Origin: Patescibacteria group bacterium
Lineage (GTDB): Bacteria > Patescibacteriota > Patescibacteriia > JAHJFT01
NCBI GenBank assembly: GCA_028710985.1
Contig: JAQTTB010000002.1
Coordinates: 86,750 to 150,749, forward strand
Reading direction: 5' to 3'
Length of the DNA: 64,000 bases
The notes below the pieces were generated by a model. The model did not search any database, was not told where the DNA came from, and was given only the letters and a program-made list of their open reading frames with translations. Of this stretch, positions 1 through 64,000 are shown piece after piece (position 1 is the first letter of the stretch; every line of letters begins with the position of its first letter). The translations under genes and the position numbers were made by a program.

Positions 1-128
1 AAGCTAGGCTACCAATATCCGTACGATAAGCTTTTAACGGCCACTAATTCTTAATTTTCAGACCCATTGAGTACCATCCGACAAATTATGATTCATAATT
101 CATAATTCCTTATTCATGATTCCTCGTA

Positions 129-704
129 CTAATGCGGCACTAAATACAAAATTTTGGCAGTTTTAATTTCTTCCTGAAGATATTTTTCAAAATCATCCGC
201 GTTGCTGCCGTATATGGCTTCGGTCAATTTTTGCCCCAAAATAAACGGCTTAACCACGTTTTCTTTGTATTCCTCCGCCGTCCAGCCAAAAAGCTTTTTT
301 AAATTCATTTCAAGCTCGTCCTGATCCGTGTCACCGACCGCCCGCTGAAACTCCTTTTCAATTTCATAATCAAAGGCCTTGATCTTCCGTTCCGCGGCCA
401 TCTGCTCCAGCACTTGATTCGCGACCAGCCGCTCGGCCGCGCTTTTGCGTATTTGCCCTTCGGTCATTTCCGAGCCACCCTGTTCCCGGGCAATATTGCG
501 CAGGGTATTCACATTGTCCGCGTACTCGCGATAAAGCACGGGATGGTAATTCACGAACATGGCCGGATACGGCAAGGCACGGGTCATAAAACAATAAAAC
601 GCGTTTGTGCTCCTGAACCCATAAATTCCGATCGCGGTGAGAGCCTTTATCAGAATAATCGCCGCGATCGCGATAATAATAATTTTTTTTGTATCTTTTG
701 TCAT
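129..704 (-). CDS. SurA N-terminal-domain / PrsA-like membrane-anchored foldase
   Basis: N-terminal TM helix, AMFVN..PV motif, 'ERLVANQVLEQMAAERKI' SurA_N-like helices. Confidence 0.65.
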   Translation of the reverse strand: MTKDTKKIIIIAIAAIILIKALTAIGIYGFRSTNAFYCFMTRALPYPAMFVNYHPVLYREYADNVNTLRNIAREQGGSEMTEGQIRKSAAERLVANQVLEQMAAERKIKAFDYEIEKEFQRAVGDTDQDELEMNLKKLFGWTAEEYKENVVKPFILGQKLTEAIYGSNADDFEKYLQEEIKTAKILYLVPH

Positions 705-705
705 T

Positions 706-1119
706 TTATGTCCCTAAAAAATATTCGAGCCAGCGCTGAGGGTTGCTTTTTTCTTTTACCGGCGCATCTCCGTTCGCCGAATCCTGCCCAACGGCGACCG
801 GGACCGCGGTTTCTGCCGACGGCTCGGGCATTACAGCCACCGATTCTCCGGGTTTCATTAGTCCGAGTTTAACCCTTGCCTCCTCCTCCAGATAATCGCT
901 TGTCTTTAATTGTTCGGCAAGCTGAAGAATATCCTGATTCCGCACTTCCAAAGCCGTGGCCTTGTCCTCCAGGCTCTTAATTTCTTTATCTATCTCGTAA
1001 TTGCGCACAAATTCGCGCCCGAAACTAAGCGCCACCAGAAAAAGAATGCAGAGGTTAATCGCAAAAAAAGTTTTTAGTCCCAGAATCTGCCTTAATTTTC
1101 CCTGCCGCGGCTCTCTCAT
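706..1119 (-). CDS. ftsB: septum formation initiator FtsB/DivIC family
   Basis: TM helix + coiled coil + 'YLEEEARVKLGLMKPGE' motif. Confidence 0.8.
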   Translation of the reverse strand: MREPRQGKLRQILGLKTFFAINLCILFLVALSFGREFVRNYEIDKEIKSLEDKATALEVRNQDILQLAEQLKTSDYLEEEARVKLGLMKPGESVAVMPEPSAETAVPVAVGQDSANGDAPVKEKSNPQRWLEYFLGT

Positions 1120-1757
1120 ATATTTTCCTCGTCGCTAAAAAAATCCTTAACCGCTTTTTCTTTTTCCTCGCTTTTAAGTTTCTGCACCAGCGCCTTGATT
1201 TCGCCGATTGTCAGCCGGTCAGTGAACTCTTTGAGCGCGTTTATCTTTTCGTCGCCCGGCGCCTGCGTCCGTGCCTCAAGCTTAAGCTCGTTGATGAGCT
1301 CCTGCAGCACGTGCGGATGGCGCACCTTGCGCACTTCCAAATTCGCGGTTGTGCTAGCCGTCTGTATCAGCACGTTGCCGTAACGTAAAACCGTCTGGCA
1401 GACGCCGTGGATCCGGTATGAAACATCCTGGATGTTTTGGTACGGCGCCACCGAAACCGTACGGTCAAAAAATCCGCGCTGGTCAATGTCAATTACGCGC
1501 TGATCGGTCACTACAAATACATTGTAATACCACTGCACCACCTGCCGCAGGGCGTAAAAGACGCCGAAAACAATCGCCAAGACAAAAATCCCAACGCCCC
1601 ACCAGCCCAGCTCAAAAAGAGGAAACATAAAAAAGAACGGCGCCACCAAAAGCGCGAACGCTATAACCACGCTCGGCCAGTAGGTCAGCGGAAACTGATG
1701 CGCCGCGTAAATTACTTTTTCATCGTCTTTTAAATTTAGTGCTTTTTCCAAACTCAT
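1116..1757 (-). CDS. membrane protein with bacterial PH domain
   Basis: two TMs then 'VVTDQRVIDIDQRGFF...IQDVS...YGNVLIQTA'. Confidence 0.75.
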   Translation of the reverse strand: MSLEKALNLKDDEKVIYAAHQFPLTYWPSVVIAFALLVAPFFFMFPLFELGWWGVGIFVLAIVFGVFYALRQVVQWYYNVFVVTDQRVIDIDQRGFFDRTVSVAPYQNIQDVSYRIHGVCQTVLRYGNVLIQTASTTANLEVRKVRHPHVLQELINELKLEARTQAPGDEKINALKEFTDRLTIGEIKALVQKLKSEEKEKAVKDFFSDEENI

Positions 1758-1762
1758 AACGC

Positions 1763-1846
1763 GTGAATAATGAATTATGAATCAGGAATCAGGAATCGCG
1801 ACTCAACGAGATCCTGATTCATAATTCCTAATTCTTGATTCCTCGT
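1763..1846. repeat. degenerate heptamer repeats (GAATYAD) in inverted arrangement
   Basis: gaataat gaattat gaatcag gaatcag ... ctgattc ataattc ctaattc ttgattc; related tract at 84-126. Confidence 0.7.
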
Positions 1847-3147
1847 TTTTTTAAAATCTGCCTCACGACTTCTCTATCGTCCCACTTTATCTTGCGTCCG
1901 CCTTGCACCACCATGGCCTGCTCGGCTCCCTTGCCGGTAATCAGCACAAAATCTCCGGGCCCGGCAAGACTGATCGCTTTTTCAATTGCCTCCTGGCGAT
2001 CCATGCGCTTGAACAAATTTTCATCCAGAACCTTGCCGCCGGCCATTGCCCCCTCAGTCACGCGGTTGATAATTTCCATGGGATCTTCGTCGTAGGGATC
2101 TTCGTTCGTGACAATTACATAATCCGCGGTTTCGGCGGCCATGCGCCCGAGAATTGGCCGCCGCGCCTTGTCACGGCCGCCGCCGGCCGAACCAAGAACA
2201 TGAATCAGTTTATTCTTTGGAATTGATTTTAAAAGATGATACAGTTCGGCGAGCGAATTCGGTTCGGGCGCGTAGTCAATCATTACCTTGAAATCCTGGC
2301 CCGCGTCAATGTATTCCAGCCGCCCGGGAATTGTTTTGGCCTGCGCGAGCGCGTCCCGCGCGGCCTCGAGCGGCACTCCGAGCCCGGCGGTCACGGCGAT
2401 TGCCGCGAGAGCGTTGTAAATATTGAATCTCGCCGGCAGAGGCATTTCAAAATCCATGCCCTTAAGGGTAAAACGCGAACCCGCCGGCTCAAGCACCGCG
2501 TCCTCGGCGCGGTAGTCGGAAAAATTTTCCATTGAGTAGGTAATCTTTTTATCCGCCAGAAAATCCAGAAAATAACCCGCGTTTTCGTCATCCGCGTTCA
2601 CCGCGATAATTTTCGGGATGACCGCGCCGCCGATTTTCTTGTTCTTGAATCTTGAAACATGCGCGAATAATTTGCCTTTGGCTTTTTTGTAATTTTCAAA
2701 TCCGTGGTGCGCCTCCAGATGCTCGGGCGCGAGATTGGTAAAAACCGCGGCATCGTATTCAACGCCCAGATGCCGGTGCTGGTCCAGCCCCTGGGAGGAG
2801 GTTTCAATCACTGCGTAGACGCAGCCGGCCTTCACCATGTCGCGCAGCATCTTCTGGAGCCGGAAGCGGCCCGGCATGGTCATCTTAGTGTCATTCAGCC
2901 ATTCCTTGTCCCCCACCTTGAAATTAATGGTGGTGGTAAACCCGGTTTTCGCGCCCGCCTGCTCCAGAATCCGGCTAATGAGATTCACGGTTGTTGATTT
3001 GCCGTTCGTGCCGGTCACGCCGATGACGATAAGCTCGCGCGAAGGATTGCGGTAAATCAAGGCCGCGATACGCGCCAAAATCAAATGGTAGACCCCCAGA
3101 ATTGGCCGCGGTATTAATTTTCTTAATGTATTTAACATCTGCTTCAT
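1828..3147 (-). CDS. murE: UDP-MurNAc-tripeptide synthetase MurE
   Basis: GVTGTNGKST P-loop, ETSSQG, FTNL..EH, GSAGGGRD, TNEDP, GKG motifs. Confidence 0.9.
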   Translation of the reverse strand: MKQMLNTLRKLIPRPILGVYHLILARIAALIYRNPSRELIVIGVTGTNGKSTTVNLISRILEQAGAKTGFTTTINFKVGDKEWLNDTKMTMPGRFRLQKMLRDMVKAGCVYAVIETSSQGLDQHRHLGVEYDAAVFTNLAPEHLEAHHGFENYKKAKGKLFAHVSRFKNKKIGGAVIPKIIAVNADDENAGYFLDFLADKKITYSMENFSDYRAEDAVLEPAGSRFTLKGMDFEMPLPARFNIYNALAAIAVTAGLGVPLEAARDALAQAKTIPGRLEYIDAGQDFKVMIDYAPEPNSLAELYHLLKSIPKNKLIHVLGSAGGGRDKARRPILGRMAAETADYVIVTNEDPYDEDPMEIINRVTEGAMAGGKVLDENLFKRMDRQEAIEKAISLAGPGDFVLITGKGAEQAMVVQGGRKIKWDDREVVRQILKKRGIKN

Positions 3148-3168
3148 TTTACCATGATTTGGCCAATA

Positions 3169-3198
3169 TAAAAACCCCCTTTTTGAACGGGGGCTTTT
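3169..3198. terminator. intrinsic terminator-like hairpin after DUF5679 gene
   Basis: aaaaa-ccccc-loop-ggggg-ctttt. Confidence 0.5.
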
Positions 3199-3207
3199 AA
3201 ATATTTC

Positions 3208-3393
3208 TTACTTTTTGGCGCCCATGATCCGGAACATGGTTGTGCCGCATTTCGGGCACTTTCCCTTCATCGCGCGGCGTGTCTTTCCGCCCTTGCCCTT
3301 CATCTCAACTTCCTTCGCTTCCGACATATCCTGCTTGGCTTTGCACTTTACGCAATAGCCCTGGACTTTCTCGACTTTGTCTCCGTTTGCCAT
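3208..3393 (-). CDS. DUF5679-like small zinc-ribbon protein
   Basis: YCVKCK...GKCPKCGTTMFRI. Confidence 0.8.
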   Translation of the reverse strand: MANGDKVEKVQGYCVKCKAKQDMSEAKEVEMKGKGGKTRRAMKGKCPKCGTTMFRIMGAKK

Positions 3394-3470
3394 AGATTTA
3401 GCTAAATTATTAATAATTTCTTAGGGTTAAATTAACTTATACACATTATAGCACAAATAAGCTCAACCGC

Positions 3471-4868
3471 CTATATTTTACGCACAGCCCGGATAAACTG
3501 CTCGCCACGGTCAAATTCATTGCGAAATAAACCAAAGCTCGCGGCCGACGGTGAAAGCAGGATAATCTCACCTTTTTTGGCAAGCTTTTTGGCGAGATTT
3601 ACGGCCGCGTTCATGGAGTCTACCGTGGACTCAATCTCAACCCGGTTTTTTTTGAGTTCGGCGGACATTTTTGGCGTGGCCGTGCCCTGAAGCAGGACGA
3701 CTTTTTTACAATATTTTTTAAGCGCCTTTGCCCATTCCCCGAAGATGAGCTCTTTGTCCGCCCCGCCGGCAATCAGGATGATATTCTTCTGCACCCCGAG
3801 GGTGCGCAGAGCCGCGATTCCGGCATCCGGCGTGGTGGCGGTAGTATCATTATAATATTTGACTCCCCTGATCTCGCGGATGAGCTCCTGCCGGTCCGCC
3901 AGGCCATTGAACGCGCGCAGGGTTTTCCGCACCGCGACGCACGGCACGCCCATTATTTTCGCTACCGCGAGCGCGGCCAGACTGTTATAAAGATTATGTT
4001 CTCCGCGCATTGCCGCGTCTTTTACTGACGCGACATTACGGACGCGCCCGTCCTCTCGGAAAATCATGCGTCCGTTTTTAACCATGGCGCCGTTTTCTTC
4101 AATGAACGGTTTAAGCGAAAACCAGAAACGCCGGCCAATCACCCGCGCGCCAAACTGCCGCGTATATTTATTATCGCGGTTCAGCACTGCGAAATCGCCG
4201 ACATTCTGATGCGCGAGAATCATTGCCTTGGCTTCGCCGTACTCTTTCATGCCGTTATATGTATTCAGATGATCGCGCATCACGTTGGTGATGACCGCGC
4301 CGTGCGGGCTCATCCGCCCTGCGTTGAGATCTTCAAGCATCCATGAAGAAAGTTCAACCACCGCGACATCCCCGGGCCGGAGTTTGTGCAAAAAATTCAA
4401 CGGAGAAATCTTGATATTGCCGCCCAAAAAAACGCGCCTGTATTTGCGCTTCAGCATCTCGTAGATGAGCGACGTGGTCGTGCTCTTGCCGCGCGTTCCG
4501 GTGACCCCGATAATCCGGCACGGGCAATGGCGGAAAAATATGGTCATGTCGGATTCAATGTGCGCGCCGGCTTTTCTCGCCGCCGCAAGGTATTCGGAAC
4601 TGCGCCGCATGCCCGGATTCTTAACCACAATGTCGGCTTCGCGGAAATCCGATATCCGGTGCTTTCCCAAAACAAACTTAATCTTGAGTCCCCGGAGCGA
4701 GCGCACGCTTTTTGCAAGAAGCGCGGCGGACTTCAAATCCGTCACCGTGACCCGCGCGCCGAGTTTGGCAAAAAACCGGGCCGCCGAAATCCCGCTCCCC
4801 TTCTCATACGACCCCAAACCGGCGATCAGGATTTTTTTATTTTTATATTCTGAAAATTGATTATGCAT
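3471..4868 (-). CDS. murD: UDP-MurNAc-L-Ala--D-Glu ligase MurD (start moved to ATG 4868)
   Basis: GVTGTRGKSTT, GGNI, ELSSW, YYNDT.ATTP, LSPSAASFG.F...FDRG. Confidence 0.92.
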   Translation of the reverse strand: MHNQFSEYKNKKILIAGLGSYEKGSGISAARFFAKLGARVTVTDLKSAALLAKSVRSLRGLKIKFVLGKHRISDFREADIVVKNPGMRRSSEYLAAARKAGAHIESDMTIFFRHCPCRIIGVTGTRGKSTTTSLIYEMLKRKYRRVFLGGNIKISPLNFLHKLRPGDVAVVELSSWMLEDLNAGRMSPHGAVITNVMRDHLNTYNGMKEYGEAKAMILAHQNVGDFAVLNRDNKYTRQFGARVIGRRFWFSLKPFIEENGAMVKNGRMIFREDGRVRNVASVKDAAMRGEHNLYNSLAALAVAKIMGVPCVAVRKTLRAFNGLADRQELIREIRGVKYYNDTTATTPDAGIAALRTLGVQKNIILIAGGADKELIFGEWAKALKKYCKKVVLLQGTATPKMSAELKKNRVEIESTVDSMNAAVNLAKKLAKKGEIILLSPSAASFGLFRNEFDRGEQFIRAVRKI

Positions 4869-4910
4869 AATTTGTAATATTACCTGCTCATCTGCGCGGA
4901 CGAACAATAT

Positions 4911-5364
4911 CGTCCTCCCCCTTTGTTCAAAAGGGGGAGACAGGGGGGGGATTTTTTTCTCTAATCCCCTATCGCCTCGGCAATTTTGTTGACAACCTCA
5001 TCTGGGCTTTTTAATACATCGCCGTTTGAAAAACGCAGCACCCTAAGTTTCCAAACATACTCCAGATATTTATTTCTTTCTTCGTCACGTGTTCTCTGCA
5101 ATTTGTCATAATTATGATGACCGCCATCAACTTCAACCACCAACTTCTTAGACGGACAATAAAAATCAACTATATAATTGCCAATCCTTGTTTGACGAAA
5201 AAATTGCGCGCCATAAACTTGTTTGTGGCGCAATCGAATCCAAAGTGTCATTTCCGCTGGCGTCATCGCCTTACGAAGATTGCGCGCCGTGGTTTTTAGT
5301 TTTGAGTTGTAAGTAGGCATAAAATCCCTCCCTGACCCTCCCTTTTGAACAAAGGGAGGGAACG
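4911..5364. mobile_element. DUF559 gene bracketed by ~44-bp imperfect inverted repeats, each with an internal hairpin
   Basis: 4911-4955 is the imperfect reverse complement of 5321-5364. Confidence 0.6.
4961..5320 (-). CDS. DUF559 (Vsr-like) endonuclease
   Basis: ARNLRK.MTPAE..LW..LR, FFRQ..IGNYIVDFYC, VVEVDGGHH, VLRFSN. Confidence 0.9.
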   Translation of the reverse strand: MPTYNSKLKTTARNLRKAMTPAEMTLWIRLRHKQVYGAQFFRQTRIGNYIVDFYCPSKKLVVEVDGGHHNYDKLQRTRDEERNKYLEYVWKLRVLRFSNGDVLKSPDEVVNKIAEAIGD

Positions 5365-5391
5365 TTATATGAATGTCTTAATCAGCTCACC

Positions 5392-5418
5392 GTCATTCCC
5401 GCGAAAGCGGGAATCCAG
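5392..5418. repeat. REP-like palindrome GTCATTCCCGCGAAAGCGGGAATCCAG
   Basis: attcccgc-gaaa-gcgggaat hairpin, intergenic. Confidence 0.7.
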
Positions 5419-5483
5419 CCGCTAAGATTAACCAAGACGCGCCGTATTCAAGCGGATTGATTAACGGATGATTTCAAATAATA

Positions 5484-6086
5484 TTAAATCAGATTAATAT
5501 CAATAAGCAAATCCCTCACTCTTTGAAAAATCTTCTCATGTCCGCGAGCGTTTGGATGCAAGCCATCCTCAAAATCCTCGTGATTCAATAAGCTCTTAAT
5601 CTCCGCATATTTTACCCCCTCTACGCTACAGATATCTTTCAAGGCATTATCATACTTAATAACATTATCATCATCATAAAACAATTCCGCATCCCAGGTC
5701 GTTGGCATGGTCTTTTTCTCATCAACTCCGGCCAACCCCACAATTATTGCCCTGCCCTCAATTTTCTTTGCCTGTTTTATCAATTTAAAAATATTCTTTT
5801 TAAATCTCCGTAGCGGGACTTTTGGATTTTTTTTCGCCACGCGATAATAAGAATCATTGATGCCGACGGCAAAAATAATTATGCCGGGGTCTCGCGTCCT
5901 AGCCTCTCCCTTGAATCTTTTTAAAAGTTTGTCCGTATTGTCTCCCGAAATACCAAGATTATAGACCGAAACATCTTCGTAATTTTTAGCACAAAAAATC
6001 TTCAGTCTCTCCGCCCAGCCGCCCTGTTCATAGTCGCACGCTCCCCAGACGATACTATCGCCAAAAACGCAAATATTTTTATCCAT
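5484..6086 (-). CDS. SGNH/GDSL hydrolase
   Basis: FGDSI, NLGISGD, GINDS, DGLHPN blocks. Confidence 0.9.
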   Translation of the reverse strand: MDKNICVFGDSIVWGACDYEQGGWAERLKIFCAKNYEDVSVYNLGISGDNTDKLLKRFKGEARTRDPGIIIFAVGINDSYYRVAKKNPKVPLRRFKKNIFKLIKQAKKIEGRAIIVGLAGVDEKKTMPTTWDAELFYDDDNVIKYDNALKDICSVEGVKYAEIKSLLNHEDFEDGLHPNARGHEKIFQRVRDLLIDINLI

Positions 6087-6090
6087 ATTT

Positions 6091-6762
6091 TTAAAATTTA
6101 CCAACTAGATGCGCCCACCTCACAATTATCATTGCTTTAAAAATCTCATAATACATTCTAATGTATTCCCTCAGCCCATTCGTAAACCCGACCTTCTGCA
6201 TCTTGCGCCTGATGGTGAGCCCCGGGCACTCGGCCGAACCGTACTTGAGTTTCCTGGACCGGCAGTAATAATTCATGGCGATCTCGGCCATGAATCCGCG
6301 CCGGTACGCGTCCGGAATATCTTCAAAAACCTGGCGCCGCATCGCCCTCTCTCCGCCGATCAGCGGCAGGATTCCGGAAAGCTTCATCAAAAATTTTCCA
6401 CGGTCGCGCAATCCCACGCACATGGCAAGCCGGCCTTGGATAACGGGTTTTAAAATTGCTTCAATATGCGCGTGGCTGAATCCGTACAAATCCGCATCCG
6501 CGAAAAAAATAATCGGCGCATCGGTGTGCGCCACGCCGTGCGCCATTGCCGCGCCTTTTCCGCCCTTGATCGGCAGCTGATGCGAGATCGTAATTCCGGC
6601 GCGGTTGCCGATTTCATGCGTACGATCGGATGACGCGTCGGAAATCAAAATCACCTCGTCAACAAGCGGCGAGGTTTTCAATGTCTCCAGAATCGGTCCG
6701 ATTGTCTCTTCTTCATTAAACGCGGGCACGATTGCCGCGACCCTAGGCTTTTGACCATCCAT
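6091..6762 (-). CDS. glycosyltransferase family 2
   Basis: VPAFNEE, DASSDRT, GKGAAM, FADAD. Confidence 0.9.
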   Translation of the reverse strand: MDGQKPRVAAIVPAFNEEETIGPILETLKTSPLVDEVILISDASSDRTHEIGNRAGITISHQLPIKGGKGAAMAHGVAHTDAPIIFFADADLYGFSHAHIEAILKPVIQGRLAMCVGLRDRGKFLMKLSGILPLIGGERAMRRQVFEDIPDAYRRGFMAEIAMNYYCRSRKLKYGSAECPGLTIRRKMQKVGFTNGLREYIRMYYEIFKAMIIVRWAHLVGKF

Positions 6763-7324
6763 AAATCCTATTTCTTACCAATAAAATAAAGATTATTGAA
6801 ATCAAGGTGAACATTGAATATATAATGAAGACTGCATGAAAACCTAAGAATTGCGCCACATATCCGCCGACAAACGCGGTTATACCCATGGCAAGCGAGG
6901 TAAGCGATCCGTAAATCGCCCAAGTGCGCCCTTCGCTGTATCCGTCGACAAATCTTGTCCAAATCGTGTACCAGCCCGGATAATACAACGCTGCGCCGAT
7001 GCCGTCCACAATCTGCAAAAGAAAATAATGCTCTATACGGTGAATAAAAATATATCCGATCGGCACTAGGCTCATGATAAAAAGACCCAGGACCAGTGTG
7101 ATGAACTCGCGCCGATTGCCGCGTTCGCGGTCATTGAATATGCCGAGCGGAACAATCACCGCGGCCTTCACGAAACAAACAATCATGACGGCGAGTCCGG
7201 CCGCGAATATCGAACCTCCAACGATTTTATCGTTAATAAAAATTGCGATAACCGGCGACACCAGTGTAACGCCGGATAAAAATATCACGTCCGCAATGAT
7301 GAGATATTTTAGAACTTTATTCAT
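6743..7324 (-). CDS. half-size (~6 TM) MFS-like transporter
   Basis: six hydrophobic segments, MFS-like 'LQIVDGIGAA'. Confidence 0.65.
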   Translation of the reverse strand: MNKVLKYLIIADVIFLSGVTLVSPVIAIFINDKIVGGSIFAAGLAVMIVCFVKAAVIVPLGIFNDRERGNRREFITLVLGLFIMSLVPIGYIFIHRIEHYFLLQIVDGIGAALYYPGWYTIWTRFVDGYSEGRTWAIYGSLTSLAMGITAFVGGYVAQFLGFHAVFIIYSMFTLISIIFILLVRNRIYGWSKA

Positions 7325-7325
7325 A

Positions 7326-7895
7326 TCATTTTCTTAAAGAAACTTCGTACATTATTTCTTCGATCTTGCGAAGATTATTTTTGGCCTGATCATACTTGGT
7401 GCGCAGATATCCGGCCAGATCCAACTGTATAAGCTGGCTCATGATTTCCGTAATCGCATCCTTGATCTTCCGGACGTCCTCAAAATTCTTTTCCGTGGCC
7501 TCTCTGACCGCGCGCCTCACCAGCTCGCCAGTAAAATCCGAAAGCCCGCCGATATAAATTTCCGTATCAACCTGGCGGTCGCGAATTTCACAGACGCAAC
7601 CGCTGTGCAAAAATTCGCCAAATAATTTGGCCTCGCAGTATTCCTCAAGCGCGGCGCGCCACGAACCCTCGTGCCGGAGCGCGGGCATACCCTTTGCCTC
7701 GCGATCCAGACGCGCGAAAATTTTCTCCGCCTGTGCCAAATTCTCCTGCGCCGATTTTACGTCATCGCGGTGGTAGGAAAAAATCGCGCGCTTTGACAAA
7801 TTCAGCGCCTCATTTGAATTTCGCACGACAATCCTCCTCTTTGTTTCGTGCATCTCGTGCCCGTGCCTTATTTTAGCGAAAAAAGCTTTATTCAT
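7326..7895 (-). CDS. Translin/TRAX-family protein
   Basis: SKRAIFSYH, EEYCEA, YIGGLSDFTGELVR, LRTKYD motifs; start reassigned to ATG 7895. Confidence 0.8.
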   Translation of the reverse strand: MNKAFFAKIRHGHEMHETKRRIVVRNSNEALNLSKRAIFSYHRDDVKSAQENLAQAEKIFARLDREAKGMPALRHEGSWRAALEEYCEAKLFGEFLHSGCVCEIRDRQVDTEIYIGGLSDFTGELVRRAVREATEKNFEDVRKIKDAITEIMSQLIQLDLAGYLRTKYDQAKNNLRKIEEIMYEVSLRK

Positions 7896-7932
7896 AAGAT
7901 GATTTAGAATTATAGCATTTAAATTAAATTTG

Positions 7933-10614
7933 TTAAATCGCGCAAGCCGGTTGTTTTCTCTTCCGGGCGGCAATAAAAAAGAGCTTGGTAATTTCAATGG
8001 CCAGGATTTCAATCACGCCGATTGCCAGCACCAACAGCCAGTCCTTGAAATAAAGTACCTGCAAACCAAACAAATTTTGAAAAAACGGAACATAAAGCGC
8101 AACAAGCTGCAGGGCCAACCCCCCAACCACCGCCGCCAGCAAAAAACGGTTGCTAAACGGATTAAATGTAAATATGGTGTGGCGCAGGCTTCGGCAGCTA
8201 AAAACATAAAAAAGCGAATCAACGCCCAGCGCGGCAAACACAATCGTTCGGGCATAATCCACCTCCTTGCCGATGTTCAGCATATATATAAAAAGCAGAA
8301 AAAGACCGATATCAGTAAGAATTCCGACGAGAAAAATTAAAAGCTTCATCTCCCGGTTCATAACCGGCTCGGTTCTTGGCCGCGGCGGAATCCGCATCAC
8401 GTCTTTTTCTCCAGGCTCAACCGTGAGCGCAAAACTCGGCAGGCCATCGGTAATGAGATTAATCCACAAAATCTGCGCCGGCAAAAGTGGCAGCGGCAGT
8501 CGGAAAATCAGGCTACCGACAATCAGAATCATTTCGCCAAAACTGTCCGCTAGATGATAAACAATTATTTTTCGGATATTGTCAAAAATTATCCTGCCGC
8601 GGTGAACCGCGTTCACGATTGTCCGGTAATTATCATCCAGGAGTACGAGGTCGGAATTTTCCTTAGCCACGTCCGTGCCGCTCCCGAGCGCCACGCCCAC
8701 ATCCGCGGATTTTAATGCCGGCGCGTCATTCACTCCGTCGCCGGTCATTGCCACCACCGCGCCGGCCGCCTGCCAGGCGTCAACAATGCGAACCTTGTGC
8801 TGCGGTTCAACCCGCGCGAAAATATCAACCCGTTTAATTACCTTGGCGAGTTCGCGGTCATTCATTCTGTCAATCTCTGCGCCGTTCATGGCGTTATCGT
8901 GTTTTATTTCAATGCCCACCTGCTCGGCCACCGCCGTAGCGGTCAAAATATGATCGCCGGTCACTATCACCGGCCGTATGCCCGCTTCGCGGCAGAGCCG
9001 GATTGTTTCGCGCGCCTCCGGACGCACCGGATCCTGCAACCCAACCAGGGCGGTAAAAACCATTTCCTTGAGATCGTTCTCCCCCAAATCCGGATCTTCA
9101 GGATCGTGCCGGCGGTATGCCGCGGCCAAAATCCGCAGTCCCTTGCCGGCCAGCCTCAAAACATCCTTATGAATTTTATCGCGTTCATCTTTTCCCAGAT
9201 GATGTATTTCTCCGTCCGCGAGATAATATGAACAGAATGAAAGAACTTGTTCCGGCGCTCCTTTTACGTAAATCACGTCCGCGTCTTTCTTGAACTCGTG
9301 TCGCGTCGCCATGTATCGCTTTCCGGCATCAAACGGCAGTTCAAATTTCCGGACATAACTTCGCGCGAGCTCGTGGATATCCAGCCCGGACTCACGCGCC
9401 GCCCGGAAAAGCGCCACCTCGGTCGGATCGCCGATAATCGTCGAAGTAACCGGCTGGTCCGGATTTTCGAAATGAGCGTCATTACACAATAAAACGATTT
9501 TTAGCGCGATCGCGTGATCGCTTTTGGCAAACATATTTCCCTCAATTTCGGACGGAAGTTCGAGTGCGCCCTTATATGTTTCAACTGTCGTCACTTGCAT
9601 TACGCCGAGTGTCAGGGTGCCGGTTTTATCCGAGCAGATTACCGAAACCGACCCCAATGTCTCGGCCGTAATCAGCCGACGCGTCAGCGCCTGTTTTTTT
9701 AGTATTGACTGCATGCCGATCGCGAGCACCACGGTCATTGCCACGAGCAGGCCCTCCGGAATCGCGGCCACCGAAAGAGCGACACTCGTGAGCAGCATCC
9801 CGAACCACGGTTGTCCCAATATCACGCCAAAAATAAAAATCAGCAAGCTGATTATTGAGACTATCCCGCCAAGTGATTTTCCCAAAAAACTAAGCTGGAC
9901 TTGAAGCGGCGTGGGTTCTTCCGGGATTTCGGAAATCATTTTCGCGATACGACCGAGTTCGGTTTCACGTCCGGTCGCCACGGCGACCGCAACCGCGCGG
10001 CCGCGCACCGCAACGGTTGAAAGATATGCCATATTGCGGCGTTCGGCGAGTAGTGTGCCGGCCGAGAGCGGAGTTATAATCTTGTTAATGGGCAGGGATT
10101 CGCCGGTAAGCGCGGCTTCATTGGTCGAAAAATCATAGGCCTCGATCAAACGGCAGTCGGCCGGAATGCGCGCCCCGGCTTCGAGAATCAGGATATCGCC
10201 GGCCACGACCTCGCGTGACGGAATTATAATCTCGCGCCCGTCGCGCCGGACCGTTGCCTGCGGTTCAATCATCTCTTTCAGCCTTTTCAGCGATTTATTA
10301 GCCTTATACTCCTGCACGAACCCGATAACCGTATTCAAAAAAACCGCGGCAATTATCACGCCAAAATCCACAAACTCCCGTATCACCAGGCTTATTCCCG
10401 CGGCAACGAGCAGAATGATAATCAGCGGCCCCTTGAACTGGGCGAGGAAAACCTTAAGGCCGGACAGCCCTTTTTCGCGGGGCAATTCATTAAACCCACA
10501 CCGCTCCAGCCGATGCGCCGCATCGTCTTTTGCGAGTCCGCTTTTCTGCGTCCGCAGCATATTCAATATTTCCTTGGCCGGACAGGCGTGCCAATTGTTG
10601 CGAATTTTAGCCAT
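7933..10614 (-). CDS. cation-transporting P-type ATPase (type IIA, Ca2+-like)
   Basis: TGES, IPEGL, DKTGTLT, KGAPE, TGDGVNDAP, QILWINLITD. Confidence 0.95.
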   Translation of the reverse strand: MAKIRNNWHACPAKEILNMLRTQKSGLAKDDAAHRLERCGFNELPREKGLSGLKVFLAQFKGPLIIILLVAAGISLVIREFVDFGVIIAAVFLNTVIGFVQEYKANKSLKRLKEMIEPQATVRRDGREIIIPSREVVAGDILILEAGARIPADCRLIEAYDFSTNEAALTGESLPINKIITPLSAGTLLAERRNMAYLSTVAVRGRAVAVAVATGRETELGRIAKMISEIPEEPTPLQVQLSFLGKSLGGIVSIISLLIFIFGVILGQPWFGMLLTSVALSVAAIPEGLLVAMTVVLAIGMQSILKKQALTRRLITAETLGSVSVICSDKTGTLTLGVMQVTTVETYKGALELPSEIEGNMFAKSDHAIALKIVLLCNDAHFENPDQPVTSTIIGDPTEVALFRAARESGLDIHELARSYVRKFELPFDAGKRYMATRHEFKKDADVIYVKGAPEQVLSFCSYYLADGEIHHLGKDERDKIHKDVLRLAGKGLRILAAAYRRHDPEDPDLGENDLKEMVFTALVGLQDPVRPEARETIRLCREAGIRPVIVTGDHILTATAVAEQVGIEIKHDNAMNGAEIDRMNDRELAKVIKRVDIFARVEPQHKVRIVDAWQAAGAVVAMTGDGVNDAPALKSADVGVALGSGTDVAKENSDLVLLDDNYRTIVNAVHRGRIIFDNIRKIIVYHLADSFGEMILIVGSLIFRLPLPLLPAQILWINLITDGLPSFALTVEPGEKDVMRIPPRPRTEPVMNREMKLLIFLVGILTDIGLFLLFIYMLNIGKEVDYARTIVFAALGVDSLFYVFSCRSLRHTIFTFNPFSNRFLLAAVVGGLALQLVALYVPFFQNLFGLQVLYFKDWLLVLAIGVIEILAIEITKLFFIAARKRKQPACAI

Positions 10615-10664
10615 AAAACATTCTTATCATAGCATGAAATGAGATATTGAAATAATTGTCAAAC

Positions 10665-11801
10665 CTACCGGCGATACAGCCCCTCGATGCTCTCCACGAT
10701 CTTTTCCCAGTTGAAAAATTCTCCGATAAATTTCTTTGCTCGCGCGCCCTTATGCTTTACCATTGCCGGATTCGCGAGCAAATACTCCATCTTCTGCCGC
10801 AGGTCCGTGACATTGCCGGACCTAAAAGAAAATCCCGAGTGATCAATTGTTTCAAGATTTTCCGGGATGTCGGAAATCAAAACGCATTTGCCAAAACTCA
10901 TGGCCTCCAAAATAGTTATTGAAAGCCCTTCTGATTCGGACGGATGGACATACGTATAGCAATGGGCGAAAAGCTGGCGCAGGGTGTCACCGGTGCGGAA
11001 ACCGGCAAAGATAATATTGCGGTTGCCCTCGGCCAGGGCTTCAAGAAACTTTAAATACTGCGAAGAAAAACTCGGCGCACCGACAATCACCAGTTTCTTC
11101 TGGGTCTTCAGCCCCTGATACGCCTGGATTAAATAGTGAATACCCTTGTGCTGGACGAGGCGCGCGACCACCAGAAAATATCCATCCGGCCGGACCCCGA
11201 ACTGCTCGAGTTCGTCCGAGCGGCGCACGATGCCCGGCTCAACGCCGTTCGGAATATATACCGCTTCTCTCTTAAATCTCCGTGCGCAATAAATCGCAAT
11301 ATTCTGACTTACCGCGATTGTGTAATGTGGAAAATGGCAGGCCGTCCATTCTCCCCAGGCAAGATAAAACCGCGCCGCGAGCCCCCATTTTTTGTGGAAA
11401 CGATCCTGACTATGAAATGTCACCAAAACTTTTGCGCTTTTTTTAAACAGTCTTGGGATCCACGCCAGAGTGGACGGTCCGACACCGTGATAATGAATAA
11501 TATCCACGTCTCGTCCTAAAACATCAAGCGTGCAAATAAACGTATGAATAATCGCTTCAAGATTTTTGCTCTGAAAAGTCCACCGCCGCAAAAGCGTGAC
11601 ACCATTATACTTGCGCGTCCGCTCTTTTTGAAACCACGGCCGCACATACACAAAAACCCGGTGCCCGTGCGCCGCGAGCCGTGTCGCAACTGCCTCCACA
11701 TGAGTCTCAATGCCTCCGCCGAGTTCCCCTGATTTCGGGATACCCTTCTGGCCAATCATGTAGATTTTTAATTTTTTGTTTTGCGCCTTTGCCATAGACA
11801 C
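10665..11801 (-). CDS. glycosyltransferase family 4
   Basis: GGIETHV, HPSESEGLSITILEAMS. Confidence 0.9.
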   Translation of the reverse strand: MSMAKAQNKKLKIYMIGQKGIPKSGELGGGIETHVEAVATRLAAHGHRVFVYVRPWFQKERTRKYNGVTLLRRWTFQSKNLEAIIHTFICTLDVLGRDVDIIHYHGVGPSTLAWIPRLFKKSAKVLVTFHSQDRFHKKWGLAARFYLAWGEWTACHFPHYTIAVSQNIAIYCARRFKREAVYIPNGVEPGIVRRSDELEQFGVRPDGYFLVVARLVQHKGIHYLIQAYQGLKTQKKLVIVGAPSFSSQYLKFLEALAEGNRNIIFAGFRTGDTLRQLFAHCYTYVHPSESEGLSITILEAMSFGKCVLISDIPENLETIDHSGFSFRSGNVTDLRQKMEYLLANPAMVKHKGARAKKFIGEFFNWEKIVESIEGLYRR

Positions 11802-11883
11802 ATATATTTTAGCCTAATTTTAATCAAAAAACAACTGTATACCGGTTGAAACAATTTTATAAATTTGATAGAATAATAATATT

Positions 11884-12840
11884 ATGTTATTCAATCTCTT
11901 TGTATTAATCGCCGGGCTCGCGATTCTCATAAAAAGTGCCGACTGGCTCGTGGACGGATCGTCTTCAATTGCCAAAAAACTCGGCGTGCCATGCATCGTT
12001 ATTGGCCTCACCGTAGTTGCATTCGGCACATCTGTCCCCGAATTGGTCGTTAATATTCTTTCCAGTTTCAAGGGCGCCACGGATCTTGCCATCGGCAACA
12101 TCATCGGCAGTAATATCGCGAATATAATTTTAATTCTTGGGATTACTGCAATATTTTATCCCCTAGCGATAAATTCCGGCACCACCTGGAAAGAAATTCC
12201 GTTGAGCCTGCTCGCCGCTATCCTTGTTTTCATTCTCGCGAACGACACTCTGATCGATGGCACCGGAGAGAGCGTACTTTCCCACATTGACGGCCTGGTC
12301 CTTCTGTCTTTTTTCTTAATCTTTCTTTATTATACCTACAGCATCAGCCGAAGCCGCACCGATTCTAAGGACAATATAAAAACCTACAGAGGCTGGCTTT
12401 CCTTAATTATGATATGCGGCGGCATTGCCGGCCTTGCCCTTGGCGGAAAACTTGCAGTTGATTCAGCTATTAAGCTTGCGGAAATCGCCGGCCTTAGCCA
12501 GGCTTTTATCGGTCTCACAATCGTCGCGGTCGGCACCTCACTTCCCGAGCTCGCCGCTTCGGCGGTCGCGGCGTATAAAAAGAATCCCGACATCGCCGTG
12601 GGCAACATCGTCGGCTCCAATATATTTAATATATTTTGGATCCTTGGTGTAAGTTCGATAATCCGGCCGCTACCGCTTACTCCGGGTATGAACTCTTCCA
12701 TCATCGTCGCCGCTCTCGCCACAATCCTGCTTTTTTCCTTTATGTTTATCGGCAAACGGCACATTCTTGAACGCTGGCAGGGCGTCGGATTCCTAATCTG
12801 TTATGCCGGATATTTACTCTTTTTAATATCGCGGGGCTGA
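11884..12840 (+). CDS. calcium/sodium antiporter (CaCA, YrbG-like)
   Basis: two alpha repeats GTSVPE / GTSLPE, GNIIGSN. Confidence 0.93.
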   Translation: MLFNLFVLIAGLAILIKSADWLVDGSSSIAKKLGVPCIVIGLTVVAFGTSVPELVVNILSSFKGATDLAIGNIIGSNIANIILILGITAIFYPLAINSGTTWKEIPLSLLAAILVFILANDTLIDGTGESVLSHIDGLVLLSFFLIFLYYTYSISRSRTDSKDNIKTYRGWLSLIMICGGIAGLALGGKLAVDSAIKLAEIAGLSQAFIGLTIVAVGTSLPELAASAVAAYKKNPDIAVGNIVGSNIFNIFWILGVSSIIRPLPLTPGMNSSIIVAALATILLFSFMFIGKRHILERWQGVGFLICYAGYLLFLISRG

Positions 12841-12886
12841 ACCCTTGATTTTATTAATCGAATTTGATAACATATTTTCATTATTT

Positions 12887-12969
12887 GGGCCGGTAGTCCC
12901 GATGTTCCGCCACGGGCGGAAATCGGGATCCCGACATCCCGACGCAGTCGGGATCGTCGGGGCTCAGTC
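12887..12969 (+). pseudogene. tRNA-Lys 5' fragment interrupted by palindromic insertions
   Basis: GGGCCGGTAG [66-bp hairpin insert] CTCAGTC matches the 5' end of the tRNA at 13008. Confidence 0.75.
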
Positions 12970-13007
12970 AGAATATTCTTAAAATAAATATAAAAAAATG
13001 ATAATTT

Positions 13008-13084
13008 GGGCCGGTAGCTCAGTCTGGTAGAGCAACTGCCTTTTAAGCAGAAGGTCCTGGGTTCAAATCCCAGCCGGCCTACCA
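13008..13084 (+). tRNA. tRNA-Lys (TTT)
   Basis: acceptor GGGCCGG/CCGGCCT, anticodon loop CTTTTAA, GGTTCAAATCC T-arm, encoded CCA. Confidence 0.95.
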
Positions 13085-13143
13085 ATCGAGTAGTCAGTAA
13101 TCAGTATTCCGTAGTAGATTATTAAGTAAGTCGAAATATATTT

Positions 13144-13278
13144 GCTGGGATTTGAATCGGGGATGGTAAGGGGGCGCAGCCCCCTTGCTTACCGAGGAAA
13201 GCCCACGAAAACCCGAAGGTTTTCGTGAGAGTCCCGAGCTTGTCGAGGGACGATGTGAGAATCCCAGCCGGCCTACCA
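13144..13278 (+). repeat. post-tRNA module: antisense T-arm, hairpins, duplicated tRNA-Lys 3' end
   Basis: gctgggatttgaa (13144) is the reverse complement of the T-arm; aatcccagccggcctacca is repeated at 13260-13278. Confidence 0.75.
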
Positions 13279-13287
13279 AATTAGTTA

Positions 13288-14472
13288 ATGAAAATTAGTT
13301 TCTACGCGCTCGGCTGTAAAGCCAACCAGGCCGACAGCGATAAAATCCGCGACGCCGCGGCCGCCAACGGATGGACGATTGTCCCCTACGGCGAATCCTG
13401 CGACTATTCAGTAATCAGTGGCTGCGCCGTCACCTCCGGCGCCGAACAGCGCACGCGCCAGATGCTCCGCGCCGCGAAAAAATCCGGCAAGCAAGTAATT
13501 GCCGCCGGATGTTTTGTTAAAAAAATTTCAGAGATTGATTTATATTTTTCAAATCCCGACCGGGTTATTGAATATCTTAAATCTCGGCACTCCGCAAGAC
13601 CGCAGTCCGTGCCGCGCCCGTCAACGCGCGCCTTCATCCGCATCCAAGATGGCTGTAATTTTAACTGTTCATACTGCCTGATCCGCAAAATCCGCGGCAA
13701 ATCGGTTTCCCGGTCGTCCGCGGAGATAATCGCGGAAATCAATCAGGCCGGAGCCGCTGGTGCCAAAGAAATAATACTGACCGGCATCAATATCTGCCAG
13801 TACCGCGAAAACAAACTCCGGCTCGCGAACCTTGTCGGATTAGTGCTTTCTCAGACAACCATTCCGCGGATCCGGTTCGGATCAGTTGATCCCCGCCCCA
13901 TAACCGCCGAATTTATCGCGCTTTTCCGCGAACCCCGCCTCATGCCGCACCTGCATCTCTCTCTCCAAAGCGGCAGCAACCGCATTTTGAAACTCATGAA
14001 TCGCGCCTATTCGGCGGAAGATTATACGCGCATCGTCCGGGCCGCGCGCCGCGTCAATCCCCTGTTTTCATTTTCCACGGATATCATCGTCGGATTCCCG
14101 GGTGAAACCATGAATGATGTTAATCTGACAATTGAATTAATCCGCCGGATTAAATTTATAAATATTCACCTCTTCCCGTACTCCGAACGGCCGGATACCG
14201 CTGCCACCCGGCTGAAAAATAATATATCTCCCGCGGAAATAAAATCGCGCATGAATATCCTTTCCCGCGCATCGGAAAATACGCGCAACGAATGGTTGAA
14301 AAATTATTCCGGCCGAACACTAGAAGTGCTGTATGAAAATAATAGTAAAAAAAGTAGTAAAAATATCTGGTACGGATATTCTCCGTATTATTTCCGTATG
14401 CGCACACGTTCATCGAAAAATCTTCACAATTTAATTTTATCCACACCGGCAACTCTTGACACCATGCCTTGA
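13288..14472 (+). CDS. mtaB: MiaB-like radical SAM tRNA methylthiotransferase (MtaB-like)
   Basis: LGCKAN, GCAVT, IQDGCNFNCSYC, HLSLQSG, TDIIVGFPGET. Confidence 0.85.
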   Translation: MKISFYALGCKANQADSDKIRDAAAANGWTIVPYGESCDYSVISGCAVTSGAEQRTRQMLRAAKKSGKQVIAAGCFVKKISEIDLYFSNPDRVIEYLKSRHSARPQSVPRPSTRAFIRIQDGCNFNCSYCLIRKIRGKSVSRSSAEIIAEINQAGAAGAKEIILTGINICQYRENKLRLANLVGLVLSQTTIPRIRFGSVDPRPITAEFIALFREPRLMPHLHLSLQSGSNRILKLMNRAYSAEDYTRIVRAARRVNPLFSFSTDIIVGFPGETMNDVNLTIELIRRIKFINIHLFPYSERPDTAATRLKNNISPAEIKSRMNILSRASENTRNEWLKNYSGRTLEVLYENNSKKSSKNIWYGYSPYYFRMRTRSSKNLHNLILSTPATLDTMP

Positions 14473-14497
14473 CAAATGTCCAAATATATGGTATAGT
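14469..14497 (+). promoter_or_regulatory. sigma70 promoter of small Cys/acidic protein
   Basis: TTGACA-17-TATAGT with extended TG. Confidence 0.7.
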
Positions 14498-14525
14498 AAT
14501 TACACTAAATATTAAGAAAAAAACT

Positions 14526-14672
14526 ATGGCAGATTGCACATGCGGCAACGATCCGTGCACTTGCGAAGATGTTGCCGAGGGGACTCCGGTCGAGGAAACT
14601 CCCGAGGAGACTCCGGTAGAAGAAGGTTCCGCCGAGGAGCCGGCTTCGACTGAAGAAGAAGAAATAATCTAA
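14526..14672 (+). CDS. 48-aa Cys-rich/acidic microprotein
   Basis: MADCTCGNDPCTCEDV + Glu-rich tail; own promoter and terminator. Confidence 0.65.
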   Translation: MADCTCGNDPCTCEDVAEGTPVEETPEETPVEEGSAEEPASTEEEEII

Positions 14673-14696
14673 TTGACTGTAAAACTTGTAACAAAA

Positions 14697-14733
14697 TAAA
14701 ATATCCTCCGAATATCATCGGAGGATATTTTAT
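14697..14733. terminator. bidirectional intrinsic terminator
   Basis: aaaatatcctccga-loop-tcggaggatatttt between convergent genes. Confidence 0.75.
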
Positions 14734-14740
14734 TGATTAA

Positions 14741-15808
14741 TTATTTTTTCAAAGCCAACCCAATAATCAAATCCGCCATTTTATCGCGTGCGCCGCGCGG
14801 CAGAATAATAGATTTTCGCTTTGCTTTTTCCCGCAGTTCGTCCAGATGTTCAAAACTGTGACGAATCGTCTCTACGAATCTTTCCGGCGTGAGAGTCTCT
14901 TGCGGCAGATACTGCGCCGCATTGGCGGATTCAAATATTTCAACGTTTTTTTCCTGATGCGAATCCGGCATTGGAATAATTATTGCCGGTTTAGCGAGAG
15001 CCGCAAGCTCGGTAAGCGTTCCCATGCCCGCGCGGCTGACGACCAGATCGGCGGCGTCATACGCGCGCGACATTCCTTCAGTCAAGAGCGGATACACGCG
15101 ATAACCGGACTTATCTTCACTGATATTGCCTTTGCGCGGACCCGCAATGTGCAGCACCTGACAAAATTTTAAAAGTTCGGAAAGCGTCTCTTTTACCAGC
15201 TCATTGATGCGCGCCGCGCCGGTTCCGCCTCCCAGCACCAGAAGAACTGGCTTTTCGTTGGTAAAATTAAAATATTCCAACGATTCCCGACGATTGCCGC
15301 GCAAGACATCTTCTCTTACCGGATTGCCAATCCACTTGCTTTTATTGCTCGAAAAATCTTTCAGTGACTTCTCAAACGAAACGGTAATTACTTTCGCGAA
15401 CGGCGCCATGAGGCGGTTTGCGAGACCGGGACGCACATCCTGCTGATGTATGAGTGACGGGATGCCCAGCGCCCACCCGGCGAACACAACCGGCACGCTC
15501 ACGAATCCACCGGCCGAAACTATGACATCCGGCCGGTTGCCTAAAAGATAAATAAACGACTGCATTAGGCCGACGAAAAAATAAAAAAAATCAACAAGAT
15601 TATACAAGCTAAAGTAACGCCTGAATTTGGCGGTCACGATTGCCTTGAACGGAATATTGTATTCGGCAATTAGCTCGCGCTCCGGACCGCTCATTGTTCC
15701 AATCCAAAAAACATCGGCCAGCGGGTCGCGCCGCCGTATCTCTTCAGAAACCGCGAGAAGGGGCGTAACCGGCCCCAGGGTGAATCCTCCGGTAAATAAT
15801 ACTTTCAT
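14741..15808 (-). CDS. murG: undecaprenyl-PP-MurNAc-pentapeptide GlcNAc transferase MurG
   Basis: TGGFTLGPVTP, GGFVSVP, HQQD, GNPVR, SRAG, HQEKN. Confidence 0.92.
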   Translation of the reverse strand: MKVLFTGGFTLGPVTPLLAVSEEIRRRDPLADVFWIGTMSGPERELIAEYNIPFKAIVTAKFRRYFSLYNLVDFFYFFVGLMQSFIYLLGNRPDVIVSAGGFVSVPVVFAGWALGIPSLIHQQDVRPGLANRLMAPFAKVITVSFEKSLKDFSSNKSKWIGNPVREDVLRGNRRESLEYFNFTNEKPVLLVLGGGTGAARINELVKETLSELLKFCQVLHIAGPRKGNISEDKSGYRVYPLLTEGMSRAYDAADLVVSRAGMGTLTELAALAKPAIIIPMPDSHQEKNVEIFESANAAQYLPQETLTPERFVETIRHSFEHLDELREKAKRKSIILPRGARDKMADLIIGLALKK

Positions 15809-15818
15809 ATAATTGCGA

Positions 15819-16928
15819 TCACGCACGCGCGTGACGATCAATATTTAACAATATTCCGACTGCGGCGAGTGAAACCATGAGCGCCGATCCGCCGTAAGAA
15901 ATAAACGGCAGCGGTACGCCGGTCATGGGCATGAGTCCAATCATCGAACCGATATTAATAAGCGCCTGAACCGCGAACCACGCCGAAATTCCGGTGGCCA
16001 AGAATCGGCCAAAAACGTCATCTGAACTCGCGGCAATCCGGAATCCCTTGATGAGGAGCGCCACAAAAGCCACGACCACCAAGAGTGAAAATATTAAACC
16101 CAGTTCTTCAGCCATCACTGCAAATATTGAATCACCCGCCACCTCGGGAAGGTATTGAAATTTTTGCCGCGAGTGTCCCAGGCCGAGTCCAAGAATTCCG
16201 CCAGAACCGATCGCAAGAAGCGCCTGATTAATATGATAACCGATTCCCTGCGGATCGAGCTCCGGATGTAAGAATGTCATAAAGCGCGCCGAACGATACG
16301 GAGCCATTTTTATGAGTATGAATAGAAGCGCCGCTCCGGCTCCGCCCAAAAGTCCGATATGGGCCCACGGCGCTCCGGCGGCAAAATAAACTATAAGAGA
16401 TGACACAACAATGATTGTCATGGTCCCAAGGTCAGGCTGAAGAACCATCGCCAGCATTACCACACCAAGGCTTATCAAAAAAGGCACCAAACCCGAATTG
16501 ATATCCTTTAATTTATTTTCTCCGCGCGCCTCAAGCCACGCGGCAAGATAAATTAAAAAAGTTAGTTTCAACAACTCGGAGGGTTGGAAAGAAAATCCCC
16601 CAATGCTCAGCCAGCTATGCGCGGTTCCATATTCCGCGCCAATGCCCGGAATAAAAACCGCGAGTAGAAGAATGAACGAAATAATAAACAATATCAACGC
16701 TTTTTTCTTCCAGAAAGTAAATGGTATTCTCGCGCAAATCAAGAGCATGGCTATTCCCGGCAAAAAGCCGTAAACAATTTGGTGCTTGAGATAATAATAG
16801 CTGTCGCCGAATTTCTGATAACCGAGCGGCCCCGAAGCCGACGAAAGCACAATCAACCCAAAAATCACAATCAATCCGACCAGCGCAAGGAAAGAATAGT
16901 CAATATTTTTTAAAAACTTCATCGTCAT
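15819..16928 (-). CDS. ftsW: SEDS protein FtsW
   Basis: FQPSELLK, QPDLGT, TGVPLPFISYGGS; between mraY and murG. Confidence 0.92.
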   Translation of the reverse strand: MTMKFLKNIDYSFLALVGLIVIFGLIVLSSASGPLGYQKFGDSYYYLKHQIVYGFLPGIAMLLICARIPFTFWKKKALILFIISFILLLAVFIPGIGAEYGTAHSWLSIGGFSFQPSELLKLTFLIYLAAWLEARGENKLKDINSGLVPFLISLGVVMLAMVLQPDLGTMTIIVVSSLIVYFAAGAPWAHIGLLGGAGAALLFILIKMAPYRSARFMTFLHPELDPQGIGYHINQALLAIGSGGILGLGLGHSRQKFQYLPEVAGDSIFAVMAEELGLIFSLLVVVAFVALLIKGFRIAASSDDVFGRFLATGISAWFAVQALINIGSMIGLMPMTGVPLPFISYGGSALMVSLAAVGILLNIDRHARA

Positions 16929-16931
16929 GAT

Positions 16932-17996
16932 TTATCGTATTACTGTCTTGTCCATGAGATAAATGATTACTCCGACGAATGCCATTACTACAGATATAAG
17001 CCAGAAGCGCATTACCACCTTCTGCTCCGGCCAGCCGCGCGCCTCAAAGTGATGGTGAATCGGCGAAGATAAAAATACTTTTTTACCGTGGCGCAATTTC
17101 TTGGAAATCATCTGAATGATTACCGAAAGCGATTCCGCAACGAACACCAGCCCGATAACCGGAAGCAGTGCGACGCTGTCGGTCAGCATGGCGACGATAC
17201 CGAGGGTTACGCCAAGCGACATCGCACCCGTATCCCCCATAAAGAACCTCGCCGGATTAATATTGAACCACAGAAACGCGAGCAGGGCACCGATAATCAC
17301 GGCGCAAAATGCGGCGAGCTCGTATTTCCCCTGCGTGAACGCGATGATTGAATACGCCCCGAAACAGGTTAGCAGGGTTCCGGCCGCGAGTCCGTCCAGT
17401 CCGTCAGTTTCGTTGACCGAAAATGAAGTCGCCACGATTATAAACGCGAAAATTGGCATTATCCACCAACCGACCGAGAAATCGCCAAAGAACGGCACGT
17501 GTAGCACATCCCAGTTGAGTTTGAAATAAAACCACCATGCACCAATAAGCGCGATGAGCGTGTATATAGCAAGTCGATGACGCATGCGCAAGCCGCCGCC
17601 GTGCGGACCGATGCGCCTCACGTTGTAATAATCGTCAATCAGCCCGACAATTGCCGACGCCACAAGCGCACCGAGCGGCAAAAGCGTCTGATTCCGGCTT
17701 AAAAAATCAAGCGCGGCAAGCCAATGGTTGTCAACAAAAAGCGCGATATTCGCAAAAATCAGGGCAAGTACGAGCGTCGTCACCCAGACAAGAATTCCAC
17801 CCATTGTCGGCGTGCCGGCCTTTTTCTCATGCAGTTTTGACATAATCGGAGCGGAACCGGCATCACGAATTCGCTTGCCCATCTTGTACTTATACAAAAA
17901 ATGGGTTAACCCCGGAGTCCAGAGCATGGCCAGCGCAAATGATATCGCGGTAAGCGCAAAAATTCTTATCACCTGGAAAGAATCCATCATAATCAA
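16932..17996 (-). CDS. mraY: phospho-MurNAc-pentapeptide transferase MraY
   Basis: KAGTPTMGG, NETDGLDGL, FMGDTG, PIHHHFE. Confidence 0.95.
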   Translation of the reverse strand: MIMMDSFQVIRIFALTAISFALAMLWTPGLTHFLYKYKMGKRIRDAGSAPIMSKLHEKKAGTPTMGGILVWVTTLVLALIFANIALFVDNHWLAALDFLSRNQTLLPLGALVASAIVGLIDDYYNVRRIGPHGGGLRMRHRLAIYTLIALIGAWWFYFKLNWDVLHVPFFGDFSVGWWIMPIFAFIIVATSFSVNETDGLDGLAAGTLLTCFGAYSIIAFTQGKYELAAFCAVIIGALLAFLWFNINPARFFMGDTGAMSLGVTLGIVAMLTDSVALLPVIGLVFVAESLSVIIQMISKKLRHGKKVFLSSPIHHHFEARGWPEQKVVMRFWLISVVMAFVGVIIYLMDKTVIR

Positions 17997-18358
17997 ATAT
18001 TTAACAGAATAATTAGTACCAGCGCCACGGCAAGTCCGATGCTCAAGATAAAATTCGCAGCGGCGGCAAAATAACTAAGTACCTTTTCCTTTTTATAAAA
18101 AATCGCGGCTAGAACGCAATTTACGATAAAGAAAACCGTTCCCGCACCCGGAATCGCAAAAATCTTATACCAGGCTCCGATTAAATCAATGCCAAAATAT
18201 ATATTGTAGTGAAGTGGCAAAAATGCGCCCTCTCCGGAGAGTGGCGCGATTTTTACGGTTGCCAGAATCCAAAGCGCGAACAGCAAAACCGCGCTGAAAA
18301 TAGTCACAATCCGGATAAACTGATCCCGCCAAAATATTAATATAATAAGCGATTTCAT
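17993..18358 (-). CDS. conserved CPR-type membrane protein
   Basis: three TMs, PLHYNIYFGIDLIG.W motif. Confidence 0.65.
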   Translation of the reverse strand: MKSLIILIFWRDQFIRIVTIFSAVLLFALWILATVKIAPLSGEGAFLPLHYNIYFGIDLIGAWYKIFAIPGAGTVFFIVNCVLAAIFYKKEKVLSYFAAAANFILSIGLAVALVLIILLNI

Positions 18359-18379
18359 GTATTTTTTAGTTACCGGGAC

Positions 18380-18408
18380 TTGACGCCCCCGCCGCATTCG
18401 TGTATAAT
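18380..18408 (+). promoter_or_regulatory. sigma70 promoter of rpmA
   Basis: TTGACG-17-TATAAT. Confidence 0.7.
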
Positions 18409-18444
18409 ATTCGCAAACTTAAATTATCATCCTATTACTTAAAT

Positions 18445-18729
18445 ATGGCACATAAAAAAGCGGGTGGTTCCACTCATTTGGGCCGCGATTCGCAGTCCAA
18501 ACGCCTCGGAGTTAAACTTTACGACGGAGAGTGGGCTAACGCCGGATCAATTCTTGTCCGCCAGCGCGGCACTACCGTGCACCCCGGTAAAAATGTAAAG
18601 CGCACCGGTGATGATACCCTCATCGCCCTTCGCGCCGGAAAAGTGAAATTTTCCGCCCGGAAAAAAAGCCGATTCAACGGCGCGCTCAAACTCACAAGAT
18701 TCATCAGCGTCATCCCAGAAAAAGCGTAA
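18445..18729 (+). CDS. rpmA: 50S ribosomal protein L27
   Basis: MAHKKAGGS...[12 protein letters not shown]...RQRGT. Confidence 0.97.
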
Positions 18730-18774
18730 AATATCAGAAATTTCCGGTATGGCCACGGCCAACCGGAAATTTTT

Positions 18775-20397
18775 TTATTTCTTACGAATTGCCGCGGCGA
18801 TAAATTCGCGGAAAAGCGGATGTGGCGTGAGCGGGCGCGATTTGAATTCCGGATGAAACTGGACGGCCACAAAAAACGGATGGTTTGGCACTTCGACAAT
18901 CTCCACAAGGCGACGGTCTGGCGACCGGCCGGCGAGCATCATTCCCTTCTCGGTCAATATATCGCGGTAGGCATTATTAAATTCGTAGCGGTGGCGGTGC
19001 CTTTCGGAGATATTCTTTAAACCATATGCCTTGCGGCTCAATGAATCGGGATGAAGCACGCACGGATACGCGCCGAGCCGCATCGTGCCGCCGTAATCGC
19101 CTTTTTCAAGTTTGGTCTTCTGTTCATCCATGATGTGAATTACCGGATGTTCGGTCTTGGGATTTATTTCTGTCGTATTCGCGCCGGCAAGTCCCGCGAC
19201 ATTGCGGGCGTACTCAATAACCGCGCACTGCATGCCGTAGCAAAGCCCAAAGTAAGGAATCTTATTCTCGCGCGCGTATTTGATTGCCGCGATTTTCCCC
19301 TCCACGCCGCGCGAACCAAATCCCCCCGGAATGATAATGCCGTCAAGATCGGAAAGGGTTTTGAGTTTAGACGGGTCCTGCTCAAACTCTTCGGAATTCA
19401 TCCAGACGATTTCCGGCTTGCGCGAATGATACCAGGCCGCATGCTTGATTGCTTCAAGAACCGAAATGTAAGCGTCGGTCAGGACAAAATTGCCGGTGCT
19501 GAAATATTTTCCAATCACCCCGACTCGCACCGGATTGTCCGCGGTCTTTATGATCTTCACTAGCTTTGTCCAATTTTTCGCCGGCTTCCTCCGCGCCTTA
19601 AGACCGAATTTTGAAAGAATGCGCCGCGCCAGGTTCTGCGACTCAAAAATCATGGGAACTTCGTAAACCGTATCCGCGTCCGGAGCGGAGATAATATCCT
19701 CTTTCTGGACATTGCAAAAAATTGATATTTTTCTCTTGCGCGGATCGTCAAGCGGCCGCGAACTGCGCGCGATGATAATATCCGGATTGATGCCCGCGGA
19801 ATTAAGAGTGCGCGCCGCGTACTGTGTTGGTTTCGTTTTCATTTCCCCGATCTTATCCGGAATCGGCAAATAACTCACGAGCACAAAAAGCACATCCTTG
19901 GGATTGGCAAGGTGCATCATGCGGGCCGCTTCCAAGAAGAGTATGTTCTGGTATTCTCCGACGGTTCCGCCGATTTCAATCATCGTTATATCCGCACTGG
20001 CGCGCCTGGCGGCGCGTTTTATCCGTTTGATAATCTCCTCTGGCACATGCGGTACAACCTCAACGCACCGCCCGCCGTACTCAAGATTCCGTTCTTTCTC
20101 AATCACAGTCTTGTAAACGCGGCCGGTGGTCATATAGTTATCCTTGTAGATATTCGTATCTAAAAATCTTTCGTAAGTCCCGATGTCCTGGTCGGTTTCG
20201 TCGCCGTCTTCGGTTACGAAAACTTCTCCATGTTCAACCGGATTCATTGTACCAGCATCAACATTTATATACGGATCGATTTTGATTGCCGTAACATTGA
20301 ATCCCTTGTCCAGGAGAATTTTGCCGATCGAAGCCGAGGCGGTCCCCTTTCCCACGCCCGACATTACGCCGCCGACCACAAAGATAAATTTTGACAT
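18775..20397 (-). CDS. pyrG: CTP synthase
   Basis: GGVMSGVGKG, KIDPYIN, PGGFG.RG, GLCYGMQ, ERHRHRYE, QFHPEF. Confidence 0.97.
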   Translation of the reverse strand: MSKFIFVVGGVMSGVGKGTASASIGKILLDKGFNVTAIKIDPYINVDAGTMNPVEHGEVFVTEDGDETDQDIGTYERFLDTNIYKDNYMTTGRVYKTVIEKERNLEYGGRCVEVVPHVPEEIIKRIKRAARRASADITMIEIGGTVGEYQNILFLEAARMMHLANPKDVLFVLVSYLPIPDKIGEMKTKPTQYAARTLNSAGINPDIIIARSSRPLDDPRKRKISIFCNVQKEDIISAPDADTVYEVPMIFESQNLARRILSKFGLKARRKPAKNWTKLVKIIKTADNPVRVGVIGKYFSTGNFVLTDAYISVLEAIKHAAWYHSRKPEIVWMNSEEFEQDPSKLKTLSDLDGIIIPGGFGSRGVEGKIAAIKYARENKIPYFGLCYGMQCAVIEYARNVAGLAGANTTEINPKTEHPVIHIMDEQKTKLEKGDYGGTMRLGAYPCVLHPDSLSRKAYGLKNISERHRHRYEFNNAYRDILTEKGMMLAGRSPDRRLVEIVEVPNHPFFVAVQFHPEFKSRPLTPHPLFREFIAAAIRKK

Positions 20398-20399
20398 AT

Positions 20400-20846
20400 T
20401 CAATCTTTGATAATTTTTAATTTTATAATTTCTTTTATGCCGTGGCCGAAATCAACCGTGGCCGTATAATCGCCGGTTTCTTTAATCGGCGCGTCGGTTT
20501 CAACCTGCGCCTCTCCAATTTCTGCGCCCGCCTGCCTCAGCGCCTCTTCAATGTCCTTGGGTTTCACGGCCGCATAAAGCTTACTGCTATCGCCAGCGGT
20601 TTTTGCCCGGATAGAAATCGTCATACCCTTGATTTTGCGGCTTGCGGTGCCGGCGCGGTCGGACTCGGATTGTTCGTGCCGCTGAACATGCTTCTTTTTC
20701 GCTTCAAGAGATGCGAGCGCCGCCGTGGTCGCCTGTTCGGCCAGACCCTTCACGAAAAGAAAATTTCTGGCGTAACCGTCGGCCACGTTTTTCACATCAC
20801 CGGCCTGAGCCACGCCGGGCACGTTCTTCAAAAAAATTACGTTCAT
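20400..20846 (-). CDS. rplI: 50S ribosomal protein L9
   Basis: [25 protein letters not shown]. Confidence 0.93.
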
Positions 20847-21271
20847 ATATTTTTCTGTTGATAAATTAGCTTCATCGCCCTCCGCATTATGGGTGTAAGA
20901 TTTTTATATGTTTTTATTCCGGCTAATTTTTCAATATCCACCCACTCGCACCCCTGTATTTCGTACTGCGGCGACGGTTCAGCGGTTTCGTCCAGGGACT
21001 GAATCAGAAAAAGATGCAAAGTTTTATGTATTTTTTCGCCGTCCTGCGTGAACCAGAATTTTGTCGTGCCTATTTTTTTAATTAATTTCAATTTTTCAAG
21101 ATTTACCTCTTCCGCGGTTTCACGCAGAGCCGCCTGCTCCACGGTCTCACCCCGCTCCACATGCCCTTTAGGAAAGGCGTAATTCCCGTACGAATCACTT
21201 ATCAATAAAACCTGGATCTTCCCGTCTTTATTCCGGAAAACAATCCCGCCGGCTGACACTTCGTTCCTCAT
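20843..21271 (-). CDS. NUDIX hydrolase (Ap4A hydrolase-like)
   Basis: [30 protein letters not shown] Nudix box. Confidence 0.9.
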
Positions 21272-21272
21272 A

Positions 21273-22493
21273 TTATTTTACGAGAACCTCTTTAATGATT
21301 TCCATGGCCTTATCCATCTGCGGATCCTCATCATTGTTGTAATTCTCATCCGTGAGTTCAACCTCATGGTCCGGGACAATGCCCTGCTCGTCGAATGATT
21401 CATGGTTTGGCGTCAACCACTCAGCAACAGTTATTTTTACTGCCGATCCGTCCTTCAGATTTTCCATCTCTTGAACCGAACCCTTGCCGAAACTCTGTTT
21501 TCCGACAAGCGTTGCCTTGCCATAATCCTTGAGCGCGCCGGCCAAAATTTCCGAACCCGAGGCGGTTCCTTGATTCATTAAAATCACGGTCGGAATATCC
21601 GCGAGTGCTCCCTGATTATTTCCATAGAACGGAGTTTCCACGCCCTTGCTGTCGCGTTCAATCGTAATAATTTGCGTTCCAATCCAATGGCTTGCCACAT
21701 CAACCGCACTCTCGAGGTAACCACCCGAATTCCCGCGTAAATCAAGGATAACGCCTTTTGCACCGGCTCCGGTTACATCGCCAACCGCCCGGTTGAAAAG
21801 ATCAACCGTATCTTCGGCAAAACTCATAAGCTCAATGTATGCGATGCCATCAGGAAGCATTTTCCACCGCACGCTCACCATATCAATTGCGCCGCGGGTA
21901 ATCCGCGTTTCAAACGGTTCTTCTGCGCCCTCTCGCCAGATCAAAAGAACCACATCGGTTCCAGCCGGCCCGCGAATTAAACTCACTGCTTTTTCCACCG
22001 ACATGCCGGTTGTATCCAGGGCGTCAATCGCCAAAATATTGTCGCCAATTTTGAGACCGGCGCGCTCCGCCGGGCTGTCGGGTAACGGCGATATGACTGT
22101 CAGCTGGTCGTGCCTTATGCCAATCTCGGCTCCGATTCCCTCAAACTTGCCCTCCAGGTCTTTTGTGAAATTTTCCGCATTTTCCGGAGTAAAAAATACG
22201 GTATACGGATTATCGAGTGCTGCCACCATTCCTTCAAGGGCGCCATAAAAAAGCCGGGTCTCGGAGACCGGCTGTTTATAATATTTATCTTTCACCATAT
22301 TCCAGACCTGCCAGAACATACGGAAATCCGCATTTTTTTCCAAATAAACCGGCTGTTCAACTTCCTTATTTATCACGTCACCGCTCCTCGATCCACCGGA
22401 AAAATGAGAGCCCAAAACAATTCCGCCGCTAAAAACAATGATCAGGGCTAATCCCGAAATAATTAACCTGATTTTTTTATTATCGGGTAACAT
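21273..22493 (-). CDS. S41 C-terminal processing protease (CtpA-like, PDZ)
   Basis: GIGAEIG PDZ, DLRGNSGG, TASGSEI, GKGSVQ. Confidence 0.92.
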   Translation of the reverse strand: MLPDNKKIRLIISGLALIIVFSGGIVLGSHFSGGSRSGDVINKEVEQPVYLEKNADFRMFWQVWNMVKDKYYKQPVSETRLFYGALEGMVAALDNPYTVFFTPENAENFTKDLEGKFEGIGAEIGIRHDQLTVISPLPDSPAERAGLKIGDNILAIDALDTTGMSVEKAVSLIRGPAGTDVVLLIWREGAEEPFETRITRGAIDMVSVRWKMLPDGIAYIELMSFAEDTVDLFNRAVGDVTGAGAKGVILDLRGNSGGYLESAVDVASHWIGTQIITIERDSKGVETPFYGNNQGALADIPTVILMNQGTASGSEILAGALKDYGKATLVGKQSFGKGSVQEMENLKDGSAVKITVAEWLTPNHESFDEQGIVPDHEVELTDENYNNDEDPQMDKAMEIIKEVLVK

Positions 22494-22664
22494 ACACTCC
22501 AATATTCTAGCAGTTTCTTTAATAAAAGTCAAAATATCCGCTAAACTAATCGGATGCTCTTTTCAAGCCAATTCTTGGCTCAACCCAGCTAAAATAAAAT
22601 CTACGACTGAAATCAAAAAGCCACCGTATCCCGCTCGCATCGGTGGCATTTTTTATTTTTGAAT

Positions 22665-23918
22665 CTATTCCCTTCGGATATCGGCGCCCAAACCGCGCAG
22701 CCGCTCGTCAATTGTCTCATAACCGCGATCAACTACTTCGGCCTCGTCGATAACTGTCTCGCCCTCGGCAATTAGTCCGGCAATAATAAGCGTCGCGCCG
22801 GCGCGTAAATCATAGCTTCGGATTTCGCGGCCATAGAGCGGCGTCGGCCCGGTGACGAGCACACGGTGCGGATCGCAGATCGTGGCGTTCGCGCCCATTT
22901 TTATAAGTTCATTGATATATCCCATGCGCCCTTCGTACAGCGGGTCATGAATCAATGTAGTGCCCGGGCACCGGGTTGCGAGTACTCCGAACGGCGCCTC
23001 GAGATCGGTCGGAAATCCGGGATATGGCAGACTCTGCAGTTTAAATGCCCGAAAATTTGTCGACGGCCTCACTTCAAGTACGTCCCCCTTAATCTCCGCC
23101 AAAACTCCCGCCTCTTTCAGCTTCAACATCACGATATCCAAATGCTCGGGAACAACCGGATGAATATTGATCTCTCCGGCCGTTACCGCGGCGGCAACCG
23201 CCCAAGTGCAAATTTCAATCTGATCCGGAATCAGCGCGTGCCGCGCTCCGCCAAGCTTCTTAACTCCTTCAATGACAAGGGTATGCGTTCCCCGTCCGGA
23301 AATTTTCGCGCCCATGGCGCAGAGAAAATCGATCAAATCCTGGACATGTGGCTCGGCCGCCGCAAGCTTTATCACGGTTTTTCCGTCGGCGAGCGACGCG
23401 GCCATTAGCGCATTCTCGGTCGCAGTAACTGAAAATTCGGGTAAAACAATTTCCGCACCGTGCAAGCCGCTGGCCCGAATCGTGAACTCGTCCCCGGCTG
23501 GTTCAACGCTCGCACCCAGCGCCGAGAGCGCATAAAAATGCGTATCCAACGGACGCTTGCCCAAAATACAGCCGCCCGGTTCAGAGATCGTTACTTCATT
23601 AAAACGCGCAAGCAGCGGTCCGAGTAATAGCACCGACGACCGCATACTTTTTACTTTTTTCTGATCAATCTTGCCGATACACGCATCTTTCCCGCAAATC
23701 GTAAGCTGGCGCCCGCTGGTCCACTCAGCGCGCGCACCCAGACTCTTCAAAATCTCAACCATCTTTATCACATCCGTAATCTGTGGTACATTGTCTATAA
23801 TGCATTCTTCGCTCGTAAGAAGCGTTGCTGCAAGTATTGGCGTCGCGGCATTTTTCATGCCATGCACCTCAATATCGCCGCGCAATCGCTCCCCCCCGCG
23901 AATTACAAATTTACTCAT
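22665..23918 (-). CDS. murA: UDP-GlcNAc 1-carboxyvinyltransferase
   Basis: GMKNAA, PGGCILGKRP, SVTATEN, PYPGFPTDL, DLRAGA. Confidence 0.95.
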   Translation of the reverse strand: MSKFVIRGGERLRGDIEVHGMKNAATPILAATLLTSEECIIDNVPQITDVIKMVEILKSLGARAEWTSGRQLTICGKDACIGKIDQKKVKSMRSSVLLLGPLLARFNEVTISEPGGCILGKRPLDTHFYALSALGASVEPAGDEFTIRASGLHGAEIVLPEFSVTATENALMAASLADGKTVIKLAAAEPHVQDLIDFLCAMGAKISGRGTHTLVIEGVKKLGGARHALIPDQIEICTWAVAAAVTAGEINIHPVVPEHLDIVMLKLKEAGVLAEIKGDVLEVRPSTNFRAFKLQSLPYPGFPTDLEAPFGVLATRCPGTTLIHDPLYEGRMGYINELIKMGANATICDPHRVLVTGPTPLYGREIRSYDLRAGATLIIAGLIAEGETVIDEAEVVDRGYETIDERLRGLGADIRRE

Positions 23919-23960
23919 ATTACATATACTTTATCTCAAATACCCAATTTTCGCAAGACT

Positions 23961-25319
23961 ATGAAGATATCCGCCAGATTATCAATTAAGATCATATTCG
24001 TACTTATTTTTTTGACTGTCGCCCCGCTGATTATCGCCTACACCATGGGCTATCGTTATAATTTCACCTCCGGTCAGATGCAGCATACCGGCGTACTCGT
24101 AATAAATTCTAACCCGACGGATGCGGAAATATTTATCAACGGCCAGCCCGAAAAACAGCGGACCCCGGCAATAATAAAAAAAATAAACCCCAACGAGTAT
24201 ACCGTTGAAATCAAAAAAACGAATTTTATTCCGTGGTCAAAAAAACTTACCGTAAACAGCGGCGAATCAACATTTGCCGACATGGTGACGCTTTTTATGG
24301 ATAGCGATCCGAGCCTGCTCATTGAAAGAAAAATTGCTAGTTCGTCGTTCTCGCCGGATCGTTCGAGCCTCATTTATGTAATTAAGGAATCGAGCTGGGC
24401 GGAAATCTGGATTTTTACGACAAAGCGGCGGGAATTCAGTCTGATTGAACGCCGCAATCTCGACGACTTCAATGACGCGTCAATTGTATGGGCCCCGGGG
24501 TCGTCGAAAATATTTTTTGAAATACAGAAGCCTGGCGGCAAAGAACAACTAATCTACGATGTTAGTGACGGCAGCATCGTCAACCTTTTACAATATCTTG
24601 AAAAACCGGCGGAAAGATTCTTCTGGTCCAAAACAAGCGATGACGTTTTTTACGTCGTGAATGACACGAATTTATCGGCTATAAATCTGCCCACCGGCCA
24701 GATAACCCCGCTCTTCTCCGGCTCGACTGAGTATTTTGTCCGCGGCGACAAAATATTTTCGATTATCAAAAATAACGGGAAAATAATTCTAAGCGTATCC
24801 GATATTAATAACCCGCTCGCCGGCAGTACCATCCTCTACGAACTGCCGCACGGAAACTACACGTTTGAGGACTCCGGTTTTCCCTACCTCATGCTCAAAA
24901 GAGACAACCGCGAACTTTTACTTTTCGACACCTCGGCTCCGTTTACCGAACCAATTTTGCAGGAGGAAGCCAGCGGTTATTCCTGGTACACCTCCAACCA
25001 GGGAGAGAAAAAACTTCTGTATTTTAAAGACTTTGAAATCTGGATTTTTTACCCCAAGAGTAAATATAATGAGTTGATAACGCGTTTTGCCAGTCAGATT
25101 AAAAACGCCAGCTGGCACCGCAATGGCGAATATATTTTCTTTGATTTCGGAGATGGGATAAAAGTTATTGAGCTGGATTCCCGCGAAAAAAGAAATATAT
25201 TTGATTTGGTTAACGAGGCAACCATTGCCGATTTTGCAGTTGATTACAATTCCGAAAATCTATATTTCATCGGAATCTGGCAAAATTCCCTGGGCCTACA
25301 CTACCTGCCTTTAATATAA
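23961..25319 (+). CDS. PEGA-domain membrane-anchored protein with beta-propeller-like C-terminus
   Basis: TM-GYR...TGVLVINSNPTDAEIFING. Confidence 0.75.
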   Translation: MKISARLSIKIIFVLIFLTVAPLIIAYTMGYRYNFTSGQMQHTGVLVINSNPTDAEIFINGQPEKQRTPAIIKKINPNEYTVEIKKTNFIPWSKKLTVNSGESTFADMVTLFMDSDPSLLIERKIASSSFSPDRSSLIYVIKESSWAEIWIFTTKRREFSLIERRNLDDFNDASIVWAPGSSKIFFEIQKPGGKEQLIYDVSDGSIVNLLQYLEKPAERFFWSKTSDDVFYVVNDTNLSAINLPTGQITPLFSGSTEYFVRGDKIFSIIKNNGKIILSVSDINNPLAGSTILYELPHGNYTFEDSGFPYLMLKRDNRELLLFDTSAPFTEPILQEEASGYSWYTSNQGEKKLLYFKDFEIWIFYPKSKYNELITRFASQIKNASWHRNGEYIFFDFGDGIKVIELDSREKRNIFDLVNEATIADFAVDYNSENLYFIGIWQNSLGLHYLPLI

Positions 25320-25355
25320 AAAAATCGCCCTGAGTTTAGCAAAGGACGATTTTTT

Positions 25356-26084
25356 TTATTTTCCTGCACCGTTTTCTTTCTCTCGGAGAAAATTACCCGC
25401 GTCCAGTAGTGAATCAAATGTTCCGGCATCGAACCACTTACCCTCCACTCGCCGCACATCCAATTCACCAAGATCCAGATACCGCCGGTGAAGGTCCACT
25501 ATTTCAATTTCGCCGCGCGCCGACGGCTTTACTCCTTTGGCAAAATCGACTACTCGGTTATCGAAAATATACAAACCCGGAATCGCAAACCGGCTCTTGG
25601 GTACTTTTGGTTTTTCCTCGATGGAAATTACTTTATTATTCTCATCGAATTCAACCACGCCGAAACGTTCCGGATCCGGGACTTCAATAGCAAAGATTCT
25701 CCCACCCCTCTCAAATGTTCTGATATCCTCCGAAAAATCATGTTCAAAAATATTGTCGCCTAAAATCATGGCCACACTCTCATCGCCGATAAAATTCTCA
25801 CCCACGATAAACGCGTCCGCCAAACCGCGCGGCGAATCCTGAATTTCGTAGCTGAATTTCACGTCCGGACCGAATTCCCGGCCCGAGCCGAGCAGATGAA
25901 GAAAATGTCCGGCGTACTCCGGCGCGATGATGAGCAAAATTTCCTTAATGCCGGCGTTCAAAAGAGTCGTAAGCGGATAATAAATCATGGGCTTGTTATA
26001 AACCGGCAATAATTGCTTTGATGTCATTTTCGTGAGCGGCCGCAACCTGGTCGCGTGTCCGCCCGCCAAGATTATTCCCTTCAT
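25356..26084 (-). CDS. rmlA: glucose-1-phosphate thymidylyltransferase (short RmlA)
   Basis: GIILAGG.ATRL.PLT...SKQLLPVY.KPMI, PSARGE.EI, WFDAGT. Confidence 0.92.
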   Translation of the reverse strand: MKGIILAGGHATRLRPLTKMTSKQLLPVYNKPMIYYPLTTLLNAGIKEILLIIAPEYAGHFLHLLGSGREFGPDVKFSYEIQDSPRGLADAFIVGENFIGDESVAMILGDNIFEHDFSEDIRTFERGGRIFAIEVPDPERFGVVEFDENNKVISIEEKPKVPKSRFAIPGLYIFDNRVVDFAKGVKPSARGEIEIVDLHRRYLDLGELDVRRVEGKWFDAGTFDSLLDAGNFLREKENGAGK

Positions 26085-26160
26085 AGCTTGTAGCTTTTAG
26101 CTTGTAGCTTGTGGGCGATAAAATAATTCCTACAAGCTACAAGCTAATTCCTAAAAGCTC
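26085..26160. repeat. inverted heptamer repeats (AGCTTGT / ACAAGCT)
   Basis: agcttgt agctttt agcttgt ... ctacaag ctacaag; related tract at 60432-60486. Confidence 0.7.
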
Positions 26161-26990
26161 GCCAGATATTCCCACAATGCCTCCTGCCATGTCCGCGCTT
26201 CCGGCAGTTTGGTATTCAGGAGCACGGAAAACGCCGGACGCGCCGCCGGCCGGGGAAACTTTCCGGCGGGCACGGGATTTAATTTTATATCAATCCCTTT
26301 TGTTTTAAAAATCGCTTCCGCGAAACCATACCAGGTGCAACTGCCGCGGTTCGCGCCGTGATAAATGCCAAACCCTTTTTTTCCGTCAATGATTTCCCGG
26401 GTTCGCTTTGCCAAATCCGGCGCATAGGTCGGCGATGACACTTCTTCGTCAATCAAATCCAGTTCACTCTTAGTTTGCGCGAGTTCAAGCATTTTGTCAA
26501 CAAAACTTTTTTTGGCGCCTTCGCCCGCCGCCGCCCTGCCAAAAAGCCGCGAAAGGCGGATAAGATAAAATTTGGTGCAATATTTCGCGAGCTCCAGCTC
26601 GCCCAGATATTTGCTCGTCGCGTAGACCGACTGCGGATCCGGCCGATCGTCTTCGCCATACCCCTCTTTATTGTCGCCGCGGAAAACATAATCCGTGGAG
26701 TAATGAACCATGATCGCGCCCAGTGCCTCGGCCGCTTCAGCTAAATAACACGGCGCCCGTCCGTTGATTAAATCCGCGATTTCCTTATTCTTTTCCGCTC
26801 CGTCCACGTCATTATAAGCCGCGGCATTAATAATTACATCCGGTTTGGCGCCGCGTATCTTTGCCTGAATTTCATCTTTATTTGCAATATCGCAATCCTC
26901 CCGGTCCCAGGCGATTACTTCATGATCGCCAAAAATCTGAACCAATTCCTGCCCAAGCATGCCCTTGGCGCCGATAATTAATACTTTCAT
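26151..26990 (-). CDS. rmlD: dTDP-4-dehydrorhamnose reductase
   Basis: GAKGMLG, NAAAY, STDYVF, Y..SK, SPTY, A.RP.FSVL. Confidence 0.93.
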   Translation of the reverse strand: MKVLIIGAKGMLGQELVQIFGDHEVIAWDREDCDIANKDEIQAKIRGAKPDVIINAAAYNDVDGAEKNKEIADLINGRAPCYLAEAAEALGAIMVHYSTDYVFRGDNKEGYGEDDRPDPQSVYATSKYLGELELAKYCTKFYLIRLSRLFGRAAAGEGAKKSFVDKMLELAQTKSELDLIDEEVSSPTYAPDLAKRTREIIDGKKGFGIYHGANRGSCTWYGFAEAIFKTKGIDIKLNPVPAGKFPRPAARPAFSVLLNTKLPEARTWQEALWEYLASF

Positions 26991-27072
26991 ATAACGAAAT
27001 TTTAATCGAATTTTGCTTAATTGTCAATAAAAAAAAAGACGGCGCGCTAGGTGCGTGCCGCCAGGGTCGCTC

Positions 27073-28329
27073 TCACGGGATGTGAGAGTAGCTTACGATC
27101 TCGTCGTCGCCGTCGGTCCCGTCATCCGGAGCAGTCCACGACTCGTGCGGCGAAAGAATATCATCGATATTTCCGATGCCCGGAAGCTCGAGATAATCGG
27201 GGAAGTGCATATCCAGCGCGCCCAGAGTCATTTCGGACCAGATCAGGTAGCGCTGCTCCATGCACCAGAAAGCGTTCAGCCACTTCCCTCGCGTCTGGCT
27301 GTCGAGCTCCATGAACCGCTTTCCGAGCAGTGCTGCCGCTTGCCGGCCGAGCTCGGTCGGCTCGATGTTGTGGCCAAGGAAGTCCGCGAATCTTCCGTAC
27401 GCCATTTCGTCCATGCAGTCATCGGCGCGAACGGCGGTTCTTGTGAACGTGCTCTCGATGATGTCATTGAGGTCGCGGGCCATGGCATCGCGCCGGCTCA
27501 CCATCGCGAGGTTTGTCTGTAAATCCGCGAACATCTTGAGATGCTCGAGCATGGTCCGCGCTCCGCCGGCCGCCTTGATCTCCTCGGCCGTACGGATAAT
27601 TGGCCGCATGTGGTCCGCGAAATTCACCCCGTAGAAACTCTTGCCGTCAAAGTCCTCGTGATCGTGGCTGAGCGTCAGGAAATGCCGGGCCGGAAAGCAC
27701 GGACCGCTGCAATCCAGCCGGTCGATCCAAATCGGAATCCAGACCGCGAGAATCGGCTTGCCGTTCTCGTAGAGATCCACGTATGGCTCGAGCACGCGCG
27801 GCCGGCCGTCCTGGCCCTTGACCTCGAACGGCTTGAGATAGTGGGTGTGCGCCGCTACGGCGTACTGGACCAGGATCTGCTCGGCGTCGTTGAGGTCAAC
27901 GCGGTTGTCCGCGAAAACCTCGTGCAGCAGAATGGCGATGGCTTCGGCGTGCCGGATGACGCGCTTGCTCTCGCTGTAGCGCGGAACCACGGCGCATCCC
28001 GCGTCGTGCAATACGCCGGCGATGAAGCCGATGAAGATGTCCCGGGGATCAGCTGCGAGATCCTTGAGCATGACCAGGCCGTTCGCGTAATCGCGCACGA
28101 TGTGGCCGATGCCGTGGCCCGGCTCAATCTGCCGTAGATCCAGTCCGGCGTCCGCGAGCGCCCACAGAATTGCCTTGACTACGTAGATGCCGCGCTCGAG
28201 CGCCAGGTCGCGGCTCTTTACCACCACGCTCCCAAAGAGAGCCGGAGAAAATTCCCGCCGCATTTCACGAATAATTTCCTCGGCCGCGATTTCATCATCC
28301 AAAAGCGCCCCTGTCCTGGAAAGATCCAT
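27073..28329 (-). CDS. HD-superfamily metal-dependent hydrolase, GC-rich orphan
   Basis: GHGIGH...LHDAG...HAE...AHTH...DRLD; SD AAGGAGG before ATG 28329. Confidence 0.7.
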   Translation of the reverse strand: MDLSRTGALLDDEIAAEEIIREMRREFSPALFGSVVVKSRDLALERGIYVVKAILWALADAGLDLRQIEPGHGIGHIVRDYANGLVMLKDLAADPRDIFIGFIAGVLHDAGCAVVPRYSESKRVIRHAEAIAILLHEVFADNRVDLNDAEQILVQYAVAAHTHYLKPFEVKGQDGRPRVLEPYVDLYENGKPILAVWIPIWIDRLDCSGPCFPARHFLTLSHDHEDFDGKSFYGVNFADHMRPIIRTAEEIKAAGGARTMLEHLKMFADLQTNLAMVSRRDAMARDLNDIIESTFTRTAVRADDCMDEMAYGRFADFLGHNIEPTELGRQAAALLGKRFMELDSQTRGKWLNAFWCMEQRYLIWSEMTLGALDMHFPDYLELPGIGNIDDILSPHESWTAPDDGTDGDDEIVSYSHIP

Positions 28330-28364
28330 CTTATCCTCCTTTACTGCCTCTTGGCAGTTAGAAT

Positions 28365-28393
28365 AACCTACCACCCTAAATTCCCGCTGTCAA
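28365..28393 (-). promoter_or_regulatory. sigma70 promoter of HD gene
   Basis: TTGACA-17-TAGGTT on minus strand. Confidence 0.6.
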
Positions 28394-28467
28394 GATGTTG
28401 GATTAACAAAAATCAGCCGGATGGCTGAAATCAGAAAAACTCTCCCTTGCCGCCCTTGCGGTATCCT

Positions 28468-28575
28468 CTACCTTCTGTCTGAGTATTGTTCTTCGTAATA
28501 CTTCTGATAATTTCCGCTCATCACATTGCGCCACCACGGCTCGTTCTCCAGATTCAAATCTACCGTACTTTTACA
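28468..28575 (-). pseudogene. relic 3' end of a second rmlB
   Basis: translates STVDLNLENEPWWRNVMSGNYQKYYEEQYSDRR*, resembling RmlB C-termini. Confidence 0.65.
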
Positions 28576-28602
28576 AAAATCCGACTTCTGTGGCGCAACC
28601 TC

Positions 28603-29019
28603 TTACCCTCGCTTGTAATACGGACTCTCTTTTTTAAATTCTTCGTAATCCTCAATATAATCGCTCCTGGATGGATTGTAATTAGTTGAACTTATTGCCA
28701 ACAAAATCGCGTCCGACGAAAAATCTTTAAAATGATGCCAAACATAATCGGGAACATAAAGACCGCTTGTCGGCGAAGTTAGGCGAATTTCTTCCAAACC
28801 CTGGCCCTTGTCAATGACCGCTGTGGCCGTGCCCTGCACCAAAATAAAAAATTCTTCTTCAACTTTGTGACAGTGCGCGCCGGTTGGAGATTGGGGCTTG
28901 GTGATAAAATAAACCCGTTTTACGTCAAAATCAATATAATCCTTGAGTTCCACCGGACTCATGACGAACTTTGGCGTATCAACTTTTTTTAATGTAAAAA
29001 TTTTAAATTCCTTTAGCAT
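28603..29019 (-). CDS. FdtA/QdtA-family cupin (sugar 3,4-ketoisomerase)
   Basis: FDVKRVYFI, GAHCH, VWH, DAILLAISST.Y...DYI.DYEEF. Confidence 0.85.
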   Translation of the reverse strand: MLKEFKIFTLKKVDTPKFVMSPVELKDYIDFDVKRVYFITKPQSPTGAHCHKVEEEFFILVQGTATAVIDKGQGLEEIRLTSPTSGLYVPDYVWHHFKDFSSDAILLAISSTNYNPSRSDYIEDYEEFKKESPYYKRG

Positions 29020-29056
29020 ATCTCTTATTCAAAAAACGTACCACACGAATAGGCTT

Positions 29057-30088
29057 CTAGCTTGGTTTGATGTGCGAATTCAATTCTGTCTGTCGTTTTC
29101 TCAATTTTTCCACCCACTCCATATTTTGCCGATACCACTCTACTGTCAGGCTCAGACCTTGCTCAAATTTATCGACCGTGTACTCTGGTTTCCATTTCAG
29201 TTCACGCTGAATTTTTGTCGCGTCGACCGCGTAACGCCGATCATGGCCGGGCCGATCTTGAACGGTTACGGTTAAATCTTCCGGCTTATTCAACATCCGC
29301 AAAATCATTTTTACCACATCGACATTGTGCCGTTCATTATCTGCGCCGATATTATAAACTTCTCCCGGCACGCCTTCATGAAGCATCCAATCAATAGCTC
29401 TACAGTGGTCCATGACAAAAATCCAATCACGAACATAGAGTCCATCGCCGTATATCGGCACCGGCTCATTATTCATGGCTTTAAAAATAGCAAATGGAAT
29501 CAATTTTTCCGGAAATTGATAGGGACCGTAATTATTTGAACAATGACTAACAATTACCGGCACTTTAAAAGTTTTAAAATAAGCTCGGCACATTAAATCA
29601 CCACCGGCCTTGGCCGCAGCATATGGAACATTTGGTGTAAAGGCCGTGTCCTCAAAAAATTTTTTTCCATCACCTAAGTCAAGAGTTCCATAAACTTCGT
29701 CAGTGGAAATATTGACCATTTTTTGCAAATTGTGCCGGCGGGCCGCATCAAGTAAAGTTTGCACACCTATAACATTTGTCATGACGAAATCACGCGAGCC
29801 AATGTGAATTGAGCGATCAACGTGCGTCTCGGCAGCGAAATTTATCAGGGTATCAATACCGTGCTCGGAAATTACTTTATCAACACATTCAACATCGCAA
29901 ATGTCGCCTTGGACAAAGGTGTAATTCGAATTACTTTCGACATCACGCAGATTATCAAGATTGCCTGCATAAGTGAGCTTATCGTAATTGACCACTTTGT
30001 AGTCGGGATAATTTTCGAGGATGTGCCGAACAAAGTTCGAACCAATAAAACCGGCACCTCCAGCCACGAGAATTTTCATATTGTCCAA
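29057..30088 (-). CDS. rmlB: dTDP-glucose 4,6-dehydratase
   Basis: GGAGFIGS, DKLTYAGN, FAAETHVDRSI, STDEVYG, DRPGHDRRYA. Confidence 0.96.
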   Translation of the reverse strand: MDNMKILVAGGAGFIGSNFVRHILENYPDYKVVNYDKLTYAGNLDNLRDVESNSNYTFVQGDICDVECVDKVISEHGIDTLINFAAETHVDRSIHIGSRDFVMTNVIGVQTLLDAARRHNLQKMVNISTDEVYGTLDLGDGKKFFEDTAFTPNVPYAAAKAGGDLMCRAYFKTFKVPVIVSHCSNNYGPYQFPEKLIPFAIFKAMNNEPVPIYGDGLYVRDWIFVMDHCRAIDWMLHEGVPGEVYNIGADNERHNVDVVKMILRMLNKPEDLTVTVQDRPGHDRRYAVDATKIQRELKWKPEYTVDKFEQGLSLTVEWYRQNMEWVEKLRKRQTELNSHIKPS

Positions 30089-30154
30089 TTATATAATAAA
30101 ACCCTGAATTTGTAAATAAAGAGGGCGACCCAAGGGAGCCGCCCGGAGATAGGG

Positions 30155-30481
30155 CTACTTCGCGACAAAAACCGCGGACTCGCTGAAGATGCGCGAGAAC
30201 ATAACCGTAGAAAAATGCCCGTCTTCCGTCACCCGTTCAATCTGGGCAAAACGGCTGTCTTTGGCCACCATGAGATCATAATGACACACCGGACAGAACA
30301 ATTTTGCCGCCTCCTGCGACTTCAAAAAACCCGCCGACATGACGACCCGGTAATCGGTTTCCTGCGGAATCAGGAGAATAAGTTCTTCCCGTTTGTTTGT
30401 ATTCTGGGCGATCAGAATAATCTTGGTGCCCGGATTTAGGACCACTTCACAGCCCGGACAGCAATACTTGTTTTTCGGCAT
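30155..30481 (-). CDS. hypothetical protein with two CxxC pairs
   Basis: CPGC...CPVC; SD GAGGAGG; own promoter upstream. Confidence 0.65.
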   Translation of the reverse strand: MPKNKYCCPGCEVVLNPGTKIILIAQNTNKREELILLIPQETDYRVVMSAGFLKSQEAAKLFCPVCHYDLMVAKDSRFAQIERVTEDGHFSTVMFSRIFSESAVFVAK

Positions 30482-30635
30482 CTGCTCCTCCTCAACGCCT
30501 TGATTAATTTCTGATTTTGATGCAGGCATAATATGCCCAAAAACAATCCTCGTCAAGCCAGCGGCCATAAAAAAAACGCGACACTTTTGATGTCGCGCCA
30601 AGAATCCAATGACCAAAGGTCCGAGAACCAAGGCA

Positions 30636-31556
30636 CTACCCGAGGAGAAGGAGACCGGACGAGCAGAGGCCGTCCACACCATCCAGGTTCACCCTGGAGT
30701 CGAAGTTGAGGTCGTCGTCAGAGGCCTCGAAGTAGAGCGAGGAATCGACGAACTGCCACGACAGAGCGGCCATGTTCAAGCCAGGCGTCGTGTAATCCCG
30801 AGCTAACACATCCGGGTACAGGGCCATAATAACCGCAGTGTCGATGCCGCCGCCGAGGTGAAGCGAGCCGGGAAGAGTCGCCATCTGCTCACGATCGGCA
30901 TGGATGCTGAAACTCTGGAGCGGGTTGGGGAAGAAGAGCGCGACCCGGGGGCCAACCCTGAGCTCGGCAACGAGCCGCTCGTGGCTTGAGTGGACAATCT
31001 CCACCTTGCTGACAAGCTCGCCCTGACGATGATGCACGAACTCGCGGTCCGAGAACTCGCTCACGTAGGCCTTAGCCACGGCCGAAAGGAACCGCTTCTC
31101 CAGGAGCTCGCCGTAGTCAAAACTCTCGGGAAGCTGGGGCAGGATGACGGGAAGGTGAACTCCCTTCAAGAGATTGACGAGCGATTCGTCGGCCTTGAGC
31201 TTGGCCATGAGCGCCTCGCTCCGCGCATAGAACTCATCGGCGATCATGCCCGGGTCGCCGAAGAGCTCGAAGTAGCGACGGTGACGCTCGGCGTAGTCCA
31301 GCTTCGGCTGGATAAGATGGAATTTGCGGTTCGGGTTGCAAACCGCGGCGCTCATGTCGCGCGGTGGAATGCGCCGACCGTTCTTATCGAAGAGCTTCAG
31401 CGCCGCTTTCGCGAGCTCGGCCGTGGCGCCGTCTTCGCTCACCTTGAGCTTGAGCTCGCCGCGCAGGAGCCGAAGGGCGTTCTTCTCGCCCAGGAGCTTG
31501 ACCAGGGCGTTGAGTTGACCCGTAGTCCAGTCATGCGTCGTCCACTTGCTCTTCAT
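30636..31556 (-). CDS. hypothetical CPR protein, possible DGR variable-region target
   Basis: N-term 'TTGQLNALVKLLG', C-term '...NLDGVDGLCSSGLLLLG*'; SD GAAGGAG. Confidence 0.7.
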   Translation of the reverse strand: MKSKWTTHDWTTGQLNALVKLLGEKNALRLLRGELKLKVSEDGATAELAKAALKLFDKNGRRIPPRDMSAAVCNPNRKFHLIQPKLDYAERHRRYFELFGDPGMIADEFYARSEALMAKLKADESLVNLLKGVHLPVILPQLPESFDYGELLEKRFLSAVAKAYVSEFSDREFVHHRQGELVSKVEIVHSSHERLVAELRVGPRVALFFPNPLQSFSIHADREQMATLPGSLHLGGGIDTAVIMALYPDVLARDYTTPGLNMAALSWQFVDSSLYFEASDDDLNFDSRVNLDGVDGLCSSGLLLLG

Positions 31557-31701
31557 GTCTTTCTCCTTCCAGGCTAACTTGCCCGAAATTTTTGGGTGCC
31601 CCTCACCCGGGGCCCGGGTGCCTCTCAGATGAGAGAACAATTCATTTTTACTTTATCTACAAAAAAAGTCAAGGAATCTAAATCCCTGACTTTATATTTT
31701 T

Positions 31702-31757
31702 CCCCGATTTACTAATTCACTGATTCACCGGTTCACTGATTCACCGGTTCCCTGCTC
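31702..31757. repeat. short octamer tandem repeat
   Basis: ttcactga ttcaccgg ttcactga ttcaccgg. Confidence 0.6.
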
Positions 31758-32164
31758 TAAAACGCGGCTTTAATCTTTTCCGCCACGATTACCGCCTCGC
31801 CTTGGGGATAGGAATTTCCCGGCCAGAGCTTGATTCCATCGTCCGGATAACGCGGCACGATGTGCCAGTGGAGATGCGACACTACCTGACCGGCGGTCCG
31901 GCCGTTGTTTTGCATCAGATTAAACGCGTCCGTGCCCATGCCGCGGCAAACCGCCTGTCCGATCTTCTTTAAAACCTTTCCCATATCGCACAAAACATCT
32001 TCATCCGTATCCAGGATATTTTCAAAATGTTTTTTCGGAACAACCAGCGTATGTCCCGGATTCACGGGGTTGATATCCAGAAACGCCAAAAATTTTTCAT
32101 CTTCATAAACTCTGACGCCCGGTATCTCACCGCTGATGATTTTGCAAAAAATACAATCTTGCAT
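31757..32164 (-). CDS. HIT family nucleotide hydrolase
   Basis: CIFCKI, GHTLVVPK.H, HLHWHIVPR. Confidence 0.95.
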   Translation of the reverse strand: MQDCIFCKIISGEIPGVRVYEDEKFLAFLDINPVNPGHTLVVPKKHFENILDTDEDVLCDMGKVLKKIGQAVCRGMGTDAFNLMQNNGRTAGQVVSHLHWHIVPRYPDDGIKLWPGNSYPQGEAVIVAEKIKAAF

Positions 32165-32167
32165 AAT

Positions 32168-32371
32168 TTATTTATTATTCTTGAACAATGCATAGAACGT
32201 ACCGCTCGCCAGCACGACGGCAAGCAGCCACGTCATATTAAAATGGTAGCTGACAAATCCCCGCTTGGCAAGCTCCAGGGCCGCGAGCAGCAAAAAAGTA
32301 ATCAGGCTCGAATAAAATATGGTGCCCGAGAGCTTAGAGAGAAAAACATTTTCCTGATGAAATTCAATCAT
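32168..32371 (-). CDS. small membrane protein
   Basis: two hydrophobic helices, operonic spacing. Confidence 0.55.
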   Translation of the reverse strand: MIEFHQENVFLSKLSGTIFYSSLITFLLLAALELAKRGFVSYHFNMTWLLAVVLASGTFYALFKNNK

Positions 32372-32372
32372 G

Positions 32373-33860
32373 CTAATCGCTAAAAATATTATTTTTCAAT
32401 TTTTCAAAATACATCCTGGCGGTGCTTGCCCAATTCTCCCAGGTGATGGGCTCGCGCTCAAGAATCAAATCGATTCCCCCAATTGCCGGCGCGGCCTGCG
32501 TTCTTGCCACCCCGGGCGCGGAGATTGAAAATTTGATGGTTCCGCCCGGCGACGGCACGCGCGACAAATCAAAAGTCTGTTCCGCAAAATACCAGTCGCC
32601 ATCGCGAACCGCATTTTTATAATTTGTCAGTACGAAATTGATGCCCTGCGCGTCCAAATCCGTATTGGCATCCAATTTGACGGGGAAAGGATTAAAAAAT
32701 AAATCCCGGTTCCAGGCGAAAAGCCCGTTGCCGGTTATTTTGATGTCCCCCTGCGGCGAATATACTCTCTTAAGCCCGGCTGAATTCCCCAGCTCCTTAT
32801 AGTACTCGCGGAAGCTCTCCGCCACCCGGAGCGTCTCATCTCCGGCGCCAAGCTCCTGCGTGCCGTCGGCATGCAGAGTCTGCGCCACGATATAGCTTGA
32901 ATTTGTCCAAAGCTCGGCCGGGAGTTCGGGTTCCGCGTATCCGACTTCGTCGCCCAGAAACGCGGTATTCACGATCACGCATTTCTGCTGGGGCGTGATA
33001 ATCTTGCGGATGAAAATATCGGACGGCGCCTTAAACTCAATTTTATAAACCCCTTCGCTAAGATTATCTTTTTTTAATTCCACGGTCCGCAGGGCCGAAC
33101 CCTGCTGCGCCGGCCGCCAGAGCTCGCCGTCCGGTATGACGAGCGAATCCGCCAGCGCGCCGTCTTTGTAAAGATTAACCACCACCGGATCCGCTCCCTC
33201 GCCGCGGTTCATGTCCTGGATCAAAAATGAAAAATCAAGTTTCTCCCCGTTCCCGATATAAGTCAGGAACTGGTGATAGCCGCGGAGATATATTTCATAC
33301 TCGCGCTCTGCGGCCCACGGCTCGTAATCCGGAATGCGGTAGCTTGTCGGCAGGCTGTAATTATAAACCGCGACCTCGTCCATGGACGGCGGATTGTCTA
33401 GAAACTCCTGAACTGATCTATATTTATCCTGGCGCTCATAAAGCCTCAGCCCGCCGGCTTCAAGGGTGATCCAGTTTATTTCCTCCAAAATCTTATTCCA
33501 GAGCGGCCGGAGGTCGTACTGCCACGCCGCCTCGGTAATCATGGGGCCGAATTCCAGAAACGGCTGGGTATCGGGCTTGAATTTTACGCCGACCGTCAGT
33601 TTATCAAACGCGGACGGCAGATGAACATGGAAATAAACCGGCTCGTCAAGAATCTGCTGGAAATTCACGCTGTCCTCGTTCATCACGCCGGTCACTCTTT
33701 GCGCCGGCACGAGAAAATCCGCGTACGGGCTCGCGTCGGAAAAATTAAAACTCCTCGCCAGCACGCCGCTCGGCACAAAATTAAGATTAAAAAGCCAGGC
33801 CACGAGCCCCAAGGGCGCGAGGATGATGATCGCCTGCAATATCCTAAGAATTGGTTTCAT
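32373..33860 (-). CDS. hypothetical membrane-anchored protein
   Basis: long ORF with N-terminal TM. Confidence 0.7.
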   Translation of the reverse strand: MKPILRILQAIIILAPLGLVAWLFNLNFVPSGVLARSFNFSDASPYADFLVPAQRVTGVMNEDSVNFQQILDEPVYFHVHLPSAFDKLTVGVKFKPDTQPFLEFGPMITEAAWQYDLRPLWNKILEEINWITLEAGGLRLYERQDKYRSVQEFLDNPPSMDEVAVYNYSLPTSYRIPDYEPWAAEREYEIYLRGYHQFLTYIGNGEKLDFSFLIQDMNRGEGADPVVVNLYKDGALADSLVIPDGELWRPAQQGSALRTVELKKDNLSEGVYKIEFKAPSDIFIRKIITPQQKCVIVNTAFLGDEVGYAEPELPAELWTNSSYIVAQTLHADGTQELGAGDETLRVAESFREYYKELGNSAGLKRVYSPQGDIKITGNGLFAWNRDLFFNPFPVKLDANTDLDAQGINFVLTNYKNAVRDGDWYFAEQTFDLSRVPSPGGTIKFSISAPGVARTQAAPAIGGIDLILEREPITWENWASTARMYFEKLKNNIFSD

Positions 33861-35538
33861 CGCTGAAAAGATAATCAAAAATATAAAGCGCCTCGTTATC
33901 AAAATATTCAAGTTCGCGCAGGCGCAATTTCAGCGGCAGGAGCACGCGCGCGTTGATGTCGGCGAGTTCATCTTCGGAGAATGCCACGCCGTAATAATAC
34001 AACGGCACGGCAAAATACATTTTGGAAAAAATCTCGTAGCTGTCGCGGCCGCGAAAAGGATAAACGATTTTTCTTTCCGGAAAAAATATCTTGTCCGAAC
34101 GGTCGGTGACGATCAGGGCGTCATCCGGAGTAATCTGCATCACCCGCTCCGCAACCGCCTCATAGCGCCAAAGATTTTTTCGCACGTAAACCAGGCCCTC
34201 GTCCTCGCCCCACATTGCCGTCGACGCGCCCAGAACGACAAACGCAATCACAATCGCCACGAACGCGGTTGTTTTAATAACGCGGCTTTTTATCCTTCCG
34301 ATTGTCTCGCGCATGAACCAGACCGCGAGCGGAATGCCCAAAACAAAGCTCGGCAACCAATACCGGAGATACGAATTGCCGATTGTAGTTTTGAATGGAT
34401 TAATATTATCCGAAAACTCCCAACTGCCATATACCGCGATAAGACAAGTGGTCACAAGTCCAAAAATAATAATATATTGCCAAAAACCGCGATATAATTT
34501 TCGTCTGAAGCCGCGCACCACTGCAAGCGCTATACCGGCAAGACAGAAAGCCGAATAAGCCCAGGTGAATAACAGCATATAATCCACAAAATTATTCAGA
34601 ATATTCCGCGGCTCGAAACCGAACGGAAGAATCATGGATTTTAAAGCCGTAAATGCAACACCTTCCGAAGTTGTCTCCCTGACCGCCGCGTCAACGGCGC
34701 TTACGGACGCCTGAATGGCTGCAGCGTTATATCCGGTTCGCAACGCTCCGCCGTAAAGATAGTTATTAAGAATAAGCGTCGGACTGAATATCAAAAATGC
34801 AGCCGCGGCAAACGCCGCAACTCTGACCCATTTAATTTTTTTATAATTCATCACGATGAGCGCCGCACCGGCAAGCCATATCCAGGGCGCTTCGGCCGGC
34901 CGCACAAAGAGCGCGAGCCCCAGAAATAATCCCGCGCTAATCCAGTCAAGATTACCAATAATCAATCCGCCCGCGTCCAATCCCGCTCTGCGCCGGCGCT
35001 CGGCAAAAGGCAGAATAATTATAAAATAAACCGAAATAATCAAAAGGCTCAAAAAAAGCACGTTCGGCAACAATCCACGGCTCGTGTAATACCACCACGC
35101 CGGATGCACCAAGAGCAAAAGCCAGGCCAAGAGCCCATACCGTTCGCCTAGATATTTTTTTACCATCGCGAAAAATGCCCAACTCGCAATTACCGCAAAG
35201 AGCGGCGTCAGATAAACCGTCAGCGCCGGCGTAATCAGCTTTGCCGCGATTCCGTAAATAAAAATCATTCCCAGAAAACCCCCGGGAACCAAAAAATCAT
35301 TAATCACCTGAATACTCCGAGGATGAACAATGCCGTCCAATAAAAAATTCGTTGGTTCAAATGTCCAGATGCGGCTCTGCTCGCTGAACAGATTTATAAA
35401 AAAATAATTCGCCGTTTCATCCGGTGAATTAAATCTCAATGGCGCGAAAAAATTAAGATATGAATACAATATAAAAAATGCCAATCCCCCCATCCCGAGG
35501 ATTAGCACAATATGATGTGTTTTCATCCAATTCCACAT
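33844..35538 (-). CDS. GT-C fold (family 39/PMT-like) membrane glycosyltransferase
   Basis: polytopic, 'NSPDE' acidic first loop, 'RYWLP' motif. Confidence 0.7.
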   Translation of the reverse strand: MWNWMKTHHIVLILGMGGLAFFILYSYLNFFAPLRFNSPDETANYFFINLFSEQSRIWTFEPTNFLLDGIVHPRSIQVINDFLVPGGFLGMIFIYGIAAKLITPALTVYLTPLFAVIASWAFFAMVKKYLGERYGLLAWLLLLVHPAWWYYTSRGLLPNVLFLSLLIISVYFIIILPFAERRRRAGLDAGGLIIGNLDWISAGLFLGLALFVRPAEAPWIWLAGAALIVMNYKKIKWVRVAAFAAAAFLIFSPTLILNNYLYGGALRTGYNAAAIQASVSAVDAAVRETTSEGVAFTALKSMILPFGFEPRNILNNFVDYMLLFTWAYSAFCLAGIALAVVRGFRRKLYRGFWQYIIIFGLVTTCLIAVYGSWEFSDNINPFKTTIGNSYLRYWLPSFVLGIPLAVWFMRETIGRIKSRVIKTTAFVAIVIAFVVLGASTAMWGEDEGLVYVRKNLWRYEAVAERVMQITPDDALIVTDRSDKIFFPERKIVYPFRGRDSYEIFSKMYFAVPLYYYGVAFSEDELADINARVLLPLKLRLRELEYFDNEALYIFDYLFSDETNS

Positions 35539-35588
35539 ATAAATATGCGGTAATTATAGATAAAATTGTTCTTTTTGTAAATAAGGTA

Positions 35589-36176
35589 CTACATATGCAA
35601 ATCCTTTTTATTATTTCTGTCGATTTCCCAATTTTTTGGGTTATTAATAATATATTCGGAAATGCCATGCAATGATTCTTCGCCCATGATAATACAATCG
35701 TAATATCGGGGCTGCCAGACGAAATTATTGCCAACGCACAATCGATGTATTTGTTTTGTCGTTGCCAATTTATAGGAACCGACTATAACCGGCAATGAAC
35801 CCGATTTTAACGGTCCCGGTAGAGACGCGGCATGCCGCGTCTCTACGTTCGCATGCCGCGTCTCTACCGGACACGTATTTTGCGTCTCTGCGCCACCGTC
35901 AACGCCACGAAAAATTATTCCATGAACATGATTCGGCATAATTATGAATTCGCCTAATTCAACAAACGGAAAATGCCGCGGAATAGCCAGCCAACAATCT
36001 CGTGCAATCTTACCCAGATCATTTAAAACCATCCGGCCTTTCTTAATGTCCCCAAAACAAATCTTTCGATCCTTTGTGCATATCGTAACAAAATAATACC
36101 CGGCGGATGAATAATCCCAGCCGGGCAATCTTGCAGACGGTATTCGATATTTATTTTGAAATAATATATCCGACAT
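35589..36176 (-). CDS. REP-associated tyrosine transposase (RAYT, Y1 HUH family)
   Basis: RL..WDYS..GYYFVTICT, IMPNHVHGI, WQPRYYD.II, YI.NNP.NW. Confidence 0.9.
   Translation of the reverse strand: MSDILFQNKYRIPSARLPGWDYSSAGYYFVTICTKDRKICFGDIKKGRMVLNDLGKIARDCWLAIPRHFPFVELGEFIIMPNHVHGIIFRGVDGGAETQNTCPVETRHANVETRHAASLPGPLKSGSLPVIVGSYKLATTKQIHRLCVGNNFVWQPRYYDCIIMGEESLHGISEYIINNPKNWEIDRNNKKDLHM
35819..35891. repeat. GTAG-type REP palindromes inside the RAYT ORF
   Basis: perfect 28-bp palindrome gtagagacgcggcatgccgcgtctctac plus partial copies. Confidence 0.85.
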
Positions 36177-37259
36177 CTACTCCATCTCCCCCAATTGTTC
36201 AATTAATTTTTTTTGTTCGCGGGACAAATGCTTCGGGACCTTCACTAAAACCTCTACCAACTGATCCCCCCTTCCGCCGCCGTGCAGCGCCGGGATTCCT
36301 TTATCATTTAATTTAAAAATTTGGCCGCCTTGGGTTCCGGCCGGTATCTTTAAACTGACACGCCCTTCAATTGTCTCGATGTCAGTGCTCCCGCCCAGTG
36401 CGGCAAGCGTAAACGAAATATGCTCGTGCGAAATAATGTTCAGCCCGTCGCGCTTAAACCGCGCGTCCGGCCGCACGCGCACATGCACATACAGGTCGCC
36501 GGCACGTCCGCCCCAGGCGCCTCGTTCGCCCTGGCCGGAAAGCTTGATTACTTCGCCGTTATCAATGCCGGCCGGTATTTTTATTTTCAGCTGCCGGCTC
36601 TGTTTGGTCGCGCCGATTCCGCCGCATTCGCGACACGGTTTTTCCGGACGCTTGCCTTCGCCGTGGCATTCACGGCAGACCGCGGTGGATTGGAAGCTCC
36701 CGAACACCGTGCGTTGCACCGTCTGTACCTGGCCGCTCCCCCCGCACGTCGCGCAGGAAATAATCTTTGTGCCCGGCTCGGCGCCGTTGCCCTGGCAATG
36801 CCGGCAACTATCGCTCTTGTATAAATTCAAAATCTTCTCGGCTCCGAAAACCGTTTCCGAAAAATCAATGTCTGCATCAACTTCGATATCCGCGCCGCGC
36901 GCCCGGCCCGACCGGCGCCTTGTTCCGCCGCCCATGCCGCCGAACAAATCTCCCAGAATATCGCCGAGGTCGCCGACATTGCCGAAATCAAAACCCGCGC
37001 CGCCTCCGAACGGTCCGCCAAAACCCTGCCCGAATCCCGGACCGGCCTGGTCAAAAGTCGTGCCGAACTGATCATACTGGCGCCGTTTTTCCGGGTTGCC
37101 GAGCACCTGAAAGGCTTCGTTAAGCTCCTTGAATTTGGCTTCATCCCCGCCCGCCTTGTCCGGATGGAATTTATGCGCCAGTTTGCGGAAAGCCTTTTTA
37201 ATTTCTTCCGGCGACGCGCTTCTGTCCACGTCCAATATTTTGTAATAATCTTTTGCCAT
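36177..37259 (-). CDS. dnaJ: chaperone DnaJ
   Basis: HPD J-domain, G/F region, four CxxCxGxG repeats. Confidence 0.97.
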   Translation of the reverse strand: MAKDYYKILDVDRSASPEEIKKAFRKLAHKFHPDKAGGDEAKFKELNEAFQVLGNPEKRRQYDQFGTTFDQAGPGFGQGFGGPFGGGAGFDFGNVGDLGDILGDLFGGMGGGTRRRSGRARGADIEVDADIDFSETVFGAEKILNLYKSDSCRHCQGNGAEPGTKIISCATCGGSGQVQTVQRTVFGSFQSTAVCRECHGEGKRPEKPCRECGGIGATKQSRQLKIKIPAGIDNGEVIKLSGQGERGAWGGRAGDLYVHVRVRPDARFKRDGLNIISHEHISFTLAALGGSTDIETIEGRVSLKIPAGTQGGQIFKLNDKGIPALHGGGRGDQLVEVLVKVPKHLSREQKKLIEQLGEME

Positions 37260-37263
37260 TGAA

Positions 37264-37860
37264 TTATTCAATCATCATTTCTTTATATTTTTTTGAATCA
37301 ATCAGTTTTCTGATTTGATTCGCGATATACTCATCCGTGCTGTCCGCAAGCGTGAGATACATTTCCCGAACTTCGTGGTTCCAGCGCGGCAGTTTATATT
37401 TGTTCGGCGTCAGCGGCCATGAACGCACATTATCAAGCACGTCCGCGCACTTCACCATGCGCGTCCGGTAATCGGTCCCCATGGTCTTTCGGAACTTTTG
37501 CATTTTGGACTCGCGATCTTTGACGCGCGTCACGCCGGCGACCAACCTCTTCACCTCGCGGCCGTACCGCATGCCGATTTCCGCGATCTTAACCGGCGTG
37601 TCTTCCACCACGTCATGCAAAAGCGCGGCCTGTATCATTTCCGGGTCATAGATACCGCGCTCGCCCATCAGGATGTTTGCCGCGCGGACCGGATGGATAA
37701 TATACGGAATCTTTTCATCGCGCTCCTGGCCGCGGTGCATTTTTTTCGCGAATTCAAATGCCTCAATCACCCGTTTCCGGTCGCTGTCCGAAAATTTTTT
37801 AATCAATTTTTTGAATTTTTGATAATTCGCGTTCAGGCTGATGAATTGTGAGAGTATCAC
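37264..37860 (-). CDS. stand-alone RelA/SpoT-type HD hydrolase (small alarmone hydrolase-like)
   Basis: H.GQ.R...PYIIHP, AALLHDVVED, VK.AD.LDN.R. Confidence 0.85.
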   Translation of the reverse strand: MILSQFISLNANYQKFKKLIKKFSDSDRKRVIEAFEFAKKMHRGQERDEKIPYIIHPVRAANILMGERGIYDPEMIQAALLHDVVEDTPVKIAEIGMRYGREVKRLVAGVTRVKDRESKMQKFRKTMGTDYRTRMVKCADVLDNVRSWPLTPNKYKLPRWNHEVREMYLTLADSTDEYIANQIRKLIDSKKYKEMMIE

Positions 37861-37876
37861 ATTCCTCCTTTTTTAT

Positions 37877-39772
37877 TTATTTTTTATCGTTGTCGTCTTT
37901 TTTAACATCCTCAAATTCGCCTTCAATCGGGCCCTTTTTCTCTTCGGCCGGTCCGGCTTGCGGTGCGGCCTGCTGATTTTGGTACATTGCCGCTCCGACT
38001 TTCTGCGCCGCGGCTGAGAGCTCTTCGGCGGCTTTCTTGATTGCCTCAAGATCATCGCCGTCTTTTACTTTTTTCAAAGCCTCAATTTTTGCCTCAACAT
38101 CCTTGCGGTCTGCCTCGGAAACCTTGTCGCCCGCGTCTTTGAGCATCTTCTCGGCCGTGTACGCCATGGTATCGGCCATATTCTTGGTTTCAATAATGTC
38201 TTTTTTCTTTTTATCCTCATCGGCATGCGACTCGGCATCCTTTTTCATTTTCTCAACCTCGTCCTTGGATAATCCGGACGATGCCGTGATGGTAATTTTC
38301 TGCTCTTTTCCGGTCGCCTTATCCTTGGCCGAAACATTGAGAATGCCGTTCGCGTCAATATCAAATTTCACCTCAACCTGCGGCACGCCCCGGGGCGCCG
38401 GCGGAATGCCGGATAATATAAATCTTCCGAGCGTCTTACTGTCAGCCGCCATTTCGCGTTCGCCCTGGAGCACGTGTATTTCAACTGAAGTCTGGCTGTC
38501 CGCCGCGGTTGAAAAAATCTGCGACTTTGAAGTCGGAATAGTGGTATTGCGCTCAATGAGCCGCGTCATCACTCCGCCGAGCGTCTCAATGCCGAGCGAA
38601 AGCGGCGTCACGTCCAGGAGCAGAACATCCTTAACCTCGCCCTGGAGAACGCCGGCCTGCACCCCTGCGCCGACGGCCACAACCTCGTCCGGATTAACGC
38701 TGATGTTCGCCTTCTTGCCGAAAAATTCCTCTACCCTTTTAAGCACGAGCGGCATGCGCGTCATGCCCCCCACGAGCACCACTTCTTCAATCTCGCTGGT
38801 TTTAAGGCCCGCGTCCGCAAGCGCCCGTCGGCAGGGTTCAAGAGTTTTTTCCACCAGATCCCCGACCAGCTCCTCGAGCTTGGCGCGGTTCATTTTCATA
38901 ACCAGATGCTTGGGGCCGGATGCGTCGGAGGTAATAAACGGCTGGTTGATTTCCGTATCCTGCGCGGATGAAAGTTCAATCTTGGCTTTTTCCGCGGCTT
39001 CTTTGATGCGCTGAAGCGCGAGCGGATCCTTGCCCAGATCAATTCCGGATTCTTTTTTGAATTCCGCGAGTATCCACTCAATAATCACCTGGTCAAAATC
39101 ATCGCCGCCGAGATGCGTGTCGCCGTTGGTTGATTTTACCTCAACCGTGTCCTCGGCCACGTCCAGAACCGAAATATCAAAAGTACCGCCGCCCAGATCA
39201 TAAACCGCGATCTGCTGGCCCTTTTTCTGGTCAAATCCGTAAGCCAGGGCCGCGGCCGTCGGTTCGTTGATGATACGGCGGACTTTAAGCCCGGCGATTT
39301 CACCGGCATCCTTGGTCGCCTGGCGCTGGGAATCGTCAAAATAAGCCGGCACCGTAATAACCGCTTCTTCAATCTTTTCCCCGATCCTGGCTTCGGCGTC
39401 GGCTTTGAGTTTCTGCAAAATCATTGCCGAGACTTCCTGCGGCGTGTATTCCTTTCCGTTCATTTCCACCTTCACGCCCTCGCCGGATTTTACTATTTTA
39501 AACGGCATATGCTTCAGGTCGCGCTGGACTTCCGCGTCGTCAAAACGCCGGCCGATCAGCCGTTTCACCGAGTAGATCGTATTTTGCGGATTGGTCACCG
39601 CCTGCCGCTTCGCGAGCTGGCCGACAATGCGCTCGCCGCTTTTTGAAATCGCGACGACCGACGGCGTGGTGCGGTTGCCTTCCGCGTTTTCCAGCACTTT
39701 TGGTTTTCCCCCTTCAATGATTGACATGCACGAATTGGTCGTGCCAAGATCGATTCCTAAAATTTTTGGCAT
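37877..39772 (-). CDS. dnaK: chaperone DnaK
   Basis: [30 protein letters not shown]. Confidence 0.98.
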
Positions 39773-39787
39773 AATTTCTGTAAATTA

Positions 39788-40183
39788 TTATTTTTTTACT
39801 TGAATTTTAACGGCCTTGGATTTTACCTTGACGGTTTTCGGGACAGATATCATGAGCATGCCGTTTGCCATTTGCGCGCTCGCCTTCTCTCCGATCACCG
39901 CGGTGGGCAGAGGCAGTGAGCGGTAGAACGAACCGGTCCGAATTTCTTTGCGATAATAATCTTTTTCTTCTACCTCGGTTTTTTTATCCATTTTTCCCTG
40001 AACAGTGAGCACGTTCCCTTTTACCGAAATATCAACCTTTTGCGGACTGACCCCGGCCAGCGGAATCTTGATCTCAACCGTGGTATTTGTTTCATAAATA
40101 TCAGCCGGAGGAACAATCGGAGAGACGGCCATTTTTTCTACATCCTCCATCGGCCATAACGGCGACCATGGAATTAATGACAT
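39788..40183 (-). CDS. Hsp20/alpha-crystallin small heat-shock protein
   Basis: DIYET, GSFYRSLPLP, NGML.I.VPK. Confidence 0.9.
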   Translation of the reverse strand: MSLIPWSPLWPMEDVEKMAVSPIVPPADIYETNTTVEIKIPLAGVSPQKVDISVKGNVLTVQGKMDKKTEVEEKDYYRKEIRTGSFYRSLPLPTAVIGEKASAQMANGMLMISVPKTVKVKSKAVKIQVKK

Positions 40184-40187
40184 ATTG

Positions 40188-40655
40188 TTACTTTTTATTA
40201 ATAATTACTTTTGCGGCGCGAATTAATACTCCGCGCAGTTTATAGGCGCAAACGATTGTCTCCAGCACCTCGTCCTCTTCCCGGCCGTCTTCGCTTCTCT
40301 GCCCGACCGCCTCCATAAACGCGGGATCGAACTTGCCGGTAATTTCAACCTTTTCGAGCCCGGCCTGGTAGAGCGCGTCCCGCATCTGGCGGTAAATGCC
40401 GTCAATCCCCTCAACCCATTTGCCGGCTTCGGAATCCGCCGCGGGCTGGTGTTCTTTGGCTTTTTCAAAATTATCCAGCACCGGCAGGAGCGACAGAATT
40501 ATTTCCTTATTCGCATATTTAAAAATCTCAATGCGCTCTTTGGCGGTTTCCTTCTGCAGATTGTCATAATCCGCGCGCGCCCGCTTCCAGCCGGCAAGAT
40601 ATTCTTCCGCCTGTTTCCGGAGCGCCTCGCAGTCGCATTTATTTTTTTCTTCCAT
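40188..40655 (-). CDS. grpE: nucleotide exchange factor GrpE
   Basis: RARADYDN, LLPVLDNFE, FDP.FMEAV, IRAAKV. Confidence 0.93.
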   Translation of the reverse strand: MEEKNKCDCEALRKQAEEYLAGWKRARADYDNLQKETAKERIEIFKYANKEIILSLLPVLDNFEKAKEHQPAADSEAGKWVEGIDGIYRQMRDALYQAGLEKVEITGKFDPAFMEAVGQRSEDGREEDEVLETIVCAYKLRGVLIRAAKVIINKK

Positions 40656-40674
40656 ATATTATATCTAGATAAAT

Positions 40675-41013
40675 TTATCCTAATTTACTGCCATTGGGTA
40701 CACTTTTGTCCGGGACAGCCAGGACAACGGACCCATCTTCTCTATAAAATCCCGAGCAAAGAAATTCTGAATTAAACGGTCCGATCTGTTTTGCCGGAAA
40801 ATTAACCACGCCAATTATTTGTTTATTCATTAAATCTTCTTTGCGATACAGATCCGTAATTCTGGCGCTTGATTGCCTGATGCCGATTTCTGAACCAAAA
40901 TCAGCCGTTAATTTATAGGCCGGTTTTTTTGCTTCGGGAAAATCCTGCACATCAATTATCGTGCCCACCCGCAACTCCACTTTTTCGAATTCATTCCATG
41001 TTATTGGTTCCAT
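40675..41013 (-). CDS. csaA: CsaA / tRNA-binding OB-fold chaperone
   Basis: [35 protein letters not shown]. Confidence 0.88.
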
Positions 41014-41052
41014 AGTGTTCGCTATAATGTATTTTTTCTATATAATGCCCTT

Positions 41053-42051
41053 CTAAGCTAACTTCTCATTCCAACCAATTTTTCGACAATTGAAACATTC
41101 GTCTCCTAGAGAATTAAATATACTAGATGTAGATATTGGCGAATCGAGATAGTATGTTCCGCATGCACTACAGGGCTTAATCAAAGATTGACTAGCTGTC
41201 AAAGTATATTTATCAGTCGAACAGATATCGTCGAATATGCCTGATATAGACGGACAATGCAAGCGATTGTTGGAATATACTATTTCCCCAGATTCGTTAA
41301 TATGTATATGCGGGGCAAGGACTCCCCTAGCTACACCGACGCTTCTTTCTTCTTCGAGGGCCCGCTTCTTTACTACCCGCTTATTAGTAAAATTATTTAT
41401 GAATTTACCCAATGTAGTAAAAAATGTTAATTCCTTTTTGGTTTTTTCGCTCCATTCACGGATCAAAAACTCATTAATTTTTTCATTCTCAATCTCGCTC
41501 GCAAAATCTCTATCACCTGAAATAATTGTTAAATCTTGATCAGTGAGATATTCTAGGACGGTTTCCCATATTATTGCATCGCCAAAAGATTTATTATTTT
41601 TCCTAGGTGGATTTCCTTTTAAAGTTCTATAATATGCTCGTTCAGTGACTCTATTATTATCGAGTAATATCGTTGCTTTGGAAAAAATTTTTTTAATTTT
41701 ACGATTTATCAAGCTCCTTGGATTGGAAATCCTTGTGTTATATTCTTTTAAAATCTCCTCCTGTATTTTATGCAATTTTTTTAAAGTTTTTATCCAAACA
41801 TCAATTTTTTTATATGATTTCAGAAATTGAGGAGCTTTCGTATTTATACTAAATTTTTTTAATTTTTCAGAAAAATCTTTCGTAACGGCAATCTTATCGC
41901 GATAAAATTCATCTACGACCTGCGCGGGGATACAAAGTTCAATCTTTCTTGAAATTATAAGATCTAAGAGCTTTTCTAGGCCCACTAGAGATTGCTCAGA
42001 CATTCGATAATAATTTAAAAAAATGTTCGTGTCGATTAATACTCTTTTCAT
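41053..42051 (-). CDS. PIN-domain protein (DUF4935-like), AT-rich
   Basis: IDTNIFL, GDAIIWE, IISGD.DF; C-terminal CxxC..CxxC. Confidence 0.8.
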   Translation of the reverse strand: MKRVLIDTNIFLNYYRMSEQSLVGLEKLLDLIISRKIELCIPAQVVDEFYRDKIAVTKDFSEKLKKFSINTKAPQFLKSYKKIDVWIKTLKKLHKIQEEILKEYNTRISNPRSLINRKIKKIFSKATILLDNNRVTERAYYRTLKGNPPRKNNKSFGDAIIWETVLEYLTDQDLTIISGDRDFASEIENEKINEFLIREWSEKTKKELTFFTTLGKFINNFTNKRVVKKRALEEERSVGVARGVLAPHIHINESGEIVYSNNRLHCPSISGIFDDICSTDKYTLTASQSLIKPCSACGTYYLDSPISTSSIFNSLGDECFNCRKIGWNEKLA

Positions 42052-42084
42052 AAATATAAATTGAAGGTTTACAATTATGCACAA

Positions 42085-42780
42085 CTATATGCTGTCAATC
42101 ACTTCTTTGGTCTGCCGGACCAAAGAATAGTTTTTATTATAATCCATGCGCAGCGGCCCGAGCAATGCCAGCACCCCGGGCTCGCGGTCCGCGTATTTGT
42201 ATTTGGCGATGACCAGGCTGGTCTGCGGACCGAACGGATTATTCGTCCCGACCAGAATCTGCGCCTCCTCGTTTACATTATCAAAAATCATGGAAAGCGT
42301 ATCATCCAGCCGGTCAAGCATGGCCGTCAGGTTGAACGCCTGCGAATATTCCTGAAATTCCGGGTGGCGGAAAAGGTTGGAAAGCCCGGTGTAATACGCG
42401 TGATTGAATTTGAAACCCACGATCATCGCTTCTCCGGAAATTTGGGCCAGGAGCTTGGCGACCTGCTTGATCGCCTGTTCGTAAATTGAGCTTTTGAGCA
42501 TCTCCTGAACCACATTCTGGAATTTGACGCTTTTTTCGTATTGTAAAAATTCCTTAACAAAAAAATCATACGCTTTTTCACTGGGCACGCGGCCGGCCGA
42601 GGTGTGCGGCTTGATGAGATAGCCGCTCTTCTCCAGCTCCGACATTTCGGCGCGCGCCGTGGCTGAACTCATTTTCAGCTTGTATTTATCAACCAGATTG
42701 CCCGAACCGACCGGTTCGGCGCTCTCAATGAAATCGCGTATAATTAAGCCCAATAATTGTTTTTGTCTTGCGGTGAGCAT
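42085..42780 (-). CDS. hrcA: heat-inducible repressor HrcA
   Basis: EPVGS, SATAR.EM..LE, PHTSAGRVP, LGPLRMDY. Confidence 0.92.
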   Translation of the reverse strand: MLTARQKQLLGLIIRDFIESAEPVGSGNLVDKYKLKMSSATARAEMSELEKSGYLIKPHTSAGRVPSEKAYDFFVKEFLQYEKSVKFQNVVQEMLKSSIYEQAIKQVAKLLAQISGEAMIVGFKFNHAYYTGLSNLFRHPEFQEYSQAFNLTAMLDRLDDTLSMIFDNVNEEAQILVGTNNPFGPQTSLVIAKYKYADREPGVLALLGPLRMDYNKNYSLVRQTKEVIDSI

Positions 42781-42784
42781 ACCA

Positions 42785-42811
42785 TTGGCAGTCACATTAA
42801 ACGACTGCTAA
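42785..42811 (-). promoter_or_regulatory. CIRCE operator (variant)
   Basis: TTAGCAGTC-N9-GACTGCCAA immediately upstream of hrcA. Confidence 0.85.
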
Positions 42812-42855
42812 TGGCATTATAATAAAAATAAAAATCATTGTCAACAGCCGGCGGC

Positions 42856-44106
42856 CTACTCAAACCGTAATGCCGCGATGGGCTCAAGACGGCTCGCGCG
42901 CCGGGCCGGATAAATGCCGAATATCAAACCAACGGCCGCGGAAAAACCCACGGCCAGCAGAATTCCGCCGGCTGACAGCTGAAAATCCCACCCGAATCCC
43001 TGGCTCGAGGCCGCAAGCGCGATTGCAAATGAAATAAGATTTCCCACGATTATGCCGACTGCCCCGGCGATCAGGCTGATAATCAGCGACTCCCACAAAA
43101 ATTGCGCCATTATATCCGAACCGCGCGCGCCCATTGCCTTGCGCAGGCCGATTTCACCGGTGCGCTCGGTTACCGACACGTACATAATATTCATAATTCC
43201 CACTCCGCCGACAATAAGAGAAATTGAAACCAGGGCAAGCAAAAGAATGGTTAAGCCGTTGAACACGACGTCCATCATCTCCGTCGCCTGCTCCATGCTC
43301 ATCACCGCAAAATCATCATCCATATCGTTTGTCGTGCCGTGGCGCTCGCGCATGACCGCCCGCATCTCCTCCACCGTGCGGTCGCCCTGCGAGGGGTCAT
43401 TCATCTGCGCGAAAATAAAAACTACGTGGTCGATGCCCATAATTTTTTTCTGCAGCGTGCGCACCGGGAGATAAACCATCTTATCCCAGTTAAAAAACAT
43501 AATCGAGCCCCGCGGCTTCATCACTCCGACCACCCGATAATTAGTCTTGCTGATTTTGATTGATTGCCCGATCGCGTCTCCCTGGCCGAACAGTTTATCC
43601 TTGACCTCGCTCCCCAGCACTACCACGCGCGCCAGTGATTTGTCTTCTTCATCGGTAAAGAACCGCCCCTCGGAAATTTCACCCTTGTCAATCGCGTCAA
43701 AAGAAGCCGATACTCCGAAAAGCATGGATTTGGTAATTTCCCCGCGATACGACAGCAGCTCCTGGGACATCAGGCCGGAATACGCATCCTTGATATTCGG
43801 CAATTTTAAAATCTCTTCCGCGTCTTCAAGCGTCAGCGTGGTAACGCTCACGCCGCCGACAAAACCCGAGGCGTTTTCCGCCGAGGTATGCCCGGTATTC
43901 GGAGTTTTTACCTCAATCTCAATGGTATTGCTGCCAAAAACCGCAACCTGATCCATCACATACTGTTTGAGCCCGTTGCCCGCGGAAATAACCACAATCA
44001 CTGCCGTAATTCCGATGACAACTCCAAGAAGCGTCAGGACGGTCCTTGACTTGTTTGACTTCAGATTGCGGATAGCGATGCCGATTGATGCGCCCCTTGA
44101 GAGCAT
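42856..44106 (-). CDS. MacB/FtsX-family ABC permease
   Basis: LTLLGVVIG, GGVGIMNIMYVSVTERT.EIGLRKA.GA, YPARRAS. Confidence 0.93.
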   Translation of the reverse strand: MLSRGASIGIAIRNLKSNKSRTVLTLLGVVIGITAVIVVISAGNGLKQYVMDQVAVFGSNTIEIEVKTPNTGHTSAENASGFVGGVSVTTLTLEDAEEILKLPNIKDAYSGLMSQELLSYRGEITKSMLFGVSASFDAIDKGEISEGRFFTDEEDKSLARVVVLGSEVKDKLFGQGDAIGQSIKISKTNYRVVGVMKPRGSIMFFNWDKMVYLPVRTLQKKIMGIDHVVFIFAQMNDPSQGDRTVEEMRAVMRERHGTTNDMDDDFAVMSMEQATEMMDVVFNGLTILLLALVSISLIVGGVGIMNIMYVSVTERTGEIGLRKAMGARGSDIMAQFLWESLIISLIAGAVGIIVGNLISFAIALAASSQGFGWDFQLSAGGILLAVGFSAAVGLIFGIYPARRASRLEPIAALRFE

Positions 44107-44119
44107 AGGGAAATATTAT

Positions 44120-45361
44120 TTATTCGTAGCGCAGGGCGACGATGGGATCAAATTTAGCCGCCTTGCGCGCCGGATATATGCCGAAAACCAAACCGATTAC
44201 AATGGAAACGCCGCAGGCAACCGCGACGGATAACGGCGACACGAGCAAATCCCAGTCGTATCCGAGCGCCCGGACAATCACCGCGACAAGGACCGAGACT
44301 GCCGCTCCGGCCACGGTTCCGGCAAGCCCGCCGATCAGGGTAAAAAACACCGACTCAAGCAAAAACTGCATCATGATATCGTGATTCTTCGCGCCCATTG
44401 CCTTACGGATGCCAATTTCATGAATGCGCTCGCGCACCGCGACAAGCATGGTATTCATAATTCCGATTCCGCCGACCAATAGAGCGATTCCAGCAATCGC
44501 TGCCAAGAAAAATTTCAATGAATCAGTGACGCCGCTGAGCGCATCCAGCCCCTGCTTCAAGGAACTCACTGTAAAATCATCCTGTTTTGGATCCGTAATA
44601 TCGTGGCGTTCGCGCAGAATGGACTTAATATCCTCAACCGACTGGTCTAAATTCGCTTCGTCATCAACCTTGGCGCGCAAAAGTGAAATATGGTTAATGC
44701 CAAGCACGTTTTTCTGCACCGTGGTTACCGGAAGATAAACCCGGGTATCGTAGTTCGTAAATCCGCTTACCCCTCTTTTTTCCATCACGCCAATGACCCG
44801 GAATGTCTTTTTTTTGAACTTTATTTTTTCTCCGATGGGATCCGTGTCGCCAAAAAGCTGGGTTTTTACTTCGCTCCCGAGCACCGCGACCTGGGCCAGC
44901 GATTTCTCATCGCCCTCGGAGAACCATTGGCCTTCGGCTACTGAATAGTCCTCCACATCGAGATACTGGTATGAAACGCCCATAAAATTTCCGTCATACT
45001 TATCACCCTCCCAAGTAAATGTCGCGACTCCCTGAACGATCGGGGTTATGGCCGTAATATGCGGCGCCCGCACCGGATCAAGGAGGGCAAAAGCGTCATC
45101 GTACGTAAGCGTGGTAATCATAATACCCATAACCGCGACCGGTGGACCCTCTTCTTCCGTGCCGCCCGGCAAGATGCCGATGAGATTCGTACCCGCGCTT
45201 TTTATCTGGTTTAAAATCAGGCTCTGCGCACCGGCGCCGACCGAGATAACCAAGATTACCGCGGCAACGCCGATGATTATTCCAAGCATAGTCAAAAAAG
45301 CCCGCATCTTGCTTTGGCGGACTATGTTCAGCACAATTTTTACCGGTCCGGTAATGAACAT
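44120..45361 (-). CDS. MacB/FtsX-family ABC permease
   Basis: LTMLGIIIG, GGIGIMNTMLV.V.ER..EIGIRKA. Confidence 0.93.
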   Translation of the reverse strand: MFITGPVKIVLNIVRQSKMRAFLTMLGIIIGVAAVILVISVGAGAQSLILNQIKSAGTNLIGILPGGTEEEGPPVAVMGIMITTLTYDDAFALLDPVRAPHITAITPIVQGVATFTWEGDKYDGNFMGVSYQYLDVEDYSVAEGQWFSEGDEKSLAQVAVLGSEVKTQLFGDTDPIGEKIKFKKKTFRVIGVMEKRGVSGFTNYDTRVYLPVTTVQKNVLGINHISLLRAKVDDEANLDQSVEDIKSILRERHDITDPKQDDFTVSSLKQGLDALSGVTDSLKFFLAAIAGIALLVGGIGIMNTMLVAVRERIHEIGIRKAMGAKNHDIMMQFLLESVFFTLIGGLAGTVAGAAVSVLVAVIVRALGYDWDLLVSPLSVAVACGVSIVIGLVFGIYPARKAAKFDPIVALRYE

Positions 45362-45364
45362 ATC

Positions 45365-46099
45365 CTATTTTTGTAACTCACCGTCGTGCGCGCTGTGGCG
45401 GACTTCCACCCGAGTATCCGACGTCACCTGCCCGTCGCGCAAATAAATAATTCTTTCCGCGTGTTCGGCCGTGTATTTTTCGTGCGTCACCAGAATAATC
45501 GTCTTTCCCTGATTATTAAAATTTTCCAGAATCTCCATAATCTGCTGGCCGGATTTTGAATCAAGGTTGCCGGTCGGCTCATCGGCAAATACCACCGAGG
45601 GCTGATTGACAATCGCGCGCGCGATCGCCACCCTTTGCTTTTCGCCGCCGGAAAGCTGGCTCGAAAGATGATCGATGCGGTGCTCAAGGCCGACCGCTTT
45701 TATCGCTTCGCGCACCATGGTGTCTTTTTCTTTCGCCGAAAAACGCGTGTAAATCATGGGCAGCATCACGTTGTCATAAACGCTCGTACGCGGCAGAAGA
45801 AAAAATGCCTGAAAGATAAAACCTACTTCGTTGTTTCTCATTTCCGCAAGCTCGTCATTCGAAAGTTTGCTCACGTCACGCCCGTTGAACGTATAGGTAC
45901 CAACGGTCGGACGATCAAGAAATCCCAGTATATGCATTAGTGTGGATTTGCCCGAACCGGACGGCCCCATTATAGCAACAAATTCGCCTTTCTTAATATC
46001 AAAAGTGATCCCGTGCAAAACGCTGGTGATCACTTCTTCATTGACGTAATCTTTCGCAATTTTTTCTACGCGTATAAGCGGAAAATCTTCCATAGGCAA
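45365..46099 (-). CDS. ABC ATP-binding protein (LolD/MacB-type)
   Basis: GPSGSGKST, LSGGEKQR, ADEPTGNLD. Confidence 0.95.
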   Translation of the reverse strand: MPMEDFPLIRVEKIAKDYVNEEVITSVLHGITFDIKKGEFVAIMGPSGSGKSTLMHILGFLDRPTVGTYTFNGRDVSKLSNDELAEMRNNEVGFIFQAFFLLPRTSVYDNVMLPMIYTRFSAKEKDTMVREAIKAVGLEHRIDHLSSQLSGGEKQRVAIARAIVNQPSVVFADEPTGNLDSKSGQQIMEILENFNNQGKTIILVTHEKYTAEHAERIIYLRDGQVTSDTRVEVRHSAHDGELQK

Positions 46100-46105
46100 A
46101 TTTTT

Positions 46106-48031
46106 TTACTCCTTCACGGCTATAATGATCTCATCGCTCTCCGCGGCGCCGCTCAAGAGCTCCACGAGTCCACCGTCGCCGCGCAATCCGATTACCGGCT
46201 CGCGCTCTTCGAAGGAATCGCCTTTCTTGACGCGGATAATTTTACGACCGTCTTTTGTAATCACGCTTCTCTGGGGGATAATCAAAACTCCGGTCCTTTC
46301 GTCGGTCTTTATCACCACGTCCGCCGTCATTCCGTTCTTCACCGCCTGCTCGGCTGTAAAATGAATATTTATTTTCACGCGGTAATAAACCACGTCCTGA
46401 ATTACGGTTTCGGCCGGATCAATCTCCGAGACCTCGCCGCTGAACACGGTTTCGTCGCCGTAAGCATCAAGCGTGATCTCCGCCGAATCGTTGACATTAA
46501 TTTTGACGATATCGGTTTCCGAAATGTCTACATTGACTTCAAAAATATCGGTTGAAAGCATTTCAATAACCCCGCCCACCGCTGCGGCCGATACTTGTTC
46601 GCCGACTTCGAAATTTATTTTAGTGATGAGGCCCCTGGATGGCGCGACGATACGCGACTTTTCGAAACGATTAAGGCTTAGATTATAAGCCGCCTCGGCA
46701 TTCTTAACCTGCGCCTGAAGCGGGGCCAAATCAACCGCGCGCGGATCCGCTGTCTTGAGGGACAGTGCCGCTTTGGCCGCATCTAAGGCCGCCTTCTGGA
46801 TATCGCGCGACGCCGAAGCCGAGTCCACCGCGCTTTCGTAAGCGTCTATTGAGGTGCTAGCCGAATTCTGCGACGATTCCAGGTCCTTGACCGCCTGATC
46901 ATACGCGTCACGCGCTGCGGTCAAATAAAGCTCCGCGCTCTTTAGTGACGCCGTATTTGAAGTTTCAAGATTCTGAATCGTCTGTTTCTGCGTCAGTAAA
47001 CTGGTAAGCTGGGCGTTTACAGCCGATAGATCCGTATCTATGGTGGTTTTTTTAGTATTAAGCGCTGTTAATGTCAAATCCGATCCAGTGATCGTATTAT
47101 CCAGCACCAACCGCGTTGCCGAGAGCGCCTGATGCACCTCGTTAAGCGCGTCCTCGGTTACGCTAACCGCATCCCAGATCGCCGCCTGCTCCGAGGAGGT
47201 CGTAAGGGGGTTAACTGCGTTATACGCGGCTAGCTTCTCCACCTTCGCATCGCGGTAATCATTTTGCGCTGTGGTTAGTGCCTCGGAATTTAAAACCGAG
47301 AGATACCTCTTAAAAAGCTCATTCGCCGAAGTGTCATCTACGGCGAGGGTGTTGTCCATGTCCGAAAGCGATGTCGCCATGGACGAAAGCGCGTCCTTTA
47401 AAATAACGACCGTATCCTCATACGCGTCGTTCTCGTTTTCCACACTCTGCGCGAGTGTATTGTCATAAGTTGCCTGGCGTATGGCAAGAGTATTTTCCGC
47501 GGCCGCGAGAGTGAGCCCGGACGTATCAACCGAATCGCCGGTCGTTGTCTTTGCGTTAGTTAAATCCTGCCGAGCCTTGCTCAAAGCCACTTCCGCGCTC
47601 CGAAGCGATGCCTCGGCCTTTGCCACATCCGCGCTTGAAACCTGGACCGACTGTGAAGACTCGCCGACAATCTTGAGATTCAAATTTGCCTGCGCCAGAT
47701 CAAGCGTTGCCTTGGCCTGATCCAGCTGATACTGAAGCTCTTTGTTATCCAGCTCGGCTAGAACCTGTCCTTTTTCCACCGTATCACCAACCTCCACCGT
47801 GGTACTCGCAAGCGTGCCGCTGGATTCAAATGAAAGCTGCACCTCGGCAAGCGCCTTCACGGTTCCGGTCGCGTCCACGGTCTGTATCAAATTACCGCGA
47901 TAAACCCTCACGGTATCGTATTCCGCTGCCTTCTCACTAAACCAAAATACGCGCGCCAAACCGGCGGCCGCAATTAACAAAACAATGGCAATCCCAATAA
48001 TATATCGCTTTTTTATCTTTCCCGATGCCAT
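46106..48031 (-). CDS. HlyD/MacA-like membrane fusion protein with very long coiled coil
   Basis: lipoyl halves 'VEVGDTVEKGQVLAELD' and 'IVAPSRGLI', 'NGMTADV.I'. Confidence 0.88.
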   Translation of the reverse strand: MASGKIKKRYIIGIAIVLLIAAAGLARVFWFSEKAAEYDTVRVYRGNLIQTVDATGTVKALAEVQLSFESSGTLASTTVEVGDTVEKGQVLAELDNKELQYQLDQAKATLDLAQANLNLKIVGESSQSVQVSSADVAKAEASLRSAEVALSKARQDLTNAKTTTGDSVDTSGLTLAAAENTLAIRQATYDNTLAQSVENENDAYEDTVVILKDALSSMATSLSDMDNTLAVDDTSANELFKRYLSVLNSEALTTAQNDYRDAKVEKLAAYNAVNPLTTSSEQAAIWDAVSVTEDALNEVHQALSATRLVLDNTITGSDLTLTALNTKKTTIDTDLSAVNAQLTSLLTQKQTIQNLETSNTASLKSAELYLTAARDAYDQAVKDLESSQNSASTSIDAYESAVDSASASRDIQKAALDAAKAALSLKTADPRAVDLAPLQAQVKNAEAAYNLSLNRFEKSRIVAPSRGLITKINFEVGEQVSAAAVGGVIEMLSTDIFEVNVDISETDIVKINVNDSAEITLDAYGDETVFSGEVSEIDPAETVIQDVVYYRVKINIHFTAEQAVKNGMTADVVIKTDERTGVLIIPQRSVITKDGRKIIRVKKGDSFEEREPVIGLRGDGGLVELLSGAAESDEIIIAVKE

Positions 48032-48124
48032 ATTATGATAATTGTACAGTAAATCTTTGCATATGTAAATCGTAATTGAACATAAATAAAAAATGACCCG
48101 CCGTCGGGTCATTTTAAATAAAAA

Positions 48125-48526
48125 TTAATAGGAAAGCAGGGGTATGAGCACTCCGTAGATAATGCCAAAAATCAAATTCAAACTAATTTTTTCAATTACC
48201 ATTCCTCTCTTGCGCGTCAGAACCGCGAGAAATGTAAAAAGCAGAACAAACGCGCCGGCCACGGCCATAAAATGAGTTTTAGCGTCCGCGCCGTACTGCG
48301 AAATCATATATCTAAAAACCAGCGCCGCGCCGAGTGCGAAAACAATATTCGCGCCTACCGCAAATATTACGCCCCAGATGCGCACGCGCTCCGACGTCGC
48401 GGCCTGCATACCTGCCACCTGGCCCCGGAAAAAATCCGATATCCGGACCGACCGAATCAAAACCAGCGCCACGCACAGAAGCGTGGCCACAAGAAACGCG
48501 ATCGCTGATGCGAAAAATGGATTCAT
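48125..48526 (-). CDS. hypothetical membrane protein (~4 TM)
   Basis: hydrophobic ORF followed by terminator hairpin at ~48088-48117. Confidence 0.6.
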   Translation of the reverse strand: MNPFFASAIAFLVATLLCVALVLIRSVRISDFFRGQVAGMQAATSERVRIWGVIFAVGANIVFALGAALVFRYMISQYGADAKTHFMAVAGAFVLLFTFLAVLTRKRGMVIEKISLNLIFGIIYGVLIPLLSY

Positions 48527-48585
48527 AGCACGAATAATATATCAAATAATCGCATATTTGGCAACCGATCAGGAACGTCCGCACA

Positions 48586-48614
48586 TTGACAAAAATTCGC
48601 AAATATGCTACCGT
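48586..48614 (+). promoter_or_regulatory. sigma70 promoter of candidate ncRNA
   Basis: TTGACA-17-TACCGT with extended -10 TG. Confidence 0.7.
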
Positions 48615-48959
48615 TGTCAATGACAGGGCGCTCCTCGTCGTGTCGCTCCGGTGGGGCACGGGAATGCTTCGCTTCCGCCCTTCACCAATCCCCCGAGGGC
48701 TCGGGCGGATGAAGTGAAACGGAACATTAATGTCTTCTTTCGCCTTCCCCTAACTAGCTCACCGTTTGAACGGTCGAGCAAAGCACAGGGATAGTGTTCG
48801 ACGAACCTACCCTAAAGAGGTGCGGGCGTCCGGACATGAAAAGCGAGAGCTGACGTTCAAGCGTTCCCGTGTTCCCACCGTGTTAAAATGATCTCTCCCT
48901 GGTCTCCCCAGAGACTGGAAAAACAGTGAATGACGATACCGGCTTGGGAGTGCCCGTAC

Positions 48960-49104
48960 TCGCGCATGTGGCTTGCAGCCCAGTCGCGATCTCTCAGTCT
49001 CCTACTGAGTGCGCGGGCGCTTAGTGTATCGGCTTAACCATCAGGCTTTCTTCGCGCATGTGGCTTGCAGCCCAGTCGCGATCTCTCAGTCCTACTGAGT
49101 GCGC
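48960..49104 (+). repeat. direct repeat, 55 nt and 53 nt
   Basis: 48960-49014 and 49052-49104 identical except for a 2-nt loop indel. Confidence 0.95.
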
Positions 49105-49150
49105 CTGATCCGATACGCCTAACTCATATCACTTCGTCTTTCGCTCTTAT

Positions 49151-49175
49151 GACCACCCCTTGGTGGTCCTTTTTT
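49151..49175 (+). terminator. intrinsic terminator
   Basis: gaccacc-cctt-ggtggtc + T6. Confidence 0.8.
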
Positions 49176-49228
49176 ATATTAAAATATCAAAAATAAAACC
49201 GGCCTTTGAGCAAGGACCGGCGAGAAAT

Positions 49229-49339
49229 CTATCGCGACCGCCATTCAATGAGCTTAAAGACGACCAGGTGCGCCAAAGGAGCTGAAAGGACTACGATCAC
49301 CACCTGCTGCCATTCGGAAATCTGAAGATACGCCTCCAT
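49229..49339 (-). CDS. 36-aa hydrophobic peptide (not in ORF track)
   Basis: SD AAGGAGGT + ATG; MEAYLQISEWQQVVIVVLSAPLAHLVVFKLIEWRSR*. Confidence 0.55.
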   Translation of the reverse strand: MEAYLQISEWQQVVIVVLSAPLAHLVVFKLIEWRSR

Positions 49340-49390
49340 GCTACCTCCTTGCGTTACTTGCTGCAATGATAAGGCCGGTGAGAAAAAGCG

Positions 49391-49603
49391 CTATGTAGGT
49401 ATCTCGTCCGGCGGCTGGTATTTGAAGGCCGTACCTGCCTTTTCGCATCTCGCGGCCTCCTCCCAAATCGCGTCGAAGTTCATGGGAATATCCCTTAATT
49501 TCTCAGTTGTACCGACCGGACTCCCATCGTATTCGACGACGAGTCCATTCTCCTCGGCGAACTTCGCCAAATCAAGGTTGTTTCGTTTTATCTTATCTCC
49601 CAC
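49391..49603 (-). CDS. small hypothetical protein
   Basis: SD AAGGAG before GTG start. Confidence 0.5.
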   Translation of the reverse strand: MGDKIKRNNLDLAKFAEENGLVVEYDGSPVGTTEKLRDIPMNFDAIWEEAARCEKAGTAFKYQPPDEIPT

Positions 49604-49774
49604 GTGGCATCTCCTTTTCTTGATTAAAAGACCTAAATTAATATTATCATAATGTATAAAAAAATAAAACCGGCCCCAAGATGAGACCGGCAGTCAACAT
49701 TAAATAATTAATATCAACTCTATTTGACTCCCTGCCATATCGGAATGTATAATTTTCACAAAGGAGGATGCGCA

Positions 49775-50113
49775 ATGACAGAAGAACTTTTAACAATCGC
49801 CGCTATTTATGTTTCCTTAATCTCGCTACTGCTGATGGCATGCAAAATATACCCTGGGAGAAAGCGGAAGAATTTTTATCGGCAGTTGTTTCAACCGCTT
49901 CATGCCGAATCGAGCGACCGTCAGCCGGAACCGGTTGATTACGAGGCAATTCGCCGAGAAAGGCTTGAAGCCGGCTGGCAAGAAATCGAACCTGGATATT
50001 TCATATATCCTCATATAATTGCGTTCTGTAATGATGGCACAACGATGGAGCTAGCTCTCAACCAATTACCACCAATTCGGAAATTATCCGAACGGGAGGA
50101 AAACTATGCCTAA
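49775..50113 (+). CDS. small hypothetical protein with N-terminal TM
   Basis: TTGACT..TATAAT promoter at 49724-49753, SD AGGAGG. Confidence 0.55.
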   Translation: MTEELLTIAAIYVSLISLLLMACKIYPGRKRKNFYRQLFQPLHAESSDRQPEPVDYEAIRRERLEAGWQEIEPGYFIYPHIIAFCNDGTTMELALNQLPPIRKLSEREENYA

Positions 50114-50339
50114 CCGCAAACCGCTGTCCAGGGAGGAAGCTGATAACATGACTCAACGGGGCCGCTTTTCCTGCGATCCCTACGACTCACAGCCAACCCT
50201 GGAACAGCTGGCAAAGGCAAGGGCAACCGTCTCCCTGGCGCTTCAAGGCAAACTAACGCCGGGCAAGGGCTTCATCGGCAGTCCGATCGAAGAGACAGGG
50301 CTAGCACATCTACGAAAAATGCATCGCACTTCCCGCTGA
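50106..50339 (+). CDS. small hypothetical protein
   Basis: SD GGGAGG, overlaps upstream stop, followed by terminator hairpin at ~50344-50376. Confidence 0.55.
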   Translation: MPNRKPLSREEADNMTQRGRFSCDPYDSQPTLEQLAKARATVSLALQGKLTPGKGFIGSPIEETGLAHLRKMHRTSR

Positions 50340-50435
50340 CCGCGGCCCATCTCGCTTGAGGTGGGCCCATTTTTATTTTACTCGCATTAAACAAAAAACG
50401 GGCATTACGCCCGTTTTTAAGATTGGCAATTTGAA

Positions 50436-50768
50436 TTAAAACTTGAACACATCGGCAAACTTGCCAACGATTGGCAATGGCTCTTGTTTCCCATTGACGG
50501 CATTAATAATACCGAGGATCAATAAAACCAAGGTGCCTAAGCTCAGAATCCAACTAACGGTAAACCAGAAATAAAACGGGATTATCCAGCCAATCACATT
50601 GATTAAAACTACAAGCAGAAACAATACCAAACCCTGTTTAACATGATACTTCACGAACGGATCTTTGCGAGCATCGCCGGTTAGGAGTGGAACAAAAAAT
50701 AAAATATACGCGATGGCAGCCATTGTAGTATTTTTATTTCCGCCACTCATTGGGGCATCCTGCGCCAT
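50436..50768 (-). CDS. DUF4870-like membrane protein
   Basis: AYILFFVPL...FVKYHVKQGL...GIINAVNG...LPIVG. Confidence 0.8.
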   Translation of the reverse strand: MAQDAPMSGGNKNTTMAAIAYILFFVPLLTGDARKDPFVKYHVKQGLVLFLLVVLINVIGWIIPFYFWFTVSWILSLGTLVLLILGIINAVNGKQEPLPIVGKFADVFKF

Positions 50769-50792
50769 ATAGATGAAATTAAAAAATTAAAA

Positions 50793-51479
50793 CTATTGAG
50801 CAATCTTCGTGATATTGACACTCACATCCTGCCCATCAACCTCAAAGCCAACGGAATATGAATAAGTCTCCATATCGCCAGCCATTATCATGGCAGTTTT
50901 GTCATCAATACTGCTTTGAATAATCTCCAGACCCTTGTCTTTAATTACCTCATTGAGCGCACTCAAATCAGCCCCAGTCGCCAAGCGTGAGATTTTAAAT
51001 TCCATTATGGAAAAAACTGCGCCTTCGGAATCATACACGCTCGAAGAAACGGCAGTTAATTTAACATCCCCAAAAACTTTCTCCAAATCTTTTTTGGCTT
51101 CTTCAGCCGCAGATCGTGAATTATCATCGTAAATCTCGGCTTCCTCTGCCTCGTTATACCTGTCTTTCGGCGTTTTGGCTGCCTCTCGGGCCTCTTCGGC
51201 CGCTTGCTCCGCTTCACTCTCAGCCTCTTCTTTGGCAATTTCCTGCGCTATTTGTTCGGATAAATCGCCTCCGCCAGTAATTTTGCCCAGCAATCCGCCC
51301 ATGCCCGTATTCACCCCATATATCTCTTGTAGGATTTGATTTGCCATCCTCTGTTGGCGCCAGCGATTATAACCGTAATATAAACCGCCCGCTACCACCA
51401 GCACCGCCAATACAATAATAATAACTGTAATTGTTTTTTTATTGCTCGTAGTTGTTTTTGTAGTGGTTTTAGTATCCAT
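50793..51479 (-). CDS. hypothetical membrane-anchored protein
   Basis: N-terminal TM, acidic helical region. Confidence 0.65.
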   Translation of the reverse strand: MDTKTTTKTTTSNKKTITVIIIVLAVLVVAGGLYYGYNRWRQQRMANQILQEIYGVNTGMGGLLGKITGGGDLSEQIAQEIAKEEAESEAEQAAEEAREAAKTPKDRYNEAEEAEIYDDNSRSAAEEAKKDLEKVFGDVKLTAVSSSVYDSEGAVFSIMEFKISRLATGADLSALNEVIKDKGLEIIQSSIDDKTAMIMAGDMETYSYSVGFEVDGQDVSVNITKIAQ

Positions 51480-51545
51480 AGATTTAATATTTAGTAAAAT
51501 AATAAAATTCTTTTCTCCGACCTTTATTATTCCTTCGCCGAAAAT

Positions 51546-52052
51546 TTAATATAAGTTAATCCTATCAATTAAACCATTGATAATAATTTTTAAAAGGCTT
51601 TGAAAAAAAACGGGATTCATGATGTAAACCGCGGTTAAGGATCCGATACAGATGACTACCGATAGCCACTTGGTATAAACACCGGCCGTGCGAAAAAACA
51701 AAACCACTGATAAAATCGCGGTTAAAATCGGACCAAAGATTTTAATATCACCCAGGGGCAAATAATATCCACCAATATACTTACTCTCTTCACCGAAAAA
51801 ATTAGCCAAATCAAAATTTACCCTAAAAATTATTAAAATTGCCTCCAGGACTAAAATAATCAACAGGGCAATTGCAGAATATCTGGTAGTTGCGCCCTCT
51901 TGCGTACGATAAATTTCATAAATGACAACCGGCATGAGACCGATTATGATCCACAAAGGATTGAAGTAAAAGAAAGCCATAATTGCCATCACGACGGTAA
52001 CTATGGTTAGGATCGTGCAATATAGGGGAGCATTTTTTGTAGGTTTGGCCAT
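51546..52052 (-). CDS. hypothetical membrane protein
   Basis: multi-TM ORF. Confidence 0.65.
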   Translation of the reverse strand: MAKPTKNAPLYCTILTIVTVVMAIMAFFYFNPLWIIIGLMPVVIYEIYRTQEGATTRYSAIALLIILVLEAILIIFRVNFDLANFFGEESKYIGGYYLPLGDIKIFGPILTAILSVVLFFRTAGVYTKWLSVVICIGSLTAVYIMNPVFFQSLLKIIINGLIDRINLY

Positions 52053-52158
52053 AAAATTATTATTAGTATTATAACATTTTACGCAAACCGATGCAAAATA
52101 CTAAAAGCGGCCTCTCTGGCCGCCTATTTATAAACTAAAAAATGAATTTCATATTTCT

Positions 52159-52233
52159 TGGTAGCCTCAAGGGGAATCGAACCCCTGTTCCATCCTTGAG
52201 AGGGATGTGTCCTAACCGTTAGACGATGAGGCC
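52159..52233 (-). tRNA. tRNA-Glu (CTC)
   Basis: GGCCTCA/TGAGGCT acceptor, loop CTCTCAA, GGTTCGATTCC, CCA. Confidence 0.95.
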
Positions 52234-52291
52234 GTTGATAAACCATCCTACTGCAAAATACTATTTTTTTCAATACTGCCTGACTTCTATC

Positions 52292-53590
52292 TTATTTCAG
52301 CCAGGTTTCGTCCTGACGACAAAGCAGGTCCGCGGCCCGCAAGGGTTCGGCCATAAGCTCTTTCACCACATGCTCCATGCGCATGCCCTGCGAACCCTTC
52401 ATGAGCAGCAGGTCGTTTTCATGAATTTGGTCCTGCAAAAATCTTCCGGCCTCGGGCGATGAGTTGAAATAATAAATATGGTCTTCCGGAATGCCAGCCG
52501 CGATTGCGGCCTTGGCAATATCCCTGGCGCGCTCCCCGACTGTCACCAAAAAATCAATTCCCAGATCCCCAACACGTTTTCCCACATCCGCATGCCCTTT
52601 TTCCGTAAAATTGCCGAGTTCGAGCATATCCCCGAGTACGGCCCAACGCCGGCCGGATTCGAATATCTCCAGTTCGGCAAGAGTATTGACCGCCGAGAGC
52701 GTGGCAAGCGGGGATGCGTTATAGGTGTCATCGATTAACCATGTATTCTTGATGCCCTTAACCACCCTCATGCGTCCGCGCGGGGCCTGATAATTTCTGA
52801 GCGCTTGGGCGATATCAACCATATTCATACCGAAATGAACTCCGACCGCCGCGCCAACCAGCGCCGCATACGCGTGGGCTCGTCCGAGCACGGCCGGCAG
52901 GGTTACCGGCACCGCGTTGCCTCCGTGAATAATTTTGAAATTTACGCCGGAAATTTCCTCTTCCGGGCGCGACGGATCCGGAATAAATTTATTCATCATT
53001 TCAATTGCGCGAACATCGGCGCCTTCCTCAAAGCCATAACCCATTACTTTCGCCCGGGTTTCTTCGTGGATATTCCAGACATTAATGTCGTCTCTATTCA
53101 ATATCGCAAGTTTATCCGGCCCGAGATGCGAAACTACAATCTTTTTCTCCTGAAGAACGCCTTTTATATCTTGAAAAAATTCAACATGCACCGGCGCGAT
53201 TGATGTAACCACGCCGACATCACAGGGAGCGAGATTGGTCAAATATTTTATGTCACCCGGACGATCCGCGCCCATTTCCAAAACCAATATCTGCGGATAA
53301 TTTTCATCCCGGAAAATTAAAAGTTCAAATGCTTTCCAAAAAATTCCCAGCCAGCGCAAGACTGATTTTAGCCCCGATGATTCGCCGATAATCGTGAGTG
53401 GCAAACCAATTTCATTATTATAATTCTTGATATTGCGGCGAACATTGAATTTGCTGGAGAGGACGACGAAAATCGCCTCCTTTGACGAAGTCTTGCCCAT
53501 TGAACCCGTAATGCCGATTATCTTGGGCTTATATTTATATAAAATTTGCTTTGACAAAAAGTATAATACTTTCTGAATAATCATTTTCAT
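52292..53590 (-). CDS. murF: UDP-MurNAc-tripeptide--D-Ala-D-Ala ligase MurF
   Basis: GITGSMGKTS, NYNNEIGLP, EMG, DDTYNASP, LGDMLELG, KGSQGMRME. Confidence 0.93.
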   Translation of the reverse strand: MKMIIQKVLYFLSKQILYKYKPKIIGITGSMGKTSSKEAIFVVLSSKFNVRRNIKNYNNEIGLPLTIIGESSGLKSVLRWLGIFWKAFELLIFRDENYPQILVLEMGADRPGDIKYLTNLAPCDVGVVTSIAPVHVEFFQDIKGVLQEKKIVVSHLGPDKLAILNRDDINVWNIHEETRAKVMGYGFEEGADVRAIEMMNKFIPDPSRPEEEISGVNFKIIHGGNAVPVTLPAVLGRAHAYAALVGAAVGVHFGMNMVDIAQALRNYQAPRGRMRVVKGIKNTWLIDDTYNASPLATLSAVNTLAELEIFESGRRWAVLGDMLELGNFTEKGHADVGKRVGDLGIDFLVTVGERARDIAKAAIAAGIPEDHIYYFNSSPEAGRFLQDQIHENDLLLMKGSQGMRMEHVVKELMAEPLRAADLLCRQDETWLK

Positions 53591-53613
53591 GAATTTGTCT
53601 CTAAATACTTAAA

Positions 53614-55386
53614 TTATCGTTCCGACGGTACCTCCAAGTAGTTTAACAGAAATTTGGCCATTTCGCCAAACAGAGGCGCGGCCGAACTCTCGGCCCACTG
53701 CACATCACGCGGATGATCGATTTTGACCAGCATGACAAAGGCCGGATTTTGCGCCGGCGCGAATCCGGCAAACGTACCAATCGTGATGTTTGGATCATAC
53801 CCCGGCTGACCGTCGCTTCGCGGCACCTGCGCCGTTCCGGTTTTACCGGCCACGTAATATCCGGACACGCCGGCGCGCTGGCCATGACCGTTCTCCACCA
53901 CCGATACCAGCATGCCGGAAAGCAAAGTCGCAGTTCTGGCTGAAATAACCTGCTCGACCACTTTTGGTTCGCTAATCGTCTCCGAACCGTCGGGAGACAC
54001 AATCTTATCAATTACGTAGGGTTTGACAAGCTTGCCGCCGTTCGCAATCGCGGCAAACGCGGTCGCGACCTGTAGAGGGGTCGCGGTAATCCCCTGCCCG
54101 AAAGAAGCCGTTGCCGCAAAAATATCGCCTCTCTTGTCCAGGCTGGAAATATCGCCCGCCTGTTCGGTCTCAAGTTCAATCTCCGTCATCTGTCCGAATC
54201 CAAAATTTTTCACGTACTCCTGAAATTTATCCTTGCCGATTTGCTCCATTGCATATATCGCTCCGGTATTGAGCGATAGCTCCAGGACCTGCGTCATTGT
54301 TTGAATACCGTGCGCCTGCTCATCGCTGTTTTTTATTACATGATCGCCGTATTTAATTTCTCCGGCGTCTTCATATGTTGATTTCGGCGTTACTTTATCT
54401 TGATCCAGCGCTGCCGCCATGGTAATGGCTTTAAAAACCGAGCCCGGCTCATACGAATTGAATATTGCCGAATTATTAAACGTTGTAATATCCTCTACTT
54501 CATTATATTTTCCGGAATCAAAATCCGGCGCCGAACACATGGCAAGAATTTTTCCGTCAGGCCGCATGACAATAATCGAACCGCCGTCGGCCCCGTGCTT
54601 TTCAACCGCCGCTTTAAGCCGGCTGCACGCCTGATACTGTATATTCCGGTCGATGGTAAGATAGATGTCATCACCGTCAACCGCGGGCTTGAAACTCCGA
54701 TCCGCGACCGTAATCCAGCTGCCGGTCGCATCAAGTACTGAATGTAAAAAACCCGGTTCGCCGGCCAATTCGCGATCAAAATATCCTTCAACGCCGTACT
54801 TTCCGCTTCTTTCTCCGCCCTCATCCGATCCGACGAATCCGATTAAATGCCCGCCCAATCCATTTTCCGGATAAAACCGCGTGCTTTCTTTAATAAACGC
54901 AATTCCTTGAAAATTTAAATCTTTGATTTTTTGCGCCACGTCATCAGTCAAGCCGTGCTGAATTGGCTCATACGGATCGCTCTTGTCGGAAAGGCGCGCC
55001 GCAAGCTTGGTTTTCTCCTCGTCACTAAACTGCAATATTCCCTGAAGCCCGTTCAGCACTTCTTCCGGATTATCGATATTCCGCGAATCCGCGTAAAGGA
55101 GATTCAGTTCTTCATTGGTTGCGATTATGTATTTATTTTCGCTTAATTCGTCGCCGGCATAAATCGTACCGCGTTCTGGAAAAAGATTTTTATAAATCTC
55201 ATGCTGGTCCGAAGCAAGCGCGGCATAGAATGAATGCTCGAGCGCCTGCAGAATAAAAAGCTTAGCGCCAATTACGACCGCGAGTATAATAAAAAGAATT
55301 TTCAATAATCTCAGCCGTGAGCTGAAAAGAGACGAGATATACCGCTTGTCCTGTTTTTTATAATTTGACCAACTCTGCTTGCTCAT
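53614..55386 (-). CDS. ftsI: class B penicillin-binding protein (FtsI-like)
   Basis: EPGSVFK (SxxK), SLN (SxN), GKTGTAQ; upstream of murF. Confidence 0.85.
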   Translation of the reverse strand: MSKQSWSNYKKQDKRYISSLFSSRLRLLKILFIILAVVIGAKLFILQALEHSFYAALASDQHEIYKNLFPERGTIYAGDELSENKYIIATNEELNLLYADSRNIDNPEEVLNGLQGILQFSDEEKTKLAARLSDKSDPYEPIQHGLTDDVAQKIKDLNFQGIAFIKESTRFYPENGLGGHLIGFVGSDEGGERSGKYGVEGYFDRELAGEPGFLHSVLDATGSWITVADRSFKPAVDGDDIYLTIDRNIQYQACSRLKAAVEKHGADGGSIIVMRPDGKILAMCSAPDFDSGKYNEVEDITTFNNSAIFNSYEPGSVFKAITMAAALDQDKVTPKSTYEDAGEIKYGDHVIKNSDEQAHGIQTMTQVLELSLNTGAIYAMEQIGKDKFQEYVKNFGFGQMTEIELETEQAGDISSLDKRGDIFAATASFGQGITATPLQVATAFAAIANGGKLVKPYVIDKIVSPDGSETISEPKVVEQVISARTATLLSGMLVSVVENGHGQRAGVSGYYVAGKTGTAQVPRSDGQPGYDPNITIGTFAGFAPAQNPAFVMLVKIDHPRDVQWAESSAAPLFGEMAKFLLNYLEVPSER

Positions 55387-55390
55387 AAAA

Positions 55391-56626
55391 TTAATAATCA
55401 AAAAGCATACCCTCGCCGGCCGGATTCCGTCCGTTCTTCACCTCTTCGCCGTCATCCATGCCGTCGCTGTCAGTATCCGGATTATTCGGATTCGTACCCA
55501 GGGAAAATTCAAAAGTATCATAAAGTCCGTCGCGGTCCGCGTCGCGAAAGCCCGACTCGTCAATCGCTCCTCCCCCGGCGCCGCCGCTCGTCTGAAGAAC
55601 CGTTGAGCCCTGCCCAAACGACTCTGTCCCGCCCTCGGGCAGCGACTCGGCTTCGCCGGCCTGCGGCAAGCCACCGGCGCCGCGCAGAATATCGCGCGCC
55701 GGTTTGGCATTCTCCGGAGCCTCAATTGATTGTTCGCCGTTAAAATCTGAAAGATTTAATACAATCGCGAAATTCACGTCGGTTCCGTTATCCTGCGCAT
55801 AATTCCCGCGCACAACGATCCGATAAATATTCTTATTGCTCCAGCCGATCCAGAATTCAATGTCCATGCCCCCAATTTTATTTATCCAATCTTCAATGCG
55901 CGGTAATTCGCTTGGCTTGAGACCGCGTCCGCGCGTAATTAAATTATAATTTTTTACAAACTCCAAAGCCGCGTCTTTGTCCAGTTCAACACTAAAACCG
56001 CGCACTAAATTAAATCCAAAAAAGTCATAACCTATTTTTTCTTTAAATTTAAAAAGCCGGCTGTCGATAATAAGCCGCCTTATATCTGTCACCTGCTGCG
56101 CCGCAAGATTATGATTAATCCATCCGCAGAACTGTTCAAAAAAATCCTGGTCCGTCTCAGCCGATTTGTCAAAAAACGGTTCAAGATTGATTTCCTCACT
56201 GGTCGGCGCTTTATCAATCTCAATAAACGAGCCGTCCGCGGTTACGGTTTGTGAAAAATCAATAACGTATTTATTTTTTTGGCCTTTATCATATGCCGTA
56301 ATTCTCGCGTCCGCGATATACGGCATGCCCGGCGTCGCCGTGTCAATCACTCCGAAAATATTGCCTTTAATCTTGCCCTCGGCCTGATGCACTTTTTTGG
56401 AATAACCCAGACCGCTTATCACGGTTCCGGGCTTTATCAAATTTCCAACCGCCTCAAACTGTAAATCATAATATGCGGTTTCAACCCGCGCGAACTTTTT
56501 AATCGCCACCGCGAGAAATGCCTCCGGCAAAGTAACAAAATACGCGTAAACGCCGACAATCAAAAAAACACCAATCACGAAAAATATAATCCAGAGAACG
56601 ATTTTGGTGTTTTCAAAAATTCTCAT
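55391..56626 (-). CDS. membrane-anchored protein with C-terminal Asp-rich TSP3-like Ca-binding repeats
   Basis: DADRDGLYD..E...GTNPNNPDTDSDGMDDGEEV. Confidence 0.7.
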   Translation of the reverse strand: MRIFENTKIVLWIIFFVIGVFLIVGVYAYFVTLPEAFLAVAIKKFARVETAYYDLQFEAVGNLIKPGTVISGLGYSKKVHQAEGKIKGNIFGVIDTATPGMPYIADARITAYDKGQKNKYVIDFSQTVTADGSFIEIDKAPTSEEINLEPFFDKSAETDQDFFEQFCGWINHNLAAQQVTDIRRLIIDSRLFKFKEKIGYDFFGFNLVRGFSVELDKDAALEFVKNYNLITRGRGLKPSELPRIEDWINKIGGMDIEFWIGWSNKNIYRIVVRGNYAQDNGTDVNFAIVLNLSDFNGEQSIEAPENAKPARDILRGAGGLPQAGEAESLPEGGTESFGQGSTVLQTSGGAGGGAIDESGFRDADRDGLYDTFEFSLGTNPNNPDTDSDGMDDGEEVKNGRNPAGEGMLFDY

Positions 56627-56946
56627 AGCCCCAAATTGGCGGCGTTTATTTCAACCCAGTCACTATCCTTCCAGATATAGGCTTTAAAGGTCTGGCTGTA
56701 TTCATCTTCGGAATAAATATAATCAACCGCCGCCGTATCGCCCATGCGCTTGGAATAAGTCATCTTTTTATCCAGCACAACCGGCTTGGTTGTGCGTTCT
56801 ATGCGGATGCGCCCCATCGGACCCTCAAAAACAAGCCATTCAACCCTTGAGCGCGGGATGTCCTCGAGCTCGCCGCTGTTTTCTTCCTCAACCTTAAAAC
56901 TGTCTTTCACTATGCCTTTTATTTTGTCCCATTTTTCATCATTCAT
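56623..56946 (-). CDS. conserved CPR-type hypothetical protein
   Basis: operonic ORF, 'F.GPMGRI.....KPVVLDKK..YSKR'. Confidence 0.7.
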   Translation of the reverse strand: MNDEKWDKIKGIVKDSFKVEEENSGELEDIPRSRVEWLVFEGPMGRIRIERTTKPVVLDKKMTYSKRMGDTAAVDYIYSEDEYSQTFKAYIWKDSDWVEINAANLGL

Positions 56947-56947
56947 A

Positions 56948-57466
56948 TCAGCTTAAAAATTTTACCAATGCCCGGCCGAATTTTCCGGCTGCCGACGGCC
57001 CTCGTGCCGTGATAATTTTTCCGTCAACTTCCACCAGCTCTCCGGTCCATTTCGCGCCGGCTTCCTCAAGCTCGGTTTGCCCGCCGGACCACGAAGTCGC
57101 TGACTTGGCCGAAAGTATTCCGGCGTTCGCCAGAATCAGCGGCGCCACGCAGATTGCCGCCACGATCTTACCCAGATCGTAAAAATCACGCGCCAAATCC
57201 ACAAAACTCGGTTCTTTAACATGCTCGCCCATGCCCGGTCCGCCGACAAAAATCACGGCGTCAAAATCTTCGGCCCTCACTTCATCGGCCGCGAAATCCA
57301 CATCAAGGCTCTTGCCGTTTTCGCTCGTCGCGATGCCGGAATCCAAAGAAGCAACCTGCACCACGGCACCTTCTTTTTCAAGAATCTCCCTAGGAATAAA
57401 GCACTCATCGTCTTTAAAACCCTCGGGCGCGACAACCATCAATATTTTCTTACTTCGCAACGCCAT
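56948..57466 (-). CDS. DJ-1/PfpI family protein
   Basis: F.DDE, FVGGPG, AAICVAP, TARGP. Confidence 0.92.
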   Translation of the reverse strand: MALRSKKILMVVAPEGFKDDECFIPREILEKEGAVVQVASLDSGIATSENGKSLDVDFAADEVRAEDFDAVIFVGGPGMGEHVKEPSFVDLARDFYDLGKIVAAICVAPLILANAGILSAKSATSWSGGQTELEEAGAKWTGELVEVDGKIITARGPSAAGKFGRALVKFLS

Positions 57467-57476
57467 ATTTTATTTA

Positions 57477-57578
57477 GTCAAAAGTTAAAAGTTAAAAGTC
57501 TAAAGTCAAGTCCAAAGTCTAAAAGTTATTGACTTAACGACTTTTAACTCAACTTTTAACTTTAGACTTTTGACTTTT
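57477..57578. repeat. inverted heptamer repeats (TYAAAAG / CTTTTRA)
   Basis: gtcaaaa gttaaaa gttaaaa gtctaaa ... cttttaa cttttaa ctttaga ctttttga. Confidence 0.75.
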
Positions 57579-58827
57579 AACTATTCAAATATTTCCGTCC
57601 CTTCAATTCTTCGGGCAGATAGTCCTGTTCCACCTTGCCCTCGTAATTTGGATTGTATTTATACCCCTTGCCATATCCCAGATCCTTCATTAAATCCGTA
57701 GGCGCGTTCCGGATATGCAAGGGCACGGGCAAATTCTCCAACTCTTTAATATCTTTCTGCACGCTGCAGTATGCCATGTAAAGTTTGTTTGATTTCGGAG
57801 CTTTGGAAAGATATGCCACGGCCTGCGCCAGAATTACGTTGCATTCCGGCATGCCGAGATAATGCGATGCCGTGAACGCCGAAACCGCTTGAACCAGCGC
57901 GTTTGGATCCGCAAGGCCGATATCCTCGCTTGCGAACCGGACCAGCCGCCGCGCCACATAAAGCGGGTCTTCACCACCCTCGAGCATGCGGCCGAGCCAA
58001 TAAAGCGCCGCATTCGCATCCGAACCGCGCATTGACTTATGCAGAGCGGAAATTATGTTGTAATGCTCTTCGCCGGTCTTGTCATACAAAAGATGTGTCC
58101 GCTGGAGCGCCTCGGCGAGGTCCTTCAGCTCCAATTTTACCATTTTTTGACCGTTTTTTGAAGTGGAGTTAACCGCAGTCTCCAGGGCGTTTAACGCGGT
58201 CCGCGCATCTCCGGCCGCCATGTTGGCAAGATAATCCAGGACTTTTGGCTCAACTTGAATATTCATTGCCCCGAGTCCCCTGACTTCATCTCGAAGGGCG
58301 AAGTCCAGAATACGCCGGGTTTCCGCGGGCTTGAGCAGGTTCAAAACAAAAACCCGGCACCGCGATAAAAGCGCGGAATTTACTTCAAAGCTCGGATTTT
58401 CGGTTGTCGCACCGATTAAAATTATGTTTCCCTGTTCAACGTGCGGCAAAAACGCGTCCTGCTGGGCTTTGTTGAAACGGTGTATTTCGTCAACAAAAAA
58501 TATTGTTTTTTTAAGATAGAGCCGGCGGTCTTCTTTGGCTTTTTCAATAATCTTTTTGACCTCGGCGATTCCCGTGGAAACGGCTGTAACCTCCACGAAA
58601 TTTGATTTGGTCTGATTGGCAATAATTTTCGCGAGCGTTGTCTTGCCGGTTCCGGGCGGACCCCAAAAAATCATTGAAGGCGGCTGATCGCTCTCCAGAA
58701 GATTGCGCAGCATTTTGCCTTCGCCGACCAAATGCTCCTGGCCGACGAACTCGCTCAAAGTCCTTGGCCTCATACGATCCGCGAGCGGCGAGGGTGTGCG
58801 CCTTAGGTTTTGACTAAATAAATCCAT
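57577..58827 (-). CDS. rarA: replication-associated recombination protein A (RarA/MgsA)
   Basis: PLADRMRP, WGPPGTGKT, DEIHRF, GATTENPSF, SALHKSMRGSD, ASEDIG. Confidence 0.96.
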   Translation of the reverse strand: MDLFSQNLRRTPSPLADRMRPRTLSEFVGQEHLVGEGKMLRNLLESDQPPSMIFWGPPGTGKTTLAKIIANQTKSNFVEVTAVSTGIAEVKKIIEKAKEDRRLYLKKTIFFVDEIHRFNKAQQDAFLPHVEQGNIILIGATTENPSFEVNSALLSRCRVFVLNLLKPAETRRILDFALRDEVRGLGAMNIQVEPKVLDYLANMAAGDARTALNALETAVNSTSKNGQKMVKLELKDLAEALQRTHLLYDKTGEEHYNIISALHKSMRGSDANAALYWLGRMLEGGEDPLYVARRLVRFASEDIGLADPNALVQAVSAFTASHYLGMPECNVILAQAVAYLSKAPKSNKLYMAYCSVQKDIKELENLPVPLHIRNAPTDLMKDLGYGKGYKYNPNYEGKVEQDYLPEELKGRKYLNS

Positions 58828-58864
58828 AATGATAAACTGTTGCCAATATTTCAAGGAGGAAGGG

Positions 58865-59083
58865 ATGAATAAGGTAAGGGAGTTCTTTTCCAATCTCTGG
58901 GATGACGAACTGTGGCGAGACTTTCGCTGCCATTTCGGCTTTCATCAGCCGCCCCATCGGTCGCCTTCGGACATTGAACCCGGCAAAACCGACTTCTTCT
59001 GTCCACATTGCGGACTCGTCCTCAAGACCGTCTCTTATGAGCGGCCGGAAGATGCCCTGCACACCTGGGTACTGGATGGCTAA
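58865..59083 (+). CDS. small Cys/His protein (possible Zn finger)
   Basis: SD AAGGAGG; CHFGFH...CPHC; terminator at 59091-59118. Confidence 0.55.
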   Translation: MNKVREFFSNLWDDELWRDFRCHFGFHQPPHRSPSDIEPGKTDFFCPHCGLVLKTVSYERPEDALHTWVLDG

Positions 59084-59230
59084 CGCGTCTCGTCTCCCGC
59101 GGTGCGGGAGACTTTTTTATTTAATATAAGCGAAATTCTTGACTTAATATTACAAACATGCTAGAATTTAGTCAAATTATTCTTCATCGGGCCTGCCTGC
59201 GGCAGGCAGGCTGTAGCTTAATACTCAATT

Positions 59231-59595
59231 AATATTTCATCGGGCTGTAGCGTCCCGACATTCCGCCGCGGGCGGAAGTCGGGACTCATACTTTAGAATA
59301 TTAAAAAAGATGAGAAAAGGATTTGTATATATTTTACAAAGCACCTCTAATGGTAGATTTTATATCGGCTCTAGCACAGATGTAGCGCATCGACTAATTG
59401 ATCATAATTACGGCAGAGTGAAATCAACGAAAAACAAGGGGCCATGGGTATTAAAGCTTGTACAATCCTATGATACAATTACCGAGGCAAAACAAATTGA
59501 ATACAGACTAAAAAAATTAAAGCGTCGAGATTTTATTGAAAAAATCATCGAAGAGGGCCATATTAAGCTAAAGAATATTTCATCGGGCTGTAGCG
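59231..59595 (+). mobile_element. GIY-YIG cassette between 22-bp direct repeats at tRNA-Pro 5' end
   Basis: aatatttcatcgggctgtagcg at 59231-59252 and 59574-59595. Confidence 0.7.
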
Positions 59596-59627
59596 CAGTT
59601 GGTAGCGCGCATCGTTCGGGACGATGA
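59310..59627 (+). CDS. small GIY-YIG nuclease (UPF0213-like)
   Basis: FVYILQS...FYIGS...RL..HN.G...STK..GPW...A.QIE..LK; stop codon lies inside tRNA-Pro. Confidence 0.9.
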   Translation: MRKGFVYILQSTSNGRFYIGSSTDVAHRLIDHNYGRVKSTKNKGPWVLKLVQSYDTITEAKQIEYRLKKLKRRDFIEKIIEEGHIKLKNISSGCSAVGSAHRSGR

Positions 59628-59659
59628 GGCCGCGGGTTCGAGTCCCGCCAGCCCGACCA
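59584..59659 (+). tRNA. tRNA-Pro (CGG)
   Basis: CGGGCTG/CAGCCCG acceptor, loop TTCGGGA, GGTTCGAGTCC, CCA. Confidence 0.95.
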
Positions 59660-59685
59660 TTATAAATACAAATCTATTTCGAAAA

Positions 59686-59824
59686 GGGACTCGAAGGGCG
59701 CGAGAAAATGCGACCCTGGGAGCATTTGGTGCGCAGCGCCCCGGACCGCGAGCCTGCCTGCCGGCAGGCAGGTCGGAGCGAGCGGGAGTCCCGCCAGCCT
59801 GCCTGCCGCAGGCAGACCCGACCA
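59686..59824 (+). repeat. post-tRNA module: antisense T-arm, palindromes, interrupted tRNA-Pro 3' copy
   Basis: gggactcgaa is the reverse complement of the T-arm; gagtcccgccag[19-bp palindrome]cccgacca. Confidence 0.75.
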
Positions 59825-59877
59825 AAAAATAAATAAAACCGCCGCCGGATACCGGGGCGGTTTTTGAATTTAATTCG

Positions 59878-60408
59878 CTAATAATCAATTCCCGCTCTCG
59901 CCGCGACACCCTGATCCATATAATGCTTCACATTCCTCATGTCAGTCACCAGATCCGCGGCCTGCATTATTTCCGGCCGCGCGTTGCGTCCGGTAAGCAC
60001 CAATTCAATGCGCTCCGGCTTGGGCAAAATCAAATCCAGAACATCGGCGAGCGCGACAAGTTCCTGATGCAGAATATTATTAATCTCGTCAAGAATCAAA
60101 ACATCATGCTCGGCGCGTTCCAGGATCTCGCGCGCGATTTCCAATCCCCTTTTTGCTTCCCACCTGTCCTCATCGGTTACCGAAAAATCAAATTGATCCG
60201 TTGCTGGGTTAAACCTCGCGCGGCCGCATGCCCAAAAATCAATTTCGTCTGCAAAACGCTTTTCAAACATCTTTCTTTCCGAATAAAAATCCCCGCCCTT
60301 GTCAAAATACACAATCGCCACGCGCCGTCCTGACTGCACCGCCCTCATCGCAAGTCCGATTGCCGCCGTGGTCTTCCCTTTTCCATCACCAGTATAGACA
60401 TGTATCAT
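59878..60408 (-). CDS. btuR: cob(I)alamin adenosyltransferase CobA/BtuR
   Basis: YTGDGKGKTTAAIG, ILDEI, ELVLTGR, ADLVT.M..VKH, ARAGIDY. Confidence 0.9.
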   Translation of the reverse strand: MIHVYTGDGKGKTTAAIGLAMRAVQSGRRVAIVYFDKGGDFYSERKMFEKRFADEIDFWACGRARFNPATDQFDFSVTDEDRWEAKRGLEIAREILERAEHDVLILDEINNILHQELVALADVLDLILPKPERIELVLTGRNARPEIMQAADLVTDMRNVKHYMDQGVAARAGIDY

Positions 60409-60486
60409 CTCGTAGAGATTATTGTATTAAATTCCTACAAGCCTGCCTGCCGGCAGGCAGGCTACTTCCTACAAGCTACAAGCTCG

Positions 60487-63400
60487 TCAGGAGCAGCCGC
60501 TCGTTCCTCCGCAGTTCAAACATTTATAGCACGCGCCGTTTCTCACCATCATGCTGCCGCAGGTATCGCAAACCGGCGCGTCGGCTTGCATGTCAAAAGT
60601 CACTGTGTCATCCTGTCCGAGCTGGCGGCCGAGCGGTAATTTTTGTTTTTTCAAATCAATCTCTTCAACCTTTTCCGAGGGCGTCTGCGTCTCTATCTGC
60701 TGGGGCAGTTCCTGCGGCGCGTTGATGCCGATCATTGCCTGCTCTTCGGCCGGCAAAAATTTCATAGACAACCAGCGGAAAATATAATCAATAATTGATT
60801 TCGCGATACGGATATTCGGATTGTTAGTCACACCCGACGGCTCAAACCGCATGTGCGCGAATTTATTCACCAGCACGCGGAGCGGCACTCCGTACTGCAT
60901 GCCAATTGAAACTGACGTGGCAAATGCGTCCATGAGTCCGGAGATCACGCTGCCCGTCTTGCTCATGGTGATAAAAATCTCTCCTGGTTCGCCGTTGTCA
61001 AACATACCGACCGTAATATAACCCTCGTGATTGGCTACCGAGAATTTATGGGTGATAGAACGGCGCTCATCCGGCATACGGCGGCGGCGCGGCTTGTACT
61101 CTTCGGCTCTTGCCTCGGCCGCTTTTGCCGGTTTCACATCCTTGCCGTCTTTCGAAGTAGTGAGCGGCTGGGTGCGTTTTGAATTGTTGCGGTAGATCGC
61201 GATTGCCTTAAGACCAGAACGCCAGGCCAGCATATAAGTTTCCGCGATTTCATCTTCGGTCGCATCCTCCGGCATGTTTACGGTTTTGGAAATCGCACCC
61301 GAAAGAAACGGCTGGACCGCGGACATCATTTTCACGTGTCCGATGTAATGGATACTTCGCTTGCCGTTCTGCGGTTTAAAAGCGCAGTCAAAAACCTTGA
61401 GATGCTCTTCTTTGAGATTCGGCGCGCCCTCAATCGTATCGTTCGCGTCAATGTATTCCAGGATCAACTTTACCTGTTCGGCCGGATATCCCAGATCGGC
61501 AAGCGCTTCAGGCACGGTGTGATTAATCATTTTAATTAAGCCGCCGCCGACCAGCCATTTATATTTTACAAGCGCGATATCCGGCTCAATGCCCGTGGTA
61601 TCGCAATCCATCAAGAATCCGATCGTTCCGGTCGGCGCAAGAACCGTCACCTGCGCGTTCTTGTACCCGCTCTCTTGGCCGTGCGCCAAAGCCTCATCCC
61701 ACATGCGGTTTGCTGTTTCCAGAAGAAGCGGCGGCGCGCCCGCCGGTTCGATCCGCTGGCTCGCATCACGATGCATTTCAATCACACGCAAAAACGATTC
61801 TTCATTTTCCGGATAACAACGGAAGGTGCCCAGGCGTTCCGCCAGGCGGGCCGACTGGTCATAAGCCGTCGCGGTCATAAGAGATGTCACTCCGGCCGCG
61901 AAATTTCGTCCTTCATCACCGTCATAAGCCAGGCCGCGCGACATAAGAAGCGCGCCGAGATTGGCATACCCCAGCCCGAGCGGACGAAAATCCCGCGCGT
62001 TCTGCTCGATCGCCGGCGTAGGATAGGAAGAATTGTCAATCACAATCTCCTGCGCCGTGACCAAGGTCCGAGCGGTATGGATAAATTGTTGCGTATCAAA
62101 CTCACCGTCTTCACGACGGCATTTCATCAAATTGATTGAAGCGAGATTGCACGCCGAATCATCCAGAAACATATATTCCGAGCAGGGATTGGAGGCATTA
62201 ATGCGGCCCGACACCGGACAGGTGTGCCAGCGGTTCACGGTCGTGTCGAACTGCAGGCCCGGATCGCCGCAAATCCACGCCGCCTTGGAAATCTGCTTCA
62301 TCAAATCCTTGGCGCGAAATTTTTCAAGTGTCTCGCCGGTGGTCACTTTTTTTGTCGCCCACTCTTCATCCGCCTCAACCGCGTGCATGAAATCGTCGTT
62401 CACGCGCACGCTGTTATTTGCATTTTGAAAAAATATTGAATTATACGCCTCGCCGTCAAATGATCCGTCATACCCCGCGTCAATTAACGCCCATGCTTTT
62501 TTCTCTTCGCTGGATTTGCAGTTTATAAATTCAACAATATCCGGATGGTCAATATTTAAAATTACCATCTTGGCCGCGCGCCGCGTCTTGCCGCCGGACT
62601 TGATAACCCCGGCAAAAGCGTCAAAGCCCTTCATGAAAGAAACCGGCCCCGAAGACTTGCCCGACGAGGAACCCAGAAACTCTTTTGAAGAACGAAGTGA
62701 TGAAAGATTGCTGCCCGTTCCGGAACCGTATTTAAAAAGCATGCCCTCGGTCATCGCGAGGTTCAGAATCGAACGCATGTCATCCTGCACCGAATTAATA
62801 AAGCATGCCGATGTCTGCGGCCGCTCGCTGATACCCACATTAAACCAGACTGGGCTATTGAACGCCGCGTATTGATTCGCGAGAATATAACATAGCTCGT
62901 CTTCAAACGCCTGCGCGTCTTCCTGGGTTTCAAAATATCCACCGCAGCGCCCCCAGTCGGTAATCGTTTTTGTAACCCGGTCAATCATCTGCTTCAGGCT
63001 CAACTCCCGATCCGGTTTGCCAATCTGGCCGCGAAAATATTTGGAAACAACAATATTTGTCGCGGTTTGCGACCAGGCTTTGGGAACCTCAACATCCTTT
63101 TGCTCAAAAACCACCTCGCCCTTGTCGTTCGTGATGCGGGCGTCACGCCGCTCCCACTCAATCGCATCATATGGATGTACTCCCGGAACTGTAAAAAACC
63201 GCGTGAACCGGATGCCCGGACCGTAAACCGGAACCTTCTCCAGGCTCTGGCCTTTTTTCTGGCGGTAAGCAATAAAACACTTGGCCACGTGCGTCAGATT
63301 ATGGTCAATCAGCGTTACCTGAACAATTTCACGCACCTCATCGGACGTCGGGGTGGTGTGCCCGTTGAATTGATACGCCAGCCGGCTCAAGACCTGGCTC

Positions 63401-63630
63401 GCGACCTTGCGCGCCAGAGCCGCATCCTTCATCCCCGCGTCCGTAAAGCTGTACCAAATAGATTTGGTGAGCTTATCCGGGTTGAAATCCTGCACGTCCC
63501 CGTTTCTTTTCTTTATATTTTTTACCGTGGCCAAATACTGCCAAACCCGCTCCGGCACCTCCTTGGCCGCAAGTGAATCCGTGACGGAAAAAAATTGTTT
63601 TTCTTGGCCGCGCGAAATTGATTGGTCCAT
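60487..63630 (-). CDS. nrdJ: class II (AdoCbl-dependent) ribonucleotide reductase with N-terminal ATP cone
   Basis: KKRNG ATP cone, FNSPVWFN, SACFI, NPCSE, APTGTI, C-terminal TSCPD and CxxC..CxxC. Confidence 0.95.
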   Translation of the reverse strand: MDQSISRGQEKQFFSVTDSLAAKEVPERVWQYLATVKNIKKRNGDVQDFNPDKLTKSIWYSFTDAGMKDAALARKVASQVLSRLAYQFNGHTTPTSDEVREIVQVTLIDHNLTHVAKCFIAYRQKKGQSLEKVPVYGPGIRFTRFFTVPGVHPYDAIEWERRDARITNDKGEVVFEQKDVEVPKAWSQTATNIVVSKYFRGQIGKPDRELSLKQMIDRVTKTITDWGRCGGYFETQEDAQAFEDELCYILANQYAAFNSPVWFNVGISERPQTSACFINSVQDDMRSILNLAMTEGMLFKYGSGTGSNLSSLRSSKEFLGSSSGKSSGPVSFMKGFDAFAGVIKSGGKTRRAAKMVILNIDHPDIVEFINCKSSEEKKAWALIDAGYDGSFDGEAYNSIFFQNANNSVRVNDDFMHAVEADEEWATKKVTTGETLEKFRAKDLMKQISKAAWICGDPGLQFDTTVNRWHTCPVSGRINASNPCSEYMFLDDSACNLASINLMKCRREDGEFDTQQFIHTARTLVTAQEIVIDNSSYPTPAIEQNARDFRPLGLGYANLGALLMSRGLAYDGDEGRNFAAGVTSLMTATAYDQSARLAERLGTFRCYPENEESFLRVIEMHRDASQRIEPAGAPPLLLETANRMWDEALAHGQESGYKNAQVTVLAPTGTIGFLMDCDTTGIEPDIALVKYKWLVGGGLIKMINHTVPEALADLGYPAEQVKLILEYIDANDTIEGAPNLKEEHLKVFDCAFKPQNGKRSIHYIGHVKMMSAVQPFLSGAISKTVNMPEDATEDEIAETYMLAWRSGLKAIAIYRNNSKRTQPLTTSKDGKDVKPAKAAEARAEEYKPRRRRMPDERRSITHKFSVANHEGYITVGMFDNGEPGEIFITMSKTGSVISGLMDAFATSVSIGMQYGVPLRVLVNKFAHMRFEPSGVTNNPNIRIAKSIIDYIFRWLSMKFLPAEEQAMIGINAPQELPQQIETQTPSEKVEEIDLKKQKLPLGRQLGQDDTVTFDMQADAPVCDTCGSMMVRNGACYKCLNCGGTSGCS

Positions 63631-63672
63631 ATTGGCAATATTTAGCTGTATTTAAAGCGAGAATAAAAAATA

Positions 63673-63712
63673 CCTGCCTGCCGCCTGCCTGCCGGTAGGC
63701 AGGGCAGGCAGG
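63673..63712. repeat. nested CCTGCC palindrome (one copy inserted in another)
   Basis: cctgcctgccg[cctgcctgccggtaggcagg]gcaggcagg. Confidence 0.85.
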
Positions 63713-63748
63713 TGAGTCGTAAAACGGATAACTCATATTAATGTCCTG

Positions 63749-63797
63749 ACACAATATCTTGTGCCCGCAAAAACTATTATAACACAAGATATTGTGT
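63749..63797 (-). promoter_or_regulatory. tandem NrdR boxes upstream of nrdJ
   Basis: acacaatatcttgtgc (63749) and acacaagatattgtgt (63782) fit acaCwAtATaTwGtgt. Confidence 0.8.
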
Positions 63798-63803
63798 TCC
63801 GCT

Positions 63804-63812
63804 TGTGGATAA
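63804..63812 (-). promoter_or_regulatory. DnaA box
   Basis: TTATCCACA on minus strand next to the NrdR boxes. Confidence 0.55.
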
Positions 63813-63840
63813 CTCACCCAATTTCTGGTTCTGCTATTGC

Positions 63841-64000
63841 CTAAAATTTATACAGATAAAAGCACCCCGCCCCAACCCGCTCTTTCCGGACCGCCGACCG
63901 CCTGAGAAGCGGAAAGGCGCAACAAACCACCCTCGCCCCAGGCTTAACCTCTTTTTCAATCTTTTCTTCGAGTCGAACCATGGCCTTGGGCATAAGGTAG
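63841..64000 (-). CDS. C-terminal part of a class I SAM-dependent methyltransferase (runs off window)
   Basis: YLMPKAMVRLEEKIEKEVKPGARVVCCAF...FYLYKF*. Confidence 0.6.
   Translation of the reverse strand, partial: YLMPKAMVRLEEKIEKEVKPGARVVCCAFPLLRRSAVRKERVGAGCFYLYKF

Follow-up and report, generated by a model that had tools for sequence, protein, structure and literature searches.

A candidate large noncoding RNA gene with a twin-module domain, so far found in one Patescibacteria genome

Within the window, the whole 64,000-nucleotide stretch of DNA analysed here (C8:86750-150749 of a 1.03-Mb Patescibacteria genome that is 98% complete), positions 48620-49175 probably constitute a real, lineage-restricted gene for a large noncoding RNA (ncRNA). 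Since a promoter, a terminator and a fold were found together with an absence of gene calls, and the identity of two internal modules stops at their closing stems, a stand-alone, trans-acting RNA gene is supported. The initial annotation had proposed a trans-acting large ncRNA outside Rfam, possibly a ribozyme; promoter, terminator and fold uphold the stand-alone structured gene, while nothing points to the ribozyme option, no hallmark having turned up among the motifs tried. Apart from rRNA, RNase P RNA and tmRNA, few large RNAs are retained in genomes of ~1 Mb; an extra 550-nt gene would therefore be costly and points to uncatalogued RNA biology. What is new is one candidate, so far the only example, of a large orphan bacterial RNA in which a module is unusually present twice.

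Transcript limits and predicted fold

The features of the region are as follows (P, predicted probability).

48125-48526, minus strand: divergent neighbour encoding an orphan membrane protein of 133 aa; it has a separate promoter at 48564-48536
48586-48614, plus strand: sigma-70-type promoter, TTGACA-17-TACCGT with TG extension, read from the sequence
48620-49175, plus strand: inferred transcript of ~550 nt without a credible reading frame, its start taken from the -10 box
48621-48645, plus strand: 5' leader hairpin with CUCCU loop (helices P 0.84-0.95; loop unpaired P 0.99)
48649-48880, plus strand: domain 1, with a 21-bp closing stem, a long hairpin arm (48673-48724) and a branched arm (48729-48857)
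48881-48898, plus strand: single-stranded linker (6-mers unpaired, P ~0.9)
48899-48918, plus strand: 8-bp inter-domain hairpin (P 0.86)
48925-49145, plus strand: domain 2, with an 11-bp closing stem and two arms (P 0.95-0.98; z -4.9 forward, -3.7 reverse)
48948-49022, plus strand: arm 1, a 10-bp stem closing module copy 1 (48960-49014)
49024-49118, plus strand: arm 2, module copy 2 (49052-49104) closed by stems of 9 and 7 bp
49151-49175, plus strand: intrinsic terminator, 7-bp stem (hairpin 49151-49168, P 1.0) and U-run
49229-49339, minus strand: convergent neighbour, 36-aa hydrophobic frame, clear of the RNA with no overlap
49391-49603, minus strand: convergent neighbour, 70-aa orphan, clear of the RNA with no overlap
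52159-52233, minus strand: tRNA-Glu, at the far edge of a variable block (48113-52158) that contains the RNA

The annotated promoter is present, with TTGACA starting at 48586, though it is weaker than claimed. A strict extended-promoter pattern gave 63 sites in the genome, 60 of them intergenic, compared with 4-6 sites when the bases were shuffled (five shuffles); both the RNase P promoter and the 48586 site were among the 63, and the latter fits the genome's own consensus. A matrix built from regions upstream of tRNA, tmRNA and RNase P genes scored it at just 7.7 bits, with 2956 sites equal or better, and it was absent from a generic promoter scan because its -10 box matches at three of six positions. 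At the other end, the terminator hairpin and U-run were found as annotated. The intervening body, described earlier as GC-rich and free of open reading frames, has 56% GC compared with 36-39% in the flanking gaps, and a hexamer-trained gene caller left the gap empty, as it did those of RNase P RNA and tmRNA. Furthermore, the absence of a downstream same-strand gene to regulate was borne out, the next called one lying ~4 kb away, and a leader role is therefore unlikely.

On the plus strand, the 556-nt unit folded at -232.8 kcal/mol (z -7.34), and none of 100 shuffles was as good; the minus strand gave z -4.23. Pairs at P>0.8 numbered 161, with 11 G-U, on the plus strand versus 131, with 6 G-U, on the minus strand. 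The strand preference read from G-U pairs was modest, less than had been claimed (unit z -7.3 vs -4.2; domain 1 -7.4 vs -6.7). Folding of the region with DNA parameters gave z values of -7.0 and -4.2.

In domain 1, the 21-bp stem proposed previously (48649-48669 with 48859-48880; one bulge, two G-U pairs) was recovered, with 19 of its 21 pairs at P>=0.96, and the nested hairpins at 48673-48724 and 48757-48779 were both part of the predicted fold, as was the hairpin at 48899-48918. Folded alone, domain 1 had z -7.4 forward, below all 151 GC-matched genome windows (lowest -4.9, from 12 shuffles per window vs 30 for domain 1), and -6.7 in reverse. It thus folds almost equally well on the minus strand, unlike the genome's reverse transcriptase (RT)-associated RNAs and RNase P RNA, the 5' part of which gave -5.8 forward and -1.4 reverse, and this counts against an old RNA. 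For domain 2, placed earlier at about 48925-49133, the start was retained and the end shifted to 49145, the closing stem being AGUGAA-U-GACGA/UCGUC-U-UUCGCU. The suggested pairing of the 5' and 3' ends (agggcg/cgctct) did not survive; its probability was ~1e-4, because both partners are occupied in other helices.

The twin module and its possible role

Both annotated arm stems of domain 2 (gagtgcccg/cgggcgctt and gtgtatcgg/ccgatacgc) were predicted, and each arm carries the same module, as had been claimed for a ~54-nt unit; the copies measure 55 and 53 nt and are identical save for a 2-nt indel in one hairpin loop. Each was predicted to form two hairpins on its closing stem in a three-way junction. 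In copy 1 these are hairpin A, with internal loops, and hairpin B, with a CUCCU loop, while the hairpin B loop of copy 2 is CCU; an inner 7-bp stem (AUCAGGC/GCCUGAU), overlooked in the earlier description, closes the second copy. Outside the modules the similarity was lost: 30-nt flanks compared in register were identical at only 6/30 and 7/30 positions. Nevertheless, the flanks of each copy pair with each other over 10 and 7 bp, which 8 and 14 of 5000 shuffles equalled, and flanks crossed between the copies gave only 4-5 bp. As the flanks are unrelated and yet self-pairing, the sequence identity extends just as far as the closing stem and no further outwards.

The two copies were also examined in four read runs. 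In two of them, the 40-nt shared stretch came out as one contig of double depth, along with a 112-nt bridging contig; both runs may be the source of the assembly, and this is therefore consistency with two copies and not independent support. A third run covered 48248-48660 and 48677-49035 without differences, and the run with a 0.07 share covered the flanks only.

The comparison of one arm with the other is the sole comparative signal, and the identity of the modules would fit either strong selection after an old duplication or recent copying into an existing arm. We tentatively propose, as a model with somewhat less than even chances, that the RNA acts in trans as a two-site scaffold for a dimeric or repeated partner, either a protein or a further copy of the RNA itself. 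The RNA would be transcribed from its own promoter, starting at about 48620, and domain 2 would display the one binding surface twice, in neighbouring copies, so that the twin modules could bind either a protein dimer or another molecule of RNA. Domain 1 is possibly a separate structural or processing unit, the long stem of which may be trimmed by RNase III, an enzyme encoded in the genome, and selection would act on the module. A point against the scaffold is that the perfect identity of the modules could reflect recent copying, as this genome copies other hairpin modules from one site to another. No CsrA, Hfq, Ro60, Nop, IS110, TnpB or Cas1 family was matched in the genome, and the search gave no candidate binding protein.

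The RNA resembles OLE, ROOL, GOLLD and raiA in its length (>500 nt), multi-domain fold, stand-alone gene and function that is not known. It differs from them in obtaining no Rfam score, in its occurrence in one genome only and as a single sequence, and in its twin near-identical modules. In the available part of one report, OLE, ROOL and GOLLD are described as oligomerising via symmetric loop contacts, partly palindromic kissing loops (PMC12286853). Hairpin A carries the palindrome UGCA at its tip; the tip is, however, predicted to close for the most part into a UGC triloop (P 0.81), a further point against the scaffold. In a bolder reading, which we regard as speculative and improbable, the RNA would found a new class of large bacterial RNAs, in which a three-way-junction module duplicated on two arms builds a symmetric RNA or RNP particle in a CPR bacterium and might draw in the orphan retron-type RT via twin CUCAGU/ACUGAG helices. 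At 70 nt, the twin module is a compact, self-contained unit suited to synthesis and to a search for binding partners, and it offers a natural test of how an RNA gains valency through arm duplication.

Searches for relatives and known RNA families

So far, the ncRNA appears to be confined to one genome, and no second copy of the unit was found elsewhere in that genome. The collection of homologues, proposed earlier as a check, produced no real match in 400 class genomes, 400 phylum genomes, 149 relatives or the pattern scans. BLAST against 100 relatives gave two chance matches, one to the AT-rich flank and one to coding-like DNA. The search of the 400 class genomes gave four matches (E 0.002-0.007, ~4 expected), all in coding-like DNA, and that of the 400 phylum genomes gave two, inside frames of 375 and 457 codons; the latter sample includes an unpublished genome (G548), on which only this negative depends. 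Phages and plasmids yielded chance matches only by BLAST. Covariance models of the module (R2) and of the inner arm of domain 1 (R3), each built on a single sequence, both matched none of the 149 relatives. A pattern scan of genomes gave 59 matches, none similar beyond the pattern's own hairpin, and the sole match in Paceibacterota looks like an opposite-strand terminator. The two matches from metagenome scans were the same 305-aa frame, which was unstructured; a 10-of-11 match just upstream of this frame was put down to chance among ~80 matches inspected. Six viral scans returned 0, 7, 9, 0, 0 and 11 matches, the inspected ones being coding or without inner similarity, and when a non-coding frame free of stops served as query, the scans yielded 42, at least 598 and at least 600 unconfirmed candidates. 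Relatives that have diverged escape exact patterns and models built on one sequence, the genomes sampled represent a portion of the phylum, and the collection scans may have excluded very close genomes.

The Rfam check suggested for novelty was run and no family was matched: with Rfam 15, including OLE, ROOL, GOLLD, raiA, riboswitches and ribozymes, no match reached the gathering score, and at E<=10 there were four chance-level matches, all far under threshold (best E 0.67). The same scan of the window matched three tRNAs. A check for motifs typical of RNase P, tRNA-like arms, SRP, group I/II introns and the hammerhead and HDV ribozymes was likewise negative, with the exception of three GTGCG pentamers, and none of the 11 loops is a GNRA-capped hairpin; together with Rfam, this agrees with the earlier statement that no hallmark of RNase P, tmRNA, SRP, group I/II introns or riboswitches is seen. 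The true RNase P RNA and tmRNA genes are located at C3:423460-423833 and C3:98718-99107, and their hallmark motifs are absent from the element. For SRP RNA and 6S RNA, models gave no match anywhere in the genome, nor at the element even at E<=10, and the element has neither a helix-8 motif nor a long rod with a central bubble; domain 1 contains no such bubble. Resemblances by eye to HDV-like and group I RNAs and to lysine, glycine and cobalamin riboswitches were set aside, since none of them obtains an Rfam score. A CsrB/RsmZ-type sponge was rejected as well, with no GGA loop among the 11 loops and no CsrA match in the genome. An integron attC site was set aside on two RYYYAAC and zero GTTRRRY motifs on the plus strand, and a CRISPR mini-array or tracrRNA on the lack of a Cas1 match in the genome. 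A 63-nt repeat at the ends of contigs C3 and C8 shows codon-wise variation and is apparently coding.

TIGR arrays and IS110 bridge RNAs are similar in having repeated units on variable palindromic stems. As far as the accessible portion of one paper goes, TIGR stem-loop arrays occur in CPR bacteria, with box C and box D (CCA and UG boxes) separated by spacers of 8-12 nt that vary in sequence (PMC12045711). Both were rejected, as the core of the element is constant, without variable spacers, and no Nop or IS110 match was found; the Nop search used Pfam models, which diverged Tas proteins may escape. In the portions of the literature available, no stand-alone structured RNA of such a kind was found for CPR bacteria, and motif lists in supplements could hold a relative.

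Genomic setting and alternative readings

The genes around the RNA are mostly small orphans. The 133-aa membrane protein has no Pfam family and one relative (88% identity), the 70-aa protein had no relative in the searches run, and atlas look-ups for two neighbour proteins gave no usable lead. The 36-codon frame at 49229-49339 has a strong AGGAGG site, a basic C-terminus and its own terminator-like hairpin, and looks like a small membrane peptide that is type I toxin-like by shape only; no pairing between it and the ncRNA was predicted. A functional link between the ncRNA and the neighbouring small genes was looked for and none was found. The neighbour proteins are as rare as the RNA, which suggests that the lineage is thinly sampled. 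In the one same-family genome offered by the searches (G001), the gene order is murF, tRNA-Glu, a gene that by reading appears to be TetR-like, and a membrane-fusion gene. The 4-kb block with the RNA and the small genes is missing from the corresponding site, and the block is therefore variable. In that genome, part of the 3' end of the tRNA-Glu gene is repeated just after the gene, resembling an integration scar (L013:5040-5210). According to the part of the report at hand, GOLLD and ROOL are often found near tRNA genes in mobile DNA (PMC12286853), a setting like that of the present RNA in its variable block by tRNA-Glu.

Such a setting also suits a recently acquired or decaying structured element without host function, i.e., a non-autonomous mobile RNA or DNA relic with an arm lately copied locally. 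We consider this unlikely, albeit worth weighing: the element occurs in one genome only, in a block beside tRNA-Glu that is missing in G001, the strand asymmetry of domain 1 is weak, the region folds well with DNA parameters too, and a bulged hairpin loosely resembling hairpin A has been copied to three other intergenic sites. However, an intact promoter and terminator sit exactly around the folded body, both of the differing closing stems pair, and the genome has neither a second copy of the unit nor a transposase of the families tried. The bulged hairpin, with a UCCCC loop, lies between orphan genes at C3:381824, 380574 and 359160 (minus strand), the third copy having compensatory changes in the lower stem, and has CGCG-(A)CAU..UG..CAGUCGCG in common with hairpin A. 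A pattern composed after viewing both hairpins found only four sites, two on C3 and two in the element, for which the chance is ~0.1 by rough count, and we take the resemblance as a hint. In 250 class genomes, the bulged hairpin had no convincing relative (three matches, E 0.006-0.01). Reading the region as a short-peptide mRNA (35 codons from the ATG at 48930) or as a DNA structure such as a single-strand origin would draw on several frames of 15-47 codons and on the same folding as DNA. This is the least probable of the readings considered, given that there is no gene call or clear ribosome-binding site, that the inter-module indel shifts the frame, that the region holds no DnaA box and no complete attC, and that promoter and terminator argue for RNA. 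Hardly more probable is that the RNA is catalytic, or that it is a 6S- or SRP-like housekeeping RNA, much diverged, which takes the place of a missing one. Neither 6S nor SRP RNA was matched elsewhere in this 98% complete genome, and the size and branching of the element are within the range of ribozymes. On the other hand, the 6S and SRP models are silent at the element, the missing central bubble, the lack of GNRA caps and the absence of any of the ribozyme or SRP motifs tried speak against it, and the genome's match to the SRP54 domain is no more than weak and partial.

Two further readings, both of which we judge to be quite unlikely, assign a partner to the RNA. With modular hairpins and exposed, C-rich, anti-Shine-Dalgarno-like loops, it resembles cuckoo RNAs and S. 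aureus RNAIII, and could be a base-pairing regulator whose loops block ribosome-binding sites. RNAIII is of similar length. Two CUCCU loops match the 16S tail of this genome and are unpaired at P 0.99-1.0, and two such loops arose in 4 of 295 shuffles, by a post hoc test. No excess of targets was found, though, with 17 of 939 start regions below -8 kcal/mol versus 19 of 939 decoys; AGGAG occurs upstream of 42 of 736 well-scoring genes, the loop in the second module is only CCU, and the genome has no Hfq match. Cuckoo RNAs are, in the available part of their description, modular hairpins with anti-Shine-Dalgarno CCUCCUCCC loops, defined as 2-4 adjacent hairpins with a CCUCCUCCC loop on each (PMC4615179). 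The element is no member, as its loop list holds no CCUCCUCCC; its loops are instead CUCCU, CCU and CCCA, only 2 of the 11 are of the matching kind, and its modules are three-way junctions. A shade less probable is an orphan template or decoy RNA used in trans by the genome's stand-alone retron-type RT, the only RT match, which lies on a different contig (C3:567838-568383). Upstream of this RT (locus C3:567571-569327; L014:2130-2990 and L014:1231-2136, minus strand) are two structured RNAs of like outline, which, as in a retron msr-msd, have a leader hairpin, a long closing stem around a branched body and their own terminator. Their conserved helix CUCAGYG/YRCUGA resembles the CUCAGU/ACUGAG hairpin of the module. 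Among eight RT loci from 401 genomes, seven had similar RNAs; YUCAGYG was present in seven and the downstream YRCUGA partner in six, and the family is defined by YUCAGYG pairing with a YRCUGA located past the closing stem at a distance of 15-70 nt. This long-range, pseudoknot-like arrangement is missing from the element; moreover, a profile of 11 RT-RNA cores found both RT-adjacent units and not the element, and neither covariance model of the element scored the RT loci. Family membership therefore fails, as does a retron, since no RT gene adjoins the element, while a role in trans with the RT may still apply.

Several other loci were observed in the same genome. Besides the bulged hairpin, a second shared module lies near C3:378430, 377540 and 359110, and an uncalled cysteine-rich frame of 30-codon repeats lies between two of the bulged hairpins (C3:380597-381705, minus strand). 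Integron-cassette-like inverted repeats (GTTRRRY start, RYYYAAC end) surround stretches of 400-600 nt at C8:13624-16285 and C3:15368-15963. Inverted repeats of 20-22 bp bracket tRNA genes at C3:101368-101472, 372458-372558, 212442-212539, 304911-305011 and 346950-347049 and would pair in the precursor. Finally, at C3:282546-282900 (plus strand), a strict-pattern promoter is followed by ~350 nt of long hairpins with a U-rich end and no gene call, making this locus a candidate for a second stand-alone RNA.

What the first reader, a model, noticed from the sequence alone, without database searches (positions are those of the whole stretch)
59188..59824. Mirror-image palindrome insertions at the same acceptor-stem step turn the whole locus into a tRNA-like closed stem
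Seen: the upstream fragment CGGG^CTG and the downstream fragment CAG^CCCG are interrupted at exactly opposing positions of the acceptor stem (4/5 and 68/69). Both carry the 19-bp palindrome variant in opposite orientation. So 59188-59213 is the reverse complement of 59795-59820 at 25 of 26 positions and is followed by ACCA. Inference: either the ~640-nt transcript ends pair into an extended acceptor stem enclosing nuclease and tRNA, or the palindrome inserts site-specifically (RG^CY-like; also caaG^Ctac at 60441), or one end was copied from the other.
Basis: partly seen in the sequence, partly recalled or inferred. Interest (0 to 1): 0.7.

Follow-up and report, generated by a model that had tools for sequence, protein, structure and literature searches.

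The report
Sister palindromes in split tRNA relics
Two copies of a 19-base DNA palindrome sit at mirror positions in the two leftover ends of an old proline-tRNA gene that was split by a small nuclease gene and a replacement tRNA; a related strain lacks both copies, so the "closed stem" is most likely a by-product of how this palindrome spreads, not a working RNA structure.

Summary
59188-59213 is the reverse complement of 59795-59820 at 25 of 26 positions, and ACCA follows.

The two arms are the 5' and 3' ends of an ancestral tRNA-Pro(CGG) gene. That gene is now split by a GIY-YIG (Ssn-like) cassette, a live tRNA-Pro and a spacer module. A same-family genome, and a roughly 90%-identical strain in another metagenome, run the same promoter straight into an intact tRNA. 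The strain's 3' relic lacks exactly the 19 bases.

The palindrome (P1) has 36 copies in this 1.03 Mb genome. Eight of them sit inside tRNA relics, a 268-fold enrichment. G^C steps are favoured. Each acceptor half has only one G^C step, so mirror positions follow from stem complementarity.

The only two 19-bp copies in the genome are these two, so they are probably sister copies. Two comparable loci are not paired: a Buchananbacteria tRNA-Pro relic carries P1 at step 4/5 only, and G035's relics carry none.

No evidence supports a functional RNA stem, although it is thermodynamically favoured.

Earlier scan reports on this genome already noted the P1, GIY-YIG and tRNA association.

The parts
59139..59167 (+). 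Ancestral tRNA-Pro promoter (TTGACT, 17 nt, TG-TAGAAT)
   Evidence: 10 of 12 consensus matches with TG. The region 59113-59182 is 83% identical to the stretch directly upstream of an uninterrupted tRNA-Pro in same-family genome G001. It is also conserved in the X4 relative.
59188..59217 (+). 5' relic 'a' of the old tRNA-Pro gene: CGGG + 19-bp P1* + CTGTAGC (tRNA nt 1-4 and 5-11)
   Evidence: the restored site matches tRNA-Pro nt 1-11 at 100%, with the junction after nt 4.
59192..59210 (+). P1* copy 1, 19-bp centre-deleted palindrome CCTGCCTGC-GGCAGGCAGG
59231..59252 (+). Left 22-bp direct repeat AATATTTCATCGGGCTGTAGCG. It contains 5' relic 'b' (59241-59252), which carries no P1.
   Evidence: family D3: 100% identical to 59574-59595, spacing 343.
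59252..59285 (+). P2 hairpin (GTCCCGAC..GTCGGGAC with inner ATTCCGCC..GGCGGAA). It resembles the NTS/SRM sites of Ssn nucleases and lies at the 5' end of the nuclease cassette.
   Evidence: pair I10. Compared by eye with the NTS consensus quoted in PMC11893778. Similar TCCCGAC..GTCGGGA hairpins lie upstream of GIY-YIG homologues in G135, in G000 at C3:274505 and next to tRNA-Pro(GGG).
59310..59627 (+). GIY-YIG single-domain nuclease ORF (105 aa). It has no stop of its own and runs 44 nt into the live tRNA gene.
   Evidence: ORF; PF01541, E 5.7e-15; 8 paralogues in the genome.
59584..59659 (+). Live tRNA-Pro(CGG)
   Evidence: ARAGORN; Rfam tRNA, 70.9 bits.
59686..59785 (+). Spacer module: reverse complement of the T-loop (GGGACTCGAA) followed by a conserved GC-rich stretch. 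It is shared with the tRNA-Trp and tRNA-Glu loci and with G035.
   Evidence: pair I19; (alignment with the Trp copy).
59753..59772 (.). Canonical 20-bp P1, a clean insertion relative to the Trp copy of the module
   Evidence: alignment (20-base gap in the Trp copy).
59786..59824 (+). 3' relic of the old tRNA-Pro gene: GAGTCCCGCCAG + 19-bp P1* + CCCGACCA (tRNA nt 57-68 and 69-76)
   Evidence: 100% over 20 nt, junction after nt 68; the relative's contig covers 59786-60100 with exactly 19 letters left out at 59798.
59798..59816 (-). P1* copy 2, reverse complement of copy 1 except for one base (59816 A)
   Evidence: alignment.
59839..59865 (+). Likely terminator of the old tRNA transcription unit (GC hairpin followed by TTTTT)
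   Evidence: Read from the sequence. It was not called by the simple scan.
60442..60461 (.). Further canonical P1 copy with AG^CT flanks, between convergent genes

Best explanation
The two mirror-image inserts are most likely sister copies of one 19-bp sub-lineage of a mobile GC palindrome (P1), pasted at the DNA level into the two leftover ends of an ancestral tRNA-Pro(CGG) gene. The 26-bp 'closed stem' would then be a geometric by-product, not a designed RNA structure.

Shown:
- The arms are the true 5' and 3' ends of one old gene, with the same promoter as relatives.
- That gene is now split by a 22-bp-repeat-flanked GIY-YIG cassette, a live tRNA copy and a spacer module.
- Both 19-bp inserts are absent from a ~90%-identical strain. 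At the 3' relic the difference is a clean 19-bp indel with no target duplication.
- P1 is heavily concentrated in tRNA relics and favours G^C, especially AG^CT, steps.
- Each acceptor half contains exactly one G^C step, and the two steps are opposite each other by base-pairing.
- These are the only two 19-bp copies in the genome, and they have the same orientation relative to the word CGGG..CTG.

Inferred:
- One copy, or a common local donor, seeded the other by an oriented, flank-matched cut-and-paste of the single-stranded hairpin. This would resemble IS200/IS605- or REP-type 'peel and paste', which also leaves no target duplication.
- The enzyme would be a hairpin-specific nuclease acting in trans, possibly the neighbouring Ssn-type GIY-YIG. 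It is not identified.

I put about 0.85 on a DNA-level by-product of any kind, and 0.55 on this specific mechanism.
For: Ancestral state:
- G001 matches 59113-59182 at 83%, directly abutting its tRNA-Pro. One search shows the sequence.
- the X4 contig joins 59179 to 59578, skipping 398 bases with one letter between. Another contig covers 59786-60100 with 19 letters left out at 59798.
- X1-X3, the likely source samples, show no variant forms.

Clean insertions:
- for 8 of 36 P1 copies, removing P1 restores contiguous tRNA sequence. The junctions are Pro 4/5 twice, Pro 68/69, Ala 25/26, Gly 11/12, Glu 22/23, Leu 30/31 and Gln 45/46.
- P1 at 59753 is a 20-base gap in the Trp copy of the module.

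Enrichment:
- relics make up 854 of 1,028,589 bases and hold 8 of 36 P1 copies, a 268-fold enrichment.
- 12 of 36 copies lie within 700 bp of a tRNA gene, against 5% of the genome.

Preference:
- G^C in 8 of 36 copies (P 0.005); AG^CT in 4 of 36 (P 3e-6; two of the four share wider flanks).

Sister copies:
- lengths are 33 copies of 20 bp, 2 of 19 bp (both here) and 1 of 21 bp (the tRNA-Pro(GGG) relic, same CGGG^CTGTAGCG step).
- the alignment shows all three in one orientation.

Variants propagate with their flanks:
- in G059 all 7 fetched 19-bp copies are the same oriented form, and 5 of the 7 share CG..(G/A)AT flanks in that orientation.

Pairs are not special:
- 9 of 46 tRNA genes have relics on both sides.
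- The Buchananbacteria locus L028 has P1 at 4/5 only.
- G035 has the same locus architecture without P1.
Against: - No enzyme is tied to P1. The two Y1_Tnp (RAYT-like) ORFs have no P1 within the stretches I read around them.
- P1 occurs in at least 7 of 58 P1-positive genomes that have no hit to this GIY-YIG at E 1e-5, including G002 with 20 copies.
- P1 as a family shows no conserved 5' flank in this genome.
- A scan of 185,579 species' genomes for CGGG[P1]CTG gave 27 loci, of which only 1 is a tRNA-Pro relic. The 7-nt word is therefore not a general P1 target.
- 167 unoccupied CGGGCTG words remain in the genome, and relic 'b' is unoccupied.
- 19-bp forms occur in other phyla (L019, L024, L026, L030), so a parallel centre deletion is not impossible.
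- No intermediate with only one of the two copies was seen.
- An oriented paste and a templated inverted copy predict the same sequence.
Confidence: 0.55

Rival explanations
1. Templated inverted copying. P1* entered one acceptor half only. It was then copied into the other half by replication template switching or short-patch conversion between the two complementary 7-8-nt words (TCGGG/CTG). This is the way quasi-palindromes are 'corrected' towards perfect ones.
For: - The two copies are exact complements through the asymmetric centre and are the only 19-bp forms in the genome.
- The same locus holds another short inverted duplication of tRNA sequence, TTCGAGTCCC / GGGACTCGAA (pair I19). Such inverted T-loop copies recur at the Trp, Glu and G035 loci. 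Inverted copying therefore happens here.
Against: - The microhomologies are only 4-5 and 3 nt, and the arms lie 581 nt apart.
- Other P1 insertions in relics (5 further sites) have no inverted partner.
- P1 at the same 4/5 step in two other loci is unpaired.
Confidence: 0.25
2. Functional RNA closure. The unit is transcribed from the old promoter to the old terminator. Its ends pair into a 26-bp acceptor-type stem with 3' ACCA, which would stabilise or direct processing of a nuclease-plus-tRNA precursor.
For: - Promoter and terminator-like hairpin bracket the unit.
- The stem is in both the MFE and the centroid fold.
- The duplex scores -58.0 kcal/mol against -30.0 for the two local hairpins. 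The whole-transcript MFE is 26.7 kcal/mol worse without long-range pairs.
Against: - Not conserved: the X4 relative lacks both inserts. G035 has the same architecture without them. L028 has only one.
- The only arm difference breaks a pair (C.A).
- The local hairpins would form first during transcription.
- P1 insertions in other relics are not in mirrored stem positions.
- No Rfam family other than tRNA matches.
Confidence: 0.06
3. Two fully independent insertions of ordinary 20-bp P1 into a hot spot, each later losing one centre base by chance.
For: - G^C preference and the extreme relic enrichment make double hits plausible. The tRNA-Gly(TCC) nest also has P1-type inserts in both relics.
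- 19-bp forms arise in other phyla.
Against: If the two 19-bp copies were placed at random among the 36 P1 sites, the chance that they fall on exactly these two sites is 1 in 630. A further factor of one half applies for mirrored centre asymmetry.
Confidence: 0.07

Closest known systems
Ssn single-stranded-DNA nucleases with NTS/SRM hairpin repeats (Chenal et al. 2025, PMC11893778; abstract, first part of Results and searched passages read)
   Same: - A roughly 90-100-aa single-domain GIY-YIG gene flanked by GC hairpin repeats.
- The repeats are multi-copy in the genome.
- The P2 hairpin directly upstream of the gene resembles the NTS layout: CG(A/T)C, then an ATTCC...GGAA palindrome, then TC.GG.
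   Different: - P1 is a different, perfectly symmetric 20-mer with no fixed asymmetric flanks.
- Its link to the nuclease is only statistical. Four of 9 GIY-YIG genes have P1 within about 110 bp (coordinates). The genome-level odds ratio is 4.4, with 7 P1-positive genomes lacking a hit.
- The paper has no occurrence of 'tRNA'.
REP/REPIN elements and their RAYT (Y1 HUH) enzymes; IS200/IS605 'peel and paste' (as summarised in the Discussion of PMC11893778; otherwise recalled)
   Same: - Short extragenic palindromes in tens of copies.
- Insertion without target duplication.
- Sub-lineages that keep their flanks in a fixed orientation.
- Inverted pairs able to form long hairpins.
   Different: - No GTAG or CGTC-type 5' tag.
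- P1 is not next to either Y1_Tnp ORF.
- The identical 20-mer occurs in many families of the class and in other phyla.
- It is strongly concentrated in tRNA relics.
Partial tRNA genes left by elements that integrate into tRNA genes (van der Gulik et al. 2023, PMC9897764; searched passages read)
   Same: One complete and one partial tRNA copy lie at the two ends of inserted DNA. Here a perfect 22-bp direct repeat flanks the GIY-YIG cassette.
   Different: - The inserts are tiny (343 bp and about 130 bp) with no integrase.
- Relics lie on both sides, so the live gene is nested.
- The relics are then colonised by palindromes.
Quasi-palindrome template-switch mutation
   Same: It makes the two arms of an imperfect inverted repeat identical, including inserted bases.
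   Different: It is usually described for arms tens of bases apart. Here the arms are 581 nt apart with 3-5-nt anchors.

Membership tests
Ssn nuclease / SRM system | Single-domain GIY-YIG protein of about 94 aa | tested here: met
   PF01541, E 5.7e-15, residues 3-73 of a 105-aa ORF. About 88 aa lie before the tRNA.
Ssn nuclease / SRM system | Membership of CDD subfamily cd10448 (GIY-YIG_unchar_3) | not testable with these tools
   No CDD library is available. NCBIfam gave only a sub-threshold TIGR01453 hit.
Ssn nuclease / SRM system | Cognate NTS/SRM-type hairpin flanking the gene | tested here: inconclusive
   P2 (59252-59285) resembles the NTS consensus by eye. It lies on the 5' side only. 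P1 does not resemble NTS.
Ssn nuclease / SRM system | Cuts single-stranded DNA next to the hairpin | not testable with these tools
   This needs a biochemical assay.
REP / REPIN with RAYT | Short palindromic repeat in many, mostly extragenic, copies | tested here: met
   36 copies in the genome; 0 in shuffles of the window.
REP / REPIN with RAYT | RAYT gene flanked by its own REPs | tested here: not met
   Two Y1_Tnp ORFs were found. No P1 lies in the stretches read around them. The second is flanked by a different GTAG-type hairpin.
REP / REPIN with RAYT | Conserved 5' tetranucleotide tag | tested here: not met
   The flanks of the 36 copies are diverse.
IS200/IS605-type peel-and-paste | Insertion without target-site duplication | tested here: met
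   Eight sites restore contiguous tRNA sequence. The relative shows a clean 19-bp indel and the paralogous module a clean 20-bp indel.
IS200/IS605-type peel-and-paste | Fixed target word 5' of the element, in one orientation | tested here: inconclusive
   This holds within sub-lineages: CGGG in 3 of 3 copies here, and CG..(G/A)AT in 5 of 7 copies in G059. It does not hold across the family.
MITE | Terminal inverted repeats plus target-site duplication | tested here: not met
   No duplication at any of the restored sites.
tRNA-targeting integrative element | Direct repeat of part of the tRNA at both ends of the insert | tested here: met
   A perfect 22-bp repeat at 59231-59252 and 59574-59595 (family D3).
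tRNA-targeting integrative element | Integrase or recombinase in the element | tested here: not met
   The only Pfam-supported gene between the repeats is the GIY-YIG.

The most novel reading that the evidence does not exclude
The inverted P1* pair turns the nuclease gene plus tRNA into a 633-bp foldback unit. Its ends pair, in single-stranded DNA or RNA, as a 26-bp tRNA-type closing stem. Closed-stem units are what this genome repeatedly shows pasted into hairpin tips: three live tRNAs sit exactly in the centre of a ~36-bp palindrome inside dead anticodon loops. This locus would then be a nuclease-plus-tRNA cassette caught being packaged for that kind of structure-directed transposition.
Probability: 0.1. 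Interest if true: 0.75.

Novelty: new variant of a known kind. Interest (0 to 1): 0.4.

Why it matters
The locus gives direct filled-against-empty evidence that a 19/20-base perfect palindrome was inserted recently and cleanly, with no target duplication. The evidence comes from a natural relative and from paralogous copies. The exact 20-mer was not found in the 8.4 million papers searched.

It also shows that a striking 'tRNA-like closed stem' can arise automatically. When such an element prefers G^C steps and colonises both halves of a split tRNA gene, the mirror geometry follows. That is a caution for reading function into mirror symmetry.

The element's concentration in tRNA relics, beside Ssn-type nuclease cassettes, makes this genome a good place to test what moves such hairpins. 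That question is still open for REP and NTS repeats alike.

Tried and rejected
- RAYT as the P1 mobiliser. Two Y1_Tnp ORFs were found, but no P1 lies beside them.
- Same cassette in metagenomes (50 loci). The closest homologue is 60% identical. The three closest all abut a tRNA gene, but none carries P1 or tRNA-Pro relics with P1. No intermediate states were found.
- Genome-collection scan for CGGG[P1]CTG. Of 27 loci, 26 are not tRNA-Pro relics by their flanks; seven of the 27 were also checked with ARAGORN. Several of the 27 are not P1 at all, and one genome contributes 6 copies of one repeated gene.
- Rfam: nothing but the tRNA.
- Population variants or inversion between the arms in the three likely source runs: none seen in contigs. 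Contigs drop rare variants.
- RNA evidence. 
- P1 as a hairpin-loop-specific inserter. Flanks are complementary at -1/+1 in 15 of 36 copies, against a 28% background, and never to 3 bp. Relic insertion points fall in stems as well as loops.

Full report
**1. Observation**

The stretch 59188-59213 (CGGG + 19 bases + CTG) is the reverse complement of 59795-59820 (CAG + 19 bases + CCCG) at 25 of 26 positions, and ACCA follows. ARAGORN and Rfam place one live tRNA-Pro(CGG) at 59584-59659 between the arms.

Taking the 19 bases out of each arm restores tRNA-Pro nt 1-11 and nt 57-76 without gap or duplication. The junctions fall after nt 4 and nt 68. The description is correct.

**2. What the arms are**

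The promoter-like site TTGACT-17-TG-TAGAAT (59139-59167) and the 70 bases around it are 83% identical to the DNA that directly precedes an uninterrupted tRNA-Pro in G001, the only same-family genome held.

Contigs of a sediment run (X4) carry a relative about 90% identical in the flanking genes:
- One contig joins 59179 to 59578, skipping 398 bases with one letter between. The promoter therefore runs straight into the tRNA.
- Another covers 59786-60100 with exactly 19 letters left out at 59798.
- Short X4 contigs also cover 59630-59741, so the spacer downstream of the tRNA probably exists there.

The outer arms are thus the original 5' and 3' ends of one ancestral gene. The 3' relic is older. 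The 5' relic, the nuclease cassette and both 19-bp inserts arose after the split from that relative. The three runs that probably gave the assembly show no alternative forms.

**3. What split the gene**

A perfect 22-bp direct repeat (AATATTTCATCGGGCTGTAGCG, 59231-59252 and 59574-59595) flanks a 321-bp cassette. The cassette holds a GC hairpin (P2, 59252-59285) and a 105-aa GIY-YIG ORF (PF01541, E 5.7e-15). The ORF has no stop of its own and reads into the tRNA.

The genome has 8 further paralogues, most of them beside tRNA genes. The six closest homologues fetched from the class, and the three closest in metagenomes, all abut a tRNA gene.

P2 resembles the NTS/SRM hairpins of the Ssn nucleases (PMC11893778). 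That lead came from earlier notes of this scan.

Nesting of a live tRNA between its own relics is common here. Twenty of 46 tRNA genes have relics, and 9 have them on both sides. G035, a different family, has the same tRNA-Pro(CGG) architecture: 5' relic, hairpins, GIY-YIG, live tRNA, inverted T-loop module, 3' relic. Both of its acceptor halves are intact.

**4. The palindrome**

CCTGCCTGCCGGCAGGCAGG (P1) has 36 copies in this 1.03 Mb genome. It occurs in 58 of 151 sampled genomes of the class, while a reversed control pattern occurs in none. The exact 20-mer was not found in the paper library.

Distribution:
- Eight of the 36 copies lie inside tRNA-derived relics, and removing P1 restores the tRNA sequence.
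- Relics are 0.083% of the genome, so this is a 268-fold enrichment.
- Twelve of 36 copies lie within 700 bp of a tRNA gene, against 5% of the genome.

Flanks:
- G^C in 8 of 36 copies, against 7.7% (P 0.005).
- AG^CT in 4 of 36, against 0.27%. Two of those four share a wider context.

The insertion points in relics fall in stems and in loops.

Within this locus a third, canonical P1 (59753-59772) is a clean 20-base insertion relative to the tRNA-Trp copy of the same spacer module.

**5. Why mirror-image**

The 5' acceptor half CGGGCTG has one G^C step, at 4/5. The 3' half CAGCCCG has one, at 68/69. Because GC is self-complementary, these two steps face each other. Any two insertions at G^C within the 7-nt halves are therefore mirrored. 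Counting all G^C steps in the two relics, two in each, the chance of the mirrored pair is about one in four.

Double occupancy is not exceptional. The tRNA-Gly(TCC) nest also has P1-type inserts in both relics, at non-mirrored positions. With about one relic in five occupied and nine two-sided nests, well under one doubly occupied nest would be expected by chance. One or two is unremarkable.

P1 lies at the same 4/5 step in two other tRNA-Pro 5' relics, and neither has a partner in a 3' half:
- upstream of tRNA-Pro(GGG) in this genome, in a 21-bp form;
- in a Candidatus Buchananbacteria genome, in a 20-bp form with the outer 3' half CAGCCCGA intact.

That was the only tRNA-Pro case among 27 loci matching CGGG[P1]CTG in the 185,579-species collection.

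**6. Why sister copies**

Of the 36 copies, 33 are 20 bp long. The only two 19-bp copies are these two. If the two 19-bp forms were placed at random among the 36 P1 sites, the chance of this placement is 1 in 630.

Their centre asymmetry is mirrored. Relative to the word CGGG..CTG, all three tRNA-Pro copies have one orientation.

Variant forms do propagate:
- G059 carries many 19-bp copies. All 7 that I fetched, from a genome with 29 matches, are the same oriented form. Five of the 7 share CG..(G/A)AT flanks in that orientation.
- G139 and G090 carry an 18-bp form.

I therefore read the pair as one sub-lineage copied locally into the same word on opposite strands.

Whether this was an oriented paste of the hairpin or a replication template switch cannot be told from one case. 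An oriented paste fits the absence of target duplication and the flank-keeping of sub-lineages. A template switch fits the other inverted duplications at this and similar loci (pair I19). I prefer the first, at 0.55 against 0.25.

The enzyme is unknown. Neither Y1_Tnp ORF has P1 beside it. Four of 9 GIY-YIG genes have P1 within about 110 bp (coordinates). P1 and homologues of this nuclease co-occur across 151 genomes with an odds ratio of 4.4. However, 7 P1-positive genomes have no hit, and related genomes are not independent samples.

**7. The RNA reading**

The unit probably is one transcription unit. The long-range stem is in the predicted MFE and centroid structures. It is worth about 27 kcal/mol.

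Against a function:
- It is absent from the close relative, from the Buchananbacteria locus and from the architecturally identical G035 locus.
- Its single arm difference breaks a pair.
- The local hairpins would form first during transcription.
- No RNA data could be obtained.

I give it 0.06.

**8. Comparison and novelty**

The nuclease is Ssn-like. P1 behaves like a REP- or NTS-type mobile hairpin but fails the tests for RAYT association, for a 5' tag and for MITE-type duplication. The relics resemble those left by elements that integrate into tRNA genes (PMC9897764), but here on a miniature scale and without an integrase.

The general association of P1, mini GIY-YIG genes and tRNA relics was already reported by earlier follow-ups of this scan on other parts of this genome.

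New here:
- the filled-against-empty evidence from a natural relative;
- the demonstration that the two copies are sisters;
- the explanation of the mirror geometry.

Noticed in passing
window 59310-59627: The GIY-YIG ORF has no stop codon of its own. It reads 44 nt into the live tRNA-Pro gene (stop TGA at 59625-59627). Several of the closest homologues also abut or nearly abut a tRNA gene, for example L042 (nuclease 480-740, tRNA-Ala from 740) and L110 (nuclease to 1522, tRNA-Ala from 1524).
   Followed up: partly
G000 C3:274000-274108, C3:373792-373905, C3:595350-595458: Three live tRNAs (Arg-TCT, Pro-TGG, Thr-TGT) sit exactly in the centre of a ~36-bp imperfect palindrome (CCYGCCYGCC...GGCRGGCRGG). 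That palindrome itself lies in the anticodon loop of a dead copy of the same tRNA. Contiguous 'empty' copies of the palindrome exist at C3:76210, 178977, 283792 and 614148, and at C8:37690.
   Followed up: partly
window 59686-59785; G000 C3:595925-596012; C3:395600-395680 (minus strand); L109:1650-1765: A module downstream of live tRNAs (Pro, Trp and Glu here; Pro in G035). It starts with the reverse complement of that tRNA's own T-loop, continues with a conserved GC-rich stretch (gggcgcgaga ... gcgcagcgccccggaccgcgag tcggagcgagcgg in the Pro and Trp copies) and ends at the 3' relic. Its origin and function are unexplained.
   Followed up: partly
window 63673-63712: A P1 copy (T variant) is inserted at the exact centre of another P1 copy, giving a nested 40-bp palindrome.
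   Followed up: no
G000 C3:614535-614700: Upstream of another GIY-YIG/tRNA-Gln(CTG) pair lies a nearly complete dead tRNA-Gln. It carries three separate hairpin insertions: in the anticodon loop, in the variable loop (this one is P1) and in the T-loop.
   Followed up: partly
window 59575-59583 and G000 C3:395825-395833 (minus strand): The same 9-mer ATATTTCAT directly precedes the live tRNA-Pro(CGG), its relic 'b' and the live tRNA-Glu(TTC) nested in its dead copy. The replacement tRNA copies may share an upstream piece.
   Followed up: no
G000 whole genome: Twenty of 46 tRNA genes are flanked by same-strand fragments of themselves, mostly 100% identical. Nine have 5' fragments upstream and 3' fragments downstream.
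   Followed up: partly
G059 (L092-L098); G139, G090, G026: Length variants of P1 dominate in some genomes of the class. G059 has an oriented 19-bp form, mostly with CG..GAT flanks. G139, G090 and G026 have an 18-bp form.
   Followed up: partly
L006 (G018:C68:100-450): Another family's tRNA-Pro(CGG) is likewise nested between a 5' relic carrying a small hairpin in its D-loop and a 35-nt 3' relic 27 bp downstream. No nuclease gene lies between them.
   Followed up: no
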